Counted from the stretch's first letter, positions 1 to 64,000 are shown. The stretch is DNA of 64,000 nucleotides from Candidatus Rokuibacteriota bacterium (GCA_900299425.1 OMJU01000060.1:39773-103772); one strand, 5' to 3'. Notes: generated from the sequence alone by a model not told the origin. Program-made: numbers and translations.

Positions 1-77
1 TATTTACCGTTGCAACACTGTAGTTTTATCGTTTAAAACATGCAGTAAAAGCACTATGTAAAGACCAATTTTCTCGG

Positions 78-85
78 TATATTTG
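78..85 (+). promoter_or_regulatory. Bacteroidota-type -7 promoter box (TATATTTG) upstream of the mrp-nifU pair
   Basis: Exact match to the TAnnTTTG consensus, 28 nt upstream of the ATG at 113. Confidence 0.45.
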
Positions 86-112
86 CCCTTTAGAATAATT
101 CTAAATACGGCT

Positions 113-1255
113 ATGGCCATGCAGAAAAAGGACATAATTGACGTTTTAGACCGACTTACATTACCTGGAGAGGGACAAAGTATCAGTCAAAGCGGTGCAG
201 TGACTAATATCAATATTTTTGGCCGTGAAGTGGTCATTGATTTAAGTCTAAAAACGCCGGCTTTACATATTAAAAAACGAGTTGTGGCGGACATTACCCA
301 AGCGCTTGAAGAGGCTTTTGGGCCAGAAATTTCTCCAACCATTAATATCAGTGTTCCCCCTGCTCCTGCTCAGGGTCCTGCCCTGATCAAGGGAAAGCCC
401 ATTAAAGGAATTCAAAATATTGTGGCCGTGGCCTCAGGTAAAGGGGGTGTGGGCAAGTCCACAGTTACAGCAAATTTGGCCATTACCTTGGCCGAAATGG
501 GTTTTAAAGTAGGGGTGCTTGATGCCGATATTTATGGGCCTTCCATTCCAATAATGTTTGATGTTGCGGGGGCACGTCCACTGTCTGTTGAGGTAGAGGG
601 TAAAAGTAAGATGCAACCTATCGAGCAATATGGAGTAAAAATTTTGTCCATAGGGTTTTTCACTCAACCAAATCAAGCCGTAATCTGGCGTGGCCCAATG
701 GCTGCCAAGGCGCTGAATCAAATGATATTTGATGCGGCTTGGGGCGAATTAGATTTCTTGCTCATTGATTTGCCTCCAGGAACAGGAGATATTCATTTGA
801 GCATCATGCAATCCTTGCCCATCACAGGGGCTGTCGTTGTAAGCACACCTCAAAATGTGGCGCTGGCAGACGCGCGAAAAGGAGTGGCTATGTTCGCGCA
901 AGAACACATTCAGGTACCTGTACTTGGTATCGTAGAAAATATGGCCTACTTCACCCCGGCAGAATTGCCCAATAACAAGTATTATATTTTCGGACAAAGC
1001 GGTGCACGGCATTTGGCTGAGGATTTAGAGGTAGAGTTTTTAGGAGAGATTCCATTAGTGCAAAGCATACGCGAATCTGGAGACGTAGGTCGCCCGGCGG
1101 CGCTGCAGAATGAGACGCCTGCCGCTGAGGCCTTCGTTAGTATGACCCGCGCGGTAGTGGAGCAAACGGTGCGTCGAAATGAAGATTTGCCGCCGACTGA
1201 AGCGATTAAAATAACAACAATGGCGGGATGTAGCGCTGTAAAATCAAAGAAATGA
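113..1255 (+). CDS. Mrp/ApbC/NBP35-family P-loop ATPase (Fe-S cluster carrier) with an N-terminal DUF59-like domain
   Basis: Deviant Walker A motif SGKGGVGKST and overall Mrp architecture. The tracked ORF starts at TTG 83; the in-frame ATG at 113 sits behind the TATATTTG box and is preferred. The usual CXXC motif is absent (see findings). Confidence 0.85.
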   Translation: MAMQKKDIIDVLDRLTLPGEGQSISQSGAVTNINIFGREVVIDLSLKTPALHIKKRVVADITQALEEAFGPEISPTINISVPPAPAQGPALIKGKPIKGIQNIVAVASGKGGVGKSTVTANLAITLAEMGFKVGVLDADIYGPSIPIMFDVAGARPLSVEVEGKSKMQPIEQYGVKILSIGFFTQPNQAVIWRGPMAAKALNQMIFDAAWGELDFLLIDLPPGTGDIHLSIMQSLPITGAVVVSTPQNVALADARKGVAMFAQEHIQVPVLGIVENMAYFTPAELPNNKYYIFGQSGARHLAEDLEVEFLGEIPLVQSIRESGDVGRPAALQNETPAAEAFVSMTRAVVEQTVRRNEDLPPTEAIKITTMAGCSAVKSKK

Positions 1256-1485
1256 GTCAAGCATCATTAACTGAAAGAATTGAGCAGGCCTTGGCAGAAA
1301 TTCGTCCGTTTTTGCAAAATGACGGAGGGGATATTGCTCTAGTTTCTGTCGAGCATGACAAAGTAGTGGTAAGACTGGAAGGGGCTTGCGTGGATTGCTC
1401 TGTCAATCAAATGACCTTAAAAAGTGGTGTGGCCATGACCATTAAAAAATTTGCTCCAGAAATTAAAGAGGTTGTGAATATTTGA
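1252..1485 (+). CDS. NifU C-terminal-domain (Nfu-like) Fe-S cluster protein
   Basis: 77 aa with the motif GACVDCSV (CxxC) typical of Nfu/NifU C-terminal domains. It overlaps the mrp stop by 4 bp (ATGA). Confidence 0.8.
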   Translation: MSQASLTERIEQALAEIRPFLQNDGGDIALVSVEHDKVVVRLEGACVDCSVNQMTLKSGVAMTIKKFAPEIKEVVNI

Positions 1486-1570
1486 CTTTTTTGGTTCCAA
1501 AATAGGAGATGACTTTTGTCATTGACCAAAGAAACATAGTGTATTAATTTGGCGTTTAAAATAGTAGTTC

Positions 1571-2623
1571 GTGATAAAATCAGATATATTAATTATTGGG
1601 GCAGGGCCTACAGGTTTGTTTACTGTATTTGAAGCAGGATTACTAAAACTCAAATGCCATTTAATCGACGCATTACCGCAACCAGGTGGTCAGTGTAGTG
1701 AGATTTATCCCAAAAAACCCATTTACGATATTCCTGCTTATCCTGAGATCCTCGCTGGAGATTTAACCGATCGGCTCATGGAGCAAATTGCGCCGTTTTC
1801 GCCAGGTTTTACGCTGGGAGAACGAGCAGAGACCCTCGAAAAGCAAGAAGATGGAAGCTTTGTGGTTACCACTGATCAAGGGACAAGGCACAGCGCTCCC
1901 GTTGTAGCGATCGCCGGAGGCTTGGGGAGCTTTGAGCCACGCAAACCACCTATCGACAATCTCGCTCAGTACGAGGGAAAAGGCGTAGCTTATTTTATTA
2001 AAAACCCAGAACAGTACCGCGATAAGCATGTGGTAATTGCTGGTGGAGGTGATTCTGCCTTGGATTGGAGTATATTTTTATCAGATGTTGCGGCTTCCGT
2101 GACATTAGTGCACCGACGCAATGAATTCCGAGGGGCACTAGACAGTGTCGAAAAGGCACAAGAACTCAAAAATCAAGGAAAAATCCGACTGATTACCCCA
2201 GGGGAAGTTATTGGGCTAATTGGAGAGGAATCTTTAAGTGCGCTGCAGATTCAAGTCGATCAAGAGGTACAAACTTTAGAGTGTCAAGCTTTTATCCCTC
2301 TTTTTGGCCTAGCGCCTAAGCTAGGGCCTATAGCAGAATGGGGGCTTGAGATAGAAAAAAACGCTATCAAAGTGGATAATGCTTTAGATTATCAAACCAA
2401 TATTCCCGGGGTCTATGCTATTGGGGATGTCAACACTTATCCCGGTAAGCTCAAACTTATTCTTTGTGGTTTTCACGAAGCCACACTTATGTGTCAAAGC
2501 GCATATAAGCGCATTTATCCGGATCGTCGCTATGTGATGAAATATACTACGGTAGGGGGTGTGGAAGGATTTGATGGTACTAAGAAAGAAGCCCCAAAGG
2601 CGGTCATTAAATCAATAGAATAA
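1571..2623 (+). CDS. Ferredoxin-NADP(+) reductase, thioredoxin-reductase-like (YumC type)
   Basis: GTG start. FAD motif IIGAGPTG, a second dinucleotide motif IAGGGDSALDW, and a length of 350 aa typical of TrxR-type FNR. Confidence 0.8.
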   Translation: MIKSDILIIGAGPTGLFTVFEAGLLKLKCHLIDALPQPGGQCSEIYPKKPIYDIPAYPEILAGDLTDRLMEQIAPFSPGFTLGERAETLEKQEDGSFVVTTDQGTRHSAPVVAIAGGLGSFEPRKPPIDNLAQYEGKGVAYFIKNPEQYRDKHVVIAGGGDSALDWSIFLSDVAASVTLVHRRNEFRGALDSVEKAQELKNQGKIRLITPGEVIGLIGEESLSALQIQVDQEVQTLECQAFIPLFGLAPKLGPIAEWGLEIEKNAIKVDNALDYQTNIPGVYAIGDVNTYPGKLKLILCGFHEATLMCQSAYKRIYPDRRYVMKYTTVGGVEGFDGTKKEAPKAVIKSIE

Positions 2624-2633
2624 TCGATTATTT

Positions 2634-2966
2634 ATGGCCCAAGTCATCACGCTTTTTATCACTGATCGCGACGGTCAAACACACGAAATTACAGCCCCCA
2701 CAGACATGAATATGAATCTGATGGAGGTCGTGCGTGCTTATGATTTAGCTCCAGAGGGCACAATTGGCGTTTGTGGTGGTATGGCGATGTGCGCTTCATG
2801 CCAAAGCTACATTACGAGCGATCACCCTCTTCCAGAACAAAATGACTATGAACGCGCAATGTTGGCAGAAGCCTTTTATGTAAAAGAAAATTCTCGATTG
2901 GGGTGTCAAGTATTTATTACTCCAGATTTAGAGGGACTCAGAGTCACCCTAGCGCCAGAATCTTAA
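2634..2966 (+). CDS. 2Fe-2S ferredoxin, adrenodoxin/putidaredoxin type
   Basis: Cys ligand pattern CGGMAMCASC (C-x5-C-x2-C) plus a distal GCQ. 110 aa, starting 10 bp after the FNR gene. Confidence 0.85.
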   Translation: MAQVITLFITDRDGQTHEITAPTDMNMNLMEVVRAYDLAPEGTIGVCGGMAMCASCQSYITSDHPLPEQNDYERAMLAEAFYVKENSRLGCQVFITPDLEGLRVTLAPES

Positions 2967-3019
2967 TGCTTGAACGTGGTTTGACCTTGAGGATTCGGGC
3001 CTTAAGCTAATTGATGGGT

Positions 3020-3787
3020 TTAAGCAAGTTGAATTTCCGCTAATACCCCATCCCATAATCTTTTTCTGTAGCTGAGGGCCTCAAGGGCGGTCTGAGTAAC
3101 TTCCTCCCATTTTTGCGGATCATCACCGCATAATTCTTGAATCATTTTTAAGGCAAGTGGACCATGAGTGTCATCATCTAACTCTATGTGACGTTGGAAA
3201 TAATGGTGGAATCCGGTCAAATTCTCTTGAGGAAACTTGCGTTGAATCGAAAGAATAATGGATGTAAACATCTGAGGAATCAGGTCTTCTCGGCCAAAAG
3301 TGAAGGCAGCTGCAATCTTATGTGGCTCATTAGAATCAATTACAGAAAAAGTAAAATGCAAGAATGCTCTAACGGACTCTGATAAATCTAGGTTTACCAC
3401 GGCCTGATACCAAGGTTGTCCTTGGTTGATTTTTTCTATGAAACTATCAATTTCTTTTGTTGAGGCGCCAGCATCTGCCATGGCGTTTAGGTACATTTCA
3501 AAGTGGCTTCTTCTTTTTCCATCGATGTCTAAATCGGTCTCTTCAGCCAAAACGATTTCATTGATCAAATAGCGAATTTCTGGATCACCTACAGGAACCC
3601 AAGGCAAGGTTGTGCCAGTGAGTTTAATTTGAAGTGCCTTGAGTAGCGACATAAAATCCCATACAGCAAAAATATGGTGCTCCATAAAACGCTGCAGGTC
3701 TGATGGATTTTGAATATTGTTATAAAGTTTATGGTTTACAATTTCCTCTTGTAAGGGTCCTATCTTACGCAGTACCTGCTGAATCAT
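3020..3787 (-). CDS. DUF3050 family protein (heme-oxygenase-like fold)
   Basis: 255-aa ORF. The segment HHIFAVWDFMSLLKALQ resembles DUF3050 as I remember it. Confidence 0.6.
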   Translation of the reverse strand: MIQQVLRKIGPLQEEIVNHKLYNNIQNPSDLQRFMEHHIFAVWDFMSLLKALQIKLTGTTLPWVPVGDPEIRYLINEIVLAEETDLDIDGKRRSHFEMYLNAMADAGASTKEIDSFIEKINQGQPWYQAVVNLDLSESVRAFLHFTFSVIDSNEPHKIAAAFTFGREDLIPQMFTSIILSIQRKFPQENLTGFHHYFQRHIELDDDTHGPLALKMIQELCGDDPQKWEEVTQTALEALSYRKRLWDGVLAEIQLA

Positions 3788-3801
3788 AGCGCTTTTTGTT
3801 G

Positions 3802-3809
3802 CAAAAGTA
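3802..3809 (-). promoter_or_regulatory. -7 promoter box (TACTTTTG on the minus strand) for the DUF3050 gene
   Basis: The reverse complement of caaaagta matches TAnnTTTG, 15 nt upstream of the ATG at 3787. Confidence 0.4.
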
Positions 3810-3810
3810 A

Positions 3811-3836
3811 AGGCCTTTTCTCAAGAGAAAAAGCCT
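3811..3836 (-). terminator. Hairpin terminator after the acyl-CoA dehydrogenase gene
   Basis: aggccttttctc-aa-gagaaaaagcct forms an approximately 11-bp stem with one mismatch, followed on the minus strand by a T-rich tract. Confidence 0.5.
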
Positions 3837-3860
3837 TTGTTATTGATTTTTTTGATGTAC

Positions 3861-5039
3861 TTATTTGAAAGCGTTTTCGCCAGTGATGTCGAGGCCTGTA
3901 ATCAAAAGGTGAATGTCATGTGTTCCCTCATAGGTAATGACACTCTCAAGGTTCATCATGTGGCGCATAATCGAATATTCACCAGTAATCCCCATTCCTC
4001 CTAATATTTGACGGGCTTCGCGCGCAATATTCAAAGCCATGGCAACATTATTGCGTTTTGCCATAGATATTTGTGCTGAGCTAGCTCGCCCTTCTTCTTT
4101 TAATTGACCCAGACGAAATGCTAAAAGTTGTGCCTTGGTTATTTCAGTTATCATTTCGGCGAGTTTCTTTTGTTGTAATTGGAAGGCCGCAATAGGCTTG
4201 CCAAACTGAATCCGCTCTTTGGCATATCTCAGGGCAGTATCATAACAGTCCATAGCCGCGCCGATTGCTCCCCAGGCAATGCCAAATCGTGCAGAGTCTA
4301 AACACCCTAGAGGTGCCCCTAAGCCCGATTTGTTCGGCAGTAAATTTTCTTTAGGCACCTTCACGTCTTGAAAAAGGAGCTCTCCTGTCGCCGAGGCGCG
4401 CAAAGACCATTTGTTGTGCGTTTCAGGTGTTGTAAACCCATCCATACCACGCTCTACAATCAATCCATGGATTCGTCCTGATTCGTCTTTGGCCCAAACA
4501 ACCGCAACATCGCAAAATGGCGAGTTTGAGATCCATAATTTGGCTCCGTTGAGCAAGTAATGGTCTCCTTTGTCTTTAAAATTAGTGACCATGCCGCCTG
4601 GATTGCTGCCAAAATCAGGTTCTGTAAGTCCAAATGACCCCATCCACTCTCCAGTGGCGAGTTTTGGCAGGTATTTCTGACGCTGCTGTTCGTTTCCGTA
4701 CTTCCATATGGGATACATAACAAGCGAAGATTGCACTGAGGCAGTACTGCGCACGCCACTATCTCCACGCTCAATTTCTTGCATGATAAGCCCGTAGGCG
4801 ATTTGATCAAGCCCTGCTCCGCCGTATTCTTCTGGTATATAAGGTCCAAAGGCGCCGATTTCCGCTAAGCCCGGAATAATGGATTTTGGAAATTCAGCTT
4901 TTTGTGCTGCATCCTCTATAATCGGGGAAACATCGCGTTTGACCCAAGCGCGCGCTGCATCTCTAATTAGCTTGTGTTCTTCGGTCAGTAAATCATCAAG
5001 ATTGTAATAATCTGGTGCTTCAAACAAATCAGGCTTCAT
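3861..5039 (-). CDS. Acyl-CoA dehydrogenase (glutaryl-CoA dehydrogenase-like)
   Basis: 392 aa. ACAD N-terminal, middle and C-terminal regions are recognisable (GSFGLTEPDFGSNP, ITYEGTHDIH). Confidence 0.85.
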   Translation of the reverse strand: MKPDLFEAPDYYNLDDLLTEEHKLIRDAARAWVKRDVSPIIEDAAQKAEFPKSIIPGLAEIGAFGPYIPEEYGGAGLDQIAYGLIMQEIERGDSGVRSTASVQSSLVMYPIWKYGNEQQRQKYLPKLATGEWMGSFGLTEPDFGSNPGGMVTNFKDKGDHYLLNGAKLWISNSPFCDVAVVWAKDESGRIHGLIVERGMDGFTTPETHNKWSLRASATGELLFQDVKVPKENLLPNKSGLGAPLGCLDSARFGIAWGAIGAAMDCYDTALRYAKERIQFGKPIAAFQLQQKKLAEMITEITKAQLLAFRLGQLKEEGRASSAQISMAKRNNVAMALNIAREARQILGGMGITGEYSIMRHMMNLESVITYEGTHDIHLLITGLDITGENAFK

Positions 5040-5087
5040 ACGGTCTAATTTTGGTGATACAAATTTAACAAGACCCTGTGGATTGGC

Positions 5088-5816
5088 CTACATTTTAAGG
5101 TAAAATTCACGCACTAGCGCTTTGTATTGTTCTGTATATGTATGTCTTTGTCGCTCAATAATTAACTCGTCAATAACAGTATCATACGACGTATTTTCGG
5201 ACTTCGCTTTTTGACATTCGATGAGGATTCTTTTGACTTGACTTTGGTCATTGCCGCGGACCTTGGTCATTCTCAACAAAACAAAATTATGTTTTTGAAA
5301 CAGATCTTTTAGGTATTGTTCTTCAGTTGCCGGAAGCACAAGGGCCAGTCTTCCCTCCTTAGACAGGAGCTCAGCAGCGCCACTGATCAAGGCGTCAAGC
5401 GGGAGTGCAGACTTATCGCGTGCTAATTTTCTGCTATTATCGGGGCTGTCTGGGTGGTCAAAGAACGGTGGATTGCTGACAATCAGATCGTATTTATCCT
5501 CAATTTCACTGGCAAATTCTTGAAAACTGATGTGGTAGTTAAATAGATTTATGTCCCATGGACTTTGTTCAAAATTTTCTACACATTGTTCGAAGGCCTC
5601 CGCGTCTAATTCAACGCCATCTATTTCTGCTTTAGGGCATCGTTGTGCCAACATCAGTGCAATTACTCCAGTGCCGCTTCCTATATCGAGAATTCGACTT
5701 TGGTTGTGATCTACATGGACCCATGCGCCCAGCAGAACACCGTCTGTGCCGACTTTCATGGCGCAGCGATCTTGAGATACACCGAATTGTTTGAACTGAA
5801 AATAAGAGGCATTCAT
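5088..5816 (-). CDS. tRNA (adenine-N6)-methyltransferase, TrmN6/YfiC-like
   Basis: SAM motif ILDIGSGTGVIALM and catalytic NPPFF motif. 242 aa. Confidence 0.75.
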   Translation of the reverse strand: MNASYFQFKQFGVSQDRCAMKVGTDGVLLGAWVHVDHNQSRILDIGSGTGVIALMLAQRCPKAEIDGVELDAEAFEQCVENFEQSPWDINLFNYHISFQEFASEIEDKYDLIVSNPPFFDHPDSPDNSRKLARDKSALPLDALISGAAELLSKEGRLALVLPATEEQYLKDLFQKHNFVLLRMTKVRGNDQSQVKRILIECQKAKSENTSYDTVIDELIIERQRHTYTEQYKALVREFYLKM

Positions 5817-6340
5817 TAGAGGTAAAGCTCTAGTAGCCCGTCTGGAGTTTTGACGGTTATGGTTTTATGCGCTCTGTCTACGGAAAGAATAAATTCATCG
5901 ATCACAGGAATCAATATTTCTTTGCCTTGGTAACTTATTTTGAATAAGGCTTGGGCTGTTTGGTCATTGACCCCAGTGATTTGTCCAATATTGCCATGGG
6001 TTTGGTCCATTACCGTAAATCCGATGATTTCGTGGTAATAGAATTTGTTTCCTGTAAGTTTTGGCAGCAAATTTAGAGGAAGATAAAGGTCACAACCAAT
6101 TAAGGAATCAGCTGTTTGTTCGTCATAAACATCTTCAAACTGTACGCGCAGGAGCTCTGATTTGTGTAAGGCTAATTCTTCAATAAAAAATGGAATCAGT
6201 GTTCCGTTGAGATCAACGAATACTGATTCCATATCTATAAATTCTTCCGGATTATCAGTGTCTAACTTAACAAGTAAGACGCCTTTAAAACTGAATTTTT
6301 TGACGATTTTACCAACGAAGAAGTGATCCTTGTGGTCCAT
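5816..6340 (-). CDS. rimM: 16S rRNA processing protein RimM
   Basis: RimM-like sequence from MDHKDHFFVGKIVKKFSFKGV onward, in conserved rpsP-rimM order. The tracked ORF's upstream part (to 6535) is an out-of-frame read-through of the rpsP tail. ATG at 6340. Confidence 0.8.
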   Translation of the reverse strand: MDHKDHFFVGKIVKKFSFKGVLLVKLDTDNPEEFIDMESVFVDLNGTLIPFFIEELALHKSELLRVQFEDVYDEQTADSLIGCDLYLPLNLLPKLTGNKFYYHEIIGFTVMDQTHGNIGQITGVNDQTAQALFKISYQGKEILIPVIDEFILSVDRAHKTITVKTPDGLLELYL

Positions 6341-6350
6341 CAAAAAGAAA

Positions 6351-6965
6351 TTACTCTTCTTCCTGAGCTGAAGCGCTTTCTTGAGTTGCTTCAGCAGTGG
6401 TTTCTTGAGTGGCTTCAACAGCCTCAGCTGACTCCTCAGTAGCAGCTTCTTCAGTAGCTTCTTCAGTAGCTTCTTCAGCTGCCTCAGCAGATTCCTCAGC
6501 GATGGCTTCAGCAGCAGCCTCTTCAGCAGCGGCAATGCGCGCCTTGTTCACTGCTTCCTCGGCTTTTAAAGCTTCAGCCTTTGCTTTTGCTTTGTCATCG
6601 GCAAGTTGGTTTTTCTTGCTGTTCACAGCCTGGTCCTTCTCAGTAACCCAAGCAGAGAATTTTTCTTCGGCTTGTTCCTGAGTTAGAGCTCCTTTTTTCA
6701 CCCCTTCTAGAAGGTGCTTTTTGAGCAATACTCCTTTATAAGACAAAATGGCACGAGCTGTGTCGGTAGGCTGTGCGCCGTTTTGTAACCACTGAACTGA
6801 ATTATCGATGTTGATGTCGATAGTTGCTGGGTTGGTGTTCGGATTGTAAGTTCCTAATTTTTCAAGGAAACGTCCATCTCTTTTTGCTCTGCTGTCTGCT
6901 GCGACAATCCAGAAGAATGGTTTTCCTTTTTTACCGTGACGTTGAAGTCTAATTTTTACTGGCAT
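6351..6965 (-). CDS. rpsP: 30S ribosomal protein S16 with a long Ala/Glu/Lys-rich C-terminal extension
   Basis: The N-terminus [42 protein letters not shown] is canonical S16. ATG at 6965. The tail of about 90 aa is low complexity. Confidence 0.9.
6444..6479. repeat. 12-bp tandem repeat x3 inside the rpsP tail
   Basis: gcttcttcagta / gcttcttcagta / gcttcttcagct, encoding (EEAT)n on the minus strand. Confidence 0.8.
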
Positions 6966-7016
6966 AAGAATTAATTTTTGAGGTACGCGACCTCGGTTAT
7001 AATTTTTTAGAGGCGG

Positions 7017-7024
7017 CAAAGTTA
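7017..7024 (-). promoter_or_regulatory. -7 promoter box (TAACTTTG on the minus strand) for rpsP-rimM
   Basis: The reverse complement of caaagtta matches TAnnTTTG, about 52 nt upstream of the rpsP ATG. Confidence 0.45.
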
Positions 7025-7211
7025 TTCTTTTTTAACAATAAAATAGTGGTCAAGTACTTTTTTCTTGAAACAGAAGTAAAAAATTATTTTTTTGATCATT
7101 GCCCTATGCTGTTTGTTAGTTGGGCGAGGTGCTACCTATATATTTATATAATAAATAATGATTTCGGCTAATTCACCTGAGAATTGAGGTTGAAAATTTT
7201 AAGGAATATTA

Positions 7212-7233
7212 AAATTAAATGCATTTTATCGAT
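7212..7233. repeat. Left arm of a 22-bp perfect inverted repeat
   Basis: aaattaaatgcattttatcgat is the exact reverse complement of 8082..8103. It contains the palindromes aaatgcattt and atcgat. Confidence 0.9.
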
Positions 7234-7270
7234 AATAAATGCTTTTAATCGTTGAAATATGATGTTTTTG

Positions 7271-7278
7271 TATATTTG
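7271..7278 (+). promoter_or_regulatory. -7 promoter box (TATATTTG) upstream of the small lipoprotein ORF
   Basis: Exact TAnnTTTG match, the same octamer found upstream of both tRNAs and of mrp. Confidence 0.4.
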
Positions 7279-7440
7279 CCATGTGATTCATTAATACTAT
7301 GAATAACGCTATTAACTAATAAATAAATTTTAAAAGCCCCAAACACTAAGAAAACTTTTAACCTACTTTTTGTTTTATCATTATTCGTCTTTGCCAGTTG
7401 TGAAACTGCTGATTTTGTAGAGAGCCCGACTACAAATGAA

Positions 7441-7842
7441 TTGTCTTTGATTAGCGACGCTGAACTAGGCCGTGCTGATGAAGATCCAATCGAAAGCCGA
7501 TTTACATTTACGGCTTATGTAAATGGATCTTATTTTAGAGCTGAAGATTTTCAGGCCATCGAAACGGGAGATCAACTAATTTTTGAAGGAGAAAAAGCTG
7601 GAAATTCAATTATCCTTCAAATGCCTGCTGATATCGTAAATGGCGATTACAACCTTGGCGCCTCTATTGGTTTATCTATCGATTATTCGGCCTCTGTAAC
7701 GATAAATGGTCAAACCCAGCAAATTTCATTTGGCTCTATGACGGTATTGAACCACACAGCTGATACAGGAAACATTAACGGAACTTTTAATTTTCAAACC
7801 GCTGACTTTAAAGTAACTCGTGGTGTCTTTAAATTGTTCTAA
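7441..7842 (+). CDS. Small lipoprotein-like protein, single-domain paralog of the 8259..9098 product; start codon unresolved
   Basis: The tracked ORF starts at TTG 7441, but the frame is open from 7327. The 7327-7440 part encodes a lipoprotein signal (KKTFNLLFVLSLFVFASC) with no in-frame ATG/GTG/TTG. The C-terminus INGTFNFQTADFKVTRGVFKL is shared with the neighbouring paralog. Confidence 0.55.
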   Translation: MSLISDAELGRADEDPIESRFTFTAYVNGSYFRAEDFQAIETGDQLIFEGEKAGNSIILQMPADIVNGDYNLGASIGLSIDYSASVTINGQTQQISFGSMTVLNHTADTGNINGTFNFQTADFKVTRGVFKLF

Positions 7843-7905
7843 TAATTGCTCCGGCATCACAATTAAGTTAATGTCAATAATTACAGTCCTATAATGGATG
7901 ATGAT

Positions 7906-7937
7906 AAAAAGTCCGACACAAGATGTCGGACTTTTTA
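7906..7937 (+). terminator. Rho-independent terminator
   Basis: gtccgaca-caaga-tgtcggac forms an 8-bp stem followed by TTTTT, 64 nt after the stop at 7842. Confidence 0.75.
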
Positions 7938-8081
7938 TTTGATGTGCTTTCTCAATTAATAATCAATACAAGGCAAAGGACAATTAAACAAAAGATTATT
8001 CCACTGAAGGATCTAAATCGTGTATTGAATAATTATCGCAACAACTTGATGTCAAAATGGCGATATTTTTGACCTCAAAAC

Positions 8082-8103
8082 ATCGATAAAATGCATTTAA
8101 TTT
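8082..8103. repeat. Right arm of the 22-bp perfect inverted repeat
   Basis: atcgataaaatgcatttaattt is the reverse complement of 7212..7233. Confidence 0.9.
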
Positions 8104-8258
8104 AGCTGAAATACATAAAATTTTATTGAAAAAAGGCGTCAAATGTTAAAATATTGCGTATTTCATCGAATAAAAGTGTATTTAATCGGTATAATAGAGT
8201 TTTTTATCGCAATTTTACACCGTAGATGAAAAACAACAGAAATCTACAGCGATAAAAA

Positions 8259-9098
8259 ATGAATACACAAGTTCAAAATACGACCTTCAAAATCTCACAA
8301 ATCATCAAAAGATTTATCCTTTTATTCGTCTTTGCTCTAGTAACATTAACTAGCTGTGAAAATGTTCAAGACAATCAAACGTCTATCCAGGCTACGGTAG
8401 ATAATGTTGCTTTCAATGCTTTATACGCTACAAGTGATGTTAATGAGGATGGAAGTGTTGATATCCAAACTTCATCTGATAGTCGAGTGATTACAATTCA
8501 CTTAGGCAATACTACTTCCGACAATTTTCAATTGGGAGGAAATTCTAGTCACTACGCCACTTATACAGATGTTCATGGAAACGTATACTCTACTGAAGGT
8601 ACAGGCAATGGTTTTGTTGAAATTACCGATCGTTGTGTTCCTTGTGGTACAATAAACGGACGTTTTAGCTTTACTGCTGTTCTTCCTGGAATCGATACTG
8701 TAGAAGTGAATAACGGTATGTTTGTGGATATCGCTATAGGCGGCCCAGAAACAGAAGTTGACAATGGCGACAAATTTGAGGCCTTTATTGATACGGCTAC
8801 CTTTAACCCAGTAGTTGTGAATACAATCAACACCGGTAACTTTCTTCTTATCGAAGGTCAAAAAGGAAGTACCTCTTTAATAGTACGTGTGCCAATTACT
8901 GTTCAGCAAGGAGATTACAACATAATATCAGGTGGTTTCAACGCCACCATGGTTCAAGGATTGATCACTCAGGATGCCAACAACGGTTCGATTACAATCT
9001 TAAGCCACAATAGTGATTTAAAAACAATGAAAGCAACTTTTAACTTCCAAGTTGGTTCCACTCAAGTAAGCCAAGGGATGATTGAAGTTAAGTATTGA
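8259..9098 (+). CDS. Two-domain lipoprotein of unknown function (paralog of 7441..7842)
   Basis: Lipobox LVTLTSC. There is an internal duplication (TINGRFSFTAV in the middle, KATFNFQVGSTQVSQGMIEVKY at the C-terminus). LLIEGQKGSTSLIVRVP....GDYNI matches LIFEGEKAGNSIILQMP....GDYNL in the upstream paralog. Confidence 0.7.
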   Translation: MNTQVQNTTFKISQIIKRFILLFVFALVTLTSCENVQDNQTSIQATVDNVAFNALYATSDVNEDGSVDIQTSSDSRVITIHLGNTTSDNFQLGGNSSHYATYTDVHGNVYSTEGTGNGFVEITDRCVPCGTINGRFSFTAVLPGIDTVEVNNGMFVDIAIGGPETEVDNGDKFEAFIDTATFNPVVVNTINTGNFLLIEGQKGSTSLIVRVPITVQQGDYNIISGGFNATMVQGLITQDANNGSITILSHNSDLKTMKATFNFQVGSTQVSQGMIEVKY

Positions 9099-9120
9099 TA
9101 TGATTAGTTAGTTTTAGGTT

Positions 9121-9187
9121 TCGCCCCAAATTTAAATTGCCCCAAATTTAAATAAACCCCGAACTTAAAATGCCCCAAATGGAAAAT
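9121..9187. repeat. 16-17-bp degenerate tandem repeat x4 (GCCCCAAATTTAAAT-like)
   Basis: The four units are tcgccccaaatttaaat / tgccccaaatttaaat / aaaccccgaacttaaaa / tgccccaaatggaaaat. They lie between the stop codon at 9098 and the terminator. Confidence 0.8.
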
Positions 9188-9216
9188 TCCGAGCCCTGTG
9201 CTCGGAATTTTTTTTG
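9185..9216 (+). terminator. Rho-independent terminator
   Basis: aattccgagc-cctgt-gctcggaatt forms a 10-bp stem followed by a run of T. Confidence 0.8.
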
Positions 9217-9310
9217 TGAAAAATTGTCGGGCAATGTTTAAAACTTTATGCGGAAAGGGGCAATTGAATCCTTATTTTAGAGGCTCTGAATTAATGACCA
9301 TCGCCTTTAC

Positions 9311-12300
9311 ATGTTTATAGTCTTTGATACCGAAACTACAGGCTTACCGAAGCGATTTAATGCTCCGGTAAGTGATGTTGACAATTGGCCGCGATGCGTG
9401 CAAATAGCATGGCAATTGCACAGTGCAGATGGGACTCTGATTCGGCGTCAGGATTTTTTAATTAAGCCTCAAGGTTTTGACATCCCTTTTGACAGCGAAA
9501 AAATCCATGGGATCTCCACAGAGCTTGCCCTTGAAGAAGGCGTAGAGCTCAATAAGGGGCTCGATTTTTTTAGTCAAGATTTAGCTCATGCACAATATGT
9601 GGTGGGTCAGAATATAGGGTTTGATCTCAACATCGTGGGTTGTGAGTTTTTTCGACTCGGAAAAACGGATATTTTTGAGCCTTATCAAGTATTAGATACC
9701 TGTACCGAAGTCACGGCTCAGCTTTGTCAAATATCAGGAGGGCGAGGCGGTCGTTATAAATTACCCACACTTACCGAACTCCACAACTTTTTATTTCAAA
9801 GTGATTTTGACCAGGCGCACAATGCCACTGCAGACGTTGTAGCCACTGCCCGTTGCTTTTTTGAATTACTCAGAAGAGGGTATTTTAAGGAAGAACTCAT
9901 CCCAAGCCATCCTGATTTTTTTAATGAGTTTTTGGCAGTAAATAAGGAGGTCATTTCAGCGGTTTCCTTTGCGCACAGAAATTTAAAAAAAGCCTCAAAG
10001 GCCCTACGCAAAAGGGCACAAGAAATTGAGCCATCAGGGAGTGAGCCCCAGGAGCTTAATGATCTCTCGGCTATGGACCAATGGCCTTTTATTCATTGTC
10101 ATGCGCACTCTCAGTTTTCAATATTACAATCCACGGCATCTACGCAAGATTTAATCAGCGCAGCCGTCAAAGACAATATGCCAGGAGTGGCCCTTACTGA
10201 TATGGGAAATATGATGGGCGCTTTTCACTTTTTGCAACAGATCGAACAGCATAATAAATCTTTATCTGAAGAGGATAAACGCACTACATTAAAGGGAATC
10301 TTAGGCTGTGAGCTCAATGTCTGCGAAAACCATGCAAACAAGAATCACAAAGACAATGGATATCAAATAGTTTTTTTGGCTAAAAACAAAATAGGTTACC
10401 ACAATCTTTCTAAGCTTTCTTCTTTAGCCTATACCGATGGGTTTTATTACCTACCCCGTGTGGACCGTAGATTGGTAGAGGAGTACAAAGAGGGACTCAT
10501 CGTTCTTACTGGAAATTTATACGGAGAAGTGCCTTCTAAAATTCTTAATGTGGGGACCAATCAAGCTGAGGAAGCTTTGCTCTGGTGGAAAGAAATATTT
10601 CGGGATGATTTATATGTCGAAATCATGCGTCATGGTCAAGAAGATGAGGATCGCGTCAATGAGGTACTGATAGACCTGGCAAAAAAGCATCAGCTCAAGG
10701 TTGTGGCCACAAACAATTTGTTTTATATCGATAAAGAAGATGCGAATGCTCACGATATATTGCTTTGCGTGAAGGATGGAGAAAAACAATCTACACCAAT
10801 AGGTCGTGGTCGTGGTATGCGTTATGGTTTACCCAATCAGGAGTATTATTTTAAAAGTACACAGGCCATGAAGGCCTTGTTTAAGGATATGCCCGAGGCT
10901 ATTGCCTCTACAAAGGAAATCTTCGATAAAATTGAATCATTTTCTCTTTTTCGCGATGTTTTATTGCCGAAATTCGACATTCCTGAAGCCTTTATTGACA
11001 CAAGTGACATGGAGGATGGAGGCAAGCGCGGCGAGAATGCCTATTTGAAGTATCTGACCTTTCAAGGCGCCGAGCGGCGTTATAATGAGCTTACCCCTGA
11101 GATTCAGGAGCGATTAGAATTTGAGTTAGGAGTTATCGAGAATACCGGATATCCTGGCTATTTTTTAATTGTTCAGGACTTTATTGCAGAGGCGCGAAAC
11201 ATGGGTGTCTCGGTGGGACCTGGCCGCGGATCTGCCGCTGGAAGCGCTGTAGCTTATTGTCTAGGAATCACCAACATTGACCCAATAGAATACGATTTAC
11301 TTTTTGAGCGTTTCTTAAATCCAGATCGAATAAGTCTACCCGATATTGATATTGATTTTGATGACGAAGGTCGTTCAAAGGTTATGGATTATGTCATACA
11401 AAAGTACGGCGCTAATCAAGTGGCTCAGATCATAACCTATGGCACAATGGCCGCAAAAAGCTCCATCAGAGACACTGCTCGGGTATTGGATTTGCCATTG
11501 CACGAGGCGGATCGCATCGCCAAGCTCATCCCTAACATGACCAAGCTCAAAAAGATTTTTGCCGCTTCTGATCAGGAATTGAGGGCCACTTACAGATCTG
11601 ATGAGTTGCCGAAGGTTTCTGAATTAGTGAGTTTAGCGCAAACCTCTGCACTCGAGGGTAAGACCATTCAGCAGGCTAGAGTGCTCGAGGGCTCTGTGCG
11701 CAACACGGGTATTCATGCTTGCGGTGTAATCATCACCCCTGACGACATCACGAATTTTGTCCCCATTGCTACGGCCAAAGATTCTGAACTCTATGTCACC
11801 CAGTTTGACAACGCTGTAGTGGAAAGTGCTGGGCTTTTGAAGATGGATTTCTTGGGGCTCAAGACACTTACCCTGATCAAAGACACGGTCGCTTTGGTCA
11901 AAGAAAAGTACAATATTGCGCTGGTGCCTGATGAGTTTCCCATTGATGACCCAAAGACTTACGAACTCTTTCAAAATGGTGAGACCGTAGGGATTTTTCA
12001 GTACGAATCAATTGGAATGCAAAAGCATTTAAAGGAGCTCAAACCGACAGTCTTTGCCGACTTAATCGCTATGAATGCCTTGTATCGCCCAGGCCCCATG
12101 GAGTATATCCCATCTTTTGTACGCCGAAAGCACGGTCAGGAGGAAATCACCTATGACTTAACTGAGATGGAGGAGTATCTCAAGGAAACCTACGGCATTA
12201 CGGTTTATCAAGAGCAGGTTATGTTGTTGTCGCAAAAATTGGCCGGTTTTACTAAAGGTGAAGCCGATGTATTGCGTAAGGCGATGGGAAAAAAGCAGAA

Positions 12301-13657
12301 GGCTGTGCTGGACAAGATGAAACCCAAATTTATAGAGCAGGCCGAGGCTAAGAATCATCCCGCTGAGGTCTTGGAGAAAATTTGGAAAGATTGGGAAGCC
12401 TTTGCGAGTTATGCCTTTAATAAAAGTCATTCGACTTGTTACGCTTGGATTGCTTATCAAACAGCTTATCTCAAGGCGCATTATCCGGCAGAATATATGG
12501 CGGCGGTGCTGAGCAATAATATGAGTGATATCAAACAGGTGACCTTTTTTATGGAAGAATGTCGCCGCATGGGACTTGAGGTACTCGGGCCAGATGTCAA
12601 TGAATCGGCCTATAAATTTACGGTCAATGATCGGGGGGCCATTCGTTTTGGGATGGGAGCCATTAAGGGAGTGGGTTCTGGTGCCGTAGAAACAATTGTG
12701 GCCAATCGCAGTGACGGACCTTATAAAAGCGTATTTGACTTGGCCAAACGTATCGATTTACGCGCTGCTAATAAAAAGTCTTTTGAGAATCTTATTTTGG
12801 CTGGAGGCTTTGATGGTTTTGACACCCACCGGGCTCAATACATGCATGATGATGGAGATGGGGTTTGCTTTTATGAAAAGGTCTTGAGATATGCAGCGCG
12901 TTATCAAGAATCCATGAATTCGGCTCAAGTCAGTTTGTTTGGTGGGGCCAGTGATGTGCAGATTCCGGAACCGGAAGTGCCTCCTTGTGAGCCATGGGGT
13001 TCAATGAAAAAGCTAAAGCAGGAAAAAGAGGTGGTTGGGATTTATATATCTGGACACCCTTTAGATGAATTTAGGGTTGAGATGAATGAGTTTACCAGCA
13101 TCAAAGTAGCAGATTGTAATAACCTAGAGGCCTTGGTGAATAAAGAGATCATTTTTGCTGGGGTGGTAAGTGCGGTAGAACATCGTGAGAGTCGCCAAGG
13201 TAAGGGATGGGGTTTATTTATTCTGGAGGATTATGACGAAAGTTTCGAGTTTCGAATTTTTGGTGAAGAGTACTTAAAATTCAAACATTTTTTAAGTGTC
13301 AATGCATTTCTGCATATTCGGGCCTTTGTCAAAGAGGGTTGGGTACAGCGCGATACAGGAAAGCAAGGGCCCCCAAGGCTGCAATTCAATCAATTCCAGC
13401 TGCTCCACGACGTATTAGACAATATGACTAAGCGCATTACTTTTCAGGCTGCCGTAGATGGTATTGACCAGGAATACATTAATACACTTGTAGATTTAAC
13501 AAAACAATTTAAAGGCAAAAAAAGTGTTCATTTGGCAGTATACGATCAAGATAAAAACTTGCACCTTACCATGCCCAGTCGTTCATTAAAAATTGACATC
13601 AATCGCGAATTGATTAAAACCCTGAGCAAAAAGCGCTTACATTATAAACTGAATTAA
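9311..13657 (+). CDS. dnaE: DNA polymerase III alpha subunit (DnaE) with a fused N-terminal DEDDh 3'-5' exonuclease (epsilon-like) domain
   Basis: 1448 aa. Exo I is FDTETTG, Exo II is NIGFDLN, Exo III is HNATADVVA. These are followed by the PHP motif HCHAHSQFS, the polymerase core (GYPGYFLIVQDF, PDIDIDF), and the HhH and OB regions. Confidence 0.92.
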   Translation: MFIVFDTETTGLPKRFNAPVSDVDNWPRCVQIAWQLHSADGTLIRRQDFLIKPQGFDIPFDSEKIHGISTELALEEGVELNKGLDFFSQDLAHAQYVVGQNIGFDLNIVGCEFFRLGKTDIFEPYQVLDTCTEVTAQLCQISGGRGGRYKLPTLTELHNFLFQSDFDQAHNATADVVATARCFFELLRRGYFKEELIPSHPDFFNEFLAVNKEVISAVSFAHRNLKKASKALRKRAQEIEPSGSEPQELNDLSAMDQWPFIHCHAHSQFSILQSTASTQDLISAAVKDNMPGVALTDMGNMMGAFHFLQQIEQHNKSLSEEDKRTTLKGILGCELNVCENHANKNHKDNGYQIVFLAKNKIGYHNLSKLSSLAYTDGFYYLPRVDRRLVEEYKEGLIVLTGNLYGEVPSKILNVGTNQAEEALLWWKEIFRDDLYVEIMRHGQEDEDRVNEVLIDLAKKHQLKVVATNNLFYIDKEDANAHDILLCVKDGEKQSTPIGRGRGMRYGLPNQEYYFKSTQAMKALFKDMPEAIASTKEIFDKIESFSLFRDVLLPKFDIPEAFIDTSDMEDGGKRGENAYLKYLTFQGAERRYNELTPEIQERLEFELGVIENTGYPGYFLIVQDFIAEARNMGVSVGPGRGSAAGSAVAYCLGITNIDPIEYDLLFERFLNPDRISLPDIDIDFDDEGRSKVMDYVIQKYGANQVAQIITYGTMAAKSSIRDTARVLDLPLHEADRIAKLIPNMTKLKKIFAASDQELRATYRSDELPKVSELVSLAQTSALEGKTIQQARVLEGSVRNTGIHACGVIITPDDITNFVPIATAKDSELYVTQFDNAVVESAGLLKMDFLGLKTLTLIKDTVALVKEKYNIALVPDEFPIDDPKTYELFQNGETVGIFQYESIGMQKHLKELKPTVFADLIAMNALYRPGPMEYIPSFVRRKHGQEEITYDLTEMEEYLKETYGITVYQEQVMLLSQKLAGFTKGEADVLRKAMGKKQKAVLDKMKPKFIEQAEAKNHPAEVLEKIWKDWEAFASYAFNKSHSTCYAWIAYQTAYLKAHYPAEYMAAVLSNNMSDIKQVTFFMEECRRMGLEVLGPDVNESAYKFTVNDRGAIRFGMGAIKGVGSGAVETIVANRSDGPYKSVFDLAKRIDLRAANKKSFENLILAGGFDGFDTHRAQYMHDDGDGVCFYEKVLRYAARYQESMNSAQVSLFGGASDVQIPEPEVPPCEPWGSMKKLKQEKEVVGIYISGHPLDEFRVEMNEFTSIKVADCNNLEALVNKEIIFAGVVSAVEHRESRQGKGWGLFILEDYDESFEFRIFGEEYLKFKHFLSVNAFLHIRAFVKEGWVQRDTGKQGPPRLQFNQFQLLHDVLDNMTKRITFQAAVDGIDQEYINTLVDLTKQFKGKKSVHLAVYDQDKNLHLTMPSRSLKIDINRELIKTLSKKRLHYKLN

Positions 13658-13775
13658 TTGGCTGTATACATGTCTTTTGGAGGTATATAAAGCAATTTTT
13701 TTGGCGCATCACAAAGTCTAATGCATTAATCGAGTAAAGTGATACCTCTTAATCAAATAAATAGGGCAAAAAAAT

Positions 13776-13783
13776 TAACTTTG
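13776..13783 (+). promoter_or_regulatory. -7 promoter box (TAACTTTG) upstream of trxA
   Basis: Exact TAnnTTTG match, 51 nt upstream of the ATG at 13834. Confidence 0.4.
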
Positions 13784-13833
13784 TAACGCAAATAAGCAAT
13801 AACATTATTCCGATAATCTAATAATTATAGTCG

Positions 13834-14151
13834 ATGGCTTTAGAAATTACCGACGCGTCTTTTGAAGAGACCGTTTTAAAAAGTGATAAACCAGTAATGG
13901 TTGATTTTTGGGCAGCATGGTGCGGGCCTTGTAGAATGGTTGGACCAATCATTGAAGACCTTAGTGCAGAATACCAAGGAAAAGCTGTAGTGGGAAAAGT
14001 TGATGTGGATGCAAATCAAGAATTTGCTGCCAAATATGGCGTGCGCAACATCCCTACAGTTCTTGTTTTTAAAGATGGAGAAGTAGTAGGCCGTCAAGTT
14101 GGGGTTGCCCCAAAGAACGTTTACGCCGAGGCTTTGGACGCCTTGTTATAA
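13834..14151 (+). CDS. trxA: Thioredoxin
   Basis: 105 aa with the active site WCGPC. Confidence 0.95.
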   Translation: MALEITDASFEETVLKSDKPVMVDFWAAWCGPCRMVGPIIEDLSAEYQGKAVVGKVDVDANQEFAAKYGVRNIPTVLVFKDGEVVGRQVGVAPKNVYAEALDALL

Positions 14152-14187
14152 GAACTATTGCGCGTTTAAAACGCGAAGAATTTTTTA

Positions 14188-14219
14188 AAGACCTGTCAAA
14201 ATTGACGGGTCTTTTTTTA
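14188..14219 (+). terminator. Rho-independent terminator after trxA
   Basis: agacctgtcaa-aa-ttgacgggtct hairpin followed by TTTTTTT. Confidence 0.75.
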
Positions 14220-14229
14220 TCTTGTGTCT

Positions 14230-15153
14230 ATGCTCAATAACAATCCACAGATCAATCAATTTCAGCATCTAGAACTCCGCGCACAACAAATTGTAGAGGG
14301 ATTTATGTCGGGATTGCATAAGAGCCCATTTCATGGTTATTCTGCAGAATTTGCAGAACATAAAATGTACCACCCTGGCACCGCCACGCGGTTTATTGAT
14401 TGGAAACTTTATGCGCGAACAGAAAAGTTATACACCAAGAGGTTTGAGGAAGAAACCAATATGCGATGTTATTTAGTGCTTGATCAAAGTAGTAGTATGT
14501 ACTATCCTCAAGATCGAGATTTAAAGGGTTCTGAACTCAATAAAATGGGCTTTTCTGTTTTGGCCAGTGCAGCTATAATGCATTTGCTGAAGCATCAGCG
14601 TGATGCCGTAGGGCTCAGTGTCTATCACCAAACGCAAAAGCTTCAAACTCAGGCAAAATCAAGTGAGCGCCATCATCAATTTATTCTTGGCAAACTGCAA
14701 GAGGTCGCTCAGGCCAATAGTACGTCTTTAAAAACAGACACTGCTGCCCATTTAAGCAATTTAGCCCAACAATTACCTCGTCGCTCTATGGTAATTGTCT
14801 TTAGTGATCTGCTGATGAATACTGAGCAACGCGAGGAGATTTTTGAAGCGATGCGCCATTTAAAATATCGCAATCATGCGGTAGTCCTCATGCACACTTT
14901 CGATGGAGAAACCGAGCGAGAATTTAGTTTTGGCTCTGCTCCTCGAAGGTTCAGAGATCTTGAAACAGGTTTGGATTTGCCGGTCTTTCCTAGGCAAGTG
15001 CGCGCGGCATACACAGCCAAGATGGATGAATATTTTCAGGGCATCAAATTGACTTGTGCCCAGCATAAGATTCAATATGTTTCAGCAGATATTCAGAAGG
15101 GCTTTAATGCCATATTTACGGCATTTTTAGTGGCTCGTCAGAAGTTTGTTTAG
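14230..15153 (+). CDS. DUF58 domain protein (vWA-like, MoxR-associated family)
   Basis: LHKSPFHGYSAEFAEHKMYHPG...RFIDWKLYARTEKLYTKRFEEE is typical of DUF58. ATG at 14230 is preferred over GTG at 14224. Confidence 0.75.
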   Translation: MLNNNPQINQFQHLELRAQQIVEGFMSGLHKSPFHGYSAEFAEHKMYHPGTATRFIDWKLYARTEKLYTKRFEEETNMRCYLVLDQSSSMYYPQDRDLKGSELNKMGFSVLASAAIMHLLKHQRDAVGLSVYHQTQKLQTQAKSSERHHQFILGKLQEVAQANSTSLKTDTAAHLSNLAQQLPRRSMVIVFSDLLMNTEQREEIFEAMRHLKYRNHAVVLMHTFDGETEREFSFGSAPRRFRDLETGLDLPVFPRQVRAAYTAKMDEYFQGIKLTCAQHKIQYVSADIQKGFNAIFTAFLVARQKFV

Positions 15154-15199
15154 GGGGATTATTTTTGTTTATTTTATTTGTGAAAATAAAAATGCGGTG

Positions 15200-15207
15200 T
15201 ATATTTG
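15200..15207 (+). promoter_or_regulatory. -7 promoter box (TATATTTG) with an upstream TTTG at 19-nt spacing, for tRNA-Asp
   Basis: The context gtgtatatttgccacc is nearly identical to that upstream of tRNA-Leu (atgtatatttgccacc). A TTTG lies 19 nt upstream. Confidence 0.55.
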
Positions 15208-15280
15208 CCACCGCTTGAAGAAGCAACAATTTCTGTAATACGCGCTGTTGCGGGTCTCTGCCTCGGTAGATTTGAAATTT

Positions 15281-15354
15281 GGTCTGGTAGTTCAGTTGGT
15301 TAGAATACCTGCCTGTCACGCAGGGGGTCGCGAGTTCGAGTCTCGTCCAGACCG
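15281..15354 (+). tRNA. tRNA-Asp (anticodon GTC)
   Basis: Acceptor stem GGTCTGG/CCAGACC, anticodon loop CTGTCAC, T-arm GGTCGCGAGTTCGAGTCTCGT. 74 nt, with no encoded CCA. Confidence 0.92.
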
Positions 15355-15416
15355 CAACAAAGAGGTTGTGTTGGCAGCTTAAATGCTGCAAGTGGTTTAG
15401 CAATAGACCAATGAGA

Positions 15417-15445
15417 AGCTTGTCCGTTTGGATGGGCTTTTTTTG
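15417..15445 (+). terminator. Probable terminator after tRNA-Asp
   Basis: agcttgtcc-gttt-ggatgggct hairpin (includes G-U pairs) followed by TTTTTTT. Confidence 0.5.
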
Positions 15446-15465
15446 TCTGGGGTGATGACTGATTA

Positions 15466-15693
15466 TTAGCTATTACTTTTAGCAGTCAAAGAACGCGGTA
15501 AATTGAATTTGAAGGTAGTGCCTTTACATACCTCTGATTCAAACCAAATCTTTCCGCCATAATTTTCGATAATCTTTTTGACAATAGACATGCCTACGCC
15601 GATTGAGCCTTCGTTATTGTTTAGTTTTTGGAATATCTCGAAGACTCTATGTTCCAATTCATTTGGTATGCCAATACCATTGTCTTTGATGTT
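15466..15693 (-). pseudogene. 3' remnant of a sensor histidine kinase gene (HATPase_c C-terminal part only)
   Basis: The open frame encodes NIKDNGIGIPNELEHRVFEIFQKL...GVGMSIVKKIIENYGGKIWFESEVCKGTTFKFNLP, covering the G1 (DNGIG) through G2 boxes. An in-frame stop sits immediately upstream at 15694-15696. No H-box or N-box region is present and the upstream DNA is AT-rich non-coding. Confidence 0.7.
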
Positions 15694-15831
15694 TTATTAT
15701 ATTTATGCTAGTTTAAAAGTACGAAAATAATATCTAATTGTACTTTTTGAACAAGATGTATGCGTTTTTAATTAATTTCTCATCCGCCTGTGTAAAAAAA
15801 TTAAGCCTATCAGGTGTCTTATAAACAGCTC

Positions 15832-16308
15832 ATGAATCGCGTTTTTTGTTTAATACTGCTTCAGTTTAGCATTTATTCCTGCAAGGATTTGGTGGCTAAA
15901 AAATTGGATTTAGGGCAACTAAAATCTGAGCGACTCTCTGAGGTTCAATGGGATGACATAGACGGCTTGCCAATGCCGCCAGGTTGCGATGATACAGAAA
16001 ATGTCAAAGATTTCCCCCCTTGCTTTTTAAAATTTATGAGCGCCACCCTGGGTGCCGACCAGCAATTACTCGAAAGGCTTCGTATCGAGTTTGGAGATAC
16101 GTTACATTTAAATTTAGATATAGATCCTTATGGGGGTGTTCAATTGCGGTTCCAATCCCCACAAAATAATAAAGCGCCAAAAACCCCAGAATTATTGGCT
16201 GAACTTGAATCATTACTTGCTGCTGAATCTTGGGTCCCTGGGACTAAGAGAGGCGTTCCTGTGCGGGTTAAATTTGACTATGATTTAGTGTTGCTGGAGG
16301 CAAAATAA
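15832..16308 (+). CDS. Hypothetical lipoprotein, possibly with a TonB-C-like C-terminal domain
   Basis: The signal and lipobox LLQFSIYSC follow the ATG at 15832 (tracked ORF GTG 15814). The C-terminus PGTKRGVPVRVKFDYDLVL resembles TonB-C-like flavobacterial proteins, but this recognition is weak. Confidence 0.45.
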   Translation: MNRVFCLILLQFSIYSCKDLVAKKLDLGQLKSERLSEVQWDDIDGLPMPPGCDDTENVKDFPPCFLKFMSATLGADQQLLERLRIEFGDTLHLNLDIDPYGGVQLRFQSPQNNKAPKTPELLAELESLLAAESWVPGTKRGVPVRVKFDYDLVLLEAK

Positions 16309-16393
16309 TGATAAAATTTTCCATCGAAATAAACTAAAAAAGTGTGCTACCTTAATGCAGCAGAACTCATTTCGTTTGAATTTTACGTCCTTT

Positions 16394-16830
16394 TCAAGAA
16401 GGCCTATAAAAGTAACTCATTACCGCTAGTCCCAAAGCCCAGAATGAATAGATCAGCGCTGCAAGTAATTGATGGAACCAGCTTATTTTTGAAAAGGACC
16501 AACCCTTGCTGTCATTTAATTTGGCGTGACAAATCCAATGCTAAAGGCAATCAGTGTTTCACGGGCAGATCGGATAAAATTTATAGGATAAATTGATTGA
16601 ATTGCAGCTTGCCATTTTAAAATTTCAACGCCCCAATTCGCCAGACTTAAAGAAAATAATAATCCCAGAATCCAAGCTGGTGTTGACAATAAGTTGCGAA
16701 TCAACCTCTGACAAGCCTCTGCTGGAATGGGAGATAGTGTGCGGATTATCAACCACACGGCGACAATGAGTGTCAAAAGCTTTAGGGCAAACCACCCATA
16801 TTGCTTAGCTTTGTCTAAGGTCCATACCAT
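16394..16830 (-). pseudogene. Decayed flippase-like / lysylphosphatidylglycerol-synthase-TM (UPF0104) family gene
   Basis: The first 104 aa (…ANWGVEILKWQAAI…GFVTPN) resemble the family N-terminus, then hit a stop. A shifted frame continues (KLNDSKGWSFSKISWFHQLLAALIYSFWALGLAV…) and stops again near 16394. Full-length members of the family are about 300+ aa. Confidence 0.5.
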
Positions 16831-16861
16831 TAAGGGCTAAATTAAAAAAGTTTTGTTGGCC

Positions 16862-17413
16862 ATGACGCAAGAACGCATCATTTTGGGGATTGATCCGGGC
16901 ACCACCATTATGGGTTTTGGACTCATAAAAGTGGTCGGTAAACGCATGGAATTTTTGCAGCTAAACGAACTTAAGCTCACAAAATACTCGGATCATTACG
17001 TTAAACTTCGTCTAATTTTTGAACGTACCATAGAGCTCATCGAAAGCTATCATCCTGATGAAATCGCCATTGAGGCGCCATTTTTCGGCAAAAACGTGCA
17101 GTCTATGCTCAAATTGGGGCGGGCACAAGGAGTGGCCATGGCTGCAGGATTATCCCGTAAGGTCCCCATAACAGAATACTCCCCCAAAAAAATAAAAATG
17201 GCCATAACCGGTAATGGAAATGCTTCTAAAGAACAGGTTGCAAAGATGTTGCAACAGACCTTGGGGCTGGCGGAATTGCCGAAAAATCTGGACAGTACCG
17301 ATGGACTGGCTGCTGCAGTATGTCATTTTTACAATTCAGGAAAACCTGAAGGGGGCAAGAGTTACTGTGGTTGGTCCGCATTTGTGAAGCAAAACGAAGG
17401 AAGAGTAAAATAG
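16862..17413 (+). CDS. ruvC: Crossover junction endodeoxyribonuclease RuvC
   Basis: ILGIDPGTTIMGFG, IAIEAPFFGKN and DSTDGLAAAVCH motifs. ATG at 16862 is preferred over TTG at 16853. Confidence 0.9.
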   Translation: MTQERIILGIDPGTTIMGFGLIKVVGKRMEFLQLNELKLTKYSDHYVKLRLIFERTIELIESYHPDEIAIEAPFFGKNVQSMLKLGRAQGVAMAAGLSRKVPITEYSPKKIKMAITGNGNASKEQVAKMLQQTLGLAELPKNLDSTDGLAAAVCHFYNSGKPEGGKSYCGWSAFVKQNEGRVK

Positions 17414-17416
17414 CGT

Positions 17417-18550
17417 ATGGCTGGTCTGTATTATCATATTCCTTTTTGTAAGCAGGCATGCCATTATTGTGATTTTCATTTTTCAACCCAACTCAAGTCA
17501 AAACCCTCGGTAATTTCTGCCATGCTGCAGGAGTTAAACTTAAGAGCACAGGAGCTCAAAGCCCCGCTAAGATCGATTTATTTTGGGGGTGGTACGCCCT
17601 CTTTATTGACCACAGAGGAACTCTCTCAGCTTATAGAAGGTGGTCGAAATCTAGGTCTAGCAAAACCCGATATAGAGATCACCCTCGAGGTCAATCCCGA
17701 TGATGTGACGCCTGAGCGGCTCAAGGATTGGAAGGGAGCCGGAATCAATCGTCTCAGTCTCGGCATACAGTCCTTTAGTGCTCGGGATTTAAAATTTATG
17801 AATCGGGCACATGACGCAGAGCAAGCCCATCAATCGCTGATTTGGATTGCCAGACAATTTGAAAACTTTAGCGTGGATTTGATTTACGGCATACCACAGC
17901 AACAAGGAGATTCCTGGTTGAATAATTTGGCCATAATTGGTGAGTTTAAGCCGCCGCATCTTTCTTGTTATGCCTTAACTCGGGAGTCAGGAACAGCCAT
18001 GGACAAATTCATCCAGCGCGGAGTGATGCCTGATATAGATGAAGATCAGGCCCAAAGTGAGTATCAAATTTTAGTCGACTGGGCAGAGCAGCAGGGGTAT
18101 GTAAATTATGAATTTTCAAACTTTGCCCTTAAGGGTTATGAGTCGGTGAATAATTCTGCTTATTGGTGTGGTTTGCCTTATCTAGGCATCGGGCCCAGCG
18201 CTCATAGTTTTGACGGGCAAACACGGAGCTGGAATATCGCCAGTAATCCACTTTATCTGAAAGCACTTGCCCAGAATAAGTTGCCCATAACGCGAGAAAC
18301 TTTGACCCCTATTGATCGTTATAACGAGTATGTCATGACTCGATTAAGAACCGCTAGTGGTATAGATTTGCGGGAGGTAAGCGGCCTATTTGATGAGAAA
18401 ACTTGCGAAAATCTGCTTTCGATGGCTGCCAAACATATCGATCAAGGATTATTGGCACGCAATGCGCATCAATTAAAGGTAACCCCCCAAGGAAAGTTTT
18501 TAACCGATGGAATTGCCAGCGAGCTATTCTTAGTAAATTTAGGGTCATGA
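17417..18550 (+). CDS. hemW: Radical SAM heme chaperone HemW (coproporphyrinogen III oxidase-like)
   Basis: YYHIPFCKQACHYCDF contains the CX3CX2C motif. 377 aa with a HemN_C-like C-terminal region. Confidence 0.85.
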   Translation: MAGLYYHIPFCKQACHYCDFHFSTQLKSKPSVISAMLQELNLRAQELKAPLRSIYFGGGTPSLLTTEELSQLIEGGRNLGLAKPDIEITLEVNPDDVTPERLKDWKGAGINRLSLGIQSFSARDLKFMNRAHDAEQAHQSLIWIARQFENFSVDLIYGIPQQQGDSWLNNLAIIGEFKPPHLSCYALTRESGTAMDKFIQRGVMPDIDEDQAQSEYQILVDWAEQQGYVNYEFSNFALKGYESVNNSAYWCGLPYLGIGPSAHSFDGQTRSWNIASNPLYLKALAQNKLPITRETLTPIDRYNEYVMTRLRTASGIDLREVSGLFDEKTCENLLSMAAKHIDQGLLARNAHQLKVTPQGKFLTDGIASELFLVNLGS

Positions 18551-19314
18551 AATTTGAATTTGACATGAGCGGCAGCAAGTGGGCTATTGATACTGCCGCA
18601 TGCATTGATTTATCGATTCCTGTCGATTGTAAAAATGGTCTTGGCGCTAAGGCCTGGTATATCGATCGGCCGACGACAGTTCCAGTGCAACTGGGCGATT
18701 GGGTCGGCAATGTGGCCAAAGGAGGGGCGGTTAATTTTAATGATTTAAGGATAAATCCCCATGCCCATGGTACTCATACCGAATCTTTGGGGCACATATC
18801 GCCAAACCAGGAGTCGGTTGAGGGTCTTTTTGATGAGTTTTTCTTTGAGGCCTTAGTGGTCAGTGTTGCGGTAGCAAACGATGCGGTCATCACTTGTAAA
18901 ATGTTAAAAGAGGCTTTGGACAAAATTGACTCAGGATTTTGGCCTGCAGGACCACGCGCATTAATCCTGAGAACCCTGCCTAACGACCTGAACAAACGTA
19001 TCACAGATTATGATCACAAGGGCTGGCCTTACTTAGGGGTCGATGCGGCACAACTTCTAGTTGATATGGGTGTGGAACATTTGCTCATCGACACGCCTTC
19101 AGTCGATCCAGAAAAAGATCAAGGCGCCTTATTGGCGCATAAAACCTTCTGGCAATTTCCAAAGCATCCGCGCTTGAAAGCTACGATAACTGAGTTTATC
19201 TATGTCCCCGATAAGGTGCAGGATGGTCCCTATTTATTAGAACTACAAACTGCAGCTATTGTCAATGATGCTACTTTTTCAAGACCCTTAATCTACGCAC
19301 TTGAGGCGCTTTAA
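18547..19314 (+). CDS. Cyclase family protein (kynurenine formamidase-like fold)
   Basis: HAHGTHTESLGH matches the HxGTHxDxPxH-type cyclase motif. The ATG at 18547 overlaps the hemW stop (ATGA). The tracked ORF's earlier part lies inside hemW. Confidence 0.7.
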   Translation: MKFEFDMSGSKWAIDTAACIDLSIPVDCKNGLGAKAWYIDRPTTVPVQLGDWVGNVAKGGAVNFNDLRINPHAHGTHTESLGHISPNQESVEGLFDEFFFEALVVSVAVANDAVITCKMLKEALDKIDSGFWPAGPRALILRTLPNDLNKRITDYDHKGWPYLGVDAAQLLVDMGVEHLLIDTPSVDPEKDQGALLAHKTFWQFPKHPRLKATITEFIYVPDKVQDGPYLLELQTAAIVNDATFSRPLIYALEAL

Positions 19315-19326
19315 TGTGTAAAATTG

Positions 19327-19680
19327 ATGTTGATTGATGAATTTCGCGACTATTGTCTTTCCAAAAAAAGGGTGAGTGAATGCATGCCTTTTGATCAGCA
19401 CATTTTGGTGTTTAAAGTTGGTTCTAAAATGTTCGCTTTGGCCAGTTTAAACGAAATTCCATTGAGGGTGAACCTCAAATGCATGCCTGATCGTGCGCTT
19501 GAACTAAGAGAGGAATATCCCGAAATTGTTTTGCCCGGGTATCACATGAATAAAACCCATTGGAATACCTTAATCATGGAAGGCGGTATGCCCCGTAATT
19601 GGTACTATGAGTTGATCGATCATTCCTATGAATTAGTGGTAAATTCCATTACGCGTAAACAACAAAAGGAATTAGATTAA
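19327..19680 (+). CDS. MmcQ/YjbR family DNA-binding protein
   Basis: 117 aa. The segment FRDYCLSKKRVSECMPFDQHILVFKVGSKMFAL is typical of MmcQ/YjbR. Confidence 0.7.
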   Translation: MLIDEFRDYCLSKKRVSECMPFDQHILVFKVGSKMFALASLNEIPLRVNLKCMPDRALELREEYPEIVLPGYHMNKTHWNTLIMEGGMPRNWYYELIDHSYELVVNSITRKQQKELD

Positions 19681-19699
19681 GTCTATTAGTTCTTCACGC

Positions 19700-20218
19700 C
19701 TACTCGGGACTTGTGTGATCTCCTGCGCTCATATCGGCAATAATTTTCCATGAGCCTTCGATATTTTTAAAGATGACAATAAAACTTCCTTTGGCATCTC
19801 CCACGCTGCGCTGCAGATGGTAGCGTCCCATGACCCAGTAAGCCCCTGGAGTTATCTCACTGATGTCTAAAAGGTCAAAGGTTAAAATTCCGGTGTCTTG
19901 AGGTGTTGGATAAGATTTTTTGTAGTTGGCCAGGGTTTGATGCCAGCCTTTGGTCAAACCAGATTGTCCATAAAATTTTAATGAGTCGCTCATCCAATAG
20001 CCTTGCATGAAGCCTTCAAGATCGTGATTAGACCATGCCTCCTGTTGCTGGCTCATGACCTTTTTTATGGCCAAAATATCCATATCTTTGGATGTGTATA
20101 TGACTGTATCAGTGCCCTTAAGGGAGGCTGCTGTTGGTGTGCTAGAGGCAGGGTCGCCCTGTGTTGAATCTCCGCAACTTGCCAATAATAAGCTGAGTAA
20201 CACTATGGTATGTCGCAT
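19700..20218 (-). CDS. Lipoprotein with a DUF4440/SnoaL-like (NTF2 fold) domain
   Basis: Lipobox LLLASCG. The segment QQQEAWSNHDLEGFMQGYW...FIVIFKNIEGSWKI resembles DUF4440. Confidence 0.6.
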   Translation of the reverse strand: MRHTIVLLSLLLASCGDSTQGDPASSTPTAASLKGTDTVIYTSKDMDILAIKKVMSQQQEAWSNHDLEGFMQGYWMSDSLKFYGQSGLTKGWHQTLANYKKSYPTPQDTGILTFDLLDISEITPGAYWVMGRYHLQRSVGDAKGSFIVIFKNIEGSWKIIADMSAGDHTSPE

Positions 20219-20317
20219 TGCTGGTAAAGTTTGTTATGATAAAATCACTTTATAAATGTACATCGATTTTTTTGACCAAATAAAAATTTAGATATCTTCG
20301 GTTGCATTAGAACAGTT

Positions 20318-21220
20318 ATGACAGACATCACCATTCTCACCTGCAAAGCTTATTTTGCCCCTGAGCAATCCTCGGCTTATACCGATAATATTCTTTTGGA
20401 ATATCGATTATTGAAACAGGCCCTGGAGCGCCTTGGCTTGTCCGTGAGCCGTACTTATTGGGATGATCCAAATTACGATTGGACACAAACGCGCGCGGTG
20501 GTTTTTAGAACAATTTGGGATTATTTTGAACGGTTTGAAGAGTTTTGGCCTTGGTTACAGCGTATTCAAAATCAAACACAGGTCATCAATTCAATGGAGC
20601 TTGTCAAATGGAATATCGATAAGTCTTATCTTTTTGATTTGGCCCAAAAAGGAATACCTATTGTGCCTTCTGTCTTGGTAAAAAAGGGTGTATCTCGGTC
20701 CTTAAATGAGATTGCCGCACAAAATAACTGGACAGATTTAGTGGTCAAACCTACCATTGCAGGAGGAGGATACTTGACCTATAAGTATCTCGGACAGGAG
20801 TTAGGTCAGATGCAGTCAGAATTTGACGCCTTGGTCCATGAGCGCGATATGCTGGTTCAGGGTTATATTCCTTCCATAACTACAAGGGGTGAAGCCTCTT
20901 TAATGGTGTTTGGCGGGGGCTTTACACACAGTATTTTAAAGCGTGCAAAACCCGGTGACTTTAGAGTCCAAGATGATTTTGGGGGTAGTGTGCATCCTTA
21001 TGAGCACACGCCACAAGAGGTCGCTTTGGCCCAGAAGGTTATGGCCCAATGCAGCCAAGTTCCGGCCTATGGCCGAGTGGATATTGTATGGGATGATCAA
21101 GGATGGCCCATGGTCTCTGAGCTAGAGATTTTTGAACCTGAATTATGGGTGCGCAATGCTCCTTGGTCGGCGGATCACTTTGCCAAAGCCATAGCCCAGC
21201 AATTAGTATCTGCCCAATAA
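20318..21220 (+). CDS. ATP-grasp domain protein (RimK/glutathione-synthetase-like)
   Basis: 300 aa. VVKPTIAGGGY, a later GDFRVQ segment and a VSELEIFEPEL C-terminus resemble the ATP-grasp fold. Confidence 0.55.
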   Translation: MTDITILTCKAYFAPEQSSAYTDNILLEYRLLKQALERLGLSVSRTYWDDPNYDWTQTRAVVFRTIWDYFERFEEFWPWLQRIQNQTQVINSMELVKWNIDKSYLFDLAQKGIPIVPSVLVKKGVSRSLNEIAAQNNWTDLVVKPTIAGGGYLTYKYLGQELGQMQSEFDALVHERDMLVQGYIPSITTRGEASLMVFGGGFTHSILKRAKPGDFRVQDDFGGSVHPYEHTPQEVALAQKVMAQCSQVPAYGRVDIVWDDQGWPMVSELEIFEPELWVRNAPWSADHFAKAIAQQLVSAQ

Positions 21221-21245
21221 ATGGAAGCCTGAAACCCAGCGGTTA

Positions 21246-22637
21246 TTATTTTCTTGAAATCTCTGTAAAATGACGGAAAAAGCCAGGAATGGTTTCTATA
21301 CCTTTTAAGTAATTCCAAACCCCAAAATGTTCATTTGGCGAGTGAATTGCGTCACTGTCCAGACCAAAGCCCATCAAAATCGTTTTACTCCCGAGTTCGG
21401 ACTCAAACAATGCCACAATTGGGATACTTCCGCCCCCGCGCTGAGGAATTGGCGCCACACCAAAAGTGTCTTGATAAGCCGCAGCCGCAGCACGATAACC
21501 AGGATGATCAATAGGAGTCACATAGCTCTGACCCCCGTGATGTGTGGTAACCTTCACACGAACACCTTTTGGCGCAATAGCTTTAAAATGGCGCTCGAAA
21601 AGCGCTGAGATTTTTTCCCAATCTTGATTTGGTACCAGACGCATACTGATTTTGGCAAATGCTTGACCCGGGATTACGGTCTTAGACCCTTCGCCGGTGT
21701 AGCCTCCCCAAATACCATTGACGTCCAAGGTGGGCCTGATTGAGTTGCGCTCATTTGTGGTATAACCTTGTTCGCCATGGACATCATCGATATCGAGAGC
21801 ACGGCAATAGCCCTCTAGGCTAAAGGGGGCCTCAGCCATAGCCGTTCTTTCTTGTGTGCTTAGCTCCAGGACATCGTCATAAAATTCTGGGATGGTGATT
21901 CTGTTTTGCTCATCTTGAAGTGAAGCAATCATTTGGGTTAAAATATTAATTGGGTTGGCCACAGCGCCTCCGTACAATCCACTGTGTAAATCTCTGTTGG
22001 GCCCAGTTACTGCAACTTCCATGTAAGATAGCCCGCGCAGACCTGTGGTGATTGATGGCGTATCATTAGCAATCATCCCTGTATCACTGATCAATATAAT
22101 GTCATTACTGAGCAATGTTTTGTTTTCGGCAACAAAAATCCCAAGGTTTTTACTGCCCACTTCTTCTTCCCCTTCGATCATATACTTGACATTACAAGGC
22201 AATTGATCAGTTTGGGTCATAAACTCAAGAGCCTTGACGTGCATGTACATCTGGCCCTTATCATCGCAAGCCCCACGGGCAAAAATCGCCCCGTCTGGAT
22301 GGAGCGCTGTCTTTTTGATGATGGGTTCAAAAGGGGCACTGTCCCATAATTCAATAGGATCTGCTGGCTGTACATCGTAATGACCATAAACCAGTACAGT
22401 GGGTAGTTCCGGATTGATTAACTTTTCACCATACACAATAGGATTTCCTGCTGTCGGATAGATCTTCACCAGATCACAGCCCGCTTTTTCAAGTTGCTTT
22501 GCCACTAACTCAGCAGTGGCAATAACGTCATTTTTAAAAGCCGAGTCGGCACTAACTGAGGGCAACTTGAGCAATTCAAATAGTTCATCAATAAAGCGAT
22601 TTTTGTGGGTGTTGATATAATCTATTGGTCGTTGCAT
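21246..22637 (-). CDS. M20 family dipeptidase (metallopeptidase, CNDP-like)
   Basis: VYGHYDVQP, RGACDDKG and EGEEEVGS metal-ligand motifs. 463 aa. Confidence 0.85.
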   Translation of the reverse strand: MQRPIDYINTHKNRFIDELFELLKLPSVSADSAFKNDVIATAELVAKQLEKAGCDLVKIYPTAGNPIVYGEKLINPELPTVLVYGHYDVQPADPIELWDSAPFEPIIKKTALHPDGAIFARGACDDKGQMYMHVKALEFMTQTDQLPCNVKYMIEGEEEVGSKNLGIFVAENKTLLSNDIILISDTGMIANDTPSITTGLRGLSYMEVAVTGPNRDLHSGLYGGAVANPINILTQMIASLQDEQNRITIPEFYDDVLELSTQERTAMAEAPFSLEGYCRALDIDDVHGEQGYTTNERNSIRPTLDVNGIWGGYTGEGSKTVIPGQAFAKISMRLVPNQDWEKISALFERHFKAIAPKGVRVKVTTHHGGQSYVTPIDHPGYRAAAAAYQDTFGVAPIPQRGGGSIPIVALFESELGSKTILMGFGLDSDAIHSPNEHFGVWNYLKGIETIPGFFRHFTEISRK

Positions 22638-22721
22638 AAGGTCGAAAATTTAATGTGCGCACGAAGTTACGAAAAGTGATAATTTTTAAAACCGCGCTCT
22701 GTGTAAATTAAAAACAATATG

Positions 22722-22729
22722 TATATTTG
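22722..22729 (+). promoter_or_regulatory. -7 promoter box (TATATTTG) for tRNA-Leu
   Basis: Exact TAnnTTTG match 25 nt upstream of the tRNA, in the same extended context as the tRNA-Asp promoter. Confidence 0.55.
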
Positions 22730-22753
22730 CCACCCCGATTTAGGGCATCCATT

Positions 22754-22835
22754 GCGGCTGTGATGGAATTGGTAGACATGCTAGACTTAGGATCTAGTGC
22801 CGCAAGGCGTGGGGGTTCGACTCCCTTCAGCCGCA
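22754..22835 (+). tRNA. tRNA-Leu (anticodon TAG)
   Basis: Acceptor stem GCGGCTG/CAGCCGC, anticodon loop CTTAGGA, a long variable arm and T-arm GGGGGTTCGACTCCC. 82 nt. Confidence 0.9.
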
Positions 22836-22837
22836 CA

Positions 22838-22866
22838 AAACCCGGAAACTTTCCGGGTTTTTTTAT
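22838..22866. terminator. Bidirectional rho-independent terminator (tRNA-Leu / TonB-dependent receptor)
   Basis: aacccggaaa-ct-ttccgggtt hairpin flanked by an A-run and a T-run. Confidence 0.75.
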
Positions 22867-22981
22867 GCTCATTTTCAAGGGGAGGTAGTTTTTTCTTATT
22901 TCATATGAGTAATCGATTGCCGAGAAATGCTACACATGTGCACAGTAAACTCCGAACAATTTAGCGCGGACTGTAATGGCC

Positions 22982-25222
22982 TTAATTTTTATAACTTAAA
23001 CTCAAAGTAACACCTCTGGGATGTCCAGGACGAAGACCAGCGGGGTGACGTGCGGCGATATATATTTCGTTAAATGCATTGATTACGGAGAGTTCAGTGC
23101 TCCATGATCGATTTATTTGAACATTCAAAGCAAAATCTACTATGGTACGCTGAGGTATTTTTTGATTGTTCGGAATAAGGCCTTGTCCTGCCATACTGCG
23201 CTGAGTACTTTGGTGTCTCGCGTTAATTGTTGTCGACCAGCGGGGGTGGGTAAGGCCCAGCATTAGGCTGAATTGATGCGGCGCAATATAGGGCATTTGG
23301 TCCCCTGGTTGTACAGAACCAAATAGGCTGTTGTCGCTTTCAAACCAAGAGAGAAAGCTTGTTTGAGTCCATGTGTAAACCATGGAAATGGGAAGTTTAA
23401 TCGCCTGAGCGGCCCCCAAGTCAAATTGTTTTGAAACTTTACTTTCTGCACCCCAAACTCTTGCCTGACCAGCATTGAAGCGTTCATTATTGCCATAACC
23501 ACCACCCGCTGCCAAATCTGATCCTAGAAGACGATTATAGTGATTGTAAAAGCCCACTGCTTCTATGCTTATTGCAGCTGGTGTGTAACGAAACCCTAAC
23601 TCATTATTCCAGCTGATTTCAGCCTTTTCTTCAGGTGAGAACCCGGGGGCGGAGAACCCTTTGTGCAGTCCTCCAAAAAGCATCGTCTGCTTGTCCCATT
23701 TATAGCAAAACCCAAGTCCAGGAATAAGCACCGTAGTACTATTTAGGGTGTTTTCAACTGCAGGCCCTGTGCGCTCTAAATTTAAGGACCCAAAATCTAC
23801 TGATCTCAGTGCTATGGATTCTATGCGCAGTCCTGGTTTTATGGTTAGTTTTCCTATTTTTTGAGTCCATAAAACAAAGCTAGAAATAGCGGTTGCTTTT
23901 TTTATTTGATTGGCATCACTACCTCGGCTGCCATTTTCGAGCAGTGTCATCATTTGGTCCGTCATTGAGTATTGATCAATCCATTGAAAGCGATCTTCAG
24001 CATCTGTATGCCATCGAATGCCAAGACTTAACCTGCGTCCGGGATTAGATTGGGACTGCCAATCAAACTTTGTTTGTATTCCTCGAGAATAATAGCGGCG
24101 ATTATTAGCTTTTACACTAAGACGCACGTTTTGGTCAATTCCGGACCCAGAAAGGCTTTGGAATGCGACGGGAAATAAATCAGGATTATCTACAATTTTG
24201 GCAATACTCAGCAGTTCATCTTGCACCGAAACCTTATCTAATTTGTACCAATTTCTTCGGAAAGCATTGTTATACACAGTAGTTTTTATGTGGGTATTTT
24301 TATTGATTGACCAAATATGGGTCATTGAGATTTGCTGATGAAAGGACCGCATTTGATCTTTGGCAGAAGCTGCATAACGTCTAAATGCATTTACATTGTA
24401 ATCTGCTTGACTCAATCCAAGATAAGTTTCGTTTGCCCGTTCTTCTGCATATCCAATCTTGAAAATAAAAGAGTGTGTATTATTCAAGAATTGAGGGGTC
24501 CATTGAAATTTTCCCATAAAATCTTGTTTGTTGAAACCCACGGGACCTCCTCCGTCGATTTTTTTAAAACCGAGGCTTTGATAGCCGAGCCATTGCGTTA
24601 TATAGGAGAAGTCTCGATGCTTATTGCCAAATGTGAGTTGTTGATTTTGGGTTTCAAATCGTCCGGCTGCACCTGTGGCTTGCAATGTAAATTTTTCTGG
24701 TAGGGCGGCAGAAAGAAAGTTTATTGCTCCACCTGAAGTATTGGGGCCATACTCTATTTGGCTGCTTCCTTTGTACACTTCTACGGCATCCATACGGCCT
24801 AGAGATGGAAAATAATAAGCGGCTGGCGCACTGTAGGGTGCCGGTGCTATAAGCACACCGTCTTCCATGAGATTAATCTTTGCACTGCGTTGTGGTGCTG
24901 TACCTCGCATACTGATGTTCGGACGCAGACCAAAACCATCCTCTTCATAAATCTGAATACCGGCCACGCGCTGAAATAGTCTATTTGGGTCCAAAGAGCC
25001 AAGTTGTTGTATTTCTTTCTTTGTGATTTTTTGAGCCGAACCAGTGCGATGCTCTGAACTGAATCCATCCAAAACCGAATTATACGAGAGCAATACAGTT
25101 TGGAGTTGTTCCTGTTTATTCAAGCTGTCCAGTGCAGCATTTATTGGCTTGTCTTGGGCAAAACCCAGGTAGTTAATTGAGCCAATTATCACGGCTAAAA
25201 TCTGTCCAATTTTTTTCATCAA
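22982..25222 (-). CDS. TonB-dependent receptor (plug + 22-strand barrel)
   Basis: Signal peptide, plug region (RVAGIQIYEEDGFGLRPNISMRG, MDAVEVYKGSSQIEYGPNTSGGAINF) and a long beta-barrel. 746 aa. Confidence 0.88.
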   Translation of the reverse strand: MMKKIGQILAVIIGSINYLGFAQDKPINAALDSLNKQEQLQTVLLSYNSVLDGFSSEHRTGSAQKITKKEIQQLGSLDPNRLFQRVAGIQIYEEDGFGLRPNISMRGTAPQRSAKINLMEDGVLIAPAPYSAPAAYYFPSLGRMDAVEVYKGSSQIEYGPNTSGGAINFLSAALPEKFTLQATGAAGRFETQNQQLTFGNKHRDFSYITQWLGYQSLGFKKIDGGGPVGFNKQDFMGKFQWTPQFLNNTHSFIFKIGYAEERANETYLGLSQADYNVNAFRRYAASAKDQMRSFHQQISMTHIWSINKNTHIKTTVYNNAFRRNWYKLDKVSVQDELLSIAKIVDNPDLFPVAFQSLSGSGIDQNVRLSVKANNRRYYSRGIQTKFDWQSQSNPGRRLSLGIRWHTDAEDRFQWIDQYSMTDQMMTLLENGSRGSDANQIKKATAISSFVLWTQKIGKLTIKPGLRIESIALRSVDFGSLNLERTGPAVENTLNSTTVLIPGLGFCYKWDKQTMLFGGLHKGFSAPGFSPEEKAEISWNNELGFRYTPAAISIEAVGFYNHYNRLLGSDLAAGGGYGNNERFNAGQARVWGAESKVSKQFDLGAAQAIKLPISMVYTWTQTSFLSWFESDNSLFGSVQPGDQMPYIAPHQFSLMLGLTHPRWSTTINARHQSTQRSMAGQGLIPNNQKIPQRTIVDFALNVQINRSWSTELSVINAFNEIYIAARHPAGLRPGHPRGVTLSLSYKN

Positions 25223-25260
25223 CTCAATTAAATTTATTTAGACTGATTAAAAATAAAGTG

Positions 25261-25268
25261 CAAATGTA
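25261..25268 (-). promoter_or_regulatory. -7 promoter box (TACATTTG on the minus strand) for the TonB-dependent receptor
   Basis: The reverse complement of caaatgta matches TAnnTTTG, about 39 nt upstream of the ATG at 25222. Confidence 0.4.
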
Positions 25269-25383
25269 AGGGTCAGAACATTGAAATCCAACCTTATTTT
25301 GAATGGACTTTTAATTTTTTGTCGCTCTTTAAAAACGGCACATTTATTGCCCTGATTACGAAGTATTTGCTAACTTTCGATTT

Positions 25384-25725
25384 ATGCGTATTACTACATT
25401 TTTTCTCGTTTGTTTGAGTTTATTGTCTCAAATTTCTTGGAGTCAAAAGGTCTTCAGCACCGATTATGCCCACCAAGCCGATGTGAAAATTTTTGTTGTG
25501 GATTATGAACATCAAGCTGATTTAAGTGTTTATCGCGTAGGGTATGATCATCAAGCCAGGGGCAATCAAGGCCATTGGTTTTTTACAGATTATGCTCATC
25601 AAGCCGATAAACTCGTTTTTTTTGTGGATTATGCCCATCAAGCGGACCTAAAAATTTATTTTGTGGACCATGCCCATCAGGCCCAGTGGCGCTCTTCCTC
25701 TAAAAAGCACATGATGTTTCGTTGA
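25384..25725 (+). CDS. Small secreted protein built of six ~13-aa (F/Y)xxDY(A/E)HQAD(L/V)K(I/V) repeats
   Basis: A signal peptide (MRITTFFLVCLSLLSQISWSQ) is followed by FSTDYAHQADVKI / FVVDYEHQADLSV / YRVGYDHQARGNQGHW / FFTDYAHQADKLV / FFVDYAHQADLKI / YFVDHAHQAQWRS. Confidence 0.7.
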   Translation: MRITTFFLVCLSLLSQISWSQKVFSTDYAHQADVKIFVVDYEHQADLSVYRVGYDHQARGNQGHWFFTDYAHQADKLVFFVDYAHQADLKIYFVDHAHQAQWRSSSKKHMMFR

Positions 25726-25741
25726 CCTTAGGCTTTTCCCT

Positions 25742-25749
25742 TATCTTTG
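25742..25749 (+). promoter_or_regulatory. -7 promoter box (TATCTTTG) for the mevalonate-pathway operon
   Basis: Exact TAnnTTTG match 28 nt upstream of the ATG at 25777. The same octamer precedes the rluB-like gene. Confidence 0.4.
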
Positions 25750-25776
25750 CGGCGTTTTAGCAAATCATTTCGCCTT

Positions 25777-26871
25777 ATGGCCGCAGATCCATTTTTGACC
25801 TTACCCCAGCTTGAGATTCCTCAAAACAGTGGATCAATTACCGTTACCGCACCTAGCAATATTGCACTGATAAAATATTGGGGTAAGTCCCAAGGACAAA
25901 TCCCGAAAAATGCAAGCATAAGTTTCACGCTGAATAAATGTGTGACCCAAACTACCATTAACTACGAGCCGTTAACTGCACCCAAATTAACTTCAGATAC
26001 CGAATTTGAGGTTTTTGTTGATGGGGTTTCTAAGCCAGAATTTGCTCCAAAAATTGCGACTTTTTTTAAACGCATTGCCCCATATATGCCTTGGATTGGT
26101 TCCTTTAAATGGCGAATTGATACCAAAAACACCTTCCCGCATGGCAGTGGTATTGCGAGTTCTGCCAGTGGTTTTGCTGCTCTAGCTGGCGCGTTGATGC
26201 ATTTAGAAGTCAGTTGGGCCACTGCCCCATACCAGCAAGATTTGTGGGTCAATAAGACGTCATTTTTAGCCCGTTTGGGTAGTGGTAGCGCAGCCCGCTC
26301 AGTACTCGGTCCATTGATGTATTGGGGTGGGCACCCCGCATTGCCCGAGTCCAATGATTTATTTGCCAATGCCTTGACCAAGGATATTGACCCAATTTTT
26401 TTGGATTACAAAGACACAATTTTGCTTGTAGATCAAGGGGAGAAAGAGGTCAGCAGTACTGTAGGACACAATTTAATGCACAACCATGCTTATGCAAGTC
26501 AGCGCTTTGCCCAAGCTCAAGATAATCTAGGAAGACTTTTAAAGCTGATGTCGGCTGGAGATTTAGACGAGTTTTGCCATTTGGTCGAGACCGAGGCCCT
26601 GTCATTGCACGCCATGATGATGACGTCGAACCCATCATATGTACTGATGAAACCAAACACCTTGGCAATCATTGATCGAGTAAGGGCATATCGCCGAGAA
26701 CAACAAATACCGGTATGTTTTACCTTAGATGCAGGGGCCAATGTCCACTTGCTGTATCCAGCGCATTACACCGAGCAAGTTATGCCATGGATTCGAAAGG
26801 AATTAAGTCCGCTTTGCCAAGATGGTCAATTTATTAAAGATGAAGTTGGTCAGGGCTTGAAAAAGCTTTAA
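25777..26871 (+). CDS. mvaD: Diphosphomevalonate decarboxylase (GHMP family)
   Basis: APSNIALIKYWGK is the MDD signature, and GSGIASSASGFAAL is the GHMP motif. ATG at 25777 is preferred over TTG at 25747, which lies inside the promoter box. Confidence 0.85.
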   Translation: MAADPFLTLPQLEIPQNSGSITVTAPSNIALIKYWGKSQGQIPKNASISFTLNKCVTQTTINYEPLTAPKLTSDTEFEVFVDGVSKPEFAPKIATFFKRIAPYMPWIGSFKWRIDTKNTFPHGSGIASSASGFAALAGALMHLEVSWATAPYQQDLWVNKTSFLARLGSGSAARSVLGPLMYWGGHPALPESNDLFANALTKDIDPIFLDYKDTILLVDQGEKEVSSTVGHNLMHNHAYASQRFAQAQDNLGRLLKLMSAGDLDEFCHLVETEALSLHAMMMTSNPSYVLMKPNTLAIIDRVRAYRREQQIPVCFTLDAGANVHLLYPAHYTEQVMPWIRKELSPLCQDGQFIKDEVGQGLKKL

Positions 26872-26890
26872 TTTTAACACAAAACAGGCG

Positions 26891-27826
26891 ATGAAAGGAC
26901 CTTTATTTTATTCGAAAATACTGCTCTTTGGAGAGTACGGGATCATTAAAGATTCCAAAGGACTTTCTATTCCTTATAATTCTTATAAGGGCGCGCTGAT
27001 TATTCCTAAACAACAAACCGAAAAGACTCAGGAGTCTAACAAGCATCTTCATGCCTTTTGCGCTTATTTGGGTGAACTCATCGAAACAGGAGCATCTTTA
27101 ACTCAATTTAATTTAGCCCAGATGCAACAAGACTTGGCTCGGGGCATGTATTTTGATTCCAGTATTCCTCAGGGTTATGGTGTGGGCAGTAGCGGGGCGC
27201 TCGTAGCGGCTATTTACGATCGCTATGCCACGGATAAAATAACGATTTTAGAGAATTTAACTCGCGAAAAACTTTTGACCTTAAAAGGGGCTTTTGCTCA
27301 GATGGAGTCCTTTTTCCATGGGAAATCCTCAGGTCTTGATCCTTTGAATAGCTATCTGAGTTTGCCGATTTTGATCAATTCGCAAGAAAACATCGAGCCC
27401 GCAGGAATTCCGTCTCAAACCAATACCGGTGGGGCAGTATTTCTACTTGACAGCGGCATGACTGGGGAAACAGCCCCAATGGTTCAGTTGTTTATGGAAA
27501 AAATGAAACAAGAAGGCTTTCGCAATATGCTGAAAAATGAGTTTGTTACCTACACCGATCTCTGTGTTGAGGATTTTCTCAAAGGAGATGTCGGGTCGCT
27601 TTTTGGCAATATCAAACGTCTGTCAAAGGTAGTTTTGGATCATTTCCAGCCTATGATTCCCAAGCACTTTCACGAATTATGGCAACGCGGTTTAGAGACT
27701 AATACCTACTACTTAAAACTTTGTGGATCAGGCGGTGGAGGTTATATGCTAGGATTCACGCAAGATTTAGACCAGGCAAAATCGGTTCTGAAAGACTATA
27801 AGCTAGAAGTAGTCTATCAATTTTAG
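26891..27826 (+). CDS. GHMP-family kinase of the mevalonate pathway (mevalonate kinase or phosphomevalonate kinase)
   Basis: N-terminus KILLFGEYGIIKDS and GHMP motif PQGYGVGSSGALVAAIY. 311 aa, immediately after mvaD. MK versus PMK cannot be settled by eye. Confidence 0.7.
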   Translation: MKGPLFYSKILLFGEYGIIKDSKGLSIPYNSYKGALIIPKQQTEKTQESNKHLHAFCAYLGELIETGASLTQFNLAQMQQDLARGMYFDSSIPQGYGVGSSGALVAAIYDRYATDKITILENLTREKLLTLKGAFAQMESFFHGKSSGLDPLNSYLSLPILINSQENIEPAGIPSQTNTGGAVFLLDSGMTGETAPMVQLFMEKMKQEGFRNMLKNEFVTYTDLCVEDFLKGDVGSLFGNIKRLSKVVLDHFQPMIPKHFHELWQRGLETNTYYLKLCGSGGGGYMLGFTQDLDQAKSVLKDYKLEVVYQF

Positions 27827-27844
27827 CCATCAAATTTCGGGCTC

Positions 27845-28750
27845 ATGATTACACGCCCTCAAAAAATAATTTTATTGAAGCTTCTGAGCGTTATCTCAGT
27901 GGTTCGTGGTTATGCCATTGTGTTGATGATTGCAGCTCAGTTATTGACTGCTGCCTTTATTTTAGCTCCACAGGCCCCGCTGAATGAGGTTTTTTTGTCC
28001 GGGCCTCTGTGGTTAGTCATTTTAGCTTCATCATTATCGATCGCCGGCGGCTATATCATCAATAATTTTTACGATCAAGAAAAGGACCTGATTAATCGTC
28101 CTCGGCGCAGCAAATTAGACCGAATGTTGCGACAGCAAACAAAGCTCTCAGGATATTTCATCCTGAATTTTGCCGCAGTTTTGGCCGCTAGTGCCGTTTC
28201 TTTTTCGGCCGCTCTGTTTTTTTCTGGATTTATATTCTTGATGTGGTATTACTCTCATCGTCTCAAAAAGATAATTTTTGTGGGCAATTTAACTTCGGCT
28301 ATGCTCTCGGTGATGCCTTTATTTATTTTAGTGGTTTATTACAAATCCTTTTCTTCGATTATTGTCGTACACGCCTGCTTTTTACTGCTGCTTTTGGCTT
28401 CGCGAGAATTACTCAAAGATTTAGAAAATCTCACTGGTGATTTAGTTCAGGGCTATAAAACAATCCCTGTTGTTTACGGGGTCACCCCAACTAAAGTTAT
28501 CGGTATTGCACTGATTGGTTTGACTTATTTGCCCTCGTTGATTTTGATTTTAAATTACGACCTCAATGCCATGCGCTATTATTTTTTTGCAACCATGATT
28601 GTATTACCCTATGGGGCTTACCTGCTTTGGCGGGCCAAAGAAAAAAGGGATTATCTGGTGCTGCATGCTTTGCTGAGATTAGGCATAATCATAGGGGTGA
28701 TGAGTATCGTTCTGCTCAACCCGGAGCGATTCATCCAAGGATGGTTTTAA
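27845..28750 (+). CDS. UbiA-family aromatic/polyprenyl transferase (DGGGP-synthase-like)
   Basis: About 8-9 TM segments. The first Asp-rich motif is NNFYDQEKD (NxxxDxxxD) and the second region is KDLENLTGD. Confidence 0.8.
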   Translation: MITRPQKIILLKLLSVISVVRGYAIVLMIAAQLLTAAFILAPQAPLNEVFLSGPLWLVILASSLSIAGGYIINNFYDQEKDLINRPRRSKLDRMLRQQTKLSGYFILNFAAVLAASAVSFSAALFFSGFIFLMWYYSHRLKKIIFVGNLTSAMLSVMPLFILVVYYKSFSSIIVVHACFLLLLLASRELLKDLENLTGDLVQGYKTIPVVYGVTPTKVIGIALIGLTYLPSLILILNYDLNAMRYYFFATMIVLPYGAYLLWRAKEKRDYLVLHALLRLGIIIGVMSIVLLNPERFIQGWF

Positions 28751-28803
28751 CCTCTAGATAAAAGAAGTTTTTGCCCGCAAACCATGTACGGTCTTTTATT
28801 GTC

Positions 28804-28811
28804 TATCTTTG
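28804..28811 (+). promoter_or_regulatory. -7 promoter box (TATCTTTG) upstream of the pseudouridine-synthase-like gene
   Basis: Exact TAnnTTTG match 29 nt upstream of the ATG at 28840. Confidence 0.4.
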
Positions 28812-28839
28812 CGGCTTAATTCAATACACAACCCATCCC

Positions 28840-29685
28840 ATGGTCAAGAAAAAAGGTGGAGCGCCGAAGGCGCAGCCCACAACGCGCAAAACCTCAGGAG
28901 ATCGCCCTGGTCAAAAAAACCGCAGACCTACTGCCGCTGCAGGCAAGCCAAAGGGGACAGCATCAAAGGCCGATGAACCTAAGCGCGATGGGACACGTCT
29001 AAACAAGTTTATTGCCAATAGTGGTGTTTGCTCACGACGCGAGGCAGATACTTATATTGCCTCAGGATTGGTTACGGTAAACAATAAGGTGGTCAATACC
29101 ATGGGTTATTTGGTTAAGCCTGGAGATGAGGTGAAGTTCGATGGCCGCCGATTGCAACAAGATCCACCGGCTTACATATTGCTCAACAAACCTAAGGCGG
29201 TTGCCTCGACTACAAGTGAATCTAAAGGCTTAACCGTTATGGATTTGATTGCTAATGCTACAAGGGCTAGAGTGGCACCAGTAGGAAGATTGGGTCGCAA
29301 TGCCACTGGCTTATTTTTGTTTACTAATGATGATCGCTTGATGCAAAAGCTTCACAAAAAAGGCTTACCGCGTTTGTTTCATGTAGAACTTGATAAAAAC
29401 CTTAAAAATGAGGATCTTTTAAAGATTAGAGAGGGACTAAGTATTGAGGGGAAAACTGTAGTGGTTGAAGAAATTAGCTATGTGGTTAATGCTGCAAAAA
29501 AAGAGGTCGGATTGAAAATCAAGAATATGGGCAGCAGTATAATCAGAGACTTATTCGATCATTTAGGATATCAAGTGGTCAAAGTAGATTGTGTCACTCT
29601 GGCCCACCTGACCAAAAAAGATCTTCCGCGAGGGCGATATCGTCATCTTAATGATGATGAAATCAGCTTATTTTCAATGCTTTAA
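28840..29685 (+). CDS. RluB/RsuA-family pseudouridine synthase homolog with a basic N-terminal tail and S4 domain; catalytic Asp position reads Gly
   Basis: S4 domain RLNKFIANSGVCSRREAD. Motif II reads VGRLGRNATGLFLFTNDD where the family has GRLD…. ATG at 28840 follows the promoter box. Confidence 0.75.
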   Translation: MVKKKGGAPKAQPTTRKTSGDRPGQKNRRPTAAAGKPKGTASKADEPKRDGTRLNKFIANSGVCSRREADTYIASGLVTVNNKVVNTMGYLVKPGDEVKFDGRRLQQDPPAYILLNKPKAVASTTSESKGLTVMDLIANATRARVAPVGRLGRNATGLFLFTNDDRLMQKLHKKGLPRLFHVELDKNLKNEDLLKIREGLSIEGKTVVVEEISYVVNAAKKEVGLKIKNMGSSIIRDLFDHLGYQVVKVDCVTLAHLTKKDLPRGRYRHLNDDEISLFSML

Positions 29686-29744
29686 AGGAAATTTGATCGG
29701 GCCTATTTTTTTTAAACATTTGGCTTGTTTTTCAAAAAATAAAT

Positions 29745-29752
29745 TACATTTG
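29745..29752 (+). promoter_or_regulatory. -7 promoter box (TACATTTG) for the polyamine operon
   Basis: Exact TAnnTTTG match 257 nt upstream of the speA ATG, implying a leader of about 250 nt. Confidence 0.4.
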
Positions 29753-30008
29753 CCCAGTTTTTAGCTGAACGAGTGAATCAAGTTTCTACCTTCGGGTTTT
29801 TGAAAATTAGGAAGTCATATTCAAAAATTGCTTACCAGGTAAGCGACCGAAATTTAAAGCTAGCTTCCGATTTTTTGATCCCGCGCACCGCCCATCTTTT
29901 GCGAAAGAAGATATGGGCCCTGTTGCCAATAATTGTATGAGTTGATTTTTTATCTCCACAAACTCAATTATAATTCACAACACTGAATCTCAGTAAGGCA
30001 ACAAAAAA

Positions 30009-31406
30009 ATGAACACAAAATACATTGATCTAATCGATCAAACTTATGAATTTCCTCAAGAAGAATTTAAGCTTGATCAGGACAACCTGCGCTTTCATGA
30101 TATAGATTTGATGGATTTAGTAGAGACCTACGGGGCTCCACTGAAATTCACTTATCTGCCAAAGATTTCTGAAAATATTCAAAAAGCAAAATCTTGGTTT
30201 AGCAGCGCGATAAAAAAACATGACTACAAAGGCTCGTATAATTATAGCTATTGCACAAAAAGTGCACATTTCAAGCATGTATTGGTCGAGGCCTTAAAAA
30301 ATGATGTACATATAGAAACCTCATCGGCTTACGACATTAATATTGTTGAAAATTTGAAGGCCGAGGGTAAAATTGGCAAGGATACATATGTCATATGCAA
30401 TGGTTTTAAACGCGAAGAATACATTCAAAATATATCGCGTTTAATTAATTCAGGTCATGAGAATTGTATCCCGATTATTGATAATTACGAAGAGTTAGCC
30501 TTACTTGGGGACTCTATCGAAAAGGATTTCAAAGTTGGTATTCGTATCGCATCTGAGGAAGAGCCCAAATTTGAGTTTTATACTTCAAGATTGGGCATTG
30601 GTTATAAGAATATTGTCCCGTTTTATGAGGATCAAATAAAATACAACGATAAAGTCGAGCTCAAAATGCTTCACTTTTTCATCAATACGGGCATCAAGGA
30701 TAACGCTTATTATTGGAATGAGCTCATCAAATGTCTCAAGGTATACACCAAACTAAAGAAAGTTTGTCCTACCCTTGATAGTCTGAATATCGGTGGAGGA
30801 TTTCCGATAAAGAATTCTTTGGCTTTTGATTATGATTACGATTATATGGTTGATGAGATCATCAATCAAATCAACATTGCCTGTATGACTGAAGGCGTAC
30901 CCGTACCCCATATTTTTACTGAGTTTGGCAGCTTTACAGTAGGAGAAAGTGGGGGCGCCATTTACCAGATATTACATCAAAAACAGCAAAATGATCGGGA
31001 AAAGTGGAATATGATCAATTCCTCTTTCATCACCACCCTGCCTGATACATGGGCCATCAATAAGCGTTTTATTATGCTGGCGGTCAACCGCTGGTATGAT
31101 GAGTACGAGCGTGTATTGCTCGGGGGACTGACTTGTGATAGTGACGATTACTACAATAGTGAGCAACACGTGAATGCCATTTATCTGCCGAAGTTTAAAA
31201 AAGACAAACCCTTGTATATAGGCTTCTTTAATACAGGGGCCTATCAAGAGTCAATAGGAGGTTTCGGTGGATTGCAACACTGTTTAATCCCTGCTCCAAA
31301 ACATATATTAATTCAAAAAGACGCCGACGGAAATTTAGAGACCTCGGTATTTACCCAGCAACAAACAAGCGAACAATTACTTTCAATTTTAGGTTATGAG
31401 CACTAG
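30009..31406 (+). CDS. speA: Arginine decarboxylase (PLP-dependent, alanine-racemase-fold group IV decarboxylase)
   Basis: 465 aa. The Orn/DAP/Arg decarboxylase fold is recognisable (YCTKSAHF Lys region, NIGGGFP, GGLTCDSDD, FNTGAYQES). The gene is followed by agmatinase. Confidence 0.8.
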   Translation: MNTKYIDLIDQTYEFPQEEFKLDQDNLRFHDIDLMDLVETYGAPLKFTYLPKISENIQKAKSWFSSAIKKHDYKGSYNYSYCTKSAHFKHVLVEALKNDVHIETSSAYDINIVENLKAEGKIGKDTYVICNGFKREEYIQNISRLINSGHENCIPIIDNYEELALLGDSIEKDFKVGIRIASEEEPKFEFYTSRLGIGYKNIVPFYEDQIKYNDKVELKMLHFFINTGIKDNAYYWNELIKCLKVYTKLKKVCPTLDSLNIGGGFPIKNSLAFDYDYDYMVDEIINQINIACMTEGVPVPHIFTEFGSFTVGESGGAIYQILHQKQQNDREKWNMINSSFITTLPDTWAINKRFIMLAVNRWYDEYERVLLGGLTCDSDDYYNSEQHVNAIYLPKFKKDKPLYIGFFNTGAYQESIGGFGGLQHCLIPAPKHILIQKDADGNLETSVFTQQQTSEQLLSILGYEH

Positions 31407-32331
31407 AACTTATGCAGGGATACCTGCAGCATATAGCAGTTTGGATACGAGTAAAATTGTATTAATTCCTGTGCCTTACGACGGAACCAGTACCTGGCAA
31501 AAAGGAGCGGATAAAGGTCCAGAAGCTTTTTTGAAAGCCTCTGAAAACATGGAACTTTACGATATCGAAACCGGTAGTGAGGTCTATAAACAAGGAGTGT
31601 ATTTGGCAGAGGCCATAGAGGAAAAGAGCAGTCCTGAGGCTGTAGTTGCTAAAGTGCACAAAACAGTAAAAGAATATATCCTGCGCAATAAATTTGTGAC
31701 CATTTTTGGCGGTGAGCACAGTATTTCTATTGGGACTATCCGCGCTTTTAATGAGTGTTTTGACGACTTGACGGTATTGCATATCGATGCCCATGCTGAT
31801 TTACGCGCCTCTTATGAAGGATCAAAGTGTAATCATGCCTGTGCCGTTTATGAGGCGAGTCAAACGACTAATTTGATTCAATTGGGGATCCGAAGCATGG
31901 ATGTTACTGAGACCACTGTAATGGATCAAGAGAAAACGTGGTTTGCCCACGACATGGTCAGTGAAGAATACTGGATGGACAGTGTGATTGAAGCTTTGGG
32001 AGAGAATGTTTTCATCACTTTTGACCTGGATGCTTTTGATCCTTCGATCATGCCTTCGACTGGAACGCCTGAACCGGGGGGCTTGCTTTGGTATGAAACA
32101 CTTGACTTTTTGCGTCGTGTTTTTGAACAACGCAATGTCGTTGGGTTTGATATTGTAGAGTTGTGCCCGAGAGAAGAGGAAAAAAGTTCAGATTTTTTGG
32201 CGGCAAAACTCTATTACAAGATGTTATCTTATAAATTTGATGGCATAGATTCTGAGGATAGTTTTGAGAGTAATTTCAGCGAGTCTACGAAGAAATCATT
32301 ACCAAAATTTAACAACGACATTGATGAGTAA
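31396..32331 (+). CDS. speB: Agmatinase (ureohydrolase family)
   Basis: Mn-ligand motifs GGEHSIS, HIDAHADLR and TFDLDAFDP. It overlaps speA by 11 bp. Confidence 0.85.
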   Translation: MSTRTYAGIPAAYSSLDTSKIVLIPVPYDGTSTWQKGADKGPEAFLKASENMELYDIETGSEVYKQGVYLAEAIEEKSSPEAVVAKVHKTVKEYILRNKFVTIFGGEHSISIGTIRAFNECFDDLTVLHIDAHADLRASYEGSKCNHACAVYEASQTTNLIQLGIRSMDVTETTVMDQEKTWFAHDMVSEEYWMDSVIEALGENVFITFDLDAFDPSIMPSTGTPEPGGLLWYETLDFLRRVFEQRNVVGFDIVELCPREEEKSSDFLAAKLYYKMLSYKFDGIDSEDSFESNFSESTKKSLPKFNNDIDE

Positions 32332-33295
32332 CAAGCCGATTACTGAATTTATTCAAAAGTATTACAAGCATTTTAACGCAGCGGCCCTGGTGGATGCAGC
32401 AAAAGGCTATGAAGCGCAACTAAATCAGGGCTCAAAAATGTTAGTTTCTCTAGCAGGCGCCATGAGTACTGCTGAGCTGGGTAAAATTTTTGCTGAAATG
32501 ATTCGTCAAGATAAGGTGCAGATCATCTCTTGTACAGGCGCTAATTTAGAGGAGGATGTCATGAATCTTGTGGCGCACTCTCATTATGAACGCGTGCCGA
32601 ATTATCGTGATCTTACCCCCGAACAAGAGTGGGCTTTGCTCGAACGCGGATTGAATCGCGTTACTGATACTTGTATTCCAGAAGAGGAGGCTTTCCGGAG
32701 ACTGCAGGAACATATTTTCAAAATCTGGAAAGATGCCGAAGAGCGTAACGAACGCTATTTCCCGCACGAGTTCATGTACAAACTGTTACTTAGTGGTGTC
32801 TTAGAACCTTATTATGAAATTGATTTAAAGGATTCATGGATGTACGCTGCGGCTCAAAAAAATCTACCTATGGTTGTGCCCGGTTGGGAAGACAGCACAA
32901 TGGGGAATATTTTTGCAAGCTACGTACTAAAAGGAGAGCTCAAAGCCTCAACCATGAAATCTGGTATCGAGTATATGACTTTTTTAGCGGATTGGTATAC
33001 GGCTAATTCAGAGAAGGGGATAGGATTTTTTCAAATAGGTGGCGGTATAGCGGGTGATTTCCCGATTTGTGTTGTGCCCATGCTTTATCAAGATATGGAA
33101 CGTACGGACACGCCATTTTGGAGCTACTTCTGTCAAATCAGTGATTCGACCACCAGTTACGGTAGTTATTCCGGAGCGGTGCCCAATGAAAAAATCACCT
33201 GGGGTAAACTAGACATCCACACTCCAAAGTATATCATCGAGAGCGATGCCACAATCGTGGCCCCATTAATTTTTGCTTATTTGTTAGAATATTAA
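32324..33295 (+). CDS. Deoxyhypusine synthase family protein (candidate homospermidine synthase)
   Basis: SLAGAMSTAELGKIFAEMIRQDKVQIISCTGANLEEDV is typical of the DHS family. The ATG at 32324 overlaps speB by 8 bp. Confidence 0.75.
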   Translation: MSNKPITEFIQKYYKHFNAAALVDAAKGYEAQLNQGSKMLVSLAGAMSTAELGKIFAEMIRQDKVQIISCTGANLEEDVMNLVAHSHYERVPNYRDLTPEQEWALLERGLNRVTDTCIPEEEAFRRLQEHIFKIWKDAEERNERYFPHEFMYKLLLSGVLEPYYEIDLKDSWMYAAAQKNLPMVVPGWEDSTMGNIFASYVLKGELKASTMKSGIEYMTFLADWYTANSEKGIGFFQIGGGIAGDFPICVVPMLYQDMERTDTPFWSYFCQISDSTTSYGSYSGAVPNEKITWGKLDIHTPKYIIESDATIVAPLIFAYLLEY

Positions 33296-33297
33296 TT

Positions 33298-33603
33298 ATG
33301 AGACGCGTCATAGTAGATTATAAAAAACTCAACAATGAAATACTCGACCTCTTGGTCGATAAGTTTCCTTATGGTTACGAACCGGAGGACATCATTACTT
33401 TCCGCAATGCCCAAAATGAAATTATTGAAGCAGTAGAGGTACGCACAGAAGACACAATTTACTTAGTCAAAGTAAGTAAGCGCCTGGCAGATACTATGGA
33501 AAGCTTTCAAGATGACGACGACAACGACTTTGACGACGACGAAAAGGACAGCACAGACACCCCTGAGCTTTCCGACGAAGACGAGCAAGAAGTCGATTAT
33601 TAA
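33298..33603 (+). CDS. Small protein with a poly-acidic C-terminal tail (unknown function)
   Basis: 101 aa, starting 2 bp after the DHS-like stop. The C-terminal 35 aa are about 60% Asp/Glu (QDDDDNDFDDDEKD…DEDEQEVDY). Confidence 0.6.
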   Translation: MRRVIVDYKKLNNEILDLLVDKFPYGYEPEDIITFRNAQNEIIEAVEVRTEDTIYLVKVSKRLADTMESFQDDDDNDFDDDEKDSTDTPELSDEDEQEVDY

Positions 33604-33664
33604 GGTCAAATAGCCCCATCCATAGGGCTAAGTTACCAACCGTATTCTGTTCATAATTCTAATG

Positions 33665-33705
33665 AGCCATTTTGCTGCTGAACAGTAAAATGGCTTAATT
33701 TTCTA
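33665..33705 (+). terminator. Rho-independent terminator of the polyamine operon
   Basis: agccatttt / aaaatggct forms a perfect 9-bp stem with a 13-nt loop, followed by TTAATTTTCT. Confidence 0.6.
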
Positions 33706-33746
33706 TAGACACAAAACTAACGTCAATTGATTTTTGTTTATAGACT

Positions 33747-34160
33747 ATGAATCCACAATTCCACTTGTCATTGCCTTGTCGTCATCTCGAGGCGACACGT
33801 CGTTTTTTTACTGAAATTATTGGTGCCTCAGTGGGGCGTCAATCAAATTTATGGTGCGACATTAACCTATTTGGTCACCAAATTACCTATACCAAATGTG
33901 GGACCTTTCGATTTGATTATCCCAATTACAGTTTTGAAAAAACCATATTGCCTTCCTTTCATTTTGGCATTGTATTAAAACGCCCTGAATGGAACGCGCT
34001 TCATGATCGATTGGAAAAAGAAGAATTTTTACATACCCCAGCTACTGAATTTTTAACAGGCCGCATAGGCGCACACCGTTCGTTTTTCGTCAAAGACCCC
34101 AATGGATTTTTGATCGAGTTTAAGTGTTTTGATCAAGAGGAGGAAGTTTTTGCAAATTGA
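33747..34160 (+). CDS. VOC (glyoxalase/bleomycin-resistance/dioxygenase) family protein
   Basis: 137 aa. FHLSLPCRHLEATRRFFTEIIG and FFVKDPNGFLIEFK are typical VOC beta-alpha-beta modules. Confidence 0.65.
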   Translation: MNPQFHLSLPCRHLEATRRFFTEIIGASVGRQSNLWCDINLFGHQITYTKCGTFRFDYPNYSFEKTILPSFHFGIVLKRPEWNALHDRLEKEEFLHTPATEFLTGRIGAHRSFFVKDPNGFLIEFKCFDQEEEVFAN

Positions 34161-35548
34161 GACTTATCATGCGTGGGATTTTTGAGTTCCCATAATACAT
34201 AAGCAATAAGCAGGAGATACTCAATGCTGATCCAAAGGCTTTTTTCAGCGACAATTGAGCTTTCATAAGCAGTATAACTCAGAAAAATCAGCATGCTGCC
34301 TACTAGGCCTATACGGCTTTGTGCCAATATACTTAGGATAAGCACGGTGGTCCAATACCACGGATGAACAGTAGTGGCGAAAACTAAATAAATCAAGATC
34401 GACCAAAACATGGCTTGATATAGATGGCTCTTATTGAGCCAGACGCGGTAACTCAAATAAAGTATGCTTGTTGTGGTAATTAAAGAAAGTGCAGGCCCGA
34501 TTTGGGCGATAAGATTATAGCCTTTCCATTGAAATCCGATCCAGCGAAGAACATAATAGACACTCGCGTTAAACTCAAATTTAGTAAACCATAGCCCCGT
34601 AGTGTCCCAGTAGTGCCCCAATGTTTCGGCATTTAGAAAAGGGAGAAAGATCAGTGCTAGTCCAAGAGCAAGACCCAAACCATACTTAATGATCGAATTA
34701 AGGCTTTGACTTTGTTTAGTTTGACTAGCGAAATGTGCTAGAATTATGGGAATAAACATCAGTGGAATAAGTTTGACACCTACTCCTATGGCCAATAAAA
34801 TTCCTGAAAGAAAGTATCTATGATTCAGGGCAAGAACAATACTGGCCAAAATACTTAAGGCCATAAAACCTTCAAAATGACAATTGCCGGTTAGCTCGAG
34901 AATAATCAAAGGGTTTAGAAAATACCATTTGATGTAGTTGGGATTCAGCGATTGTTTTTTCAGTAATTGACGACCTAAAAAAAACACGCCTGTATCTGCC
35001 AGAATGATGAATAATCTAAGTGCCGATATGCGATGCAATAAGGGTTCAATACCCAGCCAATGCGGTAGGGCAAAAATAAGCTGTTTCACAGGAGGATAAT
35101 TACTGTAATTACCCGCACTGAGCGCCCCCATCTTTTTAAACAGTTGTGCTGCATCCGGTATATTTAGACTCAATACCTCTAGCTGATTGATCAAGGACAC
35201 GGGCGTGAAGTGATATGGAGAGATCCCTTGAGCAAATAGGGCACCATCCCATAAAAAGCGATAGACATCCTGGGAAAGGTTAGGCCAAGAAAACAGGAGC
35301 AGTACCCTGAGGATTAACCCTGCAATCAAGACTTTACCCCAGGAAAATGGGCTGTGATTCAAGCCGCTTCGCTCTGATCGCTCAATGCGCAACCATGGCC
35401 AGCTCAGCAGCCAAAGCCCGGTATAACTCAAAAGAAGTAGGTTAGTCTGACTGCGGTCTAAATAATACCCAAACCCTATATAACCAAGGCACAGAAGCAG
35501 AAAACTCCCGGCGAATAGAATCGACTTATTTCCCATCAGGGCCTTCAT
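34133..35548 (-). CDS. Polytopic membrane protein, GT-C-type glycosyltransferase-like (DUF2029/GT87-like)
   Basis: More than 10 predicted TM segments. An early loop SQDVYRFLWDG resembles the Asp-containing first loop of GT-C mannosyltransferases. Family assignment is tentative. Confidence 0.5.
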   Translation of the reverse strand: MKALMGNKSILFAGSFLLLCLGYIGFGYYLDRSQTNLLLLSYTGLWLLSWPWLRIERSERSGLNHSPFSWGKVLIAGLILRVLLLFSWPNLSQDVYRFLWDGALFAQGISPYHFTPVSLINQLEVLSLNIPDAAQLFKKMGALSAGNYSNYPPVKQLIFALPHWLGIEPLLHRISALRLFIILADTGVFFLGRQLLKKQSLNPNYIKWYFLNPLIILELTGNCHFEGFMALSILASIVLALNHRYFLSGILLAIGVGVKLIPLMFIPIILAHFASQTKQSQSLNSIIKYGLGLALGLALIFLPFLNAETLGHYWDTTGLWFTKFEFNASVYYVLRWIGFQWKGYNLIAQIGPALSLITTTSILYLSYRVWLNKSHLYQAMFWSILIYLVFATTVHPWYWTTVLILSILAQSRIGLVGSMLIFLSYTAYESSIVAEKSLWISIEYLLLIAYVLWELKNPTHDKSQFAKTSSS

Positions 35549-35559
35549 GCCCTAAAGGT

Positions 35560-36663
35560 TTAATCTTGCCACTCGGCTATAAACAAGTTTGTGTCGCGCG
35601 TTCCTCCATTATTTCTGTTAGAAGAAAACACTAAATACTTGCCGTCATTACTGAATACTGGAAAAGCATCAAAGGTTTCACTGTGGGTGATTCGGGTAAG
35701 GTTTTTTCCATCGGTATCAATCATGTAGAGATTGAAAGGAAATCCGCGTTCGGCTTCGAAATTACTCGAGAATAAAATTTTACCACTACTTGGATGAAAA
35801 AACGGACTCCAGTTTGCATTACCCAGACGCGTTAGTTGTCTTAGATCAGATCCGTCCGCATTGCAAATAAATAATTCCATTTCAGTGGGTTCAACAAGAC
35901 CCTCAGCCAAAAGGGATTTATATTTCTCAATGGCTTCTGGTGTTTTTGGACGTGAGGCGCGGAAAATAATTTGCGTGCCATCGGGGGAGAAAAACGCCCC
36001 TCCGTCATAACCCAATTCATCCGTAATTTGTCGGACATTCGAGCCATCAATATCCATGGTGTATAATTCTAGGTCTCCACTTCTGGTTGAAGTAAATACT
36101 ATTTTGTCGCCCTTGGGTGAAACGGTTGCCTCTGCATCATATCCGGGCTCGGTGGTGAGCTGAGCTGTAATATTGCCTTGAAGGTCTGCCACAAAAATGT
36201 CGAAGCTGTCGTATACAGGCCAAACATAGTTGCCATTTTTTCTCAGAGGAACCTGCGGGCAGGCTTCGTTGTCCAAATGAGTCGAAGCGTAAACAAAATG
36301 TGTGTTGTCTGGCAAGAAATAACCACAAGTGGTACGTCCTTTTCCAGTAGAAATCATCGGTGGCTGAGTGGCTGAGAATTCCTCATCAACGTTCATCAAA
36401 AACATTTGATCACAGCCCACACCCCATTGAGCATTGTTTGATTGAAACAAGAGTTGCTGGTCGTCAAAACTCCAATAGGCCTCTGCGTTATCCCCGCCAA
36501 AGGTAACTTGACGCAAGGATTTGAAGTGGGTTTCCTCTGGGTAGATCAATGGGTTTTCGTTTGTTGTATTTTCTGCGGTTTGATCTAAGGTGTCTTGATT
36601 TTGTTGTTTCTGACCGCAGGCGGCAAAAATCAAAAGCAGCAATACAAAGTGAAGATTTCTCAT
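35560..36663 (-). CDS. TolB-like beta-propeller lipoprotein (PD40/WD40-like repeats)
   Basis: Lipobox LLIFAACGQ with repeated PD40-like units (SPKGDKIVFTS, FSPDGTQIIF, SNDGKYLVFSS). The start is ATG 36663 or 36684. Confidence 0.7.
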   Translation of the reverse strand: MRNLHFVLLLLIFAACGQKQQNQDTLDQTAENTTNENPLIYPEETHFKSLRQVTFGGDNAEAYWSFDDQQLLFQSNNAQWGVGCDQMFLMNVDEEFSATQPPMISTGKGRTTCGYFLPDNTHFVYASTHLDNEACPQVPLRKNGNYVWPVYDSFDIFVADLQGNITAQLTTEPGYDAEATVSPKGDKIVFTSTRSGDLELYTMDIDGSNVRQITDELGYDGGAFFSPDGTQIIFRASRPKTPEAIEKYKSLLAEGLVEPTEMELFICNADGSDLRQLTRLGNANWSPFFHPSSGKILFSSNFEAERGFPFNLYMIDTDGKNLTRITHSETFDAFPVFSNDGKYLVFSSNRNNGGTRDTNLFIAEWQD

Positions 36664-36671
36664 TTTTGGAC

Positions 36672-36679
36672 TATTTTTG
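36672..36679 (+). promoter_or_regulatory. -7 promoter box (TATTTTTG) for the M28 peptidase gene
   Basis: Exact TAnnTTTG match 16 nt upstream of the ATG at 36695. Confidence 0.35.
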
Positions 36680-36694
36680 TGCAAAAATAAAGAT

Positions 36695-37930
36695 ATGCGT
36701 ACAATTAAAGTCCTTTTTTCCTTACTGATTTTATCTTCTTGTAATGCGCCAATGGTCGCACCAATCGATCAACTAAAAGTCGATGTGGGCTATTTGGCGG
36801 CCGATGATTTGCAGGGGCGTGAGACGGGTACCCAAGGAGAGCAAATGGCGGCCGATTATCTGGCTAAGCGCTTTGCTGAACTCGGCCTTTCTCCTAAAGG
36901 AACTGAGGATTATTTTCAGAATTTCAGCTTTAAACCAAGCGCGAATCCGCACGAGCAGACCACAGTTGAGACGCCTACAAACCAAGGTGACCCACAAGGG
37001 ACTAATGTGGTTGGCTACATGGATAACGGGGCTGAAAAGACCGTGATAATTGGTGCGCATTTCGATCATTTAGGATGGGGTAGTGAGGGCTCGCTTTATC
37101 GTGACAGTATTCCGAGTATCCACAACGGTGCCGATGATAATGCCAGTGGGGTCTCTTTATTGTTGTATTTAGCCCAGCGTCTTAAAGAACAGCCAAAAAA
37201 TCAAAGCAATTATTTATTCATCGGCTTCTCAGGGGAAGAAAAAGGCTTATTGGGGTCCAACTATTTTGTCAAAAACCCATCGATTGATTTGACCACGGTC
37301 AATTTAATGATCAACATGGATATGGTGGGGCGTTTGAATCAGGAGAATACCTTGGCGGTACATGGCGTAGGGACTTCGCCAAAATTTAAGCAACTGCTTT
37401 TTGCTAACAATGATTTTGGATTGAATATAGCCGAGCACGAAAGCGGTGTTGGCCCATCAGACCACACCTCTTTCTATTTAATGGACTTGCCAGTGTTACA
37501 CTTTTTTACTGGACAACATGAAGATTACCACAAGCCTTCAGACGATGCTGATAAAATCAATTACGAAGGTCTTGAAACTATCGGAAAATATATTTATGCA
37601 CTCGTATCAGATTTAGACGACGATGCTAAGCTGAGTTTTCGAAAAACCAAAAATGAGAGTGAAGAAACCCCTCGGTTTAAGGTAGGTCTAGGAGTAGTGC
37701 CAGATTATTTATACACGGGTACAGGAATGCGTATCGATGGCGTCAGTGAAGACAAACCTGCTCAAAAAGCCGGTCTACAAAAAGGCGATGTTGTGATCCG
37801 TTTGGGCGACAGTACTGTCACTGATATGATGAGCTATATGCGCGCTTTATCGGTATTCAAGCAAGGAGATTCTACTGATGCTACTGTTAAGCGTGGAGAA
37901 GAGACCTTAGAGGTACGCATCGATTTTTAA
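36695..37930 (+). CDS. M28 family aminopeptidase with a C-terminal PDZ domain (lipoprotein)
   Basis: Lipobox LILSSCN. Zn-ligand motifs GAHFDHLG, DDNASGV and SGEEKGLLGS, plus PDZ-like GLQKGDVVIRLGD. Confidence 0.8.
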   Translation: MRTIKVLFSLLILSSCNAPMVAPIDQLKVDVGYLAADDLQGRETGTQGEQMAADYLAKRFAELGLSPKGTEDYFQNFSFKPSANPHEQTTVETPTNQGDPQGTNVVGYMDNGAEKTVIIGAHFDHLGWGSEGSLYRDSIPSIHNGADDNASGVSLLLYLAQRLKEQPKNQSNYLFIGFSGEEKGLLGSNYFVKNPSIDLTTVNLMINMDMVGRLNQENTLAVHGVGTSPKFKQLLFANNDFGLNIAEHESGVGPSDHTSFYLMDLPVLHFFTGQHEDYHKPSDDADKINYEGLETIGKYIYALVSDLDDDAKLSFRKTKNESEETPRFKVGLGVVPDYLYTGTGMRIDGVSEDKPAQKAGLQKGDVVIRLGDSTVTDMMSYMRALSVFKQGDSTDATVKRGEETLEVRIDF

Positions 37931-37949
37931 TAGAGGTCATTTACTGCAA

Positions 37950-38963
37950 TTAATATCTTCTGCTATAGGATAGCGAGACGTACAAGTGGGGCTCCGCTGT
38001 GCGATTACGGGCCGATTCGTAGTGATATTTCAGATAGACATCATTGCGTTTATAGCGCCAAAAAAAGCCGACGTTAAAAAAGTACATCATTCTGTACGGG
38101 GTTACGGTAAATGATGAATTGTCCCCAAGCCAATTGCCTTGTAGCATCGCATCGTGCAAGACATAGCGATATCCAAATCGCGTCGAAAAAAAAAGTTCGG
38201 TTTCTCGGCCTAGCATTTGACCATAAGCCATAGTCTTTTGTAGGGTGGAGCGCCGTCCAAAATAAAACACCGCATCTTGCGCGACATAGGCATCTTTGGT
38301 GCCCAGTGAGGCCTTGGGATTAAGGGCAAAGTATACGGCAAAGGGTTTTGGCTGCCACTCCCATTCACGCACATACTCATAGTAGGTATTGAAATGAAAA
38401 CTATTGTCTATTTGAGAAAGCCAAGTGGCAATTTTAGAATCTACGGTGGCCGAATTGTGGAAAGCGCTTTGTACGGTTTCTGAACCCGAATATGGGCCGG
38501 CAATACCAAATACAAAATTGTAGCGATTCAGGTGATTGGCCCGCGTTACGGTTAGCCCATTATTCAACCCAATAAACCCTGCGTAGGGTCGATCCATAAA
38601 CTTTATTTTATCAGTCAACAGGTCAGTTGGGGTAAAGATTTCTTGATACAGAATCAGACTGTATTGACGTGTCTGCTTTTGTTCAAGCTGACTGGGTGTT
38701 AAGGGTAACCATCTGTGGAGTCCGAGAAAACTGCCCGTGGAGTAATACCGATCCGTAAAATGTAGAAAATCATTGTCCTGGCGGAGTTCAAATTGATCCA
38801 AGTAATCCGGTGTCCAATCGCTCGATTCTATTGTCAATTCAGGCTCGGCTTCAGCATCTGTGGCTTTCGAAGATTGTTCGGTAACTAGTCCCAAAGATTG
38901 TCCTGAAACCATTGGGGAAATTACCATCAACAAAAGCGTTATAAGTGGACTGATTTTGATCAT
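37950..38963 (-). CDS. LpxR-like (DUF2219) outer-membrane lipid A deacylase family protein
   Basis: Signal peptide. RQDNDFLHFTDRYYSTG resembles the NDxxxxxDRxYTxG block of LpxR/DUF2219, and the composition is beta-barrel-like ending in ...SYSRRY. Confidence 0.5.
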   Translation of the reverse strand: MIKISPLITLLLMVISPMVSGQSLGLVTEQSSKATDAEAEPELTIESSDWTPDYLDQFELRQDNDFLHFTDRYYSTGSFLGLHRWLPLTPSQLEQKQTRQYSLILYQEIFTPTDLLTDKIKFMDRPYAGFIGLNNGLTVTRANHLNRYNFVFGIAGPYSGSETVQSAFHNSATVDSKIATWLSQIDNSFHFNTYYEYVREWEWQPKPFAVYFALNPKASLGTKDAYVAQDAVFYFGRRSTLQKTMAYGQMLGRETELFFSTRFGYRYVLHDAMLQGNWLGDNSSFTVTPYRMMYFFNVGFFWRYKRNDVYLKYHYESARNRTAEPHLYVSLSYSRRY

Positions 38964-38970
38964 GCTGCTG

Positions 38971-40473
38971 TCATATCTTTGACCCGGTAAAAATACTTTT
39001 TATAAACAGATAACCGAAACCAAGCACGCAAAGCAAATGAAAGGGCGCCAAACCAAAGTCTCCGTTAGGGCCCATTTGGCTGGCTAATAAAATCCCGAAA
39101 ATACCATAAATCATTAACGAAAATTCCAAAGCAGCAGGGAAGAACTGCCCCCCCGAGGAATAATTAGCCCATGGCTTAGTCCCCCGATTTCGTTTATCGG
39201 CTCCAGCATTGAATTTTGGGGTCCGTACAAATGGCGTGACCACACCTAGATGGCCTTGTAGGACCGCAATTGCATTGTTTGCACAAAGCCCTATGGCCAG
39301 TGTGAAAAAGATGATAAAATCAACTAATGCAGCAGGCCAGGAGACGTTCTGTGCTGTGTTAATGAGTTTGTACGACCCGGTGTAAGCCCACATTAGGAGC
39401 AATGTGGTGAGCCCGAAAATTTGAAATAAATAAAAAATCCAAGTCCATCCAGGATGGCTATTTTTAATCCAGAGCAGCGGCACACTCAATACGATAAGCA
39501 GCAGTACCAGAAAAAACAATGAGCTGCTGAATAAGTGGGCCGTCCCAAAGAGTTTTTCTTTAAAGCTTATTTCTTTATTTCGCCAAAGTGGGCGCCAAAG
39601 CAGTTTGAAATTTTGGGCCCCTCCTTTATTCCATCTGAATTGTTGTCCCCTTGCTGCTTGCACGGTTTGAGGAAGTTCGGCCGGAGTTATGATGTCGGGA
39701 CGATAGACAATCTCCCAACCCTTGAGCTGGGCACGATAGCTCAGATCTAAATCTTCAGTTAAGGTGGTTCCGGACCAATTGCCGGCATCTTCGATACAGG
39801 ATTTGCGCCAAATACCTGCAGTTCCATTGAAATTCATAAAAACACCACTGGCTTGTCGGCCCATTTGTTCAAGACTGAAATGTAAATCCAAGGCAAAGGC
39901 TTGTACCCGCGTCAAAATCGAAGTTTTGCGGTTAATATGGCCCCAACGCGTTTGGACCACACCTATTTTTGCATCATTAAAATAGGGCATACTGCGCAAC
40001 AGCCAATCCCTTTGCGGCAGGAAATCTGCGTCGAAAATGGCGATGAATTCGCCCTTGGCTTGGGTTAAGCCAGCTTTTAATGCCCCGGCCTTAAAGCCAT
40101 CTCTGTTGTTTCTTTTTAGATGAATCATCTCAATACCCCGAGCAGAAAACTCAGCAACCAAGGTCTGTACAAGGGCAGAAGTGTCATCCGTAGAATCATC
40201 CAAAACCTGAATATCCAATCGATCTCGAGGATATTCTATGGCCGCGACATGCTCGAGCAGCGCCTGAACAACATTTTGCTCGTTATAGAGAGGCAGTTGA
40301 ATGGTTACCCGAGGTAAATGGTCATTGAGGCTGAAGGCCGAAAGCTCATTTTTGATCACTTGACTACGCGCTTCCCGGAATTTAAGAAACAGGAAAACTT
40401 GCGTTATGGCAAAAAGCAATACTGTCAAAAGGCAAATAGCATAAATTAGGACGATGACGACTTCCCAGATCAT
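38971..40473 (-). CDS. Processive family-2 glycosyltransferase (cellulose-synthase/CslA-like) with multiple TM segments
   Basis: QLPLYNE, DDSTD, FDADF, TEDLDLS and the QxxRW motif (QQFRWNKGG), with N- and C-terminal TM helices. 500 aa. Confidence 0.8.
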   Translation of the reverse strand: MIWEVVIVLIYAICLLTVLLFAITQVFLFLKFREARSQVIKNELSAFSLNDHLPRVTIQLPLYNEQNVVQALLEHVAAIEYPRDRLDIQVLDDSTDDTSALVQTLVAEFSARGIEMIHLKRNNRDGFKAGALKAGLTQAKGEFIAIFDADFLPQRDWLLRSMPYFNDAKIGVVQTRWGHINRKTSILTRVQAFALDLHFSLEQMGRQASGVFMNFNGTAGIWRKSCIEDAGNWSGTTLTEDLDLSYRAQLKGWEIVYRPDIITPAELPQTVQAARGQQFRWNKGGAQNFKLLWRPLWRNKEISFKEKLFGTAHLFSSSLFFLVLLLIVLSVPLLWIKNSHPGWTWIFYLFQIFGLTTLLLMWAYTGSYKLINTAQNVSWPAALVDFIIFFTLAIGLCANNAIAVLQGHLGVVTPFVRTPKFNAGADKRNRGTKPWANYSSGGQFFPAALEFSLMIYGIFGILLASQMGPNGDFGLAPFHLLCVLGFGYLFIKSIFTGSKI

Positions 40474-41180
40474 TTGAAAATGGCGTGTTTGGCAATCCAG
40501 CCAATAATTTTCACTCCGGCAAAGATAACACCTTTTATAGTCCCGGAGACTTTGGACACACCGATGCGATTTCTGTACGGAACCTTTATTTCTGTGTAAT
40601 TGAGTTTCATCCTAAGGGCCTTTAGCTGCATTTCAACGGTCCATCCATAAGTCATATCTGACATCTTCATGGCCATGAGTTGATCGTAGCGGATGGCCCT
40701 AAATGGTCCTAAATCGGTATAGCGTGCTGCGAATAAGTGACGCATAAGCCAGGTTGCTAGGCCGTTACCAAAGCGCTGGGGCAGGGTCATGGCCCCTGGC
40801 TCCATCAGCTCAGGAGCGCGTGCACCAATGACCAAGTCCATATTTAGATTTTGGATTGGGTCTATTAGTGTCTCGAGATACTCGGGATAATCACTGTAAT
40901 CTCCATCGAGAAACACAATTATATCTGGAGTTTGTTCGGGCTGTTTGGCTCTTCTTTCTTGGAGGTATTCCAAAGCGTGCATGCAAGCGAAGCCATAGCC
41001 ACGGCGGGACTCCTCTAAGACCAAAGCGCCGTGTTTTTGAGCCACTTCCATCGTGTTGTCTATCGAACCATTATCCACTACAATTACCTCTGCCACTGTT
41101 TTTGGGATATCATCCAAAACAAGCCCAATGGCTTCAGCCTCATTAATAGCAGGAATAATTACCGTGATTTTTGGGCCCAA
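40470..41180 (-). CDS. Family-2 glycosyltransferase (polyprenyl-phosphate glycosyltransferase-like)
   Basis: VIIPAINEAEAI, VVDNGSIDNT and FLDGDYSD (DxD) motifs. TTG start. It overlaps the downstream GT2 by 4 bp. Confidence 0.75.
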   Translation of the reverse strand: MGPKITVIIPAINEAEAIGLVLDDIPKTVAEVIVVDNGSIDNTMEVAQKHGALVLEESRRGYGFACMHALEYLQERRAKQPEQTPDIIVFLDGDYSDYPEYLETLIDPIQNLNMDLVIGARAPELMEPGAMTLPQRFGNGLATWLMRHLFAARYTDLGPFRAIRYDQLMAMKMSDMTYGWTVEMQLKALRMKLNYTEIKVPYRNRIGVSKVSGTIKGVIFAGVKIIGWIAKHAIFK

Positions 41181-41188
41181 AATAATTC

Positions 41189-41602
41189 TTATTTGGCCTC
41201 TAATTCGAGTTGCTGTTGGGGTACAATATAGGCGTCAAAATACCAAGAGGAAAACTCCTCAAGTCCTATAAACAAGAGTATCCCTAGGATGATGATCAAG
41301 GCCCCAACTAAAAGCAAATTAAGTTGTTTGCGTCTGGGATCAATCGAGCACTGATCTTGGGTTGTTTTATACTTGTAGATACCATAAGCTCCAATTAAAA
41401 CTGCCATTACGCGAAGCAATATAGCCCCTGTGCCTAGAGAACCATCTTCTTGATAAAAAAAGTCGGCAAATGAAATGGCCACCACACCGCCCATAAGCCC
41501 AAGCATAAATAGCACAGCCGGGGCAACGCAGCATAAAATGCCTGCTAATGCAGACATGAGTCCATATTTAAGGGTCCATTTAAAAATACTGGGAGTCTTC
41601 AT
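41189..41602 (-). CDS. Small 4-TM membrane protein with a vicinal Cys pair in TM1 (MerT-like CC motif)
   Basis: 137 aa. GILCCVAPAVLFMLG lies in the first TM helix, and one more Cys (DQCS) lies in a loop. Confidence 0.55.
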   Translation of the reverse strand: MKTPSIFKWTLKYGLMSALAGILCCVAPAVLFMLGLMGGVVAISFADFFYQEDGSLGTGAILLRVMAVLIGAYGIYKYKTTQDQCSIDPRRKQLNLLLVGALIIILGILLFIGLEEFSSWYFDAYIVPQQQLELEAK

Positions 41603-41619
41603 AAGGGCAAGATAAAAGG

Positions 41620-42372
41620 CTAAGTTACTGATTTTTTAGGGGTGTTTTGCCATACATTTCTTTGGTAATAGGCCCAAAGCTCCTGTGGTGAATGGTCTTG
41701 ACGGTATTTGTATTGAATGACCCAAAAGTGCCATTGCAATTGCCAGAGCCCTCGTTCGTTATATTTACGCGCTGAACTGATTACCTTTTGGGGCAGGACC
41801 CTAAAATGAGTCCGGGCATAAAGCCGATCAATCAAATGAAGGTCCTCGCAGATGATATATTCTGGGGCATAGCCACCGATACCCTCGAACAGAGCTTTAC
41901 GGACAAAAAGGCTTTGATCCCCACCACGGCAGAATTGCCATTTAAAGCGTGTACCCCAGCCAGCGAGTTTCATCCACCAATGCTTTGAGTCAAAAGCCAT
42001 GCGAAAGCAGCCAGCCTCATGTTTAGGTTCTGTATTTTCGATTATGAGCTGATCGTAGTTTTGGGGCGCCAGGGTGTCCGCATGAATAAAATAAAGAATC
42101 TCGCCGCGGGCGCTTGATGCCCCCAAATTCATTTGACGGGCTCTGCCTGCCGGGCCCTCCAGCAAATAAAGCCTGTGCTGAGGATGATTTTCTTGCCAAT
42201 GGCGTATCAAAGTTTGGGTTTGGTCACCACTGCCCCCATCTACAACAATCAGTTCTATTTGTTCGGGATCAAAGGCGCGATTGATCAGTGCCTCAAGGGT
42301 AACAATGATGTTCTGATCCTCATTGAGCGTAGGAATGATCACCGAAAGTTGTGGTGTCTTGCTCTGGATCAT
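41620..42372 (-). CDS. GT2 glycosyltransferase, TIGR04283-like (arsenosugar-cluster-associated)
   Basis: LSVIIPTLNE, VVDGGSGDQT and FIHADT motifs. The ATG at 42372 is preferred over the TTG at 42396, which would overlap DUF547 by 19 bp. Confidence 0.7.
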   Translation of the reverse strand: MIQSKTPQLSVIIPTLNEDQNIIVTLEALINRAFDPEQIELIVVDGGSGDQTQTLIRHWQENHPQHRLYLLEGPAGRARQMNLGASSARGEILYFIHADTLAPQNYDQLIIENTEPKHEAGCFRMAFDSKHWWMKLAGWGTRFKWQFCRGGDQSLFVRKALFEGIGGYAPEYIICEDLHLIDRLYARTHFRVLPQKVISSARKYNERGLWQLQWHFWVIQYKYRQDHSPQELWAYYQRNVWQNTPKKSVT

Positions 42373-42377
42373 AGTGT

Positions 42378-43079
42378 TTAGTTGTTTAAAGACCAATCAT
42401 AGGATAAATAACTGATGGCAATTTTTGATGAAAAATTTTGACTTGTGTATTGATTGATCAAATTAACGAGGGCTTCAGAATTGCCAAAATCTCCTTTGAA
42501 CCACATAAAAATTCGCGAGAGATAAAGACGCTTTGTAGAGTAATTATTTTTTGAGCGGTCATTCAAAAATGTAGCCGCCGATCGATTGAGTTGTTCCTCA
42601 AGTTTATGCCCCTGGTAGGCCTCATTGGCCAGTATGGGACAAGATTTTGAGGCACAATTGATGGCAAAATGGATGCGTGGTTCGCCGAACTTTCTCAATA
42701 TCTCGTGTTCGATTTCATCTAGGGTCCAACGATTATTTTTATGCGTAAGCACGGTCTGCTTCCACGGACGGCTTATGTCCTTGATGCTCTCTAGCGGGAG
42801 GTTGTCGCAAATTAATTTCACTGTACAGGCATTGTAGGCATTGATCCAAAACGCGAGTTGTTGGGCTTTGGTTTGGGTATTAATCTTCTCAGTGGATTGA
42901 GCCAGCGATTCAATATAGGCTTCAAGTTTTGATCTATCCTTTTGAAATCCTTGATAATCGACACGGCCCTGTGGGCTGACATATTGCTGTAACAAAGCGT
43001 TCCAAGACTGATGATTGACCTCAGAAGTTTGGGCATTGAGTCCACAGCAAATCAGAAAAATGGTCCAGAGTAACTTCAT
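42378..43079 (-). CDS. DUF547 domain protein, exported
   Basis: Signal peptide MKLLWTIFLICCGLNAQ, with conserved AFWINAYNA and HFAINCASKSCP blocks of DUF547. Confidence 0.75.
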   Translation of the reverse strand: MKLLWTIFLICCGLNAQTSEVNHQSWNALLQQYVSPQGRVDYQGFQKDRSKLEAYIESLAQSTEKINTQTKAQQLAFWINAYNACTVKLICDNLPLESIKDISRPWKQTVLTHKNNRWTLDEIEHEILRKFGEPRIHFAINCASKSCPILANEAYQGHKLEEQLNRSAATFLNDRSKNNYSTKRLYLSRIFMWFKGDFGNSEALVNLINQYTSQNFSSKIAISYLSYDWSLNN

Positions 43080-43088
43080 GGTTTAAAC

Positions 43089-44057
43089 TCAGCAACATCC
43101 ACCTCCGTCATAGTGGAAGGTCGATAGGCTAATAAAAATATCTGATCGGTTTAAGGCTGCTAATGCAGCAGCGGTCTTGTCACATACAGCCAGTGGTTGA
43201 TTGGGCATCAGGACATGTCCTTTTTTGTCGTCAAAATATGGCTGGTCTCCATAGTAAATGGCGGCTTTACCCGTAAAGACACAGGGGCCATCTTCCGGCA
43301 TGGGGTCCTTAATAGCAGCGACTTCAATGGACTCAATATAAATGAGCTCCTGGGTTGGATAATGAGCAGGGTCCAGAATGCGGTACGGTTTTCTGGCGCG
43401 AATCTCGATGGTCCCAAATCCAGCGTCGGTCAAGGCTTTGACGTATTGATTTATGGGCAAACTCCCGCTCAGGCAAAGCGCTCTTAGACGTTCATCCTCT
43501 CTCAATGTTTGGTTCATTTCTTGTTCACATGTCGGGTCACTCATCACCAAGCGACCATGGGGTTTCAGGACACGATACATCTCCGCAATGGCCTCTTTTA
43601 GATCTTGATCTTTAAAAATGTTGAACAAGCAGTTTTGTGCAGCAACATCGATAGTCTCATTCTCTACAGGAAGATTCATGGCATCTCCATGACGCAGTGA
43701 TACAAAATCCGAGGAAAACCATGGATTTTGTTCTTCAGCTTCTTTAAAGTTTTTGCGGGAGGCTTCCAGCATTTCTTCGACCACGTCCACCCCGATGATA
43801 TTTCCTTTTTCTCTCGAAAAGTAGGCAAATTGAAGCAACTCCATACCACCACCTACGCCTACATACAGAATCTTTGGGTTGCGGCTTAAATCTCTGGGGT
43901 GCACTGTTGATCCGCATCCATAGTTCATCTCTTGCATGATTTTTGGGATACGCAGTCCGGGCAATTCCCAAATCGGATTAGTAGTACAGCACAATCCTAT
44001 ATCCGGGGTTTCTGCTGCTTTTTTATAGACGTCTTTAGTAGTTTCTAAATAACTCAT
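43089..44057 (-). CDS. arsM: Arsenite S-adenosylmethionine methyltransferase, arsenosugar-cluster type
   Basis: N-terminal GLCCTT and YGCGS Cys blocks, SAM motif ILYVGVGGGMEL and a C-terminal Cys pair (GGGCC). It sits next to the ArsS-type radical SAM gene. Confidence 0.75.
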   Translation of the reverse strand: MSYLETTKDVYKKAAETPDIGLCCTTNPIWELPGLRIPKIMQEMNYGCGSTVHPRDLSRNPKILYVGVGGGMELLQFAYFSREKGNIIGVDVVEEMLEASRKNFKEAEEQNPWFSSDFVSLRHGDAMNLPVENETIDVAAQNCLFNIFKDQDLKEAIAEMYRVLKPHGRLVMSDPTCEQEMNQTLREDERLRALCLSGSLPINQYVKALTDAGFGTIEIRARKPYRILDPAHYPTQELIYIESIEVAAIKDPMPEDGPCVFTGKAAIYYGDQPYFDDKKGHVLMPNQPLAVCDKTAAALAALNRSDIFISLSTFHYDGGGCC

Positions 44058-44884
44058 AAGGATAAACGCTCAATTAAAATATTAAATAACTCAACCATTT
44101 TGGGTTCTGCCTTTTTAGCACTGGCAATGATATCACTGATGTCCACTGGTGCTAGGTTGTCTGGATCACATTCGTCCGTTAGCACAGAAACAGCCGCGAC
44201 GGGTAAACTCAGGTGGTTGGCTACTATGATTTCGGGAACCGTACTCATACCCACAGCATCGCCTCCTATAAGTCTTAAAAACCTGTACTCAGCTTTGGTT
44301 TCTAGTTCAGGCCCACGCACACCAATGTACACTCCTTGATGCAATCCAATGCCGCGCTCATTGGCGATTGTCAAGAGCTCGGTACACATTCCTGGGTCAT
44401 AAGGTGTATTGAGGTCCACAAAGCGCTGTCCCATTTGATCGACTCCTTTAAAAGCCAGAGGGGAACTGCCTTGCAAATTAATATGGTCAGTGATGAGCAT
44501 CATCTCACCCTTTTTATAATCTAAGTTTAAGGCGCCTGAGGCATTGCTTACCAGCAAACGCTTGATCCCCAAGGCATGCATCACCCTTATCGGAAAAGTA
44601 ACTTCCTCTGGACTGTACCCTTCATAAAGATGAAATCTGCCCTGCATGACCACTACTTTCTTCCCCCCTAAATCTCCATATATGAGTTTTCCTTGATGAA
44701 ATTCTACGGTCGCAGTCGGAAAATGAGGAATAGTCGTGTAATGCGCTTCCTTTTCTATCTGTACATCATCGACAAGTTCGCCCAGGCCTGTGCCCAGGAC
44801 AATGCCAATTTCTGGTTGGATGAATCCGCGGTCAAAAAGGAAGGATCGGGCGTCTTCAACTTGCTGTATGAGTTTTGGTTTCAT
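44054..44884 (-). CDS. Purine nucleoside phosphorylase (trimeric PNP/MTAP family)
   Basis: GIVLGTGLG, MQGRFHLYEGY, VSNASGALN and GMSTVPEI blocks. It has 4-bp overlaps with both neighbours. Confidence 0.85.
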   Translation of the reverse strand: MKPKLIQQVEDARSFLFDRGFIQPEIGIVLGTGLGELVDDVQIEKEAHYTTIPHFPTATVEFHQGKLIYGDLGGKKVVVMQGRFHLYEGYSPEEVTFPIRVMHALGIKRLLVSNASGALNLDYKKGEMMLITDHINLQGSSPLAFKGVDQMGQRFVDLNTPYDPGMCTELLTIANERGIGLHQGVYIGVRGPELETKAEYRFLRLIGGDAVGMSTVPEIIVANHLSLPVAAVSVLTDECDPDNLAPVDISDIIASAKKAEPKMVELFNILIERLSL

Positions 44885-45492
44885 GAAATCAGGGGTTTAA
44901 ATATTGCTTCTGGGTGTAAATCTTCTAATTCATCGATATCGTTTTTCTCTGTTAGAAGAAAAGGTAATTTTGGCTTTAAATTAATTAATGTGTCGTTGAA
45001 AACCGAGGAACTGCTCCAGTTTTTATTTTTGAATAGCTCTGAATTCATCTGAGTCATGCCGATGAGGTAATAACCGCCATCCTTAGCCGGACCGATGACT
45101 GTTTTATAGTGGTCTAAGGCCGTGAAAGCCTGATCAATTAATTCAGGATTTATATCGTATAAATCACTGCCGATGATGATTGCTTTTTTAGCCCCTTGTG
45201 CAAATGATGTTTTTAGTGCATTGGCCATACGTTCACCTAAATCAGCCCCACGTTGATGATCTTTGTGAAAATGAGCTGGGTCAAAGTGATCATTTTGTAA
45301 GATTTGGTGACTGTAAAAAACAATACGCTTTGCCGTTACTTGAGTGGTAACCTTTGCGGTATGTTCCAGAAGGAATTGATAAACTGCAAGTGCTTTTTCT
45401 GCCCCAATTGTCGCTGCCAAACGCGTTTTGCATTGCCCTAATACGGGGTTTTTACAAAAGATGATCAGGTGATTTGTACTGGATGGATTCAT
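44881..45492 (-). CDS. DUF2064 / TIGR04282-like GT-A-fold protein (arsenosugar-cluster-associated)
   Basis: LIIFCKNPVLGQCKTRLA is typical of the DUF2064 N-terminus. DGGYYLIGM is also present. ATG at 45492 is preferred over TTG at 45501. Confidence 0.7.
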   Translation of the reverse strand: MNPSSTNHLIIFCKNPVLGQCKTRLAATIGAEKALAVYQFLLEHTAKVTTQVTAKRIVFYSHQILQNDHFDPAHFHKDHQRGADLGERMANALKTSFAQGAKKAIIIGSDLYDINPELIDQAFTALDHYKTVIGPAKDGGYYLIGMTQMNSELFKNKNWSSSSVFNDTLINLKPKLPFLLTEKNDIDELEDLHPEAIFKPLIS

Positions 45493-45592
45493 AAGATTCA
45501 ATGCAAAGGGCTTACTTCATGCCACGCGCTTTAGAGGGTTTATTCACCAACATTTTACTATTCACTGGGTTAGGTTGCAGGTCTTTTAAAGG

Positions 45593-46093
45593 TTAAAACC
45601 GAGGGCTGCCTCCTTCAATATATTGAGCCCAGTGCTGATCATATCCGTGAATCTCTCGTGTAGGGCGCTGATCATTATCGATTATGGTTCGTCCTTGATT
45701 ATACCAAAGAAAAATACCGCCATAGAGATTGTAAACATTATGGTATCCCAGTTTTTTTAGTTTAACGCCTATTTGCTCTGAGCGCACACCAATAGAGCAA
45801 TAGACGATAATGGGGGTTGCTTTATCAAGATTTAAGGTCTTGAGTTTACTTTGATTAAATTCCTTATAGCCTATAAATTGTGCCTCGGGAAGATGAGAAA
45901 TGGTGAACTCTTTGGCACTACGTGTGTCTAAAAATACCACGCTGTCTTTTTGTTGCCATTGAGCGGCTGTCTTGGTGTCAATATAGGGAATGTCGCCAGA
46001 ATTATAACGCTTTAGCGCTTGATCAATGGGGCTTTGGGCCCATGATAATGCGGTAAAAAAAAGGATTACAAATATGGATAAAATAGGTCTCAT
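45593..46093 (-). CDS. Exported single-domain rhodanese (sulfurtransferase-type active-site loop)
   Basis: Signal peptide MRPILSIFVILFFTALSWAQS and active-site loop CSIGVRS (CxxGxR[ST]). The ATG at 46093 overlaps the arsS stop. Confidence 0.75.
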   Translation of the reverse strand: MRPILSIFVILFFTALSWAQSPIDQALKRYNSGDIPYIDTKTAAQWQQKDSVVFLDTRSAKEFTISHLPEAQFIGYKEFNQSKLKTLNLDKATPIIVYCSIGVRSEQIGVKLKKLGYHNVYNLYGGIFLWYNQGRTIIDNDQRPTREIHGYDQHWAQYIEGGSPRF

Positions 46094-47157
46094 GTTACTG
46101 CTCCTTGACAACTGCTTCCGGCCCCTGCGGTGCATCCATAGCAGTGTTGTGAAATTTTAATCAATCGGCCTTGCATCAGGTCATTTTCATATTCAGCGAT
46201 ATGTTGTCTTTTATCGTTAATGGGTAATTGTAACATTTGGTTGAAGTCGCAATCATAGAGAAAACCATCCCAAGAGACCGATAAAGTATTGAGACACATC
46301 ACTGCACGAGCTGCCGAAGGATTAAAGGAGTCCACCAGAGTCCACATATAATTTTCGTAATTATCCGAGGCAATCAAGTAGTCAAGAAACCTGGAAATCG
46401 GCAAATTAGTCAATGCAAAAAGTCCATTGAACTTGATGGCAAAGCTTTGATCGAGCCGTTGTTTGAAATCTTGACAAAGGGCCTCTTGATTTCCGGGCAA
46501 GAAGGCACCGCTGGGATTGTACACTAAATCTAAAACAAGGGCACTATCTGGCATGCCATAGCCCACAATGTTCAGCATCTTTAATGCTTTTATGGAATCT
46601 TCAAAAACACCCGAGCCACGTTGTCTGTCTGTTTTTTCTTTGGTCCAATGAGGCATACTGCTGACCACATGCACCTTATGCTTGGCAAAAAATTCAGGTA
46701 AATCGTGATATTTTTTATTGGCGACAATTATGGTGAGATTACTGCGCACGATAATTTCTTGAACACCTCGGGCCTTGGCCTCGGAGACAAACCAACGGAA
46801 ATTTGGATTCATTTCCGGGGCCCCTCCAGTAAGGTCTAAAGTTTTTACCCCACTGGATTCCATGACCTTGAGACAATGTTCCATAGTTTCTTTTGTCATG
46901 ATTTCTTTACGGTCGGGACCAGCATCTACATGACAGTGTGCGCAAACCTGATTGCACATATAACCCAAATTGATTTGAATGATATCTAGCTGGGTTGTTT
47001 TTAATGGACCGCCGAGTGTCTGATGAATTTTTTCGCCAAATTTCGGCGCCTGACCATCGGCAAAAATCCCCTGTTCTAAAATTTGTAGTTGGCGCTCAGT
47101 TTCGGCAAGAGGGCTTTGTCGCTTGTGCAGAGATTGTAAGGATTTAATTTGACTCAT
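46090..47157 (-). CDS. arsS: Arsenosugar biosynthesis radical SAM protein ArsS-type (radical SAM/Cys-rich family)
   Basis: CNQVCAHC (CX3CX2C) and a C-terminal Cys-rich block QHCYGCTAGAGSSCQG. 355 aa. Confidence 0.75.
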   Translation of the reverse strand: MSQIKSLQSLHKRQSPLAETERQLQILEQGIFADGQAPKFGEKIHQTLGGPLKTTQLDIIQINLGYMCNQVCAHCHVDAGPDRKEIMTKETMEHCLKVMESSGVKTLDLTGGAPEMNPNFRWFVSEAKARGVQEIIVRSNLTIIVANKKYHDLPEFFAKHKVHVVSSMPHWTKEKTDRQRGSGVFEDSIKALKMLNIVGYGMPDSALVLDLVYNPSGAFLPGNQEALCQDFKQRLDQSFAIKFNGLFALTNLPISRFLDYLIASDNYENYMWTLVDSFNPSAARAVMCLNTLSVSWDGFLYDCDFNQMLQLPINDKRQHIAEYENDLMQGRLIKISQHCYGCTAGAGSSCQGAVT

Positions 47158-47163
47158 TGCAAA

Positions 47164-47493
47164 CTATGAATCCAATTTATTGACCTTGTTCATCATCATC
47201 ACCCCGTGGACCAAACTAGCCCCACTTTTTATCGCAGCGCCCACGTGCACAGCCTCCATCATTTCCTGCTTTGTGATCCCACGTTCAAGGCCATCTTTGG
47301 TGTAGGCGTCGATACAATAGGGGCACATTTCTGTATGGGCCACCGCCAAGGCAATTAGAGATTTTTCGCGCGGAGTTAGCGCCCCGTCTTGAAAAACGCT
47401 GTTGTAATAATCAAAGAATTTTTCTCCAAGGGACTCACTCCAATCAGTGATGCGCCCAAATTTGCGCAGGTCTTTTGGGTCATAATAGGACAT
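47164..47493 (-). CDS. AhpD/carboxymuconolactone-decarboxylase-fold, arsenosugar-associated peroxidase-like protein
   Basis: 109 aa with the CPYC motif inside HTEMCPYCIDAYTK. It lies 6 bp upstream of arsS. Confidence 0.7.
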   Translation of the reverse strand: MSYYDPKDLRKFGRITDWSESLGEKFFDYYNSVFQDGALTPREKSLIALAVAHTEMCPYCIDAYTKDGLERGITKQEMMEAVHVGAAIKSGASLVHGVMMMNKVNKLDS

Positions 47494-47513
47494 AGTTGTA
47501 AACTTTAGAATTT

Positions 47514-47547
47514 AAATCGTTACCGATTCAAGAATTTAAAGATACAA
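47514..47547. promoter_or_regulatory. Direct-repeat / palindrome / direct-repeat element upstream of the arsenosugar array
   Basis: agaatttaaa occurs at 47514-47523 and 47538-47547, flanking aatcg-ttac-cgatt (47522-47535). The element lies 21-54 nt upstream of the ATG at 47493. Confidence 0.3.
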
Positions 47548-47623
47548 TTTCATCCACAAGATGGCTTGTAATTTACCTTTGTTTTAACGCCCAATTAACG
47601 CAATCTATTTAGGGAGTATTGAC

Positions 47624-49273
47624 TCAGCTGAAGTAAATGTATATAGCCGCTACAAGCAAAACAATTAAAGCTCCGATGGGTTTGGTATAAGCCCAGGGCT
47701 TAATGTCTACCTGCTTGGTGTACTCTTGCACATAAGCTACCTCACGTGGGTAAAGCTTACCAATCAGGAGCATAATCAGTACGTTGAGCACAAAAAGTAT
47801 GGCCATAACATCGAGGTAGTGCAGTCCGAAATAGCCTTGAGACTCTATAACTGAGAGCGCGGCAGGGTCTGTGATGCCTTGGGCTTTTGCCGCAGCTAGA
47901 GCCTCACCCACAAAGTGTGGTTTTAAAAAGAACTGACTCAATATGTAGAGTAATGACCCGGAAAGCAACCCTATTTTCGCCGCAATGGCAGGGACTCTTT
48001 TGGTCAGAAATCCTACTACAATAATGGTTAAAATAGGAATCGAATAAATACCGTTGATCTCCTGTAAATAGTCAAAAAGGCTGCCTGCGTTAGCGATAAA
48101 TGGAGCAATAATCATGGCACCAATAGCCAAGGCGATACCAAAGATCTTTCCTTTACTCACGACCGTGGCTTCGTCGGCCTGGGGGTTGATGTGCTGTTTA
48201 TAAATATCTACCCCAAATAAGGTCACCGAACTATTTAAAACACTATTAAATGAACTCAAAATTGCCCCAAAGATGACCGCTGCAAAAAATCCGAGCAAGG
48301 CAGGGGGAAGGACTGCTGCAACGAGTTGGGGGTAAGCCTGATCGACTGAGCTGAGATTTGGAAACATATGATAGGCGATAATTCCTGGGAGGACTACGAT
48401 GATAGGTCCGAGAATTTTTATAAACGAGCCTAAAAGCAGTCCTTTTTGGCCTTCTAATAGGTTTTTTGCACCAAGCGCGCGTTGAATAATTTGTTGGTTT
48501 GTACCCCAGTAAAAGAGCTGTACGAGCATCATTCCCGTGAAAATGGTATAAAAGGGAACAGGGTCAGTACGCTGCCCCATAGACTTTAATTTATCGGGAT
48601 GTTCAGTGGCTAAAACCGATAAGCCATCTAAAATACTGCCCTCTCCGATGGCCATAAGCCCAAGAACAGGGATCAAAAGCCCACCGACCAATAGGCCAAT
48701 GGCGTTAATGGTGTCGGAAACTGCCACTGCTTTTAATCCGCCAAAAACGGCATAAACCGAACCGACCAGCCCAATCCCCCAAACACAGAGGTAGATGGCC
48801 TGAGTGTCCGAGACACCAAAAGCCTTTGGAATGTCAAACATACCGCTTATGGCGACTGAACCGGAATAGAGTATTACAGGCAACAAGACTACCACATAAC
48901 CCGTTAAAAATAACGCTGAGGTGATTGTTTTGGTGGTGGTGTCAAAGCGATTGGCCAAAAATTGTGGTACTGTGGTCAGTCCTCCTTTGAGATAACGGGG
49001 CAATAAAAATAGAGCCGTGACCACCATCGCAATTGCAGCAAGGCTTTCCCAAGCCATAACCGAAAGACCGCTTTCGTAAGCTGATCCATTAAGCCCCACT
49101 ATTTGTTCTGTGGAGAGATTGGTCAACAACAATGATCCTGCGATCACTCCAGCAGTAAGACTGCGGCCCCCTAGAAAATACCCATCGGCACTTTTTTCAT
49201 CTGTTTTTCTCGAGGCCAAATAGGCAATGATGGCAACTAGTGCGGTAAATGCTATGAATGAAATTATGGTCAT
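47624..49273 (-). CDS. Sodium:solute symporter (SSF/SGLT family)
   Basis: 549 aa with about 13-14 TM segments. The N-terminus ADGYFLGGRSL is typical of the SSF family. Confidence 0.85.
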   Translation of the reverse strand: MTIISFIAFTALVAIIAYLASRKTDEKSADGYFLGGRSLTAGVIAGSLLLTNLSTEQIVGLNGSAYESGLSVMAWESLAAIAMVVTALFLLPRYLKGGLTTVPQFLANRFDTTTKTITSALFLTGYVVVLLPVILYSGSVAISGMFDIPKAFGVSDTQAIYLCVWGIGLVGSVYAVFGGLKAVAVSDTINAIGLLVGGLLIPVLGLMAIGEGSILDGLSVLATEHPDKLKSMGQRTDPVPFYTIFTGMMLVQLFYWGTNQQIIQRALGAKNLLEGQKGLLLGSFIKILGPIIVVLPGIIAYHMFPNLSSVDQAYPQLVAAVLPPALLGFFAAVIFGAILSSFNSVLNSSVTLFGVDIYKQHINPQADEATVVSKGKIFGIALAIGAMIIAPFIANAGSLFDYLQEINGIYSIPILTIIVVGFLTKRVPAIAAKIGLLSGSLLYILSQFFLKPHFVGEALAAAKAQGITDPAALSVIESQGYFGLHYLDVMAILFVLNVLIMLLIGKLYPREVAYVQEYTKQVDIKPWAYTKPIGALIVLLVAAIYIYFS

Positions 49274-49302
49274 GGGTTGTAGTTTACGGTTAGTTTATAA
49301 AG

Positions 49303-50268
49303 TTAATCATTTAATATGTCTGAGATAACGTCGGCATAATCCGGTATACGCCCCACATTTTGAAGTTTTATGGCCGCCATTTGAAGTGCCGAAGAAAGAC
49401 ATTTTTCAGGGCTTTGACCTTTGATGTGTCCGTAAAGAAATCCACTCCAAAAAGCATCACCTGCGCCAGTGGCATCCATGATTTTTTCGACTTTTAATGC
49501 GGAGAGCTGCATGACATCAGAACCGCTTGCGCTCAGTTTGGCTCCGTCTTTACCCAGGGTAAAACAGATTATTTTGGCCCCCAGTCCGTGTAAATAATCG
49601 AAAACTTCTTTATGGCTGAGGCCTGGGCCTAACAGTCGATCGACATCGTCTTGACTTATTTTCACCAGCGGACCGTGTTTGCAGTAACGGGCGATGGCCT
49701 CCATAGCTTGTTCACGATTCGGCCAAATTTTTTCACTGTAATTGATGTCAATACTGAGTTGTACCCCTTGCTCGGCTGCACGCTCGGCCGTAGAGAGAAT
49801 TGTTTCCCGAGCGGGCTCCATACTTAAGGCAAAACAAGTGGTGTGATATACTTTACTTGAGCTCAGTAAAGACTCTGGAATTTGGGCAGGATAAATTTCT
49901 TTATCGGCTCCGCGATAAGCAATAAATTCGGGAGTCCCTGCTGTGTTATTTATGAAAATTACAGTACTCGGGATTTTCTCAGCGCGATAAACATGGCGCG
50001 TGTCTATGCCTGCCTCTTCCAAGCGGCTCAGCATATAATCGCCAAAACCATCGTCCCCAATACTAGAAATCATGACCACATTCATCCCTAGTCTTGCTAT
50101 ATTCATGGCTACATTGGTTGGGGAGCCTCCTAGATATCTGTGATAATCTTTGGTTTCATTTATTGGCGCTTCAACCTGGGCTCCTATAAAATCAATTAAA
50201 GTCTCTCCGATACAAATTATATCTGTCTCAGGCGTGTTGCCGTGCTTCATGTCGGGCTGTGAATTCAT
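49303..50268 (-). CDS. PfkB-family carbohydrate kinase (fructokinase-like)
   Basis: GGSPTNVAMN and DATGAGDAFWSGFLYG signatures. 321 aa. Confidence 0.8.
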   Translation of the reverse strand: MNSQPDMKHGNTPETDIICIGETLIDFIGAQVEAPINETKDYHRYLGGSPTNVAMNIARLGMNVVMISSIGDDGFGDYMLSRLEEAGIDTRHVYRAEKIPSTVIFINNTAGTPEFIAYRGADKEIYPAQIPESLLSSSKVYHTTCFALSMEPARETILSTAERAAEQGVQLSIDINYSEKIWPNREQAMEAIARYCKHGPLVKISQDDVDRLLGPGLSHKEVFDYLHGLGAKIICFTLGKDGAKLSASGSDVMQLSALKVEKIMDATGAGDAFWSGFLYGHIKGQSPEKCLSSALQMAAIKLQNVGRIPDYADVISDILND

Positions 50269-50276
50269 CGAATCAG

Positions 50277-51584
50277 TTATGATTTAATGGATGCTTTGGG
50301 CTTAAGTCTCATGGCCAAAACGGCCGCAATTACAAAGAAAACACCCCCAAAAAGTATGGCATTTGTGGCACTTCCTCCCAAAAGATGTTTCATGATTGGT
50401 CCGAAGGTGAGCGTTTCGATACCCATTGGGATTACAATCATCATATTCAAAATACCCATATATACCCCACGACGATCTTGTGGGACAATTTTAGATACCA
50501 TACTGTATGGGATGCCCATCATGGCAGCCCAGCCAATTCCGAATAAAATCATGGGAAATAAAACAGTTATCGGGTCAGTTATAAAAGGAATGGCTAAAAG
50601 TGCAGCGCCAGTGCCGAATAAACTGCCTGCATAAGTTTTCTTGCCTCCAAAGCGCATGGTAATTGGTACCAGCAAAAGTGCGACGATTATGGTTGTAATG
50701 TTATAGGTTGTACTCATTTTAGCAGCCTGACCTAAGGCTTGTCCTGGGTCAAATCCCATAGATTCATGAAAAAGAGGGGCTATATATTGCCAATAGACAA
50801 AAAGAGCATACCATTGAAAGAGGTAAACGCCAGAGAGTTGCCACATAAATTTTGGCATGAGTTTTACCGCCGAAACTATTTCATTAAAAGGAGTTTGAAG
50901 GCGTGTCAAAAAAGGTTCGCGGCGTTCGGCCTCAATGGCATTAAGTTCCTCTTCTGAGGGCGGGATTTCTGGGGTTTTCAATACGGACCACAAAATGGTA
51001 ACAACAGAGAGAATCGCCCCGAGGAAGAAAGAGTAATAAAGCCAAGTCGGGATACCATCATTTGTGCCTCCCGAAGGATCGGCAAACCAATCTTGAAAAA
51101 TAAAGATTGAGGCATTTGCCAATACAATACCCGCGCCGACAAATAGGCTCTGCATTTGATAGCCCATGGTTAGTTGTTTCTCAGGCAACTTATCGCCCAC
51201 AAATGCGCGGTAGGGCTCCATGGCCATATTGTTCCCCACATCGAGAATCCAAAGCAATCCCACGGCAAACCAAAGGCTCGGACTGTAAGGGAAGGCAAAA
51301 AGACAAAGGCTTCCAATCAAAGCACCGATCAGGAAATAGGGCTTTCTTCGGCCCCATTTGGGCGACCAGGTTTTGTCTGAAAGTGCACCAATTATGGGCT
51401 GCACTAAGAGGCCAGTCACTGGTCCTGCTAAATTTAAAATGGGTAATTCTTCCGGGAGTGCCCCTAGGAAAGAAAAAATAGGATTGATTGCTGTTTGTTG
51501 GAGTCCGAAGCTGAATTGAATGCCTAGGAAGCCGACATTCATGTTCCAGATATCCCAGAACGAGAGTTTAGGTTTTTTGGTCAT
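50277..51584 (-). CDS. MFS transporter (GPH/SLC45-like sugar:cation symporter)
   Basis: 435 aa with 12 TM segments. SDKTWSPKWGRRKPY is typical of the sucrose/SLC45-like subgroup. Confidence 0.8.
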   Translation of the reverse strand: MTKKPKLSFWDIWNMNVGFLGIQFSFGLQQTAINPIFSFLGALPEELPILNLAGPVTGLLVQPIIGALSDKTWSPKWGRRKPYFLIGALIGSLCLFAFPYSPSLWFAVGLLWILDVGNNMAMEPYRAFVGDKLPEKQLTMGYQMQSLFVGAGIVLANASIFIFQDWFADPSGGTNDGIPTWLYYSFFLGAILSVVTILWSVLKTPEIPPSEEELNAIEAERREPFLTRLQTPFNEIVSAVKLMPKFMWQLSGVYLFQWYALFVYWQYIAPLFHESMGFDPGQALGQAAKMSTTYNITTIIVALLLVPITMRFGGKKTYAGSLFGTGAALLAIPFITDPITVLFPMILFGIGWAAMMGIPYSMVSKIVPQDRRGVYMGILNMMIVIPMGIETLTFGPIMKHLLGGSATNAILFGGVFFVIAAVLAMRLKPKASIKS

Positions 51585-51734
51585 GATGTTGTTTTTGGTC
51601 GTTTGGTCATTGAGTCATCTGTTCTGAATTCGAAAAAGTGTGAGTCTTCCAGATTCAAAAACGTCTATGACCTATTCAAGATGCACAAAAAATATCAGAA
51701 TTTTTGGCTTTCTGTGCAGGATGTGAACCAAAGT

Positions 51735-51756
51735 TTGCCGAAAACGTTTTCGGCAA
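51735..51756 (-). terminator. Perfect hairpin after the FG-GAP/PAP2 operon
   Basis: ttgccgaaaa-cg-ttttcggcaa is a 10-bp perfect inverted repeat, 13 nt downstream (minus strand) of the stop at 51769. The T-tract is weak. Confidence 0.5.
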
Positions 51757-51768
51757 GCTTTATTGAGA

Positions 51769-52689
51769 TTAATCCAATATGGGCATCAAGAGTTCAGCAA
51801 CCCACTGCATGCTGTCTCCCCCTTCATGGGGATCGTTGCGATAAACCTCAATTACCTCAGAACCTAAACTAATGCCAGTTTGTTGCGCATGATCCAAAAG
51901 GGCATACCAACCCTGCTGGGAAATACGATAATTGCCATTAAAAATAGCCTTGAGGTAGCGTTTTGGTTCGAGCGTTTTAAATCGAACTTCTGGGTCTAAT
52001 GGCCGCAGGGCAGTTGAATCAATCGGGAAACAAAAGTCAAAACTTAAATCCTGTGTTTTGGGATCCCAAGCTGTTACGGTAATGAACGGGTCTCCTTTTA
52101 AGGCAATATTGTTGCCTTTAATGTAATCCATTACCGTACTGATTTGACGCAGCATGCCTTGAGCCTTTAAGGGCGCTTTGGTCTGCACAGGAACAAAGGC
52201 ACAAAACAGGGGACTTATCACAGTATCACTAATACGGTGCACTTTGAAGTTTTTACTTTTATCGATCAACCCCTGAGCGAGCGATTCAGTCAGGGCGATG
52301 CTGGTATTGGGCAGATAACTCTGCCCCACAAGCAAACGCAATTTTTGATTTAGCGCATCTTCTTTATCCGAGAACCGACCTTCGACACGCGTAGTGCTGT
52401 CCGAGATTCGTGCGATTGACCAATCTATAGACATTGCCCCTGAACTGTGCTCGATATCTTGGATGAGTCGGTTATAAAAAATCATCTCAGTATTGGTGGC
52501 ACTCACGGAGTCTTTGGCACTGAATTCTGGCCAGGCCCGCAAATGCTCGAAAACCACACCAGGGGGTTGCTTAGTATTGAAACTTACCTTGTAGTGGTAG
52601 GGAAAAACAAAAAGATAACTCATAAAGACCAGGCCCAAGAAAAAAAGGCAGAGATAAATGAATTTTTGTTTTTTAGGGCGATTCATCAA
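51769..52689 (-). CDS. Membrane-anchored two-domain protein (SRPBCC-like N-domain + GyrI-like small-molecule-binding C-domain)
   Basis: N-terminal TM helix. The C-terminus (EVIEVYRNDPHEGGDSMQWVAELLMPI) is typical of GyrI-like domains. The N-domain assignment is weak. Confidence 0.45.
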   Translation of the reverse strand: MMNRPKKQKFIYLCLFFLGLVFMSYLFVFPYHYKVSFNTKQPPGVVFEHLRAWPEFSAKDSVSATNTEMIFYNRLIQDIEHSSGAMSIDWSIARISDSTTRVEGRFSDKEDALNQKLRLLVGQSYLPNTSIALTESLAQGLIDKSKNFKVHRISDTVISPLFCAFVPVQTKAPLKAQGMLRQISTVMDYIKGNNIALKGDPFITVTAWDPKTQDLSFDFCFPIDSTALRPLDPEVRFKTLEPKRYLKAIFNGNYRISQQGWYALLDHAQQTGISLGSEVIEVYRNDPHEGGDSMQWVAELLMPILD

Positions 52690-52700
52690 TGTGATTTTTA

Positions 52701-54053
52701 TTAATTCTGGGTTGGAAAAAGAGAGTTAACGACTGTATTACCTACAGAGCCCCCTTGTTTTAGGCCAACCTCAATGGCAGCGCGATAATGAATGCCACCA
52801 TACATTCTAGAAATAGCGGCCTCCTGTGCCGCTTTTTCAAATGAATCAAATGATCGTATGGGCAATCCAAAAGGAACTTCAGTATCATCGTCAAAAGCAA
52901 AATCCTGTCCAAAGATTTTGGTTAAAACTGTTGAGGCAGCTCCTGAAACGACGGAATGTCCTGAAGTATATTCCGGAAATGGTGGCGTTTGCAGAACCGG
53001 TTTCCAATTTTCATCGATATATTGATTGATCAGTGTTTCTGGTCTAATCAGGTTACTGCGGTATTTTTCATCCCAGCAGCTGATAAAGGCATCAAATATA
53101 GCCATGGAAGTATAGGTGTAGGCCGAAACTGTTTGGCTAAAATCCAGTCCAGCTTGGTTACAAGCGATTTTGGTTATTCCGATCCAATGGGCTCCTGGAG
53201 TAATTTTTTTGGTAGCAAACATAAGATGCCCTCGCGTAACTGAGACATATGGATTACAATCCCAAAACTGGGCCATTTGGATTTCTTCAGAAGAATCCCC
53301 TTCGGCCTCAATACGCTTACTCGTATCATAGACCTCCATTAATTCACCATAAAACGCGCTGTTTGTTTCAAGGGAAAATACAGGCGGTGGTGTGGGTTTA
53401 AATTGACTCGCAGAGTCCAAGATAAACGGACGAATTTTATTCCAATGGGGTTCGATACCGTCCATATATGCCGGAGGTGTCGGCTGCCAGCGGGCGGGGT
53501 CCTCTGTAATTACCGTAAACTTAGGCATTGTGCGGGTTTGGTTGTATTGGTCTGTATTCATCCAAAGTTTGACGTGCTGTGCCACGGCCAAGCCATATTC
53601 CTTGGCGATGTTGAATTCGGATTTATTTTGTTTGGACCAAATACCGTATAGACTATCGCGATATTGAGCCATACGCTCTTCAGAAAACACCAGTGCCTTA
53701 CTGAGATCCATATGTGCGATCAGCGCAGCGAGCTCGAGATTAATCGTGCTGTCTTTTGCCAAAGGAATAGGTTTGAGATGTTTGATCGCGTGGGTAAGGG
53801 AGTTCATGCTTGCATCTCCTTGAGCTAAAATTTCATGGGCCGCTATATTTGGATAGGCGTATATTCTACTGGCCACAGGGGGTGAAAATATATCATGGAC
53901 CATGATGCTGGTTACCTTGTCGACACTGCTTTGGAAGTCCACTGAGCTGACCACTATTGGTTCGTCAGGGGCACAGCTCACAAGGATAATAACGGCAGCG
54001 ATTAAACTTAATTTCTTAGGATTCAATACGGTAGATTTCAGTGCGTTCATCAT
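52701..54053 (-). CDS. PAP2-superfamily vanadium-haloperoxidase-like lipoprotein
   Basis: Lipobox IILVSCA. All three PAP2/V-HPO motifs are present: KYRSNLIRP (Kx6RP), TSGH, and SRMYGGIHY (SRx5H). Confidence 0.75.
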   Translation of the reverse strand: MMNALKSTVLNPKKLSLIAAVIILVSCAPDEPIVVSSVDFQSSVDKVTSIMVHDIFSPPVASRIYAYPNIAAHEILAQGDASMNSLTHAIKHLKPIPLAKDSTINLELAALIAHMDLSKALVFSEERMAQYRDSLYGIWSKQNKSEFNIAKEYGLAVAQHVKLWMNTDQYNQTRTMPKFTVITEDPARWQPTPPAYMDGIEPHWNKIRPFILDSASQFKPTPPPVFSLETNSAFYGELMEVYDTSKRIEAEGDSSEEIQMAQFWDCNPYVSVTRGHLMFATKKITPGAHWIGITKIACNQAGLDFSQTVSAYTYTSMAIFDAFISCWDEKYRSNLIRPETLINQYIDENWKPVLQTPPFPEYTSGHSVVSGAASTVLTKIFGQDFAFDDDTEVPFGLPIRSFDSFEKAAQEAAISRMYGGIHYRAAIEVGLKQGGSVGNTVVNSLFPTQN

Positions 54054-57000
54054 TAAAAATTACTATTAAATAGGTTTGGTTGTTATGCTTGATTAGGTCA
54101 AAATGTCGGACTGATTTATTCCATAGATCGAGTCCCAGATCAGATGTTGGATGGATATTTCCTTTGTGATCGATTAGCGCTCCTGAGAAGGAGTCAAAGC
54201 GACCGTGAAAGGGAATGACCCCAAAATAATTTCCTGCGACCAGTACCTCGTTATTTTGATCTTGATTGAAATCAGCCACTAAAAATGTATTGATAGGGCT
54301 TTGTTGCAGCGCCTCCCCAAAAGGCACAAAATGGTACTTACCATTTTGGTTTTCAAAATAGCCACTGGCTAATTCATCTACATGTAACACCTTAGACGCA
54401 GATAGATCAATGCCCTTGATTTTGCTGATGGGTTGATTCGCAAAATCCCCATATTGGGTGTATTGTTTGCGTAAAACCACCATTTGAGCGGCTAAATCAT
54501 CCAGGCCCAGTAGGGGGTAATCATCGCCTTGATGATAGGTGGTCAGAATAGTTTCACTGGCACCATTTTTATCAAAATCATTGTACCAAAGCTTCATTGG
54601 ATGGTTTGTTGAGGCTTGTAGTTTGGTGTTGAGTCCCCAATTACCCACCAGTAGATCAAGATCACCGTCCTGGTCAATGTCGTGAGGCTCCAGGCTTTGC
54701 CAAAGGCCATTTAGGTCAGGGAAGGCCTGAATATTTTCTTGGAAACCCTCGGGGGTCTGCACAAAGAGTCTTGGTTTCATCCAATGGCCAATGACCACAA
54801 GATCAATAAGTGCGTCCTGATTGAAGTCCAGCCATAGGGCATCGGTAATCATGCCCAAATCATCAAAAGTCTCTATTTTTTCTAGTCCACGGAAAATATA
54901 TGAAGGCACACTAGCTCCAAAATCTTGGGGCGCTGAAAAGTTACCCACAAAGAGTAGCTCATCATGGCCGCGCACCACATGGGTATTGGCTAAACTCCCT
55001 TGAAGCTCAGCAGCTGCGGTCAGCCTGCCTGTTTCATGGATTTTATTTAAGGGATAAATTTTGTTTTTAAACACCGAAGCCGAGGGGGTAACCGTATTTC
55101 CAGCCGCAGCCAACACTAGCTGAGGTTGGCCATCTACGGTGTAAATGCTCGCATCGACAAATTCCTGAAGACTGTCCATGGCAGCCCCATACTCAGGAGA
55201 CTTTTTAAACCCATTTTCCTGAGCCAAGAATATTTGAGAGGCTTGATTTTTACCACCACTGATCAAAATATCTTTTTGCCCATCCTGATTAAAGTCATAG
55301 GCAAAATAGGCGGGTCCATGATCAGAGGTGCGATAAGGGGCTAGCTTTTGGGCATTAAAATCTGAAAAATCATCTTCGCGATGGGTGAAATCAATACCTA
55401 ACTTCCCAGGTTCCGGAATAAATCTAAACCCGAGATTTTGTTCTTTCATAGGCCCATTTAATGGCATCCAGGGCTCAGAATCCACCCTCTTTGTTGCCAC
55501 CGCTTCTGCCTTTTTTTGCGCTATTTCATCACTGGGTTTTTCGGTGTATTTTATGGTGGTAAAACCTGGAATTAAACCTGTATCAATCCACTGTTGCGCT
55601 CCATTTGGCCAAATTAGGGTAAGGCCGTTAACCACTTGATCTTTGGGTAGGGCAAAGTGCAGTAAAGGTTCAGAACAGGATTGAAAACCCCGCACTGGAT
55701 AAAGTTCTCTGTATTGTAATCCACCACCTGTGTGCAAGTATGCTTTGGTCCCTATACCGTAAGGATTTTGTGCTGTATACGACAAGGATAAACTCAGCCC
55801 GGAATTATGCGTGCTTTGCATATCATTTATCATATGCGATGCATCAGATTGCTCTGAAAATTCAAGATCTCGAGCCGGCCTAGCACTTTGATTCACGTAT
55901 AAACCCACAGGGGCATTTGTATTGTTTGTGACCAGATCTAAATCCCCATCACGATCCAGATCCCCAACCACAGAGGCCCCGGAAAGACTCAACTCTGTAC
56001 TGCCCCAGAGAGCACTCACGTCGTTGAACTTTATACCGTCTTGGCCTTTGTAAAAGAAATTTACGGCAGCACCAGAGGGCATCATTTCTATGGCCGATTG
56101 ATCGACTAATCGGCTGTCATTGAGTTGCTTGTGAATTTCTTGATTGGAAATAAATTTAATATAGTCTAGGTTATTTGGTCGTCGACTGATACCATTAGAG
56201 ATGAATAAATCTAGATGACCATCTAGGTCGTAATCACCAAACAAAGCGCTCCAGCTCCAATCGGTAGCAGCTACCCCGCTATAAAGTGCCGTTTCGCTGA
56301 AATTACGCCCTCGTTGATTGATAAAGAGCATATTGCGGCTGAATTGATAATGATACCCATAGCCCTGAGTACGCAGTTTTAGGGTCTGAACAGGGTCGTC
56401 TCCTTCACTTGTTTTTAAAAGCTGCTCTGTCTGAGGGAGCATATCGAGAGATATCAGATCTGGCCACCCATCATTATTGATGTCGGCCACATCATTGCCC
56501 ATAGAAAAGCGTGAAATATGACTAAAGGACGTGCGCAATTGCTCGCTGAAGGTGCCGTCTTGATTGTTGTGATAATAATAATCGTCCTCATGAAAATCAT
56601 TGCCCACATAAATTTCGGGCCATCCATCTTTGTCAAAATCCGCCACACTGACGCCTAAACCATAGGCATTAATTCCTCCCAATATTCCTGCCTGCTCACT
56701 CACTTCGGTAAAGAACCCACCATCGTTGCGCAAAAGTCGATCACCTGTTTTCAGATTACGGGTGTAGCGCAGGTCAACGCGTCCGAAAGATTCTTGGGTG
56801 TGGACCGCATGATTCAATAAATAGAGGTCAAGATCCCCATCCCTGTCGTAGTCAAGAATTGCCGACATGGTGCCAAAATCTTCAAAGGCCAATCCGTATT
56901 TTTGGGCCGATTCGGTAAAGGTCAAATCGCCGTTATTGATGTAAAGTTCATTATGCCCTTCGAATCCATTAATGCCCACCACAGCACTGATATAAATATC

Positions 57001-57384
57001 CTGTAGCCCATCACCGTTCGCGTCAAAAATGATACACCCTGTTTGCCAGTCACTTTTGCCCAGAACACCGGCAGCAACCGTGATGTCTTCAAAGCTCATG
57101 TTTCCTTTATTTAGGTAAAGGGCATTGGGTCCTTGATTGGCGGTAAAATACAGATCGGGGAGGCCGTCGTTATTGACATCCCCCATAGCCACTCCACCTC
57201 CATTGTAATAGTAGAGATAATCTAAAATATTGAGACTATCTGTCGGGCGGAGCGTATTTTCAAATTTCAGCCCACTGCTTTCTGCACCTGGGGTAATAAA
57301 AAGCTTGGATTCGTTTTTGCTGCAGCCTGTAGCGACGATCAGCAGAATCCAAAGCATCCAAAATGTTTTTGTGACAGTGTGCAT
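54016..57384 (-). CDS. FG-GAP/VCBS-repeat + ASPIC/UnbV domain lipoprotein (CRTAC1 family), copy 1
   Basis: Lipobox IVATGCS. There are many DxNxDGxxD(L/I) FG-GAP calcium-loop repeats and a central ASPIC/UnbV block (VRGFQSCSEPLLHFAL). 1122 aa. Confidence 0.85.
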   Translation of the reverse strand: MHTVTKTFWMLWILLIVATGCSKNESKLFITPGAESSGLKFENTLRPTDSLNILDYLYYYNGGGVAMGDVNNDGLPDLYFTANQGPNALYLNKGNMSFEDITVAAGVLGKSDWQTGCIIFDANGDGLQDIYISAVVGINGFEGHNELYINNGDLTFTESAQKYGLAFEDFGTMSAILDYDRDGDLDLYLLNHAVHTQESFGRVDLRYTRNLKTGDRLLRNDGGFFTEVSEQAGILGGINAYGLGVSVADFDKDGWPEIYVGNDFHEDDYYYHNNQDGTFSEQLRTSFSHISRFSMGNDVADINNDGWPDLISLDMLPQTEQLLKTSEGDDPVQTLKLRTQGYGYHYQFSRNMLFINQRGRNFSETALYSGVAATDWSWSALFGDYDLDGHLDLFISNGISRRPNNLDYIKFISNQEIHKQLNDSRLVDQSAIEMMPSGAAVNFFYKGQDGIKFNDVSALWGSTELSLSGASVVGDLDRDGDLDLVTNNTNAPVGLYVNQSARPARDLEFSEQSDASHMINDMQSTHNSGLSLSLSYTAQNPYGIGTKAYLHTGGGLQYRELYPVRGFQSCSEPLLHFALPKDQVVNGLTLIWPNGAQQWIDTGLIPGFTTIKYTEKPSDEIAQKKAEAVATKRVDSEPWMPLNGPMKEQNLGFRFIPEPGKLGIDFTHREDDFSDFNAQKLAPYRTSDHGPAYFAYDFNQDGQKDILISGGKNQASQIFLAQENGFKKSPEYGAAMDSLQEFVDASIYTVDGQPQLVLAAAGNTVTPSASVFKNKIYPLNKIHETGRLTAAAELQGSLANTHVVRGHDELLFVGNFSAPQDFGASVPSYIFRGLEKIETFDDLGMITDALWLDFNQDALIDLVVIGHWMKPRLFVQTPEGFQENIQAFPDLNGLWQSLEPHDIDQDGDLDLLVGNWGLNTKLQASTNHPMKLWYNDFDKNGASETILTTYHQGDDYPLLGLDDLAAQMVVLRKQYTQYGDFANQPISKIKGIDLSASKVLHVDELASGYFENQNGKYHFVPFGEALQQSPINTFLVADFNQDQNNEVLVAGNYFGVIPFHGRFDSFSGALIDHKGNIHPTSDLGLDLWNKSVRHFDLIKHNNQTYLIVIFNDERTEIYRIES

Positions 57385-57397
57385 AACTAGACTTAAA

Positions 57398-60300
57398 TCA
57401 AGGGATTTTATAAACGAGTGGTTTATTGTCGTTTACCGCTACAAAAATGTATGTGTTCCCTTTGGCATCACTAAAAGGTTTGATATGCTTGATTTCGTCA
57501 CGAACAAAAAATCCGCTTTCGGCATAATTTTGCCAATTAAATTTTTGGGCCCCATCGTTGATCAGGACATTGCCAAAATCTGAGTCAAGTCGCGAAAACT
57601 GCGGTCTAAATTCATGGTCATTTCCTCCAGCAATAATATCGAGGGCCCCGTCATTATTCACGTCTACACAGGCTATTCCACAAATGCAAGATAGTTGAGC
57701 ACGCGCGGGTAGATCCTCAAAGCTGAATACACCATTGCCTTGGTTGTATGCAATGACAGAGTTTGCGTATCGGGCCTCAAGTACTGTGGTGGTGTTTAAA
57801 ATTGCCTTGGCAAATAATTCTTGAATGGATTTTTTGGCGTATTCTGAGGCTTTTAAGTTCTGCTTTTTCAAAGAGACGAGTTGGGTGGTCATCTCTTTTT
57901 TCTGATGTATAGGCATATCTCGGCCGTCGAGGTTTTGAGAAATGATTTGCTCATAGGTGCCATTATTATCAAAATCATTAACCCATAGTCGCATCGGGGC
58001 CTCTGGATAGGGTTTGTAATGAATATTACCGCCTTGATTCCCTAATATTAGATCCGTATCCCCATCTCCATCAATATCGGCGGCAGTGAGTGTATTCCAC
58101 CAGCCTGAGCGCTGGTCTAAATCACTTGGTATGGCTACAAATTGGTCATTTGTATAGCTGTAAAGATGGGGTGCGCCCCAATCTGAAACTGTGACCAGGG
58201 CAGAGCCTTGGTCTAGTTCTATCCATTGGGCCGCTGTGACCATTCCTGATTCCTGCAATGCTTTTGCCTTGTCCTGAGTCTGGTCTGTAAAATTGCCGCC
58301 ACCTAAATTTTCTAAGAAAAATTGCTTTGGACGCATGCCATAAACTCCGACAATACTGCGAGAGGTCACCACAAGATCAAGGTCGCCATCAGCATCCACG
58401 TCAAATGGTGCAATGGCGCTTATGTTGTTGATATTGCTCAATGATAGAATGGAGATTTTACTGAAGTTTCCTCTACCATCATTTTGATAGAGCCTGAGTG
58501 ATTCGCGGGCAGCTTCATCCACTTGATTGCCCCCAGATCCGATTAATAAGTCTAGATCACCATCTCCATCCACGTCTGCAAAGGCGGCTGCGGTGTCCTC
58601 AAAATTTGCATCAAGCTGAAGATCATTTTGACTTTTTGGCTTGAGTTTGCCATTACCAAAGTGCAGTAATAATTGGCCAGATTGGCCTTTGGCCCCACCC
58701 AAGAAAATATCTTGATGCCCGTCGCCATTAAGATCCCCCACGGCCATGCAAGGACCTTCTTGAGAAATCATTTTGCCTAAAAGCCCTTCATAATCAAAAT
58801 CATTATAGGGGTTTTCATCATGGGCAATCAATGAAGGATTCTCCACCCCGCTGAGCAGAGTTTTACCTTGTTGCTGCATTTTAGCCATTTGAAATTGACC
58901 AGCGTTCGCCTCTTCTTGTTTTAAGTTGAGTTTTTGGTTCACAGCAAGCTCGCGCAAAATCGTTTTGGCATCATTTGGCCAGAGGACTTCAAGGGAGTCG
59001 ATTTGAGTCTTGGCGCCCAATCCTATGGTCATTACGTAATCCATTGAGGACTGAAATCCTCGAGAGGGTTGTAATTCTTGCACAATTTGTTCCTCACCCA
59101 AATAAAGTTTTATTGAGCTGCCCACGGCAAATTTGTTTTGGACAGGACCCTCTAGCTGCAGCTTGATATAGTTGTTTTGATCGAGCTCATTACTGTGATT
59201 TTGATAGACAAAAGCCTGCATATTTACATTATTAACCACTAAGTCCAAATCTCCATCATTGTCTAAATCTCCATAAGCAGCACCATTGGAAAGACTAGGC
59301 ACCCCGAGACCCCATTCTTGCGCCGTATTGTCAAAGGTGAGGTCCCTTTGGTTGTGAAATGCATAGTTCGGTAAAGGGTATACAGGCATTTTATTGATGA
59401 TTGAATCGATGGCCTCTTTCTTGCCGGTTAGGGCCATATCTTGAATGATTTCATTGGCAAAGAAATCCACAAAATCAAGATCGGTTAAGTCGTGATTGAT
59501 TCCATTGGTGACATAAATATCGCGATACCCATCGTTATCCATATCAAAAATCAGTCCCGACCAGCTCCAGTCCGTAGCTGAAACGCCACTGAAATAAGCG
59601 ATCTCTGAAAAGCTGCCATTTCCGTTATTGAGTTGAAGGGTGTTTTGAATGTATTGTTGAAAAAAGTCTTTACTCTGTTTGAGCTTAAAAACATTATAAC
59701 CCTCAAATTCCATGACCGATTTTACCCTTTGGTCCCCATCGGGAAGCATATCGGTAATAAATATGTCGTTAAGCCCATCATTGTTGATGTCGGCCATATC
59801 AACGCCCATTGCAGAGAGACAAAGATGTGTCGTCCAGTTTTTTATGTCTTCAGTAAAGGTGCCGTCTTGATTGTTGATGTATAGATAGTCGCGCTCGTAG
59901 AAATCATTAGACACATAGATGTCCGGGTAGTTGTCATGATTCACATCACTGACCATTACCCCGAGGCCAAAACCAATCAAACTCCCATAAATTCCTGCCT
60001 GTTCACTCACGTCGGTAAAGACCCCATTATCATTGCGCAGCAGCATATCACCAACCCCGCGAAACATTTTTGGCACATTCCAATCCTGAGCGCGGACATC
60101 GCGCTGATGGGCAAAGCCCAGACTGCTTACAGGAATGTTGCTGTTGTTCAAGATATAGGCATCGAGATCACCATCTTTGTCGTAATCGAAAAAACTCGCA
60201 TGGGTAGAAAACCCAGTTTCGGCTAGGTTGTAGGCCTTGGCTTGCTCGCTAAAGGTTAAATCTCCATTGTTGATGTACAAATCATTGTTGTGATTTTCAC

Positions 60301-60730
60301 CCTCCATATTTCCCGCGTTGCTGACATAAATATCCAAAAGCCCATCTTGGTTAATGTCGACCATGACCACTCCAGTAGACCAGGGTTTATTTCCTTGAAC
60401 TCCGGCCGCCTCAGAAATATCTTCAAAAACCCAGTTGCCTTTGTTTAGATAAAGCTTGTTAGCCCCCATATTTGCCGTGAAATAAATATCTGCTAGTCCG
60501 TCGTTATTGATGTCTCCTATTGCGACACCCCCGCCATTATAGAAATTGCGGTATTTAAAAATGTTGAAGTCTTTTTGATTTTCAACTTTATTGCTAAAGG
60601 TGATATTGGACTGCTCAGAGGCCACAAGGCTAAATCGCGTCGGGCCCAAGTTTTCTTGGGTTGACTCATTTTGGCAAGCTGCCACAAGCAGTGCTGCGAT
60701 CCATAGTATCCAATTATTTTTTAGTCTCAT
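57398..60730 (-). CDS. FG-GAP/VCBS-repeat + ASPIC/UnbV domain lipoprotein (CRTAC1 family), copy 2
   Basis: Lipobox LLVAACQ with the same architecture as copy 1 (SRGFQSSMDYVMTIGLG ASPIC block). 1110 aa. Confidence 0.85.
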   Translation of the reverse strand: MRLKNNWILWIAALLVAACQNESTQENLGPTRFSLVASEQSNITFSNKVENQKDFNIFKYRNFYNGGGVAIGDINNDGLADIYFTANMGANKLYLNKGNWVFEDISEAAGVQGNKPWSTGVVMVDINQDGLLDIYVSNAGNMEGENHNNDLYINNGDLTFSEQAKAYNLAETGFSTHASFFDYDKDGDLDAYILNNSNIPVSSLGFAHQRDVRAQDWNVPKMFRGVGDMLLRNDNGVFTDVSEQAGIYGSLIGFGLGVMVSDVNHDNYPDIYVSNDFYERDYLYINNQDGTFTEDIKNWTTHLCLSAMGVDMADINNDGLNDIFITDMLPDGDQRVKSVMEFEGYNVFKLKQSKDFFQQYIQNTLQLNNGNGSFSEIAYFSGVSATDWSWSGLIFDMDNDGYRDIYVTNGINHDLTDLDFVDFFANEIIQDMALTGKKEAIDSIINKMPVYPLPNYAFHNQRDLTFDNTAQEWGLGVPSLSNGAAYGDLDNDGDLDLVVNNVNMQAFVYQNHSNELDQNNYIKLQLEGPVQNKFAVGSSIKLYLGEEQIVQELQPSRGFQSSMDYVMTIGLGAKTQIDSLEVLWPNDAKTILRELAVNQKLNLKQEEANAGQFQMAKMQQQGKTLLSGVENPSLIAHDENPYNDFDYEGLLGKMISQEGPCMAVGDLNGDGHQDIFLGGAKGQSGQLLLHFGNGKLKPKSQNDLQLDANFEDTAAAFADVDGDGDLDLLIGSGGNQVDEAARESLRLYQNDGRGNFSKISILSLSNINNISAIAPFDVDADGDLDLVVTSRSIVGVYGMRPKQFFLENLGGGNFTDQTQDKAKALQESGMVTAAQWIELDQGSALVTVSDWGAPHLYSYTNDQFVAIPSDLDQRSGWWNTLTAADIDGDGDTDLILGNQGGNIHYKPYPEAPMRLWVNDFDNNGTYEQIISQNLDGRDMPIHQKKEMTTQLVSLKKQNLKASEYAKKSIQELFAKAILNTTTVLEARYANSVIAYNQGNGVFSFEDLPARAQLSCICGIACVDVNNDGALDIIAGGNDHEFRPQFSRLDSDFGNVLINDGAQKFNWQNYAESGFFVRDEIKHIKPFSDAKGNTYIFVAVNDNKPLVYKIP

Positions 60731-63700
60731 CGTTTATTTATTTCAAGAATTAATGGAGTGTCGTTGTTGCGGGCCATGATCCATAGTGTATCCTTCTGTC
60801 TCGGCAGTCTAGTCCAAGAGCGACCAGCACCGAGCCAAGGCTCTTGGCTAATTTTCTCAAAACGCATCTGACCGTTATCATTGATCAATGCCCCGCCTTT
60901 AAACGCATCTAATCGGCCGAGTTGGGTGCTGAGTTCATAGTCGTTGCCACATAAAAGTAGGTCATCCCACCCGTCATTGTTTAAGTCAGTGATTTGAAGG
61001 TCACGTATACTAGAATATTGAGCATCGGCCGATAGGGTGTGCTTTATAAATTTATTATCCCCTGTATTTTCAAAATAACAACTCTCTAACTCCGTTACGG
61101 ATTTAATCAGTCCGGCAGCTAAGGATTTAGAACCAAAGACTTCATCTACAGAGGCCTGTGCAAAATCGGCAAAGGATAAAAATTTCTTATTGATTTTTGG
61201 GAGTTGCTTGGCCAGCTCTTCCTTGGAGGCCAAAGTGGTTTCTTTACCCTGCAGGTAATAGGTCACTACAGTTTCTTGAGACTCGTTTTGATCAAAGTCA
61301 TAGCGATAAAGTCGGATAGGTTCCTGCGCAGAGGCATGCCAACGAAGATTAGTGCCCCAATTGCCGCCGACAATATCCAGATCACCGTCACGATCGAAAT
61401 CCGCAACAGCAACACAAGCCCAGAGACCATAAAGTTCCTCAAGCCCGGTATTTTCAAGGCGTGCTAAACCTGATCCTGTATTAATCCAAAGCGTAATGGT
61501 GTTCCAGGGTCCGCAACTTATGGCGTCGAGTATGCCATCTTCATTGATGTCCGCCCAGAATAGATCGCTAATGGCGCCGCTTTGACTAAAGGAATCGCCC
61601 CACTGGGCCGTATGGTCTTTAAAGCGACCATTACCAAGATTTTTAAGCAAGTAATGCTCCGGGTCAATACCAAATTCATGTGCTTTTGTTTTGGCTGTAA
61701 ACACTAAATCTTTAAATCCGTCTTGGTCAATATCTTCCCAAGAAATTGTACTGGTGGTTTGGTCAAATTCTGGCAAAGCTTCGGGGTCATGACTAAATTC
61801 CTGTCCTGTATTCAGGTAGAGTCTTGGCTGTAAAGCCTCGCCACTGCTGAATTCATTACCACCATATCCGATAAGTATGTCGTCTTGTCCATCGTTATTG
61901 GCATCGAGCAGTAGTACCGCAGTGCCCTCACCCAGTGCATCAATTTTATCCTTAAGCTCCACTTGTGTGAATTGTCCGTCGCTCTGCTGGAAAAATACGA
62001 CCGTATTTTGTCCTTTGGCCCCTGTAATGACCAAATCATGCAACCCATCATTATTTAAATCTCCTGCCGCTATAGCTGGACCTTCGTTATTTAAGGCATA
62101 CGGGGCCAGTGGATTTCTGTTGAAATCCAGCGCAGAGCGCTCTTGGTGTTTCCATGCTAAATCTTCTTTGATTTTGGCAAAAGTGCTGCCTTTAAAATCG
62201 TTCACATCGCGAGTTAATGTGGCTGTCTCAGGATTTTTCGCTAATGCTGCTGGCGCCACATCTCGAGATAATGAATCTTGCGCCAATACTGCAGCTGCAG
62301 CTTGAATTACTAAATGCTGATTGGTTTTTACCGCTTGTATGACTTGTCGACCTCTTTTTGGCCATGAAATAACTAGCGAATCAAGTTCCTCAATGGCACC
62401 CAGCCCGAAGTGCATCAGTGGAGGACTTGATGAGAGAAATCCCCGTGTGGTATAGTTTTCACGTGTGAATTCTTTACCCTGGTAATAAGCCGTGACCCGG
62501 GCACCGAGGCCGTAAGTATTGCCTAATTTATCCCGCAGTGACACGCTCAGATAATGATGCTCTGGATCCAATTGACGTGTTTGATTCTCTAAAATAAAAC
62601 AAGTGGCATTCACATTATTCACCACAAGATCTAAATCGCCATCTAGGTCGAGATCAGCATAGGCGGCCCCGTTGCTGTAGCTAGGTATTTTTGGAATCCA
62701 ATGGCCCGTTTGATCTTGCATGGTTCGCCCATCGGTATTTTTGAAAATATAATTTGGTGTTTTTTTGGCCGGGATGGCGTCAATAAAGCTCATGGCGTCC
62801 CTTGTCATAGAACCCCCTAACTGCTTTTGAATGGCCTCGTTTGCAATGAAATTGATAAAATCCATATCATTGGTGGCCCCAAGAATGCCATTGGTCACAA
62901 ACAAATCTGCATAGCCGTCTAAATCGTAGTCGGCCAGCAGTGGACTCCAGGACCACTCCGTAGCTGGTATTCCAGAGGCATTAGCGATTTCGCTAAAAAC
63001 TTCCTCCCCACGATTCAGTAGTAGTGTATTTTGCATGTACTGATGATCATAGCCATTATTGATGTACTGAGCGTAGAGCTGATAATTGAACTCGGTCCCC
63101 GAGGTTTTATAGGTCAGTAAGTCCTCTGGAAGCATATCCACGGAAATCAAGTCCATGAGACCATCGTTATTGATATCCCCACTATCATTACCCATAGAGT
63201 AGTGGGTGGTATGGCCTAAGGCTTCATTGTTGGTGTGAATTATTTCTTTAAAACTTTTGTTCCTTTGATTGATGTAGAGATAGTCATTTTCAAAAAAGTC
63301 ATTACCCACATAAATATCCGGGTAGCCATCATTGTTGAAGTCCGCAATGGATAAACCTAAACCATAACCGATGCCCCCTTGGAAAATTCCTGCTTGTGCG
63401 GATACATCAATAAAAACACCACCTTGATTTTCATAAAGACGATCTCCAGAAATAGAATCTGGTTTTTGTCGCTTACTGCCATTGCCATAATTCATATTTG
63501 GATTGACGCTATGGTTTAGAAGGAATAAATCTAAATCCCCATCGAGGTCGTAATCTAGAAAGCTACTATGGGTACTGAGTCCCCGAAAATCAAGCCCGTA
63601 AGCCTTTGCTTGTTCTTCAAAAATAGGTTGCCCATCTTGATCGATACCTTTATGGATCAAAAGCGCATTGTGGGTCTGTGGCACGGAATCTGAGGCGACG

Positions 63701-64000
63701 CGCGCAATATAGAGGTCAAGCCAGCCGTCACTATTGACATCACCTACAGAAATTCCATTGGTCCAACCCAGGGGTAAGGCCGGTAGGGGTGTTTCTTTAA
63801 ATTTTAAATTGCCTTTGTTGAGATAAAGTTGGGGGGATTTTTGATTGGCACCGAAAATCAAATCAGGAAGGCTGTCATTATTAAAATCCGCAATAGTCAC
63901 CCCGCCGCCATTATAGAAATAAATATAGTTTAGAATGTTTTGGTTCGGTGAGGAGGTGAGGCGATTTTCAAAATTAACACCTGTTTCACTAGAGGAGAGA
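60727..64000 (-). CDS. FG-GAP/VCBS-repeat + ASPIC/UnbV domain protein (CRTAC1 family), copy 3; 5' end outside the window
   Basis: The frame stays open to the window edge (…NYIYFYNGGGVTIADFNNDS). ASPIC block TRGFLSSSPPLMHFGLG. It overlaps copy 2 by 4 bp. Confidence 0.8.
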   Translation of the reverse strand, partial: LSSSETGVNFENRLTSSPNQNILNYIYFYNGGGVTIADFNNDSLPDLIFGANQKSPQLYLNKGNLKFKETPLPALPLGWTNGISVGDVNSDGWLDLYIARVASDSVPQTHNALLIHKGIDQDGQPIFEEQAKAYGLDFRGLSTHSSFLDYDLDGDLDLFLLNHSVNPNMNYGNGSKRQKPDSISGDRLYENQGGVFIDVSAQAGIFQGGIGYGLGLSIADFNNDGYPDIYVGNDFFENDYLYINQRNKSFKEIIHTNNEALGHTTHYSMGNDSGDINNDGLMDLISVDMLPEDLLTYKTSGTEFNYQLYAQYINNGYDHQYMQNTLLLNRGEEVFSEIANASGIPATEWSWSPLLADYDLDGYADLFVTNGILGATNDMDFINFIANEAIQKQLGGSMTRDAMSFIDAIPAKKTPNYIFKNTDGRTMQDQTGHWIPKIPSYSNGAAYADLDLDGDLDLVVNNVNATCFILENQTRQLDPEHHYLSVSLRDKLGNTYGLGARVTAYYQGKEFTRENYTTRGFLSSSPPLMHFGLGAIEELDSLVISWPKRGRQVIQAVKTNQHLVIQAAAAVLAQDSLSRDVAPAALAKNPETATLTRDVNDFKGSTFAKIKEDLAWKHQERSALDFNRNPLAPYALNNEGPAIAAGDLNNDGLHDLVITGAKGQNTVVFFQQSDGQFTQVELKDKIDALGEGTAVLLLDANNDGQDDILIGYGGNEFSSGEALQPRLYLNTGQEFSHDPEALPEFDQTTSTISWEDIDQDGFKDLVFTAKTKAHEFGIDPEHYLLKNLGNGRFKDHTAQWGDSFSQSGAISDLFWADINEDGILDAISCGPWNTITLWINTGSGLARLENTGLEELYGLWACVAVADFDRDGDLDIVGGNWGTNLRWHASAQEPIRLYRYDFDQNESQETVVTYYLQGKETTLASKEELAKQLPKINKKFLSFADFAQASVDEVFGSKSLAAGLIKSVTELESCYFENTGDNKFIKHTLSADAQYSSIRDLQITDLNNDGWDDLLLCGNDYELSTQLGRLDAFKGGALINDNGQMRFEKISQEPWLGAGRSWTRLPRQKDTLWIMARNNDTPLILEINKR

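Follow-up and report, generated by a model that had tools for sequence, protein, structure and literature searches.

Eight consecutive, tightly packed genes on the minus strand of the window (the whole 64-kb stretch of DNA that was analysed), at positions 41620-47493, may well constitute a Bacteroidota-type arsenosugar biosynthesis operon, a reading to which we assign a probability of about 0.58. The encoded proteins would act in the order ArsM, ArsS, purine nucleoside phosphorylase (PNP), CofC-like activation and GT2 transfer, and the PNP is a candidate 5'-deoxy-5'-dimethylarsinoyl-adenosine phosphorylase for the adenine-removal step. The open reading frames in the window bore out the eight minus-strand genes of the original prediction, both in coordinates and in spacing. 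The tight co-directional run continues for four genes past 41620, to 37950. In order of transcription, the features are:

47164..47493, minus strand: AhpD-like protein (TIGR04169, 'arsenosugar biosynthesis-associated peroxidase-like protein') with CPYC and AhpD fold, first gene of the run
46090..47157, minus strand: radical SAM protein ArsS (TIGR04167) with Radical_SAM and DUF3641 domains
45593..46093, minus strand: exported single-domain rhodanese (NF045521, 'rhoda_near_glyco'), alternative start 46135
44881..45501, minus strand: TIGR04282/DUF2064 protein with CofC-like nucleotide-diphospho-sugar transferase fold, alternative start 45492
44054..44884, minus strand: trimeric-type PNP (NF006054 match)
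43089..44057, minus strand: arsenosugar-type As(III) SAM methyltransferase ArsM (NF038099)
42378..43079, minus strand: exported DUF547 protein (PF04784) with invariant HFAINCAS-SCP
41620..42396, minus strand: GT2 (TIGR04283), start at 42372 according to gene callers
41189..41602, minus strand: 137-aa membrane protein whose helix 1 carries a vicinal Cys pair
40470..41180, minus strand: 236-aa GT2, polyprenyl-phosphate sugar transferase-like
38971..40473, minus strand: 500-aa membrane GT2 (Glyco_transf_21/PgaC-like)
37950..38963, minus strand: LpxR-family outer-membrane protein, with which the co-directional run ends

The AhpD-like and ArsS genes are 6 bp apart, and ArsS overlaps the rhodanese gene by 4 bp if the latter starts at the ATG chosen by the gene callers. 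The gap between the rhodanese and DUF2064 genes is 91-100 bp, depending on whether DUF2064 starts at 45492 or 45501, and 9 bp lie between ArsM and the DUF547 gene. All motifs quoted earlier for these proteins were found, namely CPYC, CNQVCAHC, CYGCTAGAGSSCQG (in ArsS), IIFCKNPVLGQCKTRLA (in the DUF2064/TIGR04282 protein), GLCC, YGCG and the C-terminal GGGCC, and NCASKSCP.

Profile searches placed seven of the eight proteins above curated NCBIfam cut-offs, including, as had been anticipated, ArsS, ArsM and the TIGR04169, TIGR04282 and TIGR04283 proteins; the eighth passed the Pfam model for DUF547. ArsS matched the TIGR04167 equivalog with 431.1 bits (cut-off 300) over profile positions 2-303 of 303, and also matched PF04055 and PF12345 (DUF3641, 176 bits). 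Its CX3CX2C motif consists of C68, C72 and C75, within CNQVCAHC. These three residues, C339 and C342 were invariant among 31 diverse homologues, and C350 was conserved in at least 90% of them. ArsM reached 568 bits with NF038099 (cut-off 400) in a match that spans the whole profile (positions 1-321 of 321), and its matches to Methyltransf_11, _25 and _31 indicate a class I SAM-binding fold. Its cysteines lie in GLCC (23, 24), YGCG (48), NCLFN (143) and LCLSG (195), sites that we take to correspond to C32, C61, C156 and C206 of AS3MT. The AhpD-like protein scored 178.7 bits with TIGR04169 (cut-off 120) and matched the Pfam CMD model. Its CPYC motif was invariant in 77 sequences, and its gene adjoins ArsS in 76 of 80 Bacteroidota loci. 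Fusions were found between ArsS and ArsM (in both orders), between ArsS and the AhpD-like CMD domain, and between TIGR04283 and TIGR04282 (locus L131), which ties these parts together independently of gene order.

Conceivably, the cluster uses ArsS/ArsM-like chemistry on a non-arsenic substrate, for example selenium or another metabolite. The families were first grouped by association with selenoproteins, as the short names rSAM_SeCys and perox_w_seleSAM and the '(seleno)protein' descriptions recall. However, the ArsM score was obtained with an arsenosugar-specific exception model, the ArsS equivalog score is high, and none of the four ArsM-type cysteine motifs is missing. We consider a non-arsenic substrate very improbable, and the least probable of the alternatives weighed here.

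The original prediction of a near-complete arsenosugar gene set holds as far as family membership is concerned, but the cluster is less unusual than it implied, since this cluster type is common (ArsS is present in at least 596 species genomes) and NCBI already names the core families "arsenosugar biosynthesis"; the gene set itself is not new. The same two core enzymes are found as SsArsM and SsArsS in Synechocystis sp. PCC 6803, where both steps were demonstrated (Xue et al., 2019; Cheng et al., 2021; both via PMC8552651 and PMC12159101). In contrast to Synechocystis, the window has the whole set in a single operon, in a heterotroph, a marine flavobacterium. The operon contains AhpD-like, TIGR04282 and TIGR04283 partners from the families with the NCBI arsenosugar name, and adds the PNP, the exported rhodanese (NF045521) and the exported DUF547 protein. 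Relatives of the operon further add an OlsE-like hydroxylase, a PiT permease and extra GT2s.

We inspected 80 Bacteroidota species loci for a PNP within 10 kb of arsS. One was present in 39 of the 80, compared with about 0.6 expected by chance; like the other neighbourhood statistics given here, this comparison disregards shared ancestry and truncated contigs. When both flanks had to extend for at least 8 kb, the fraction was 23 of 42. Among Flavobacteriales-like loci it was 22 of 31, and about 30% of well-flanked flavobacterial loci had no PNP near arsS. The rhodanese (28 of 80) and DUF547 (27 of 80) genes were also frequent near arsS, with less than one occurrence expected for a single-copy gene, so that the supposed neighbourhood enrichment of all three genes across Bacteroidota proved to be strong. 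Within these loci, tight coupling was seen between the PNP and TIGR04282 genes, not between PNP and arsM. A TIGR04282 gene lies directly upstream of PNP in 37-38 of the 39 PNP-bearing loci. Both genes were present in 38 loci, PNP alone in 1, TIGR04282 alone in 8, and neither in 33 (Fisher 9e-14), whereas co-occurrence of PNP with arsM was weak (p = 0.04). All 7 relatives picked solely by PNP similarity (67-100% identity) sit in such clusters.

The synteny might simply be inherited, with an ordinary purine-salvage enzyme having become fixed in the operon of an ancestor and playing no role in arsenic metabolism. No second PNP-family gene was seen within the 64-kb window, the link between PNP and arsS is restricted to one phylum, and the closest free-standing relatives, from Spirosoma and Planctomycetes, have the same key residues in housekeeping contexts. 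On the other hand, the PNP gene overlaps both of its neighbours, the DUF2064 and ArsM genes, by 4 bp. The adjacency to TIGR04282 is kept across several gene orders and orientations (L027, L060, L070, L072, L079, L087), outlasts inversions and a SusC/D insertion, and spans three orders of Bacteroidota, represented by Flavobacteriales, Chitinophagales and Chryseolinea. A single clade, marked by the motif TDECDPDNL, unites the cluster PNPs; it includes the Cytophagales member Chryseolinea and stands apart from the free-standing Cytophagales (Spirosoma) clade. Overall, we regard mere inheritance of a salvage gene as decidedly unlikely.

The PNP matched NF006054 (325.7 bits, cut-off 218) and TIGR01697 (280.7 bits, cut-off 197.1) over its full length, like other members of the trimeric (low-molecular-mass) PNP/MTAP family (PF01048), from which it differs by its embedding in a biosynthetic operon. 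The score for the inosine/guanosine-specific PNP I (TIGR01700) was 281.2 bits, below the equivalog cut-off of 293.35, and the protein has Asp where Asn would be expected for this type. Assignment as MTAP (TIGR01694) was also rejected (93.3 bits, cut-off 274.85), the window protein grouping with PNPs.

Residues were compared with human PNP by alignment. The phosphate and ribose ligands are retained (equivalents of human S33, H64, R84, H86, Y88, N115, A116, M219 and S220). Differences were seen at Asn243 (Asp), Phe200 (Leu) and the 5'-OH ligand His257 (Ile). The Asp at the Asn243 position occurs in the window PNP and in all 38 cluster PNPs, and also in MTAP; the His257 position is Ile, Leu or Val in cluster PNPs. 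The N243D exchange shifts human PNP towards adenosine. The alignment thus supports base and 5' pockets of a type that would be permissive for adenosine and 5'-substituted nucleosides. Since Asp and the non-His residue are also common to the free-standing PNPs of Spirosoma and Planctomycetes, these features are permissive rather than diagnostic and do not prove specialisation.

The same pockets would also suit 5'-deoxyadenosine. The PNP could therefore be a scavenger and not a pathway enzyme: it would dispose of the 5'-deoxyadenosine formed when ArsS cleaves SAM abortively, or of other by-products of the adenosine type from the three reactions that consume SAM. Inhibition by these products would thereby be lifted and adenine recovered. 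5'-Deoxyadenosine is an inhibitor of radical SAM enzymes, and the PNP shares its operon with two SAM-dependent enzymes. However, the PNP tracks TIGR04282, and not arsS or arsM as such, and loci with only ArsS and the AhpD-like gene usually lack it. Moreover, the by-products in question also form in other phyla, and there neither PNP nor MTAP nor Pfs genes were enriched around ArsS. We judge scavenging to be unlikely, while giving it more weight than any other alternative. Among 61 more distant ArsS loci, there were no PNPs and one MTAP-like gene, indicating that the PNP link is confined to Bacteroidota and that the pathway does not universally include this enzyme. The proposal that PNP removes adenine is strengthened by the TIGR04282 coupling and the permissive pockets, and weakened by the restriction of the link to Bacteroidota and by residues that are not diagnostic.

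It has also been considered that PNP might supply As(III), by arsenolysis of nucleosides to ribose-1-arsenate and subsequent reduction by thiols, standing in for ArsC. An 'arsenate reductase' activity of mammalian PNP in vitro is documented (Gregus and Nemeti, 2002; Radabaugh et al., 2002; via PMC12608789). The window cluster lacks arsC and contains thiol proteins (AhpD-like, rhodanese), and some related clusters have a PHO4/PiT phosphate (arsenate) permease. Nevertheless, in PMC12608789 reduction in vivo is described as not established, with Nemeti et al. (2003) cited as the test. The weak correlation of PNP with arsM, set against its very strong correlation with TIGR04282, also argues against such a role, and we consider it quite improbable.

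The TIGR04282 protein scored 203.1 bits with its family model (cut-off 134) and 110 bits with PF09837 (DUF2064), and has an N-terminal K-x-P-x-x-G-x-x-K-T-R-L motif. Its closest known counterparts are CofC/MobA-like nucleotidyltransferases and PDB 3cgx, a putative nucleotide-diphospho-sugar transferase with DUF2064; it matched 3cgx with E 2.8e-24 and, weakly, CofC guanylyltransferase (E 3.9e-9), whereas the NCBI name for the protein is glycosyltransferase. Based on its coupling to PNP and the remote CofC similarity, we propose that it may be a sugar-1-phosphate activator (nucleotidyltransferase). The TIGR04283 GT2 (229.1 bits, cut-off 182, with a Glycos_transf_2 match) is found in 26 of the 80 ArsS loci.

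The two exported proteins of the original prediction were corroborated by N-terminal signals conserved in 29 homologues of each. The rhodanese (NF045521, 173.3 bits, cut-off 145; active-site loop VYCSIGVRSE) has homologues with hydrophobic N-termini and a conserved catalytic Cys in VYCS-G-RSE. In homologues of the DUF547 protein (PF04784, 90.4 bits, cut-off 27), both cysteines are conserved, as are N-terminal signal peptides, some of them of the lipoprotein kind; a structure search found no solved relative. Across the 80 ArsS loci, both the rhodanese (Fisher 7e-7) and DUF547 (Fisher 4e-8) are associated with PNP.

Three of the four downstream genes are probable extensions of the operon. The 137-aa membrane protein shows weak MerTP-like similarity (E 6e-4) and occupies the same position in L006, L013 and L037. 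The 236-aa GT2 matched AglJ and dolichyl-phosphate hexose transferase models below their cut-offs. Orthologues (54-63% identical) occur in 9 of the 80 ArsS loci, and in L031 and L052 they directly follow PNP, replacing TIGR04283. The gene for the 500-aa GT2 shares 4 bp with the one before it and co-occurs with the 236-aa GT2 in 6 of the 80 loci, and in L006. Membership of the LpxR-family gene, assigned by PF09982 on an identical gene in L001, is uncertain; L006 alone has it at the corresponding position, and the 80 species loci do not have it there.

In the proposed pathway, ArsM would convert As(III) to dimethylarsenite, and the radical SAM enzyme ArsS would attach the 5'-deoxyadenosyl moiety of SAM to this product, yielding 5'-deoxy-5'-dimethylarsinoyl-adenosine, two steps shown elsewhere, in a cyanobacterium. 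Phosphorolysis by PNP would release adenine and 5-deoxy-5-dimethylarsinoyl-alpha-D-ribose-1-phosphate, which the CofC-like TIGR04282 protein could convert with an NTP to an NDP-sugar. The inverting GT2 (TIGR04283), or the downstream GT2s in some relatives, may then attach the sugar to an acceptor of the glycerol type or to a lipid; inverting transfer would give the beta-riboside configuration of natural arsenosugars. The CPYC AhpD-like protein probably contributes thiol redox chemistry around trivalent/pentavalent arsenic intermediates, and the exported rhodanese and DUF547 protein may carry out periplasmic thiol chemistry on arsenic or the product.

By analogy, the scheme would resemble fluorinase and chlorinase pathways, where SAM serves as scaffold and a pathway-encoded enzyme of the PNP family removes adenine to give a 5-substituted ribose-1-phosphate. 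The chlorinase pathway with SalL and SalT follows the same dedicated-PNP logic. In fluorometabolite biosynthesis, the dedicated PNP FlB phosphorolyses SAM-derived 5'-fluoro-5'-deoxyadenosine (PMC7541441). Unlike FlA/FlB, where halide is introduced by SN2 chemistry and isomerisation and aldol cleavage follow, the present pathway would introduce dimethylarsinoyl via radical SAM chemistry and continue with activation and glycosyl transfer. For adenine removal in arsenosugar biosynthesis, the accessible literature names only an as yet unassigned 'adenosyl nucleosidase' (PMC10456119). The operon PNP provides a testable candidate for this adenine-removal enzyme of the pathway.

The eight minus-strand open reading frames of the original prediction, which had read them as an arsenosugar-type gene set (ArsS and ArsM) with an embedded purine nucleoside phosphorylase (PNP), were all found at 41620-47493 of the window. 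Their spacing is as claimed, with overlaps of 4 bp and a largest gap of about 91-100 bp, and all the protein motifs quoted were recovered. Seven of the eight proteins exceeded the NCBI curated whole-protein cut-offs and the eighth passed that of Pfam DUF547, so that the eight-gene observation is real and confirmed.

Genes at 41620-47493 (-) in transcription order, with family model, score and cut-off
AhpD-like protein: TIGR04169, 178.7 bits, cut-off 120
ArsS: TIGR04167, 431.1 bits, cut-off 300
Rhodanese: NF045521, 173.3 bits, cut-off 145
DUF2064 protein: TIGR04282, 203.1 bits, cut-off 134
PNP, 44054-44884 (-): NF006054, 325.7 bits, cut-off 218
Arsenosugar ArsM: NF038099, 568 bits, cut-off 400
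DUF547 protein: Pfam DUF547, 90.4 bits, cut-off 27
GT2: TIGR04283, 229.1 bits, cut-off 182

Tight packing on the same strand extends past the GT2 gene down to 37950 (-) and takes in genes for a 137-aa membrane protein, two GT2s (one of 236 aa and a membrane-bound one of 500 aa) and a protein of the LpxR family. The 137-aa protein (41189-41602, minus strand) has a vicinal cysteine pair (C24, C25) in helix 1, matches MerTP-like proteins weakly (E 6e-4), and could bind or transport a thiophilic metalloid; it occupies the equivalent position in few relatives' loci only (L006, L013, L037). On the other side, 5' of the cluster and on the same strand (47624-51584), lie genes for a sodium:solute symporter, a PfkB sugar kinase and a GPH/MFS sugar transporter. 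This trio also precedes the cluster in L006, L016, L175 and L176, with a trehalase added in some, and is probably a separate sugar-uptake unit retained by synteny. Just 5' of the first gene's ATG, TTTAAATTCT occurs in two exact copies 24 bp apart (47531-47540 and 47507-47516, read on the minus strand); this 10-bp direct repeat was rejected as an operator, being absent as a conserved element from 75 related upstream regions. A sigma-70 promoter scan was uninformative, with matches rarer than in shuffled sequence; Bacteroidota promoters differ from the sigma-70 model.

Marine metagenome contigs carry genes identical to those of the window, an S16-Flavobacteria ribosomal leader is present at 6970-7003 (-) (40.6 bits vs a gathering score of 35.7), and the nearest named relatives of ArsS and PNP are Flavobacteriaceae. 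On these grounds the organism is an uncultured marine flavobacterium. The window also holds tRNA-Asp(GTC) at 15281-15355 (+) and tRNA-Leu(TAG) at 22754-22836 (+).

The ArsS family comprises 513 clusters at 50% identity (E <= 1e-30), and at least 596 ArsS loci were confirmed when each species was represented by a single genome. The ArsS, ArsM, AhpD-like, TIGR04282 and TIGR04283 families are already labelled "arsenosugar biosynthesis" by NCBI, and the gene set as such is of a known, annotated kind. That the cluster acts on a substrate other than arsenic is given very little credence. Natural fusions tie the functions of these proteins together independently of gene order: ArsS is fused to ArsM in both domain orders (proteins P0263, P0270, P0275, P0298, P0309) and to the AhpD domain (ArsS-CMD, P0297), and TIGR04283 to TIGR04282 (L131:3-1265). 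A flavobacterium had been presented as a non-classical producer; genomically it is not unusual. For experimental work on ArsM and ArsS function, the accessible papers cite Synechocystis as the sole organism (PMC8552651, PMC12159101).

Neighbourhoods were compared among the best 80 of the at least 596 species loci, ranked by similarity to the window's ArsS, and 10 kb to either side was included. All 80 are from Bacteroidota (Flavobacteriales, Chitinophagales, Cytophagales, Sphingobacteriales, Saprospiraceae), and their ORFs were assigned by BLASTP against the window proteins.

Genes found at the 80 ArsS loci
AhpD-like: 76
DUF2064: 49
PNP: 39
ArsM: 35
Rhodanese: 28
DUF547: 27
TIGR04283: 26
OlsE-like fatty-acid hydroxylase (none in the window): 15
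236-aa GT2: 9

A single-copy gene would be expected by chance in about 0.6 of 80 such neighbourhoods, and the predicted enrichment of PNP, rhodanese and DUF547 beside arsS is borne out by these counts, with statistics uncorrected for shared ancestry and truncated contigs. Where at least 8 kb of flank was available on both sides, PNP was present in 23 of 42 loci, and in 22 of the 31 Flavobacteriales-like ones. Across the 80 loci its closest partner was the TIGR04282-type gene (both in 38, PNP only in 1, TIGR04282 only in 8, neither in 33; Fisher 9e-14), and it was also associated with DUF547 (4e-8) and rhodanese (7e-7). Association with arsM was weak (p = 0.04), and this bears on the idea that the PNP serves as an arsenate reductase through arsenolysis, which predicts a PNP-arsM link. 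PNP arsenolysis is documented in vitro and may or may not matter in vivo (PMC12608789); we consider this role highly improbable.

A same-strand DUF2064 gene adjoins PNP in 37 of 39 loci, with a gap of no more than about 190 bp in all but one. The pair sits after arsM in Polaribacter (L027), lies on the opposite strand in L060, has the order PNP-DUF2064 in Parafilimonas and Chryseolinea (L070, L087), and remains intact in Aequorivita sublithincola although a SusC/D pair splits the cluster there. Such variety of arrangement speaks against pure inherited synteny, and it is unlikely that the PNP is a housekeeping enzyme merely fixed in place. PNP homologues picked by resemblance to the window's PNP alone (67-100% identity) fell within ArsS/DUF2064/DUF547/GT2 clusters in 7 of 7 cases. 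Besides the PNP-linked copy, several loci have a further DUF2064 paralogue directly after arsS: L029 (11135-11614), L028, L034, L035, L174 (6116-6793) and L009 (899-1585). This paralogue is divergent, with about 30% identity to the window protein; its aligned 160-aa fragment alone scores 104.5 bits against TIGR04282, below the cut-off of 134. The window has the PNP-linked type only.

A scan seeded with a distant ArsS gave 61 loci in which identity to the window ArsS is below 55%. Recurrent neighbours were the AhpD-like gene, arsM and TIGR04282/04283; a search for PNP, MTAP or Pfs genes near these 61 returned one MTAP-like gene, on the opposite strand, and no PNP or Pfs gene. This is a weak negative, as flanks of 5 kb or more to both sides are available for just 11 loci. 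Linkage to PNP is a Bacteroidota trait and not universal, and the PNP-TIGR04282 module, together with exported rhodanese and DUF547 proteins, defines a Bacteroidota variant. The searchable literature yielded no account of such a variant, and no open-access paper in which PNP is tied to the synthesis of arsenosugars or in which Flavobacteria are tied to these compounds.

In both the rhodanese and the DUF547 protein, cysteines are invariant and an N-terminal signal peptide, of the ordinary or the lipoprotein kind, is conserved; the conserved signals support the proposed periplasmic leg of the pathway, as predicted from sequence. A sequence search of the DUF547 protein against the PDB gave no match, and a single-sequence AlphaFold2 model of its fold was unusable (mean pLDDT 38).

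The window PNP is of the trimeric type and not an MTAP (93 bits vs the MTAP cut-off of 275), and falls slightly under the inosine/guanosine-specific equivalog cut-off (281.2 vs 293.35). It was aligned to human PNP, whose numbering is used for Asn243, Phe200 and His257. Phosphate and ribose ligands are kept. In the window PNP and all 38 cluster PNPs, Asn243, the 6-oxopurine-selecting position, is replaced by Asp, as in MTAP; Phe200 is Leu; and His257, the 5'-hydroxyl ligand, is Ile, Leu or Val, with the Val of MTAP aligned there. The N243D exchange pushes human PNP towards adenosine. This pattern is what a phosphorylase of a 5'-modified adenosine would need, and it is not cluster-specific. Asp243 plus Ile257 was rejected as a diagnostic of cluster PNPs, since PDB 4lna (Spirosoma), 4m1e (Planctomyces) and their relatives have the same key residues, and three such genes are free-standing in unrelated contexts (L091:10001-10816, L092:10001-10825, L093:10001-10822). 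Because these free-standing Spirosoma/Planctomycetes PNPs have Asp243 and no His257, the whole bacterial clade, 4lna and 4m1e types included, may take adenosine-type or 5'-modified substrates. In a neighbour-joining tree, a single clade with the motif TDECDPDNL unites the cluster PNPs from Flavobacteriales, Chitinophagales and Chryseolinea, apart from the Spirosomaceae clade, the Planctomycetes clade and the His-containing PNP 8swt; this is suggestive of a cluster-associated lineage but also compatible with species phylogeny. Such an active site would also suit scavenging of the by-product 5'-deoxyadenosine, but specific coupling to TIGR04282 does not fit that role, which we regard as doubtful.

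To our knowledge, the first two enzymes of arsenosugar biosynthesis are the only ones known, and the accessible literature assigns no enzyme to the steps after ArsS. In Synechocystis, according to the accessible papers, ArsM yields dimethylarsenite, which ArsS then adenosylates (PMC8552651, PMC12159101); removal of adenine has been attributed to an unidentified "adenosyl nucleosidase" (PMC10456119). Phosphorolysis of the arsenonucleoside by the PNP would release adenine and an alpha-ribose-1-phosphate analogue. A direct precedent for a pathway PNP on a SAM-derived 5'-substituted adenosine is FlB of fluorometabolite synthesis, which cleaves 5'-fluoro-5'-deoxyadenosine (PMC7541441). The TIGR04282 protein, whose gene is translationally coupled to that of the PNP, matches 3cgx of the PDB, a putative nucleotide-diphospho-sugar transferase, and has remote similarity to the guanylyltransferase CofC; it could convert the analogue into an NDP-sugar, from which an inverting GT2 would move the sugar to an acceptor, giving a beta-riboside. 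By established enzymology the chain would run from beta-nucleoside through alpha-1-phosphate and alpha-NDP-sugar to beta-glycoside, and it fits natural arsenosugars, which have the beta-configuration. The 236-aa and 500-aa GT2 genes probably belong to the system, because their orthologues directly follow PNP in Salegentibacter (L031, L052), replacing TIGR04283.

The original interpretation came through its computational checks on family scores and neighbourhood enrichment. We tentatively put at about 0.3 the probability that marine Flavobacteriia and other Bacteroidota possess a complete and self-contained pathway that turns arsenite into an arsenoriboside, either exported or bound to the membrane, via 5-deoxy-5-dimethylarsinoyl-ribose-1-phosphate made by a pathway PNP and an NDP-arsenosugar made by TIGR04282 for the GT2s.

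Related clusters carry further genes. The hydroxylase gene (PF04116) lies between arsM and DUF547 in its 15 clusters, for example L006:11807-12691, and also L008, L009, L011-L013, L016-L019 and L174-L176. Its product gives a weak, sub-cut-off match (77.7 bits) to OlsE, which hydroxylates ornithine lipids, and hints at a lipid-linked product in these relatives; no remnant of the gene was found within the window. A PHO4/PiT-family phosphate permease gene directly 3' of arsM in two flavobacterial relatives (L174:9915-10919, L175:9929-11038) is a plausible arsenate entry route. A GH113/GTA_TIM glycoside hydrolase gene follows TIGR04283 on the opposite strand in L008, L009, L174 and L176, with none in the window.

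Arsenosugars are the main arsenic species of marine algae and seafood-related food chains. The PNP-TIGR04282-GT2 module names three specific enzymes and predicts two intermediates, all open to direct testing, turning adenine removal and glycosylation into testable enzyme assignments, and culturable heterotrophs (Aequorivita, Mariniflexile, Winogradskyella, Polaribacter) are candidate genetic systems. If the complete route is true, the steps after ArsS would be filled in through newly described intermediates, and abundant heterotrophic bacteria would be overlooked producers of marine arsenosugars or arsenolipids. Should heterotrophic Bacteroidota produce arsenoribosides, estimates of how much organoarsenic is made in the sea would have to be revised.
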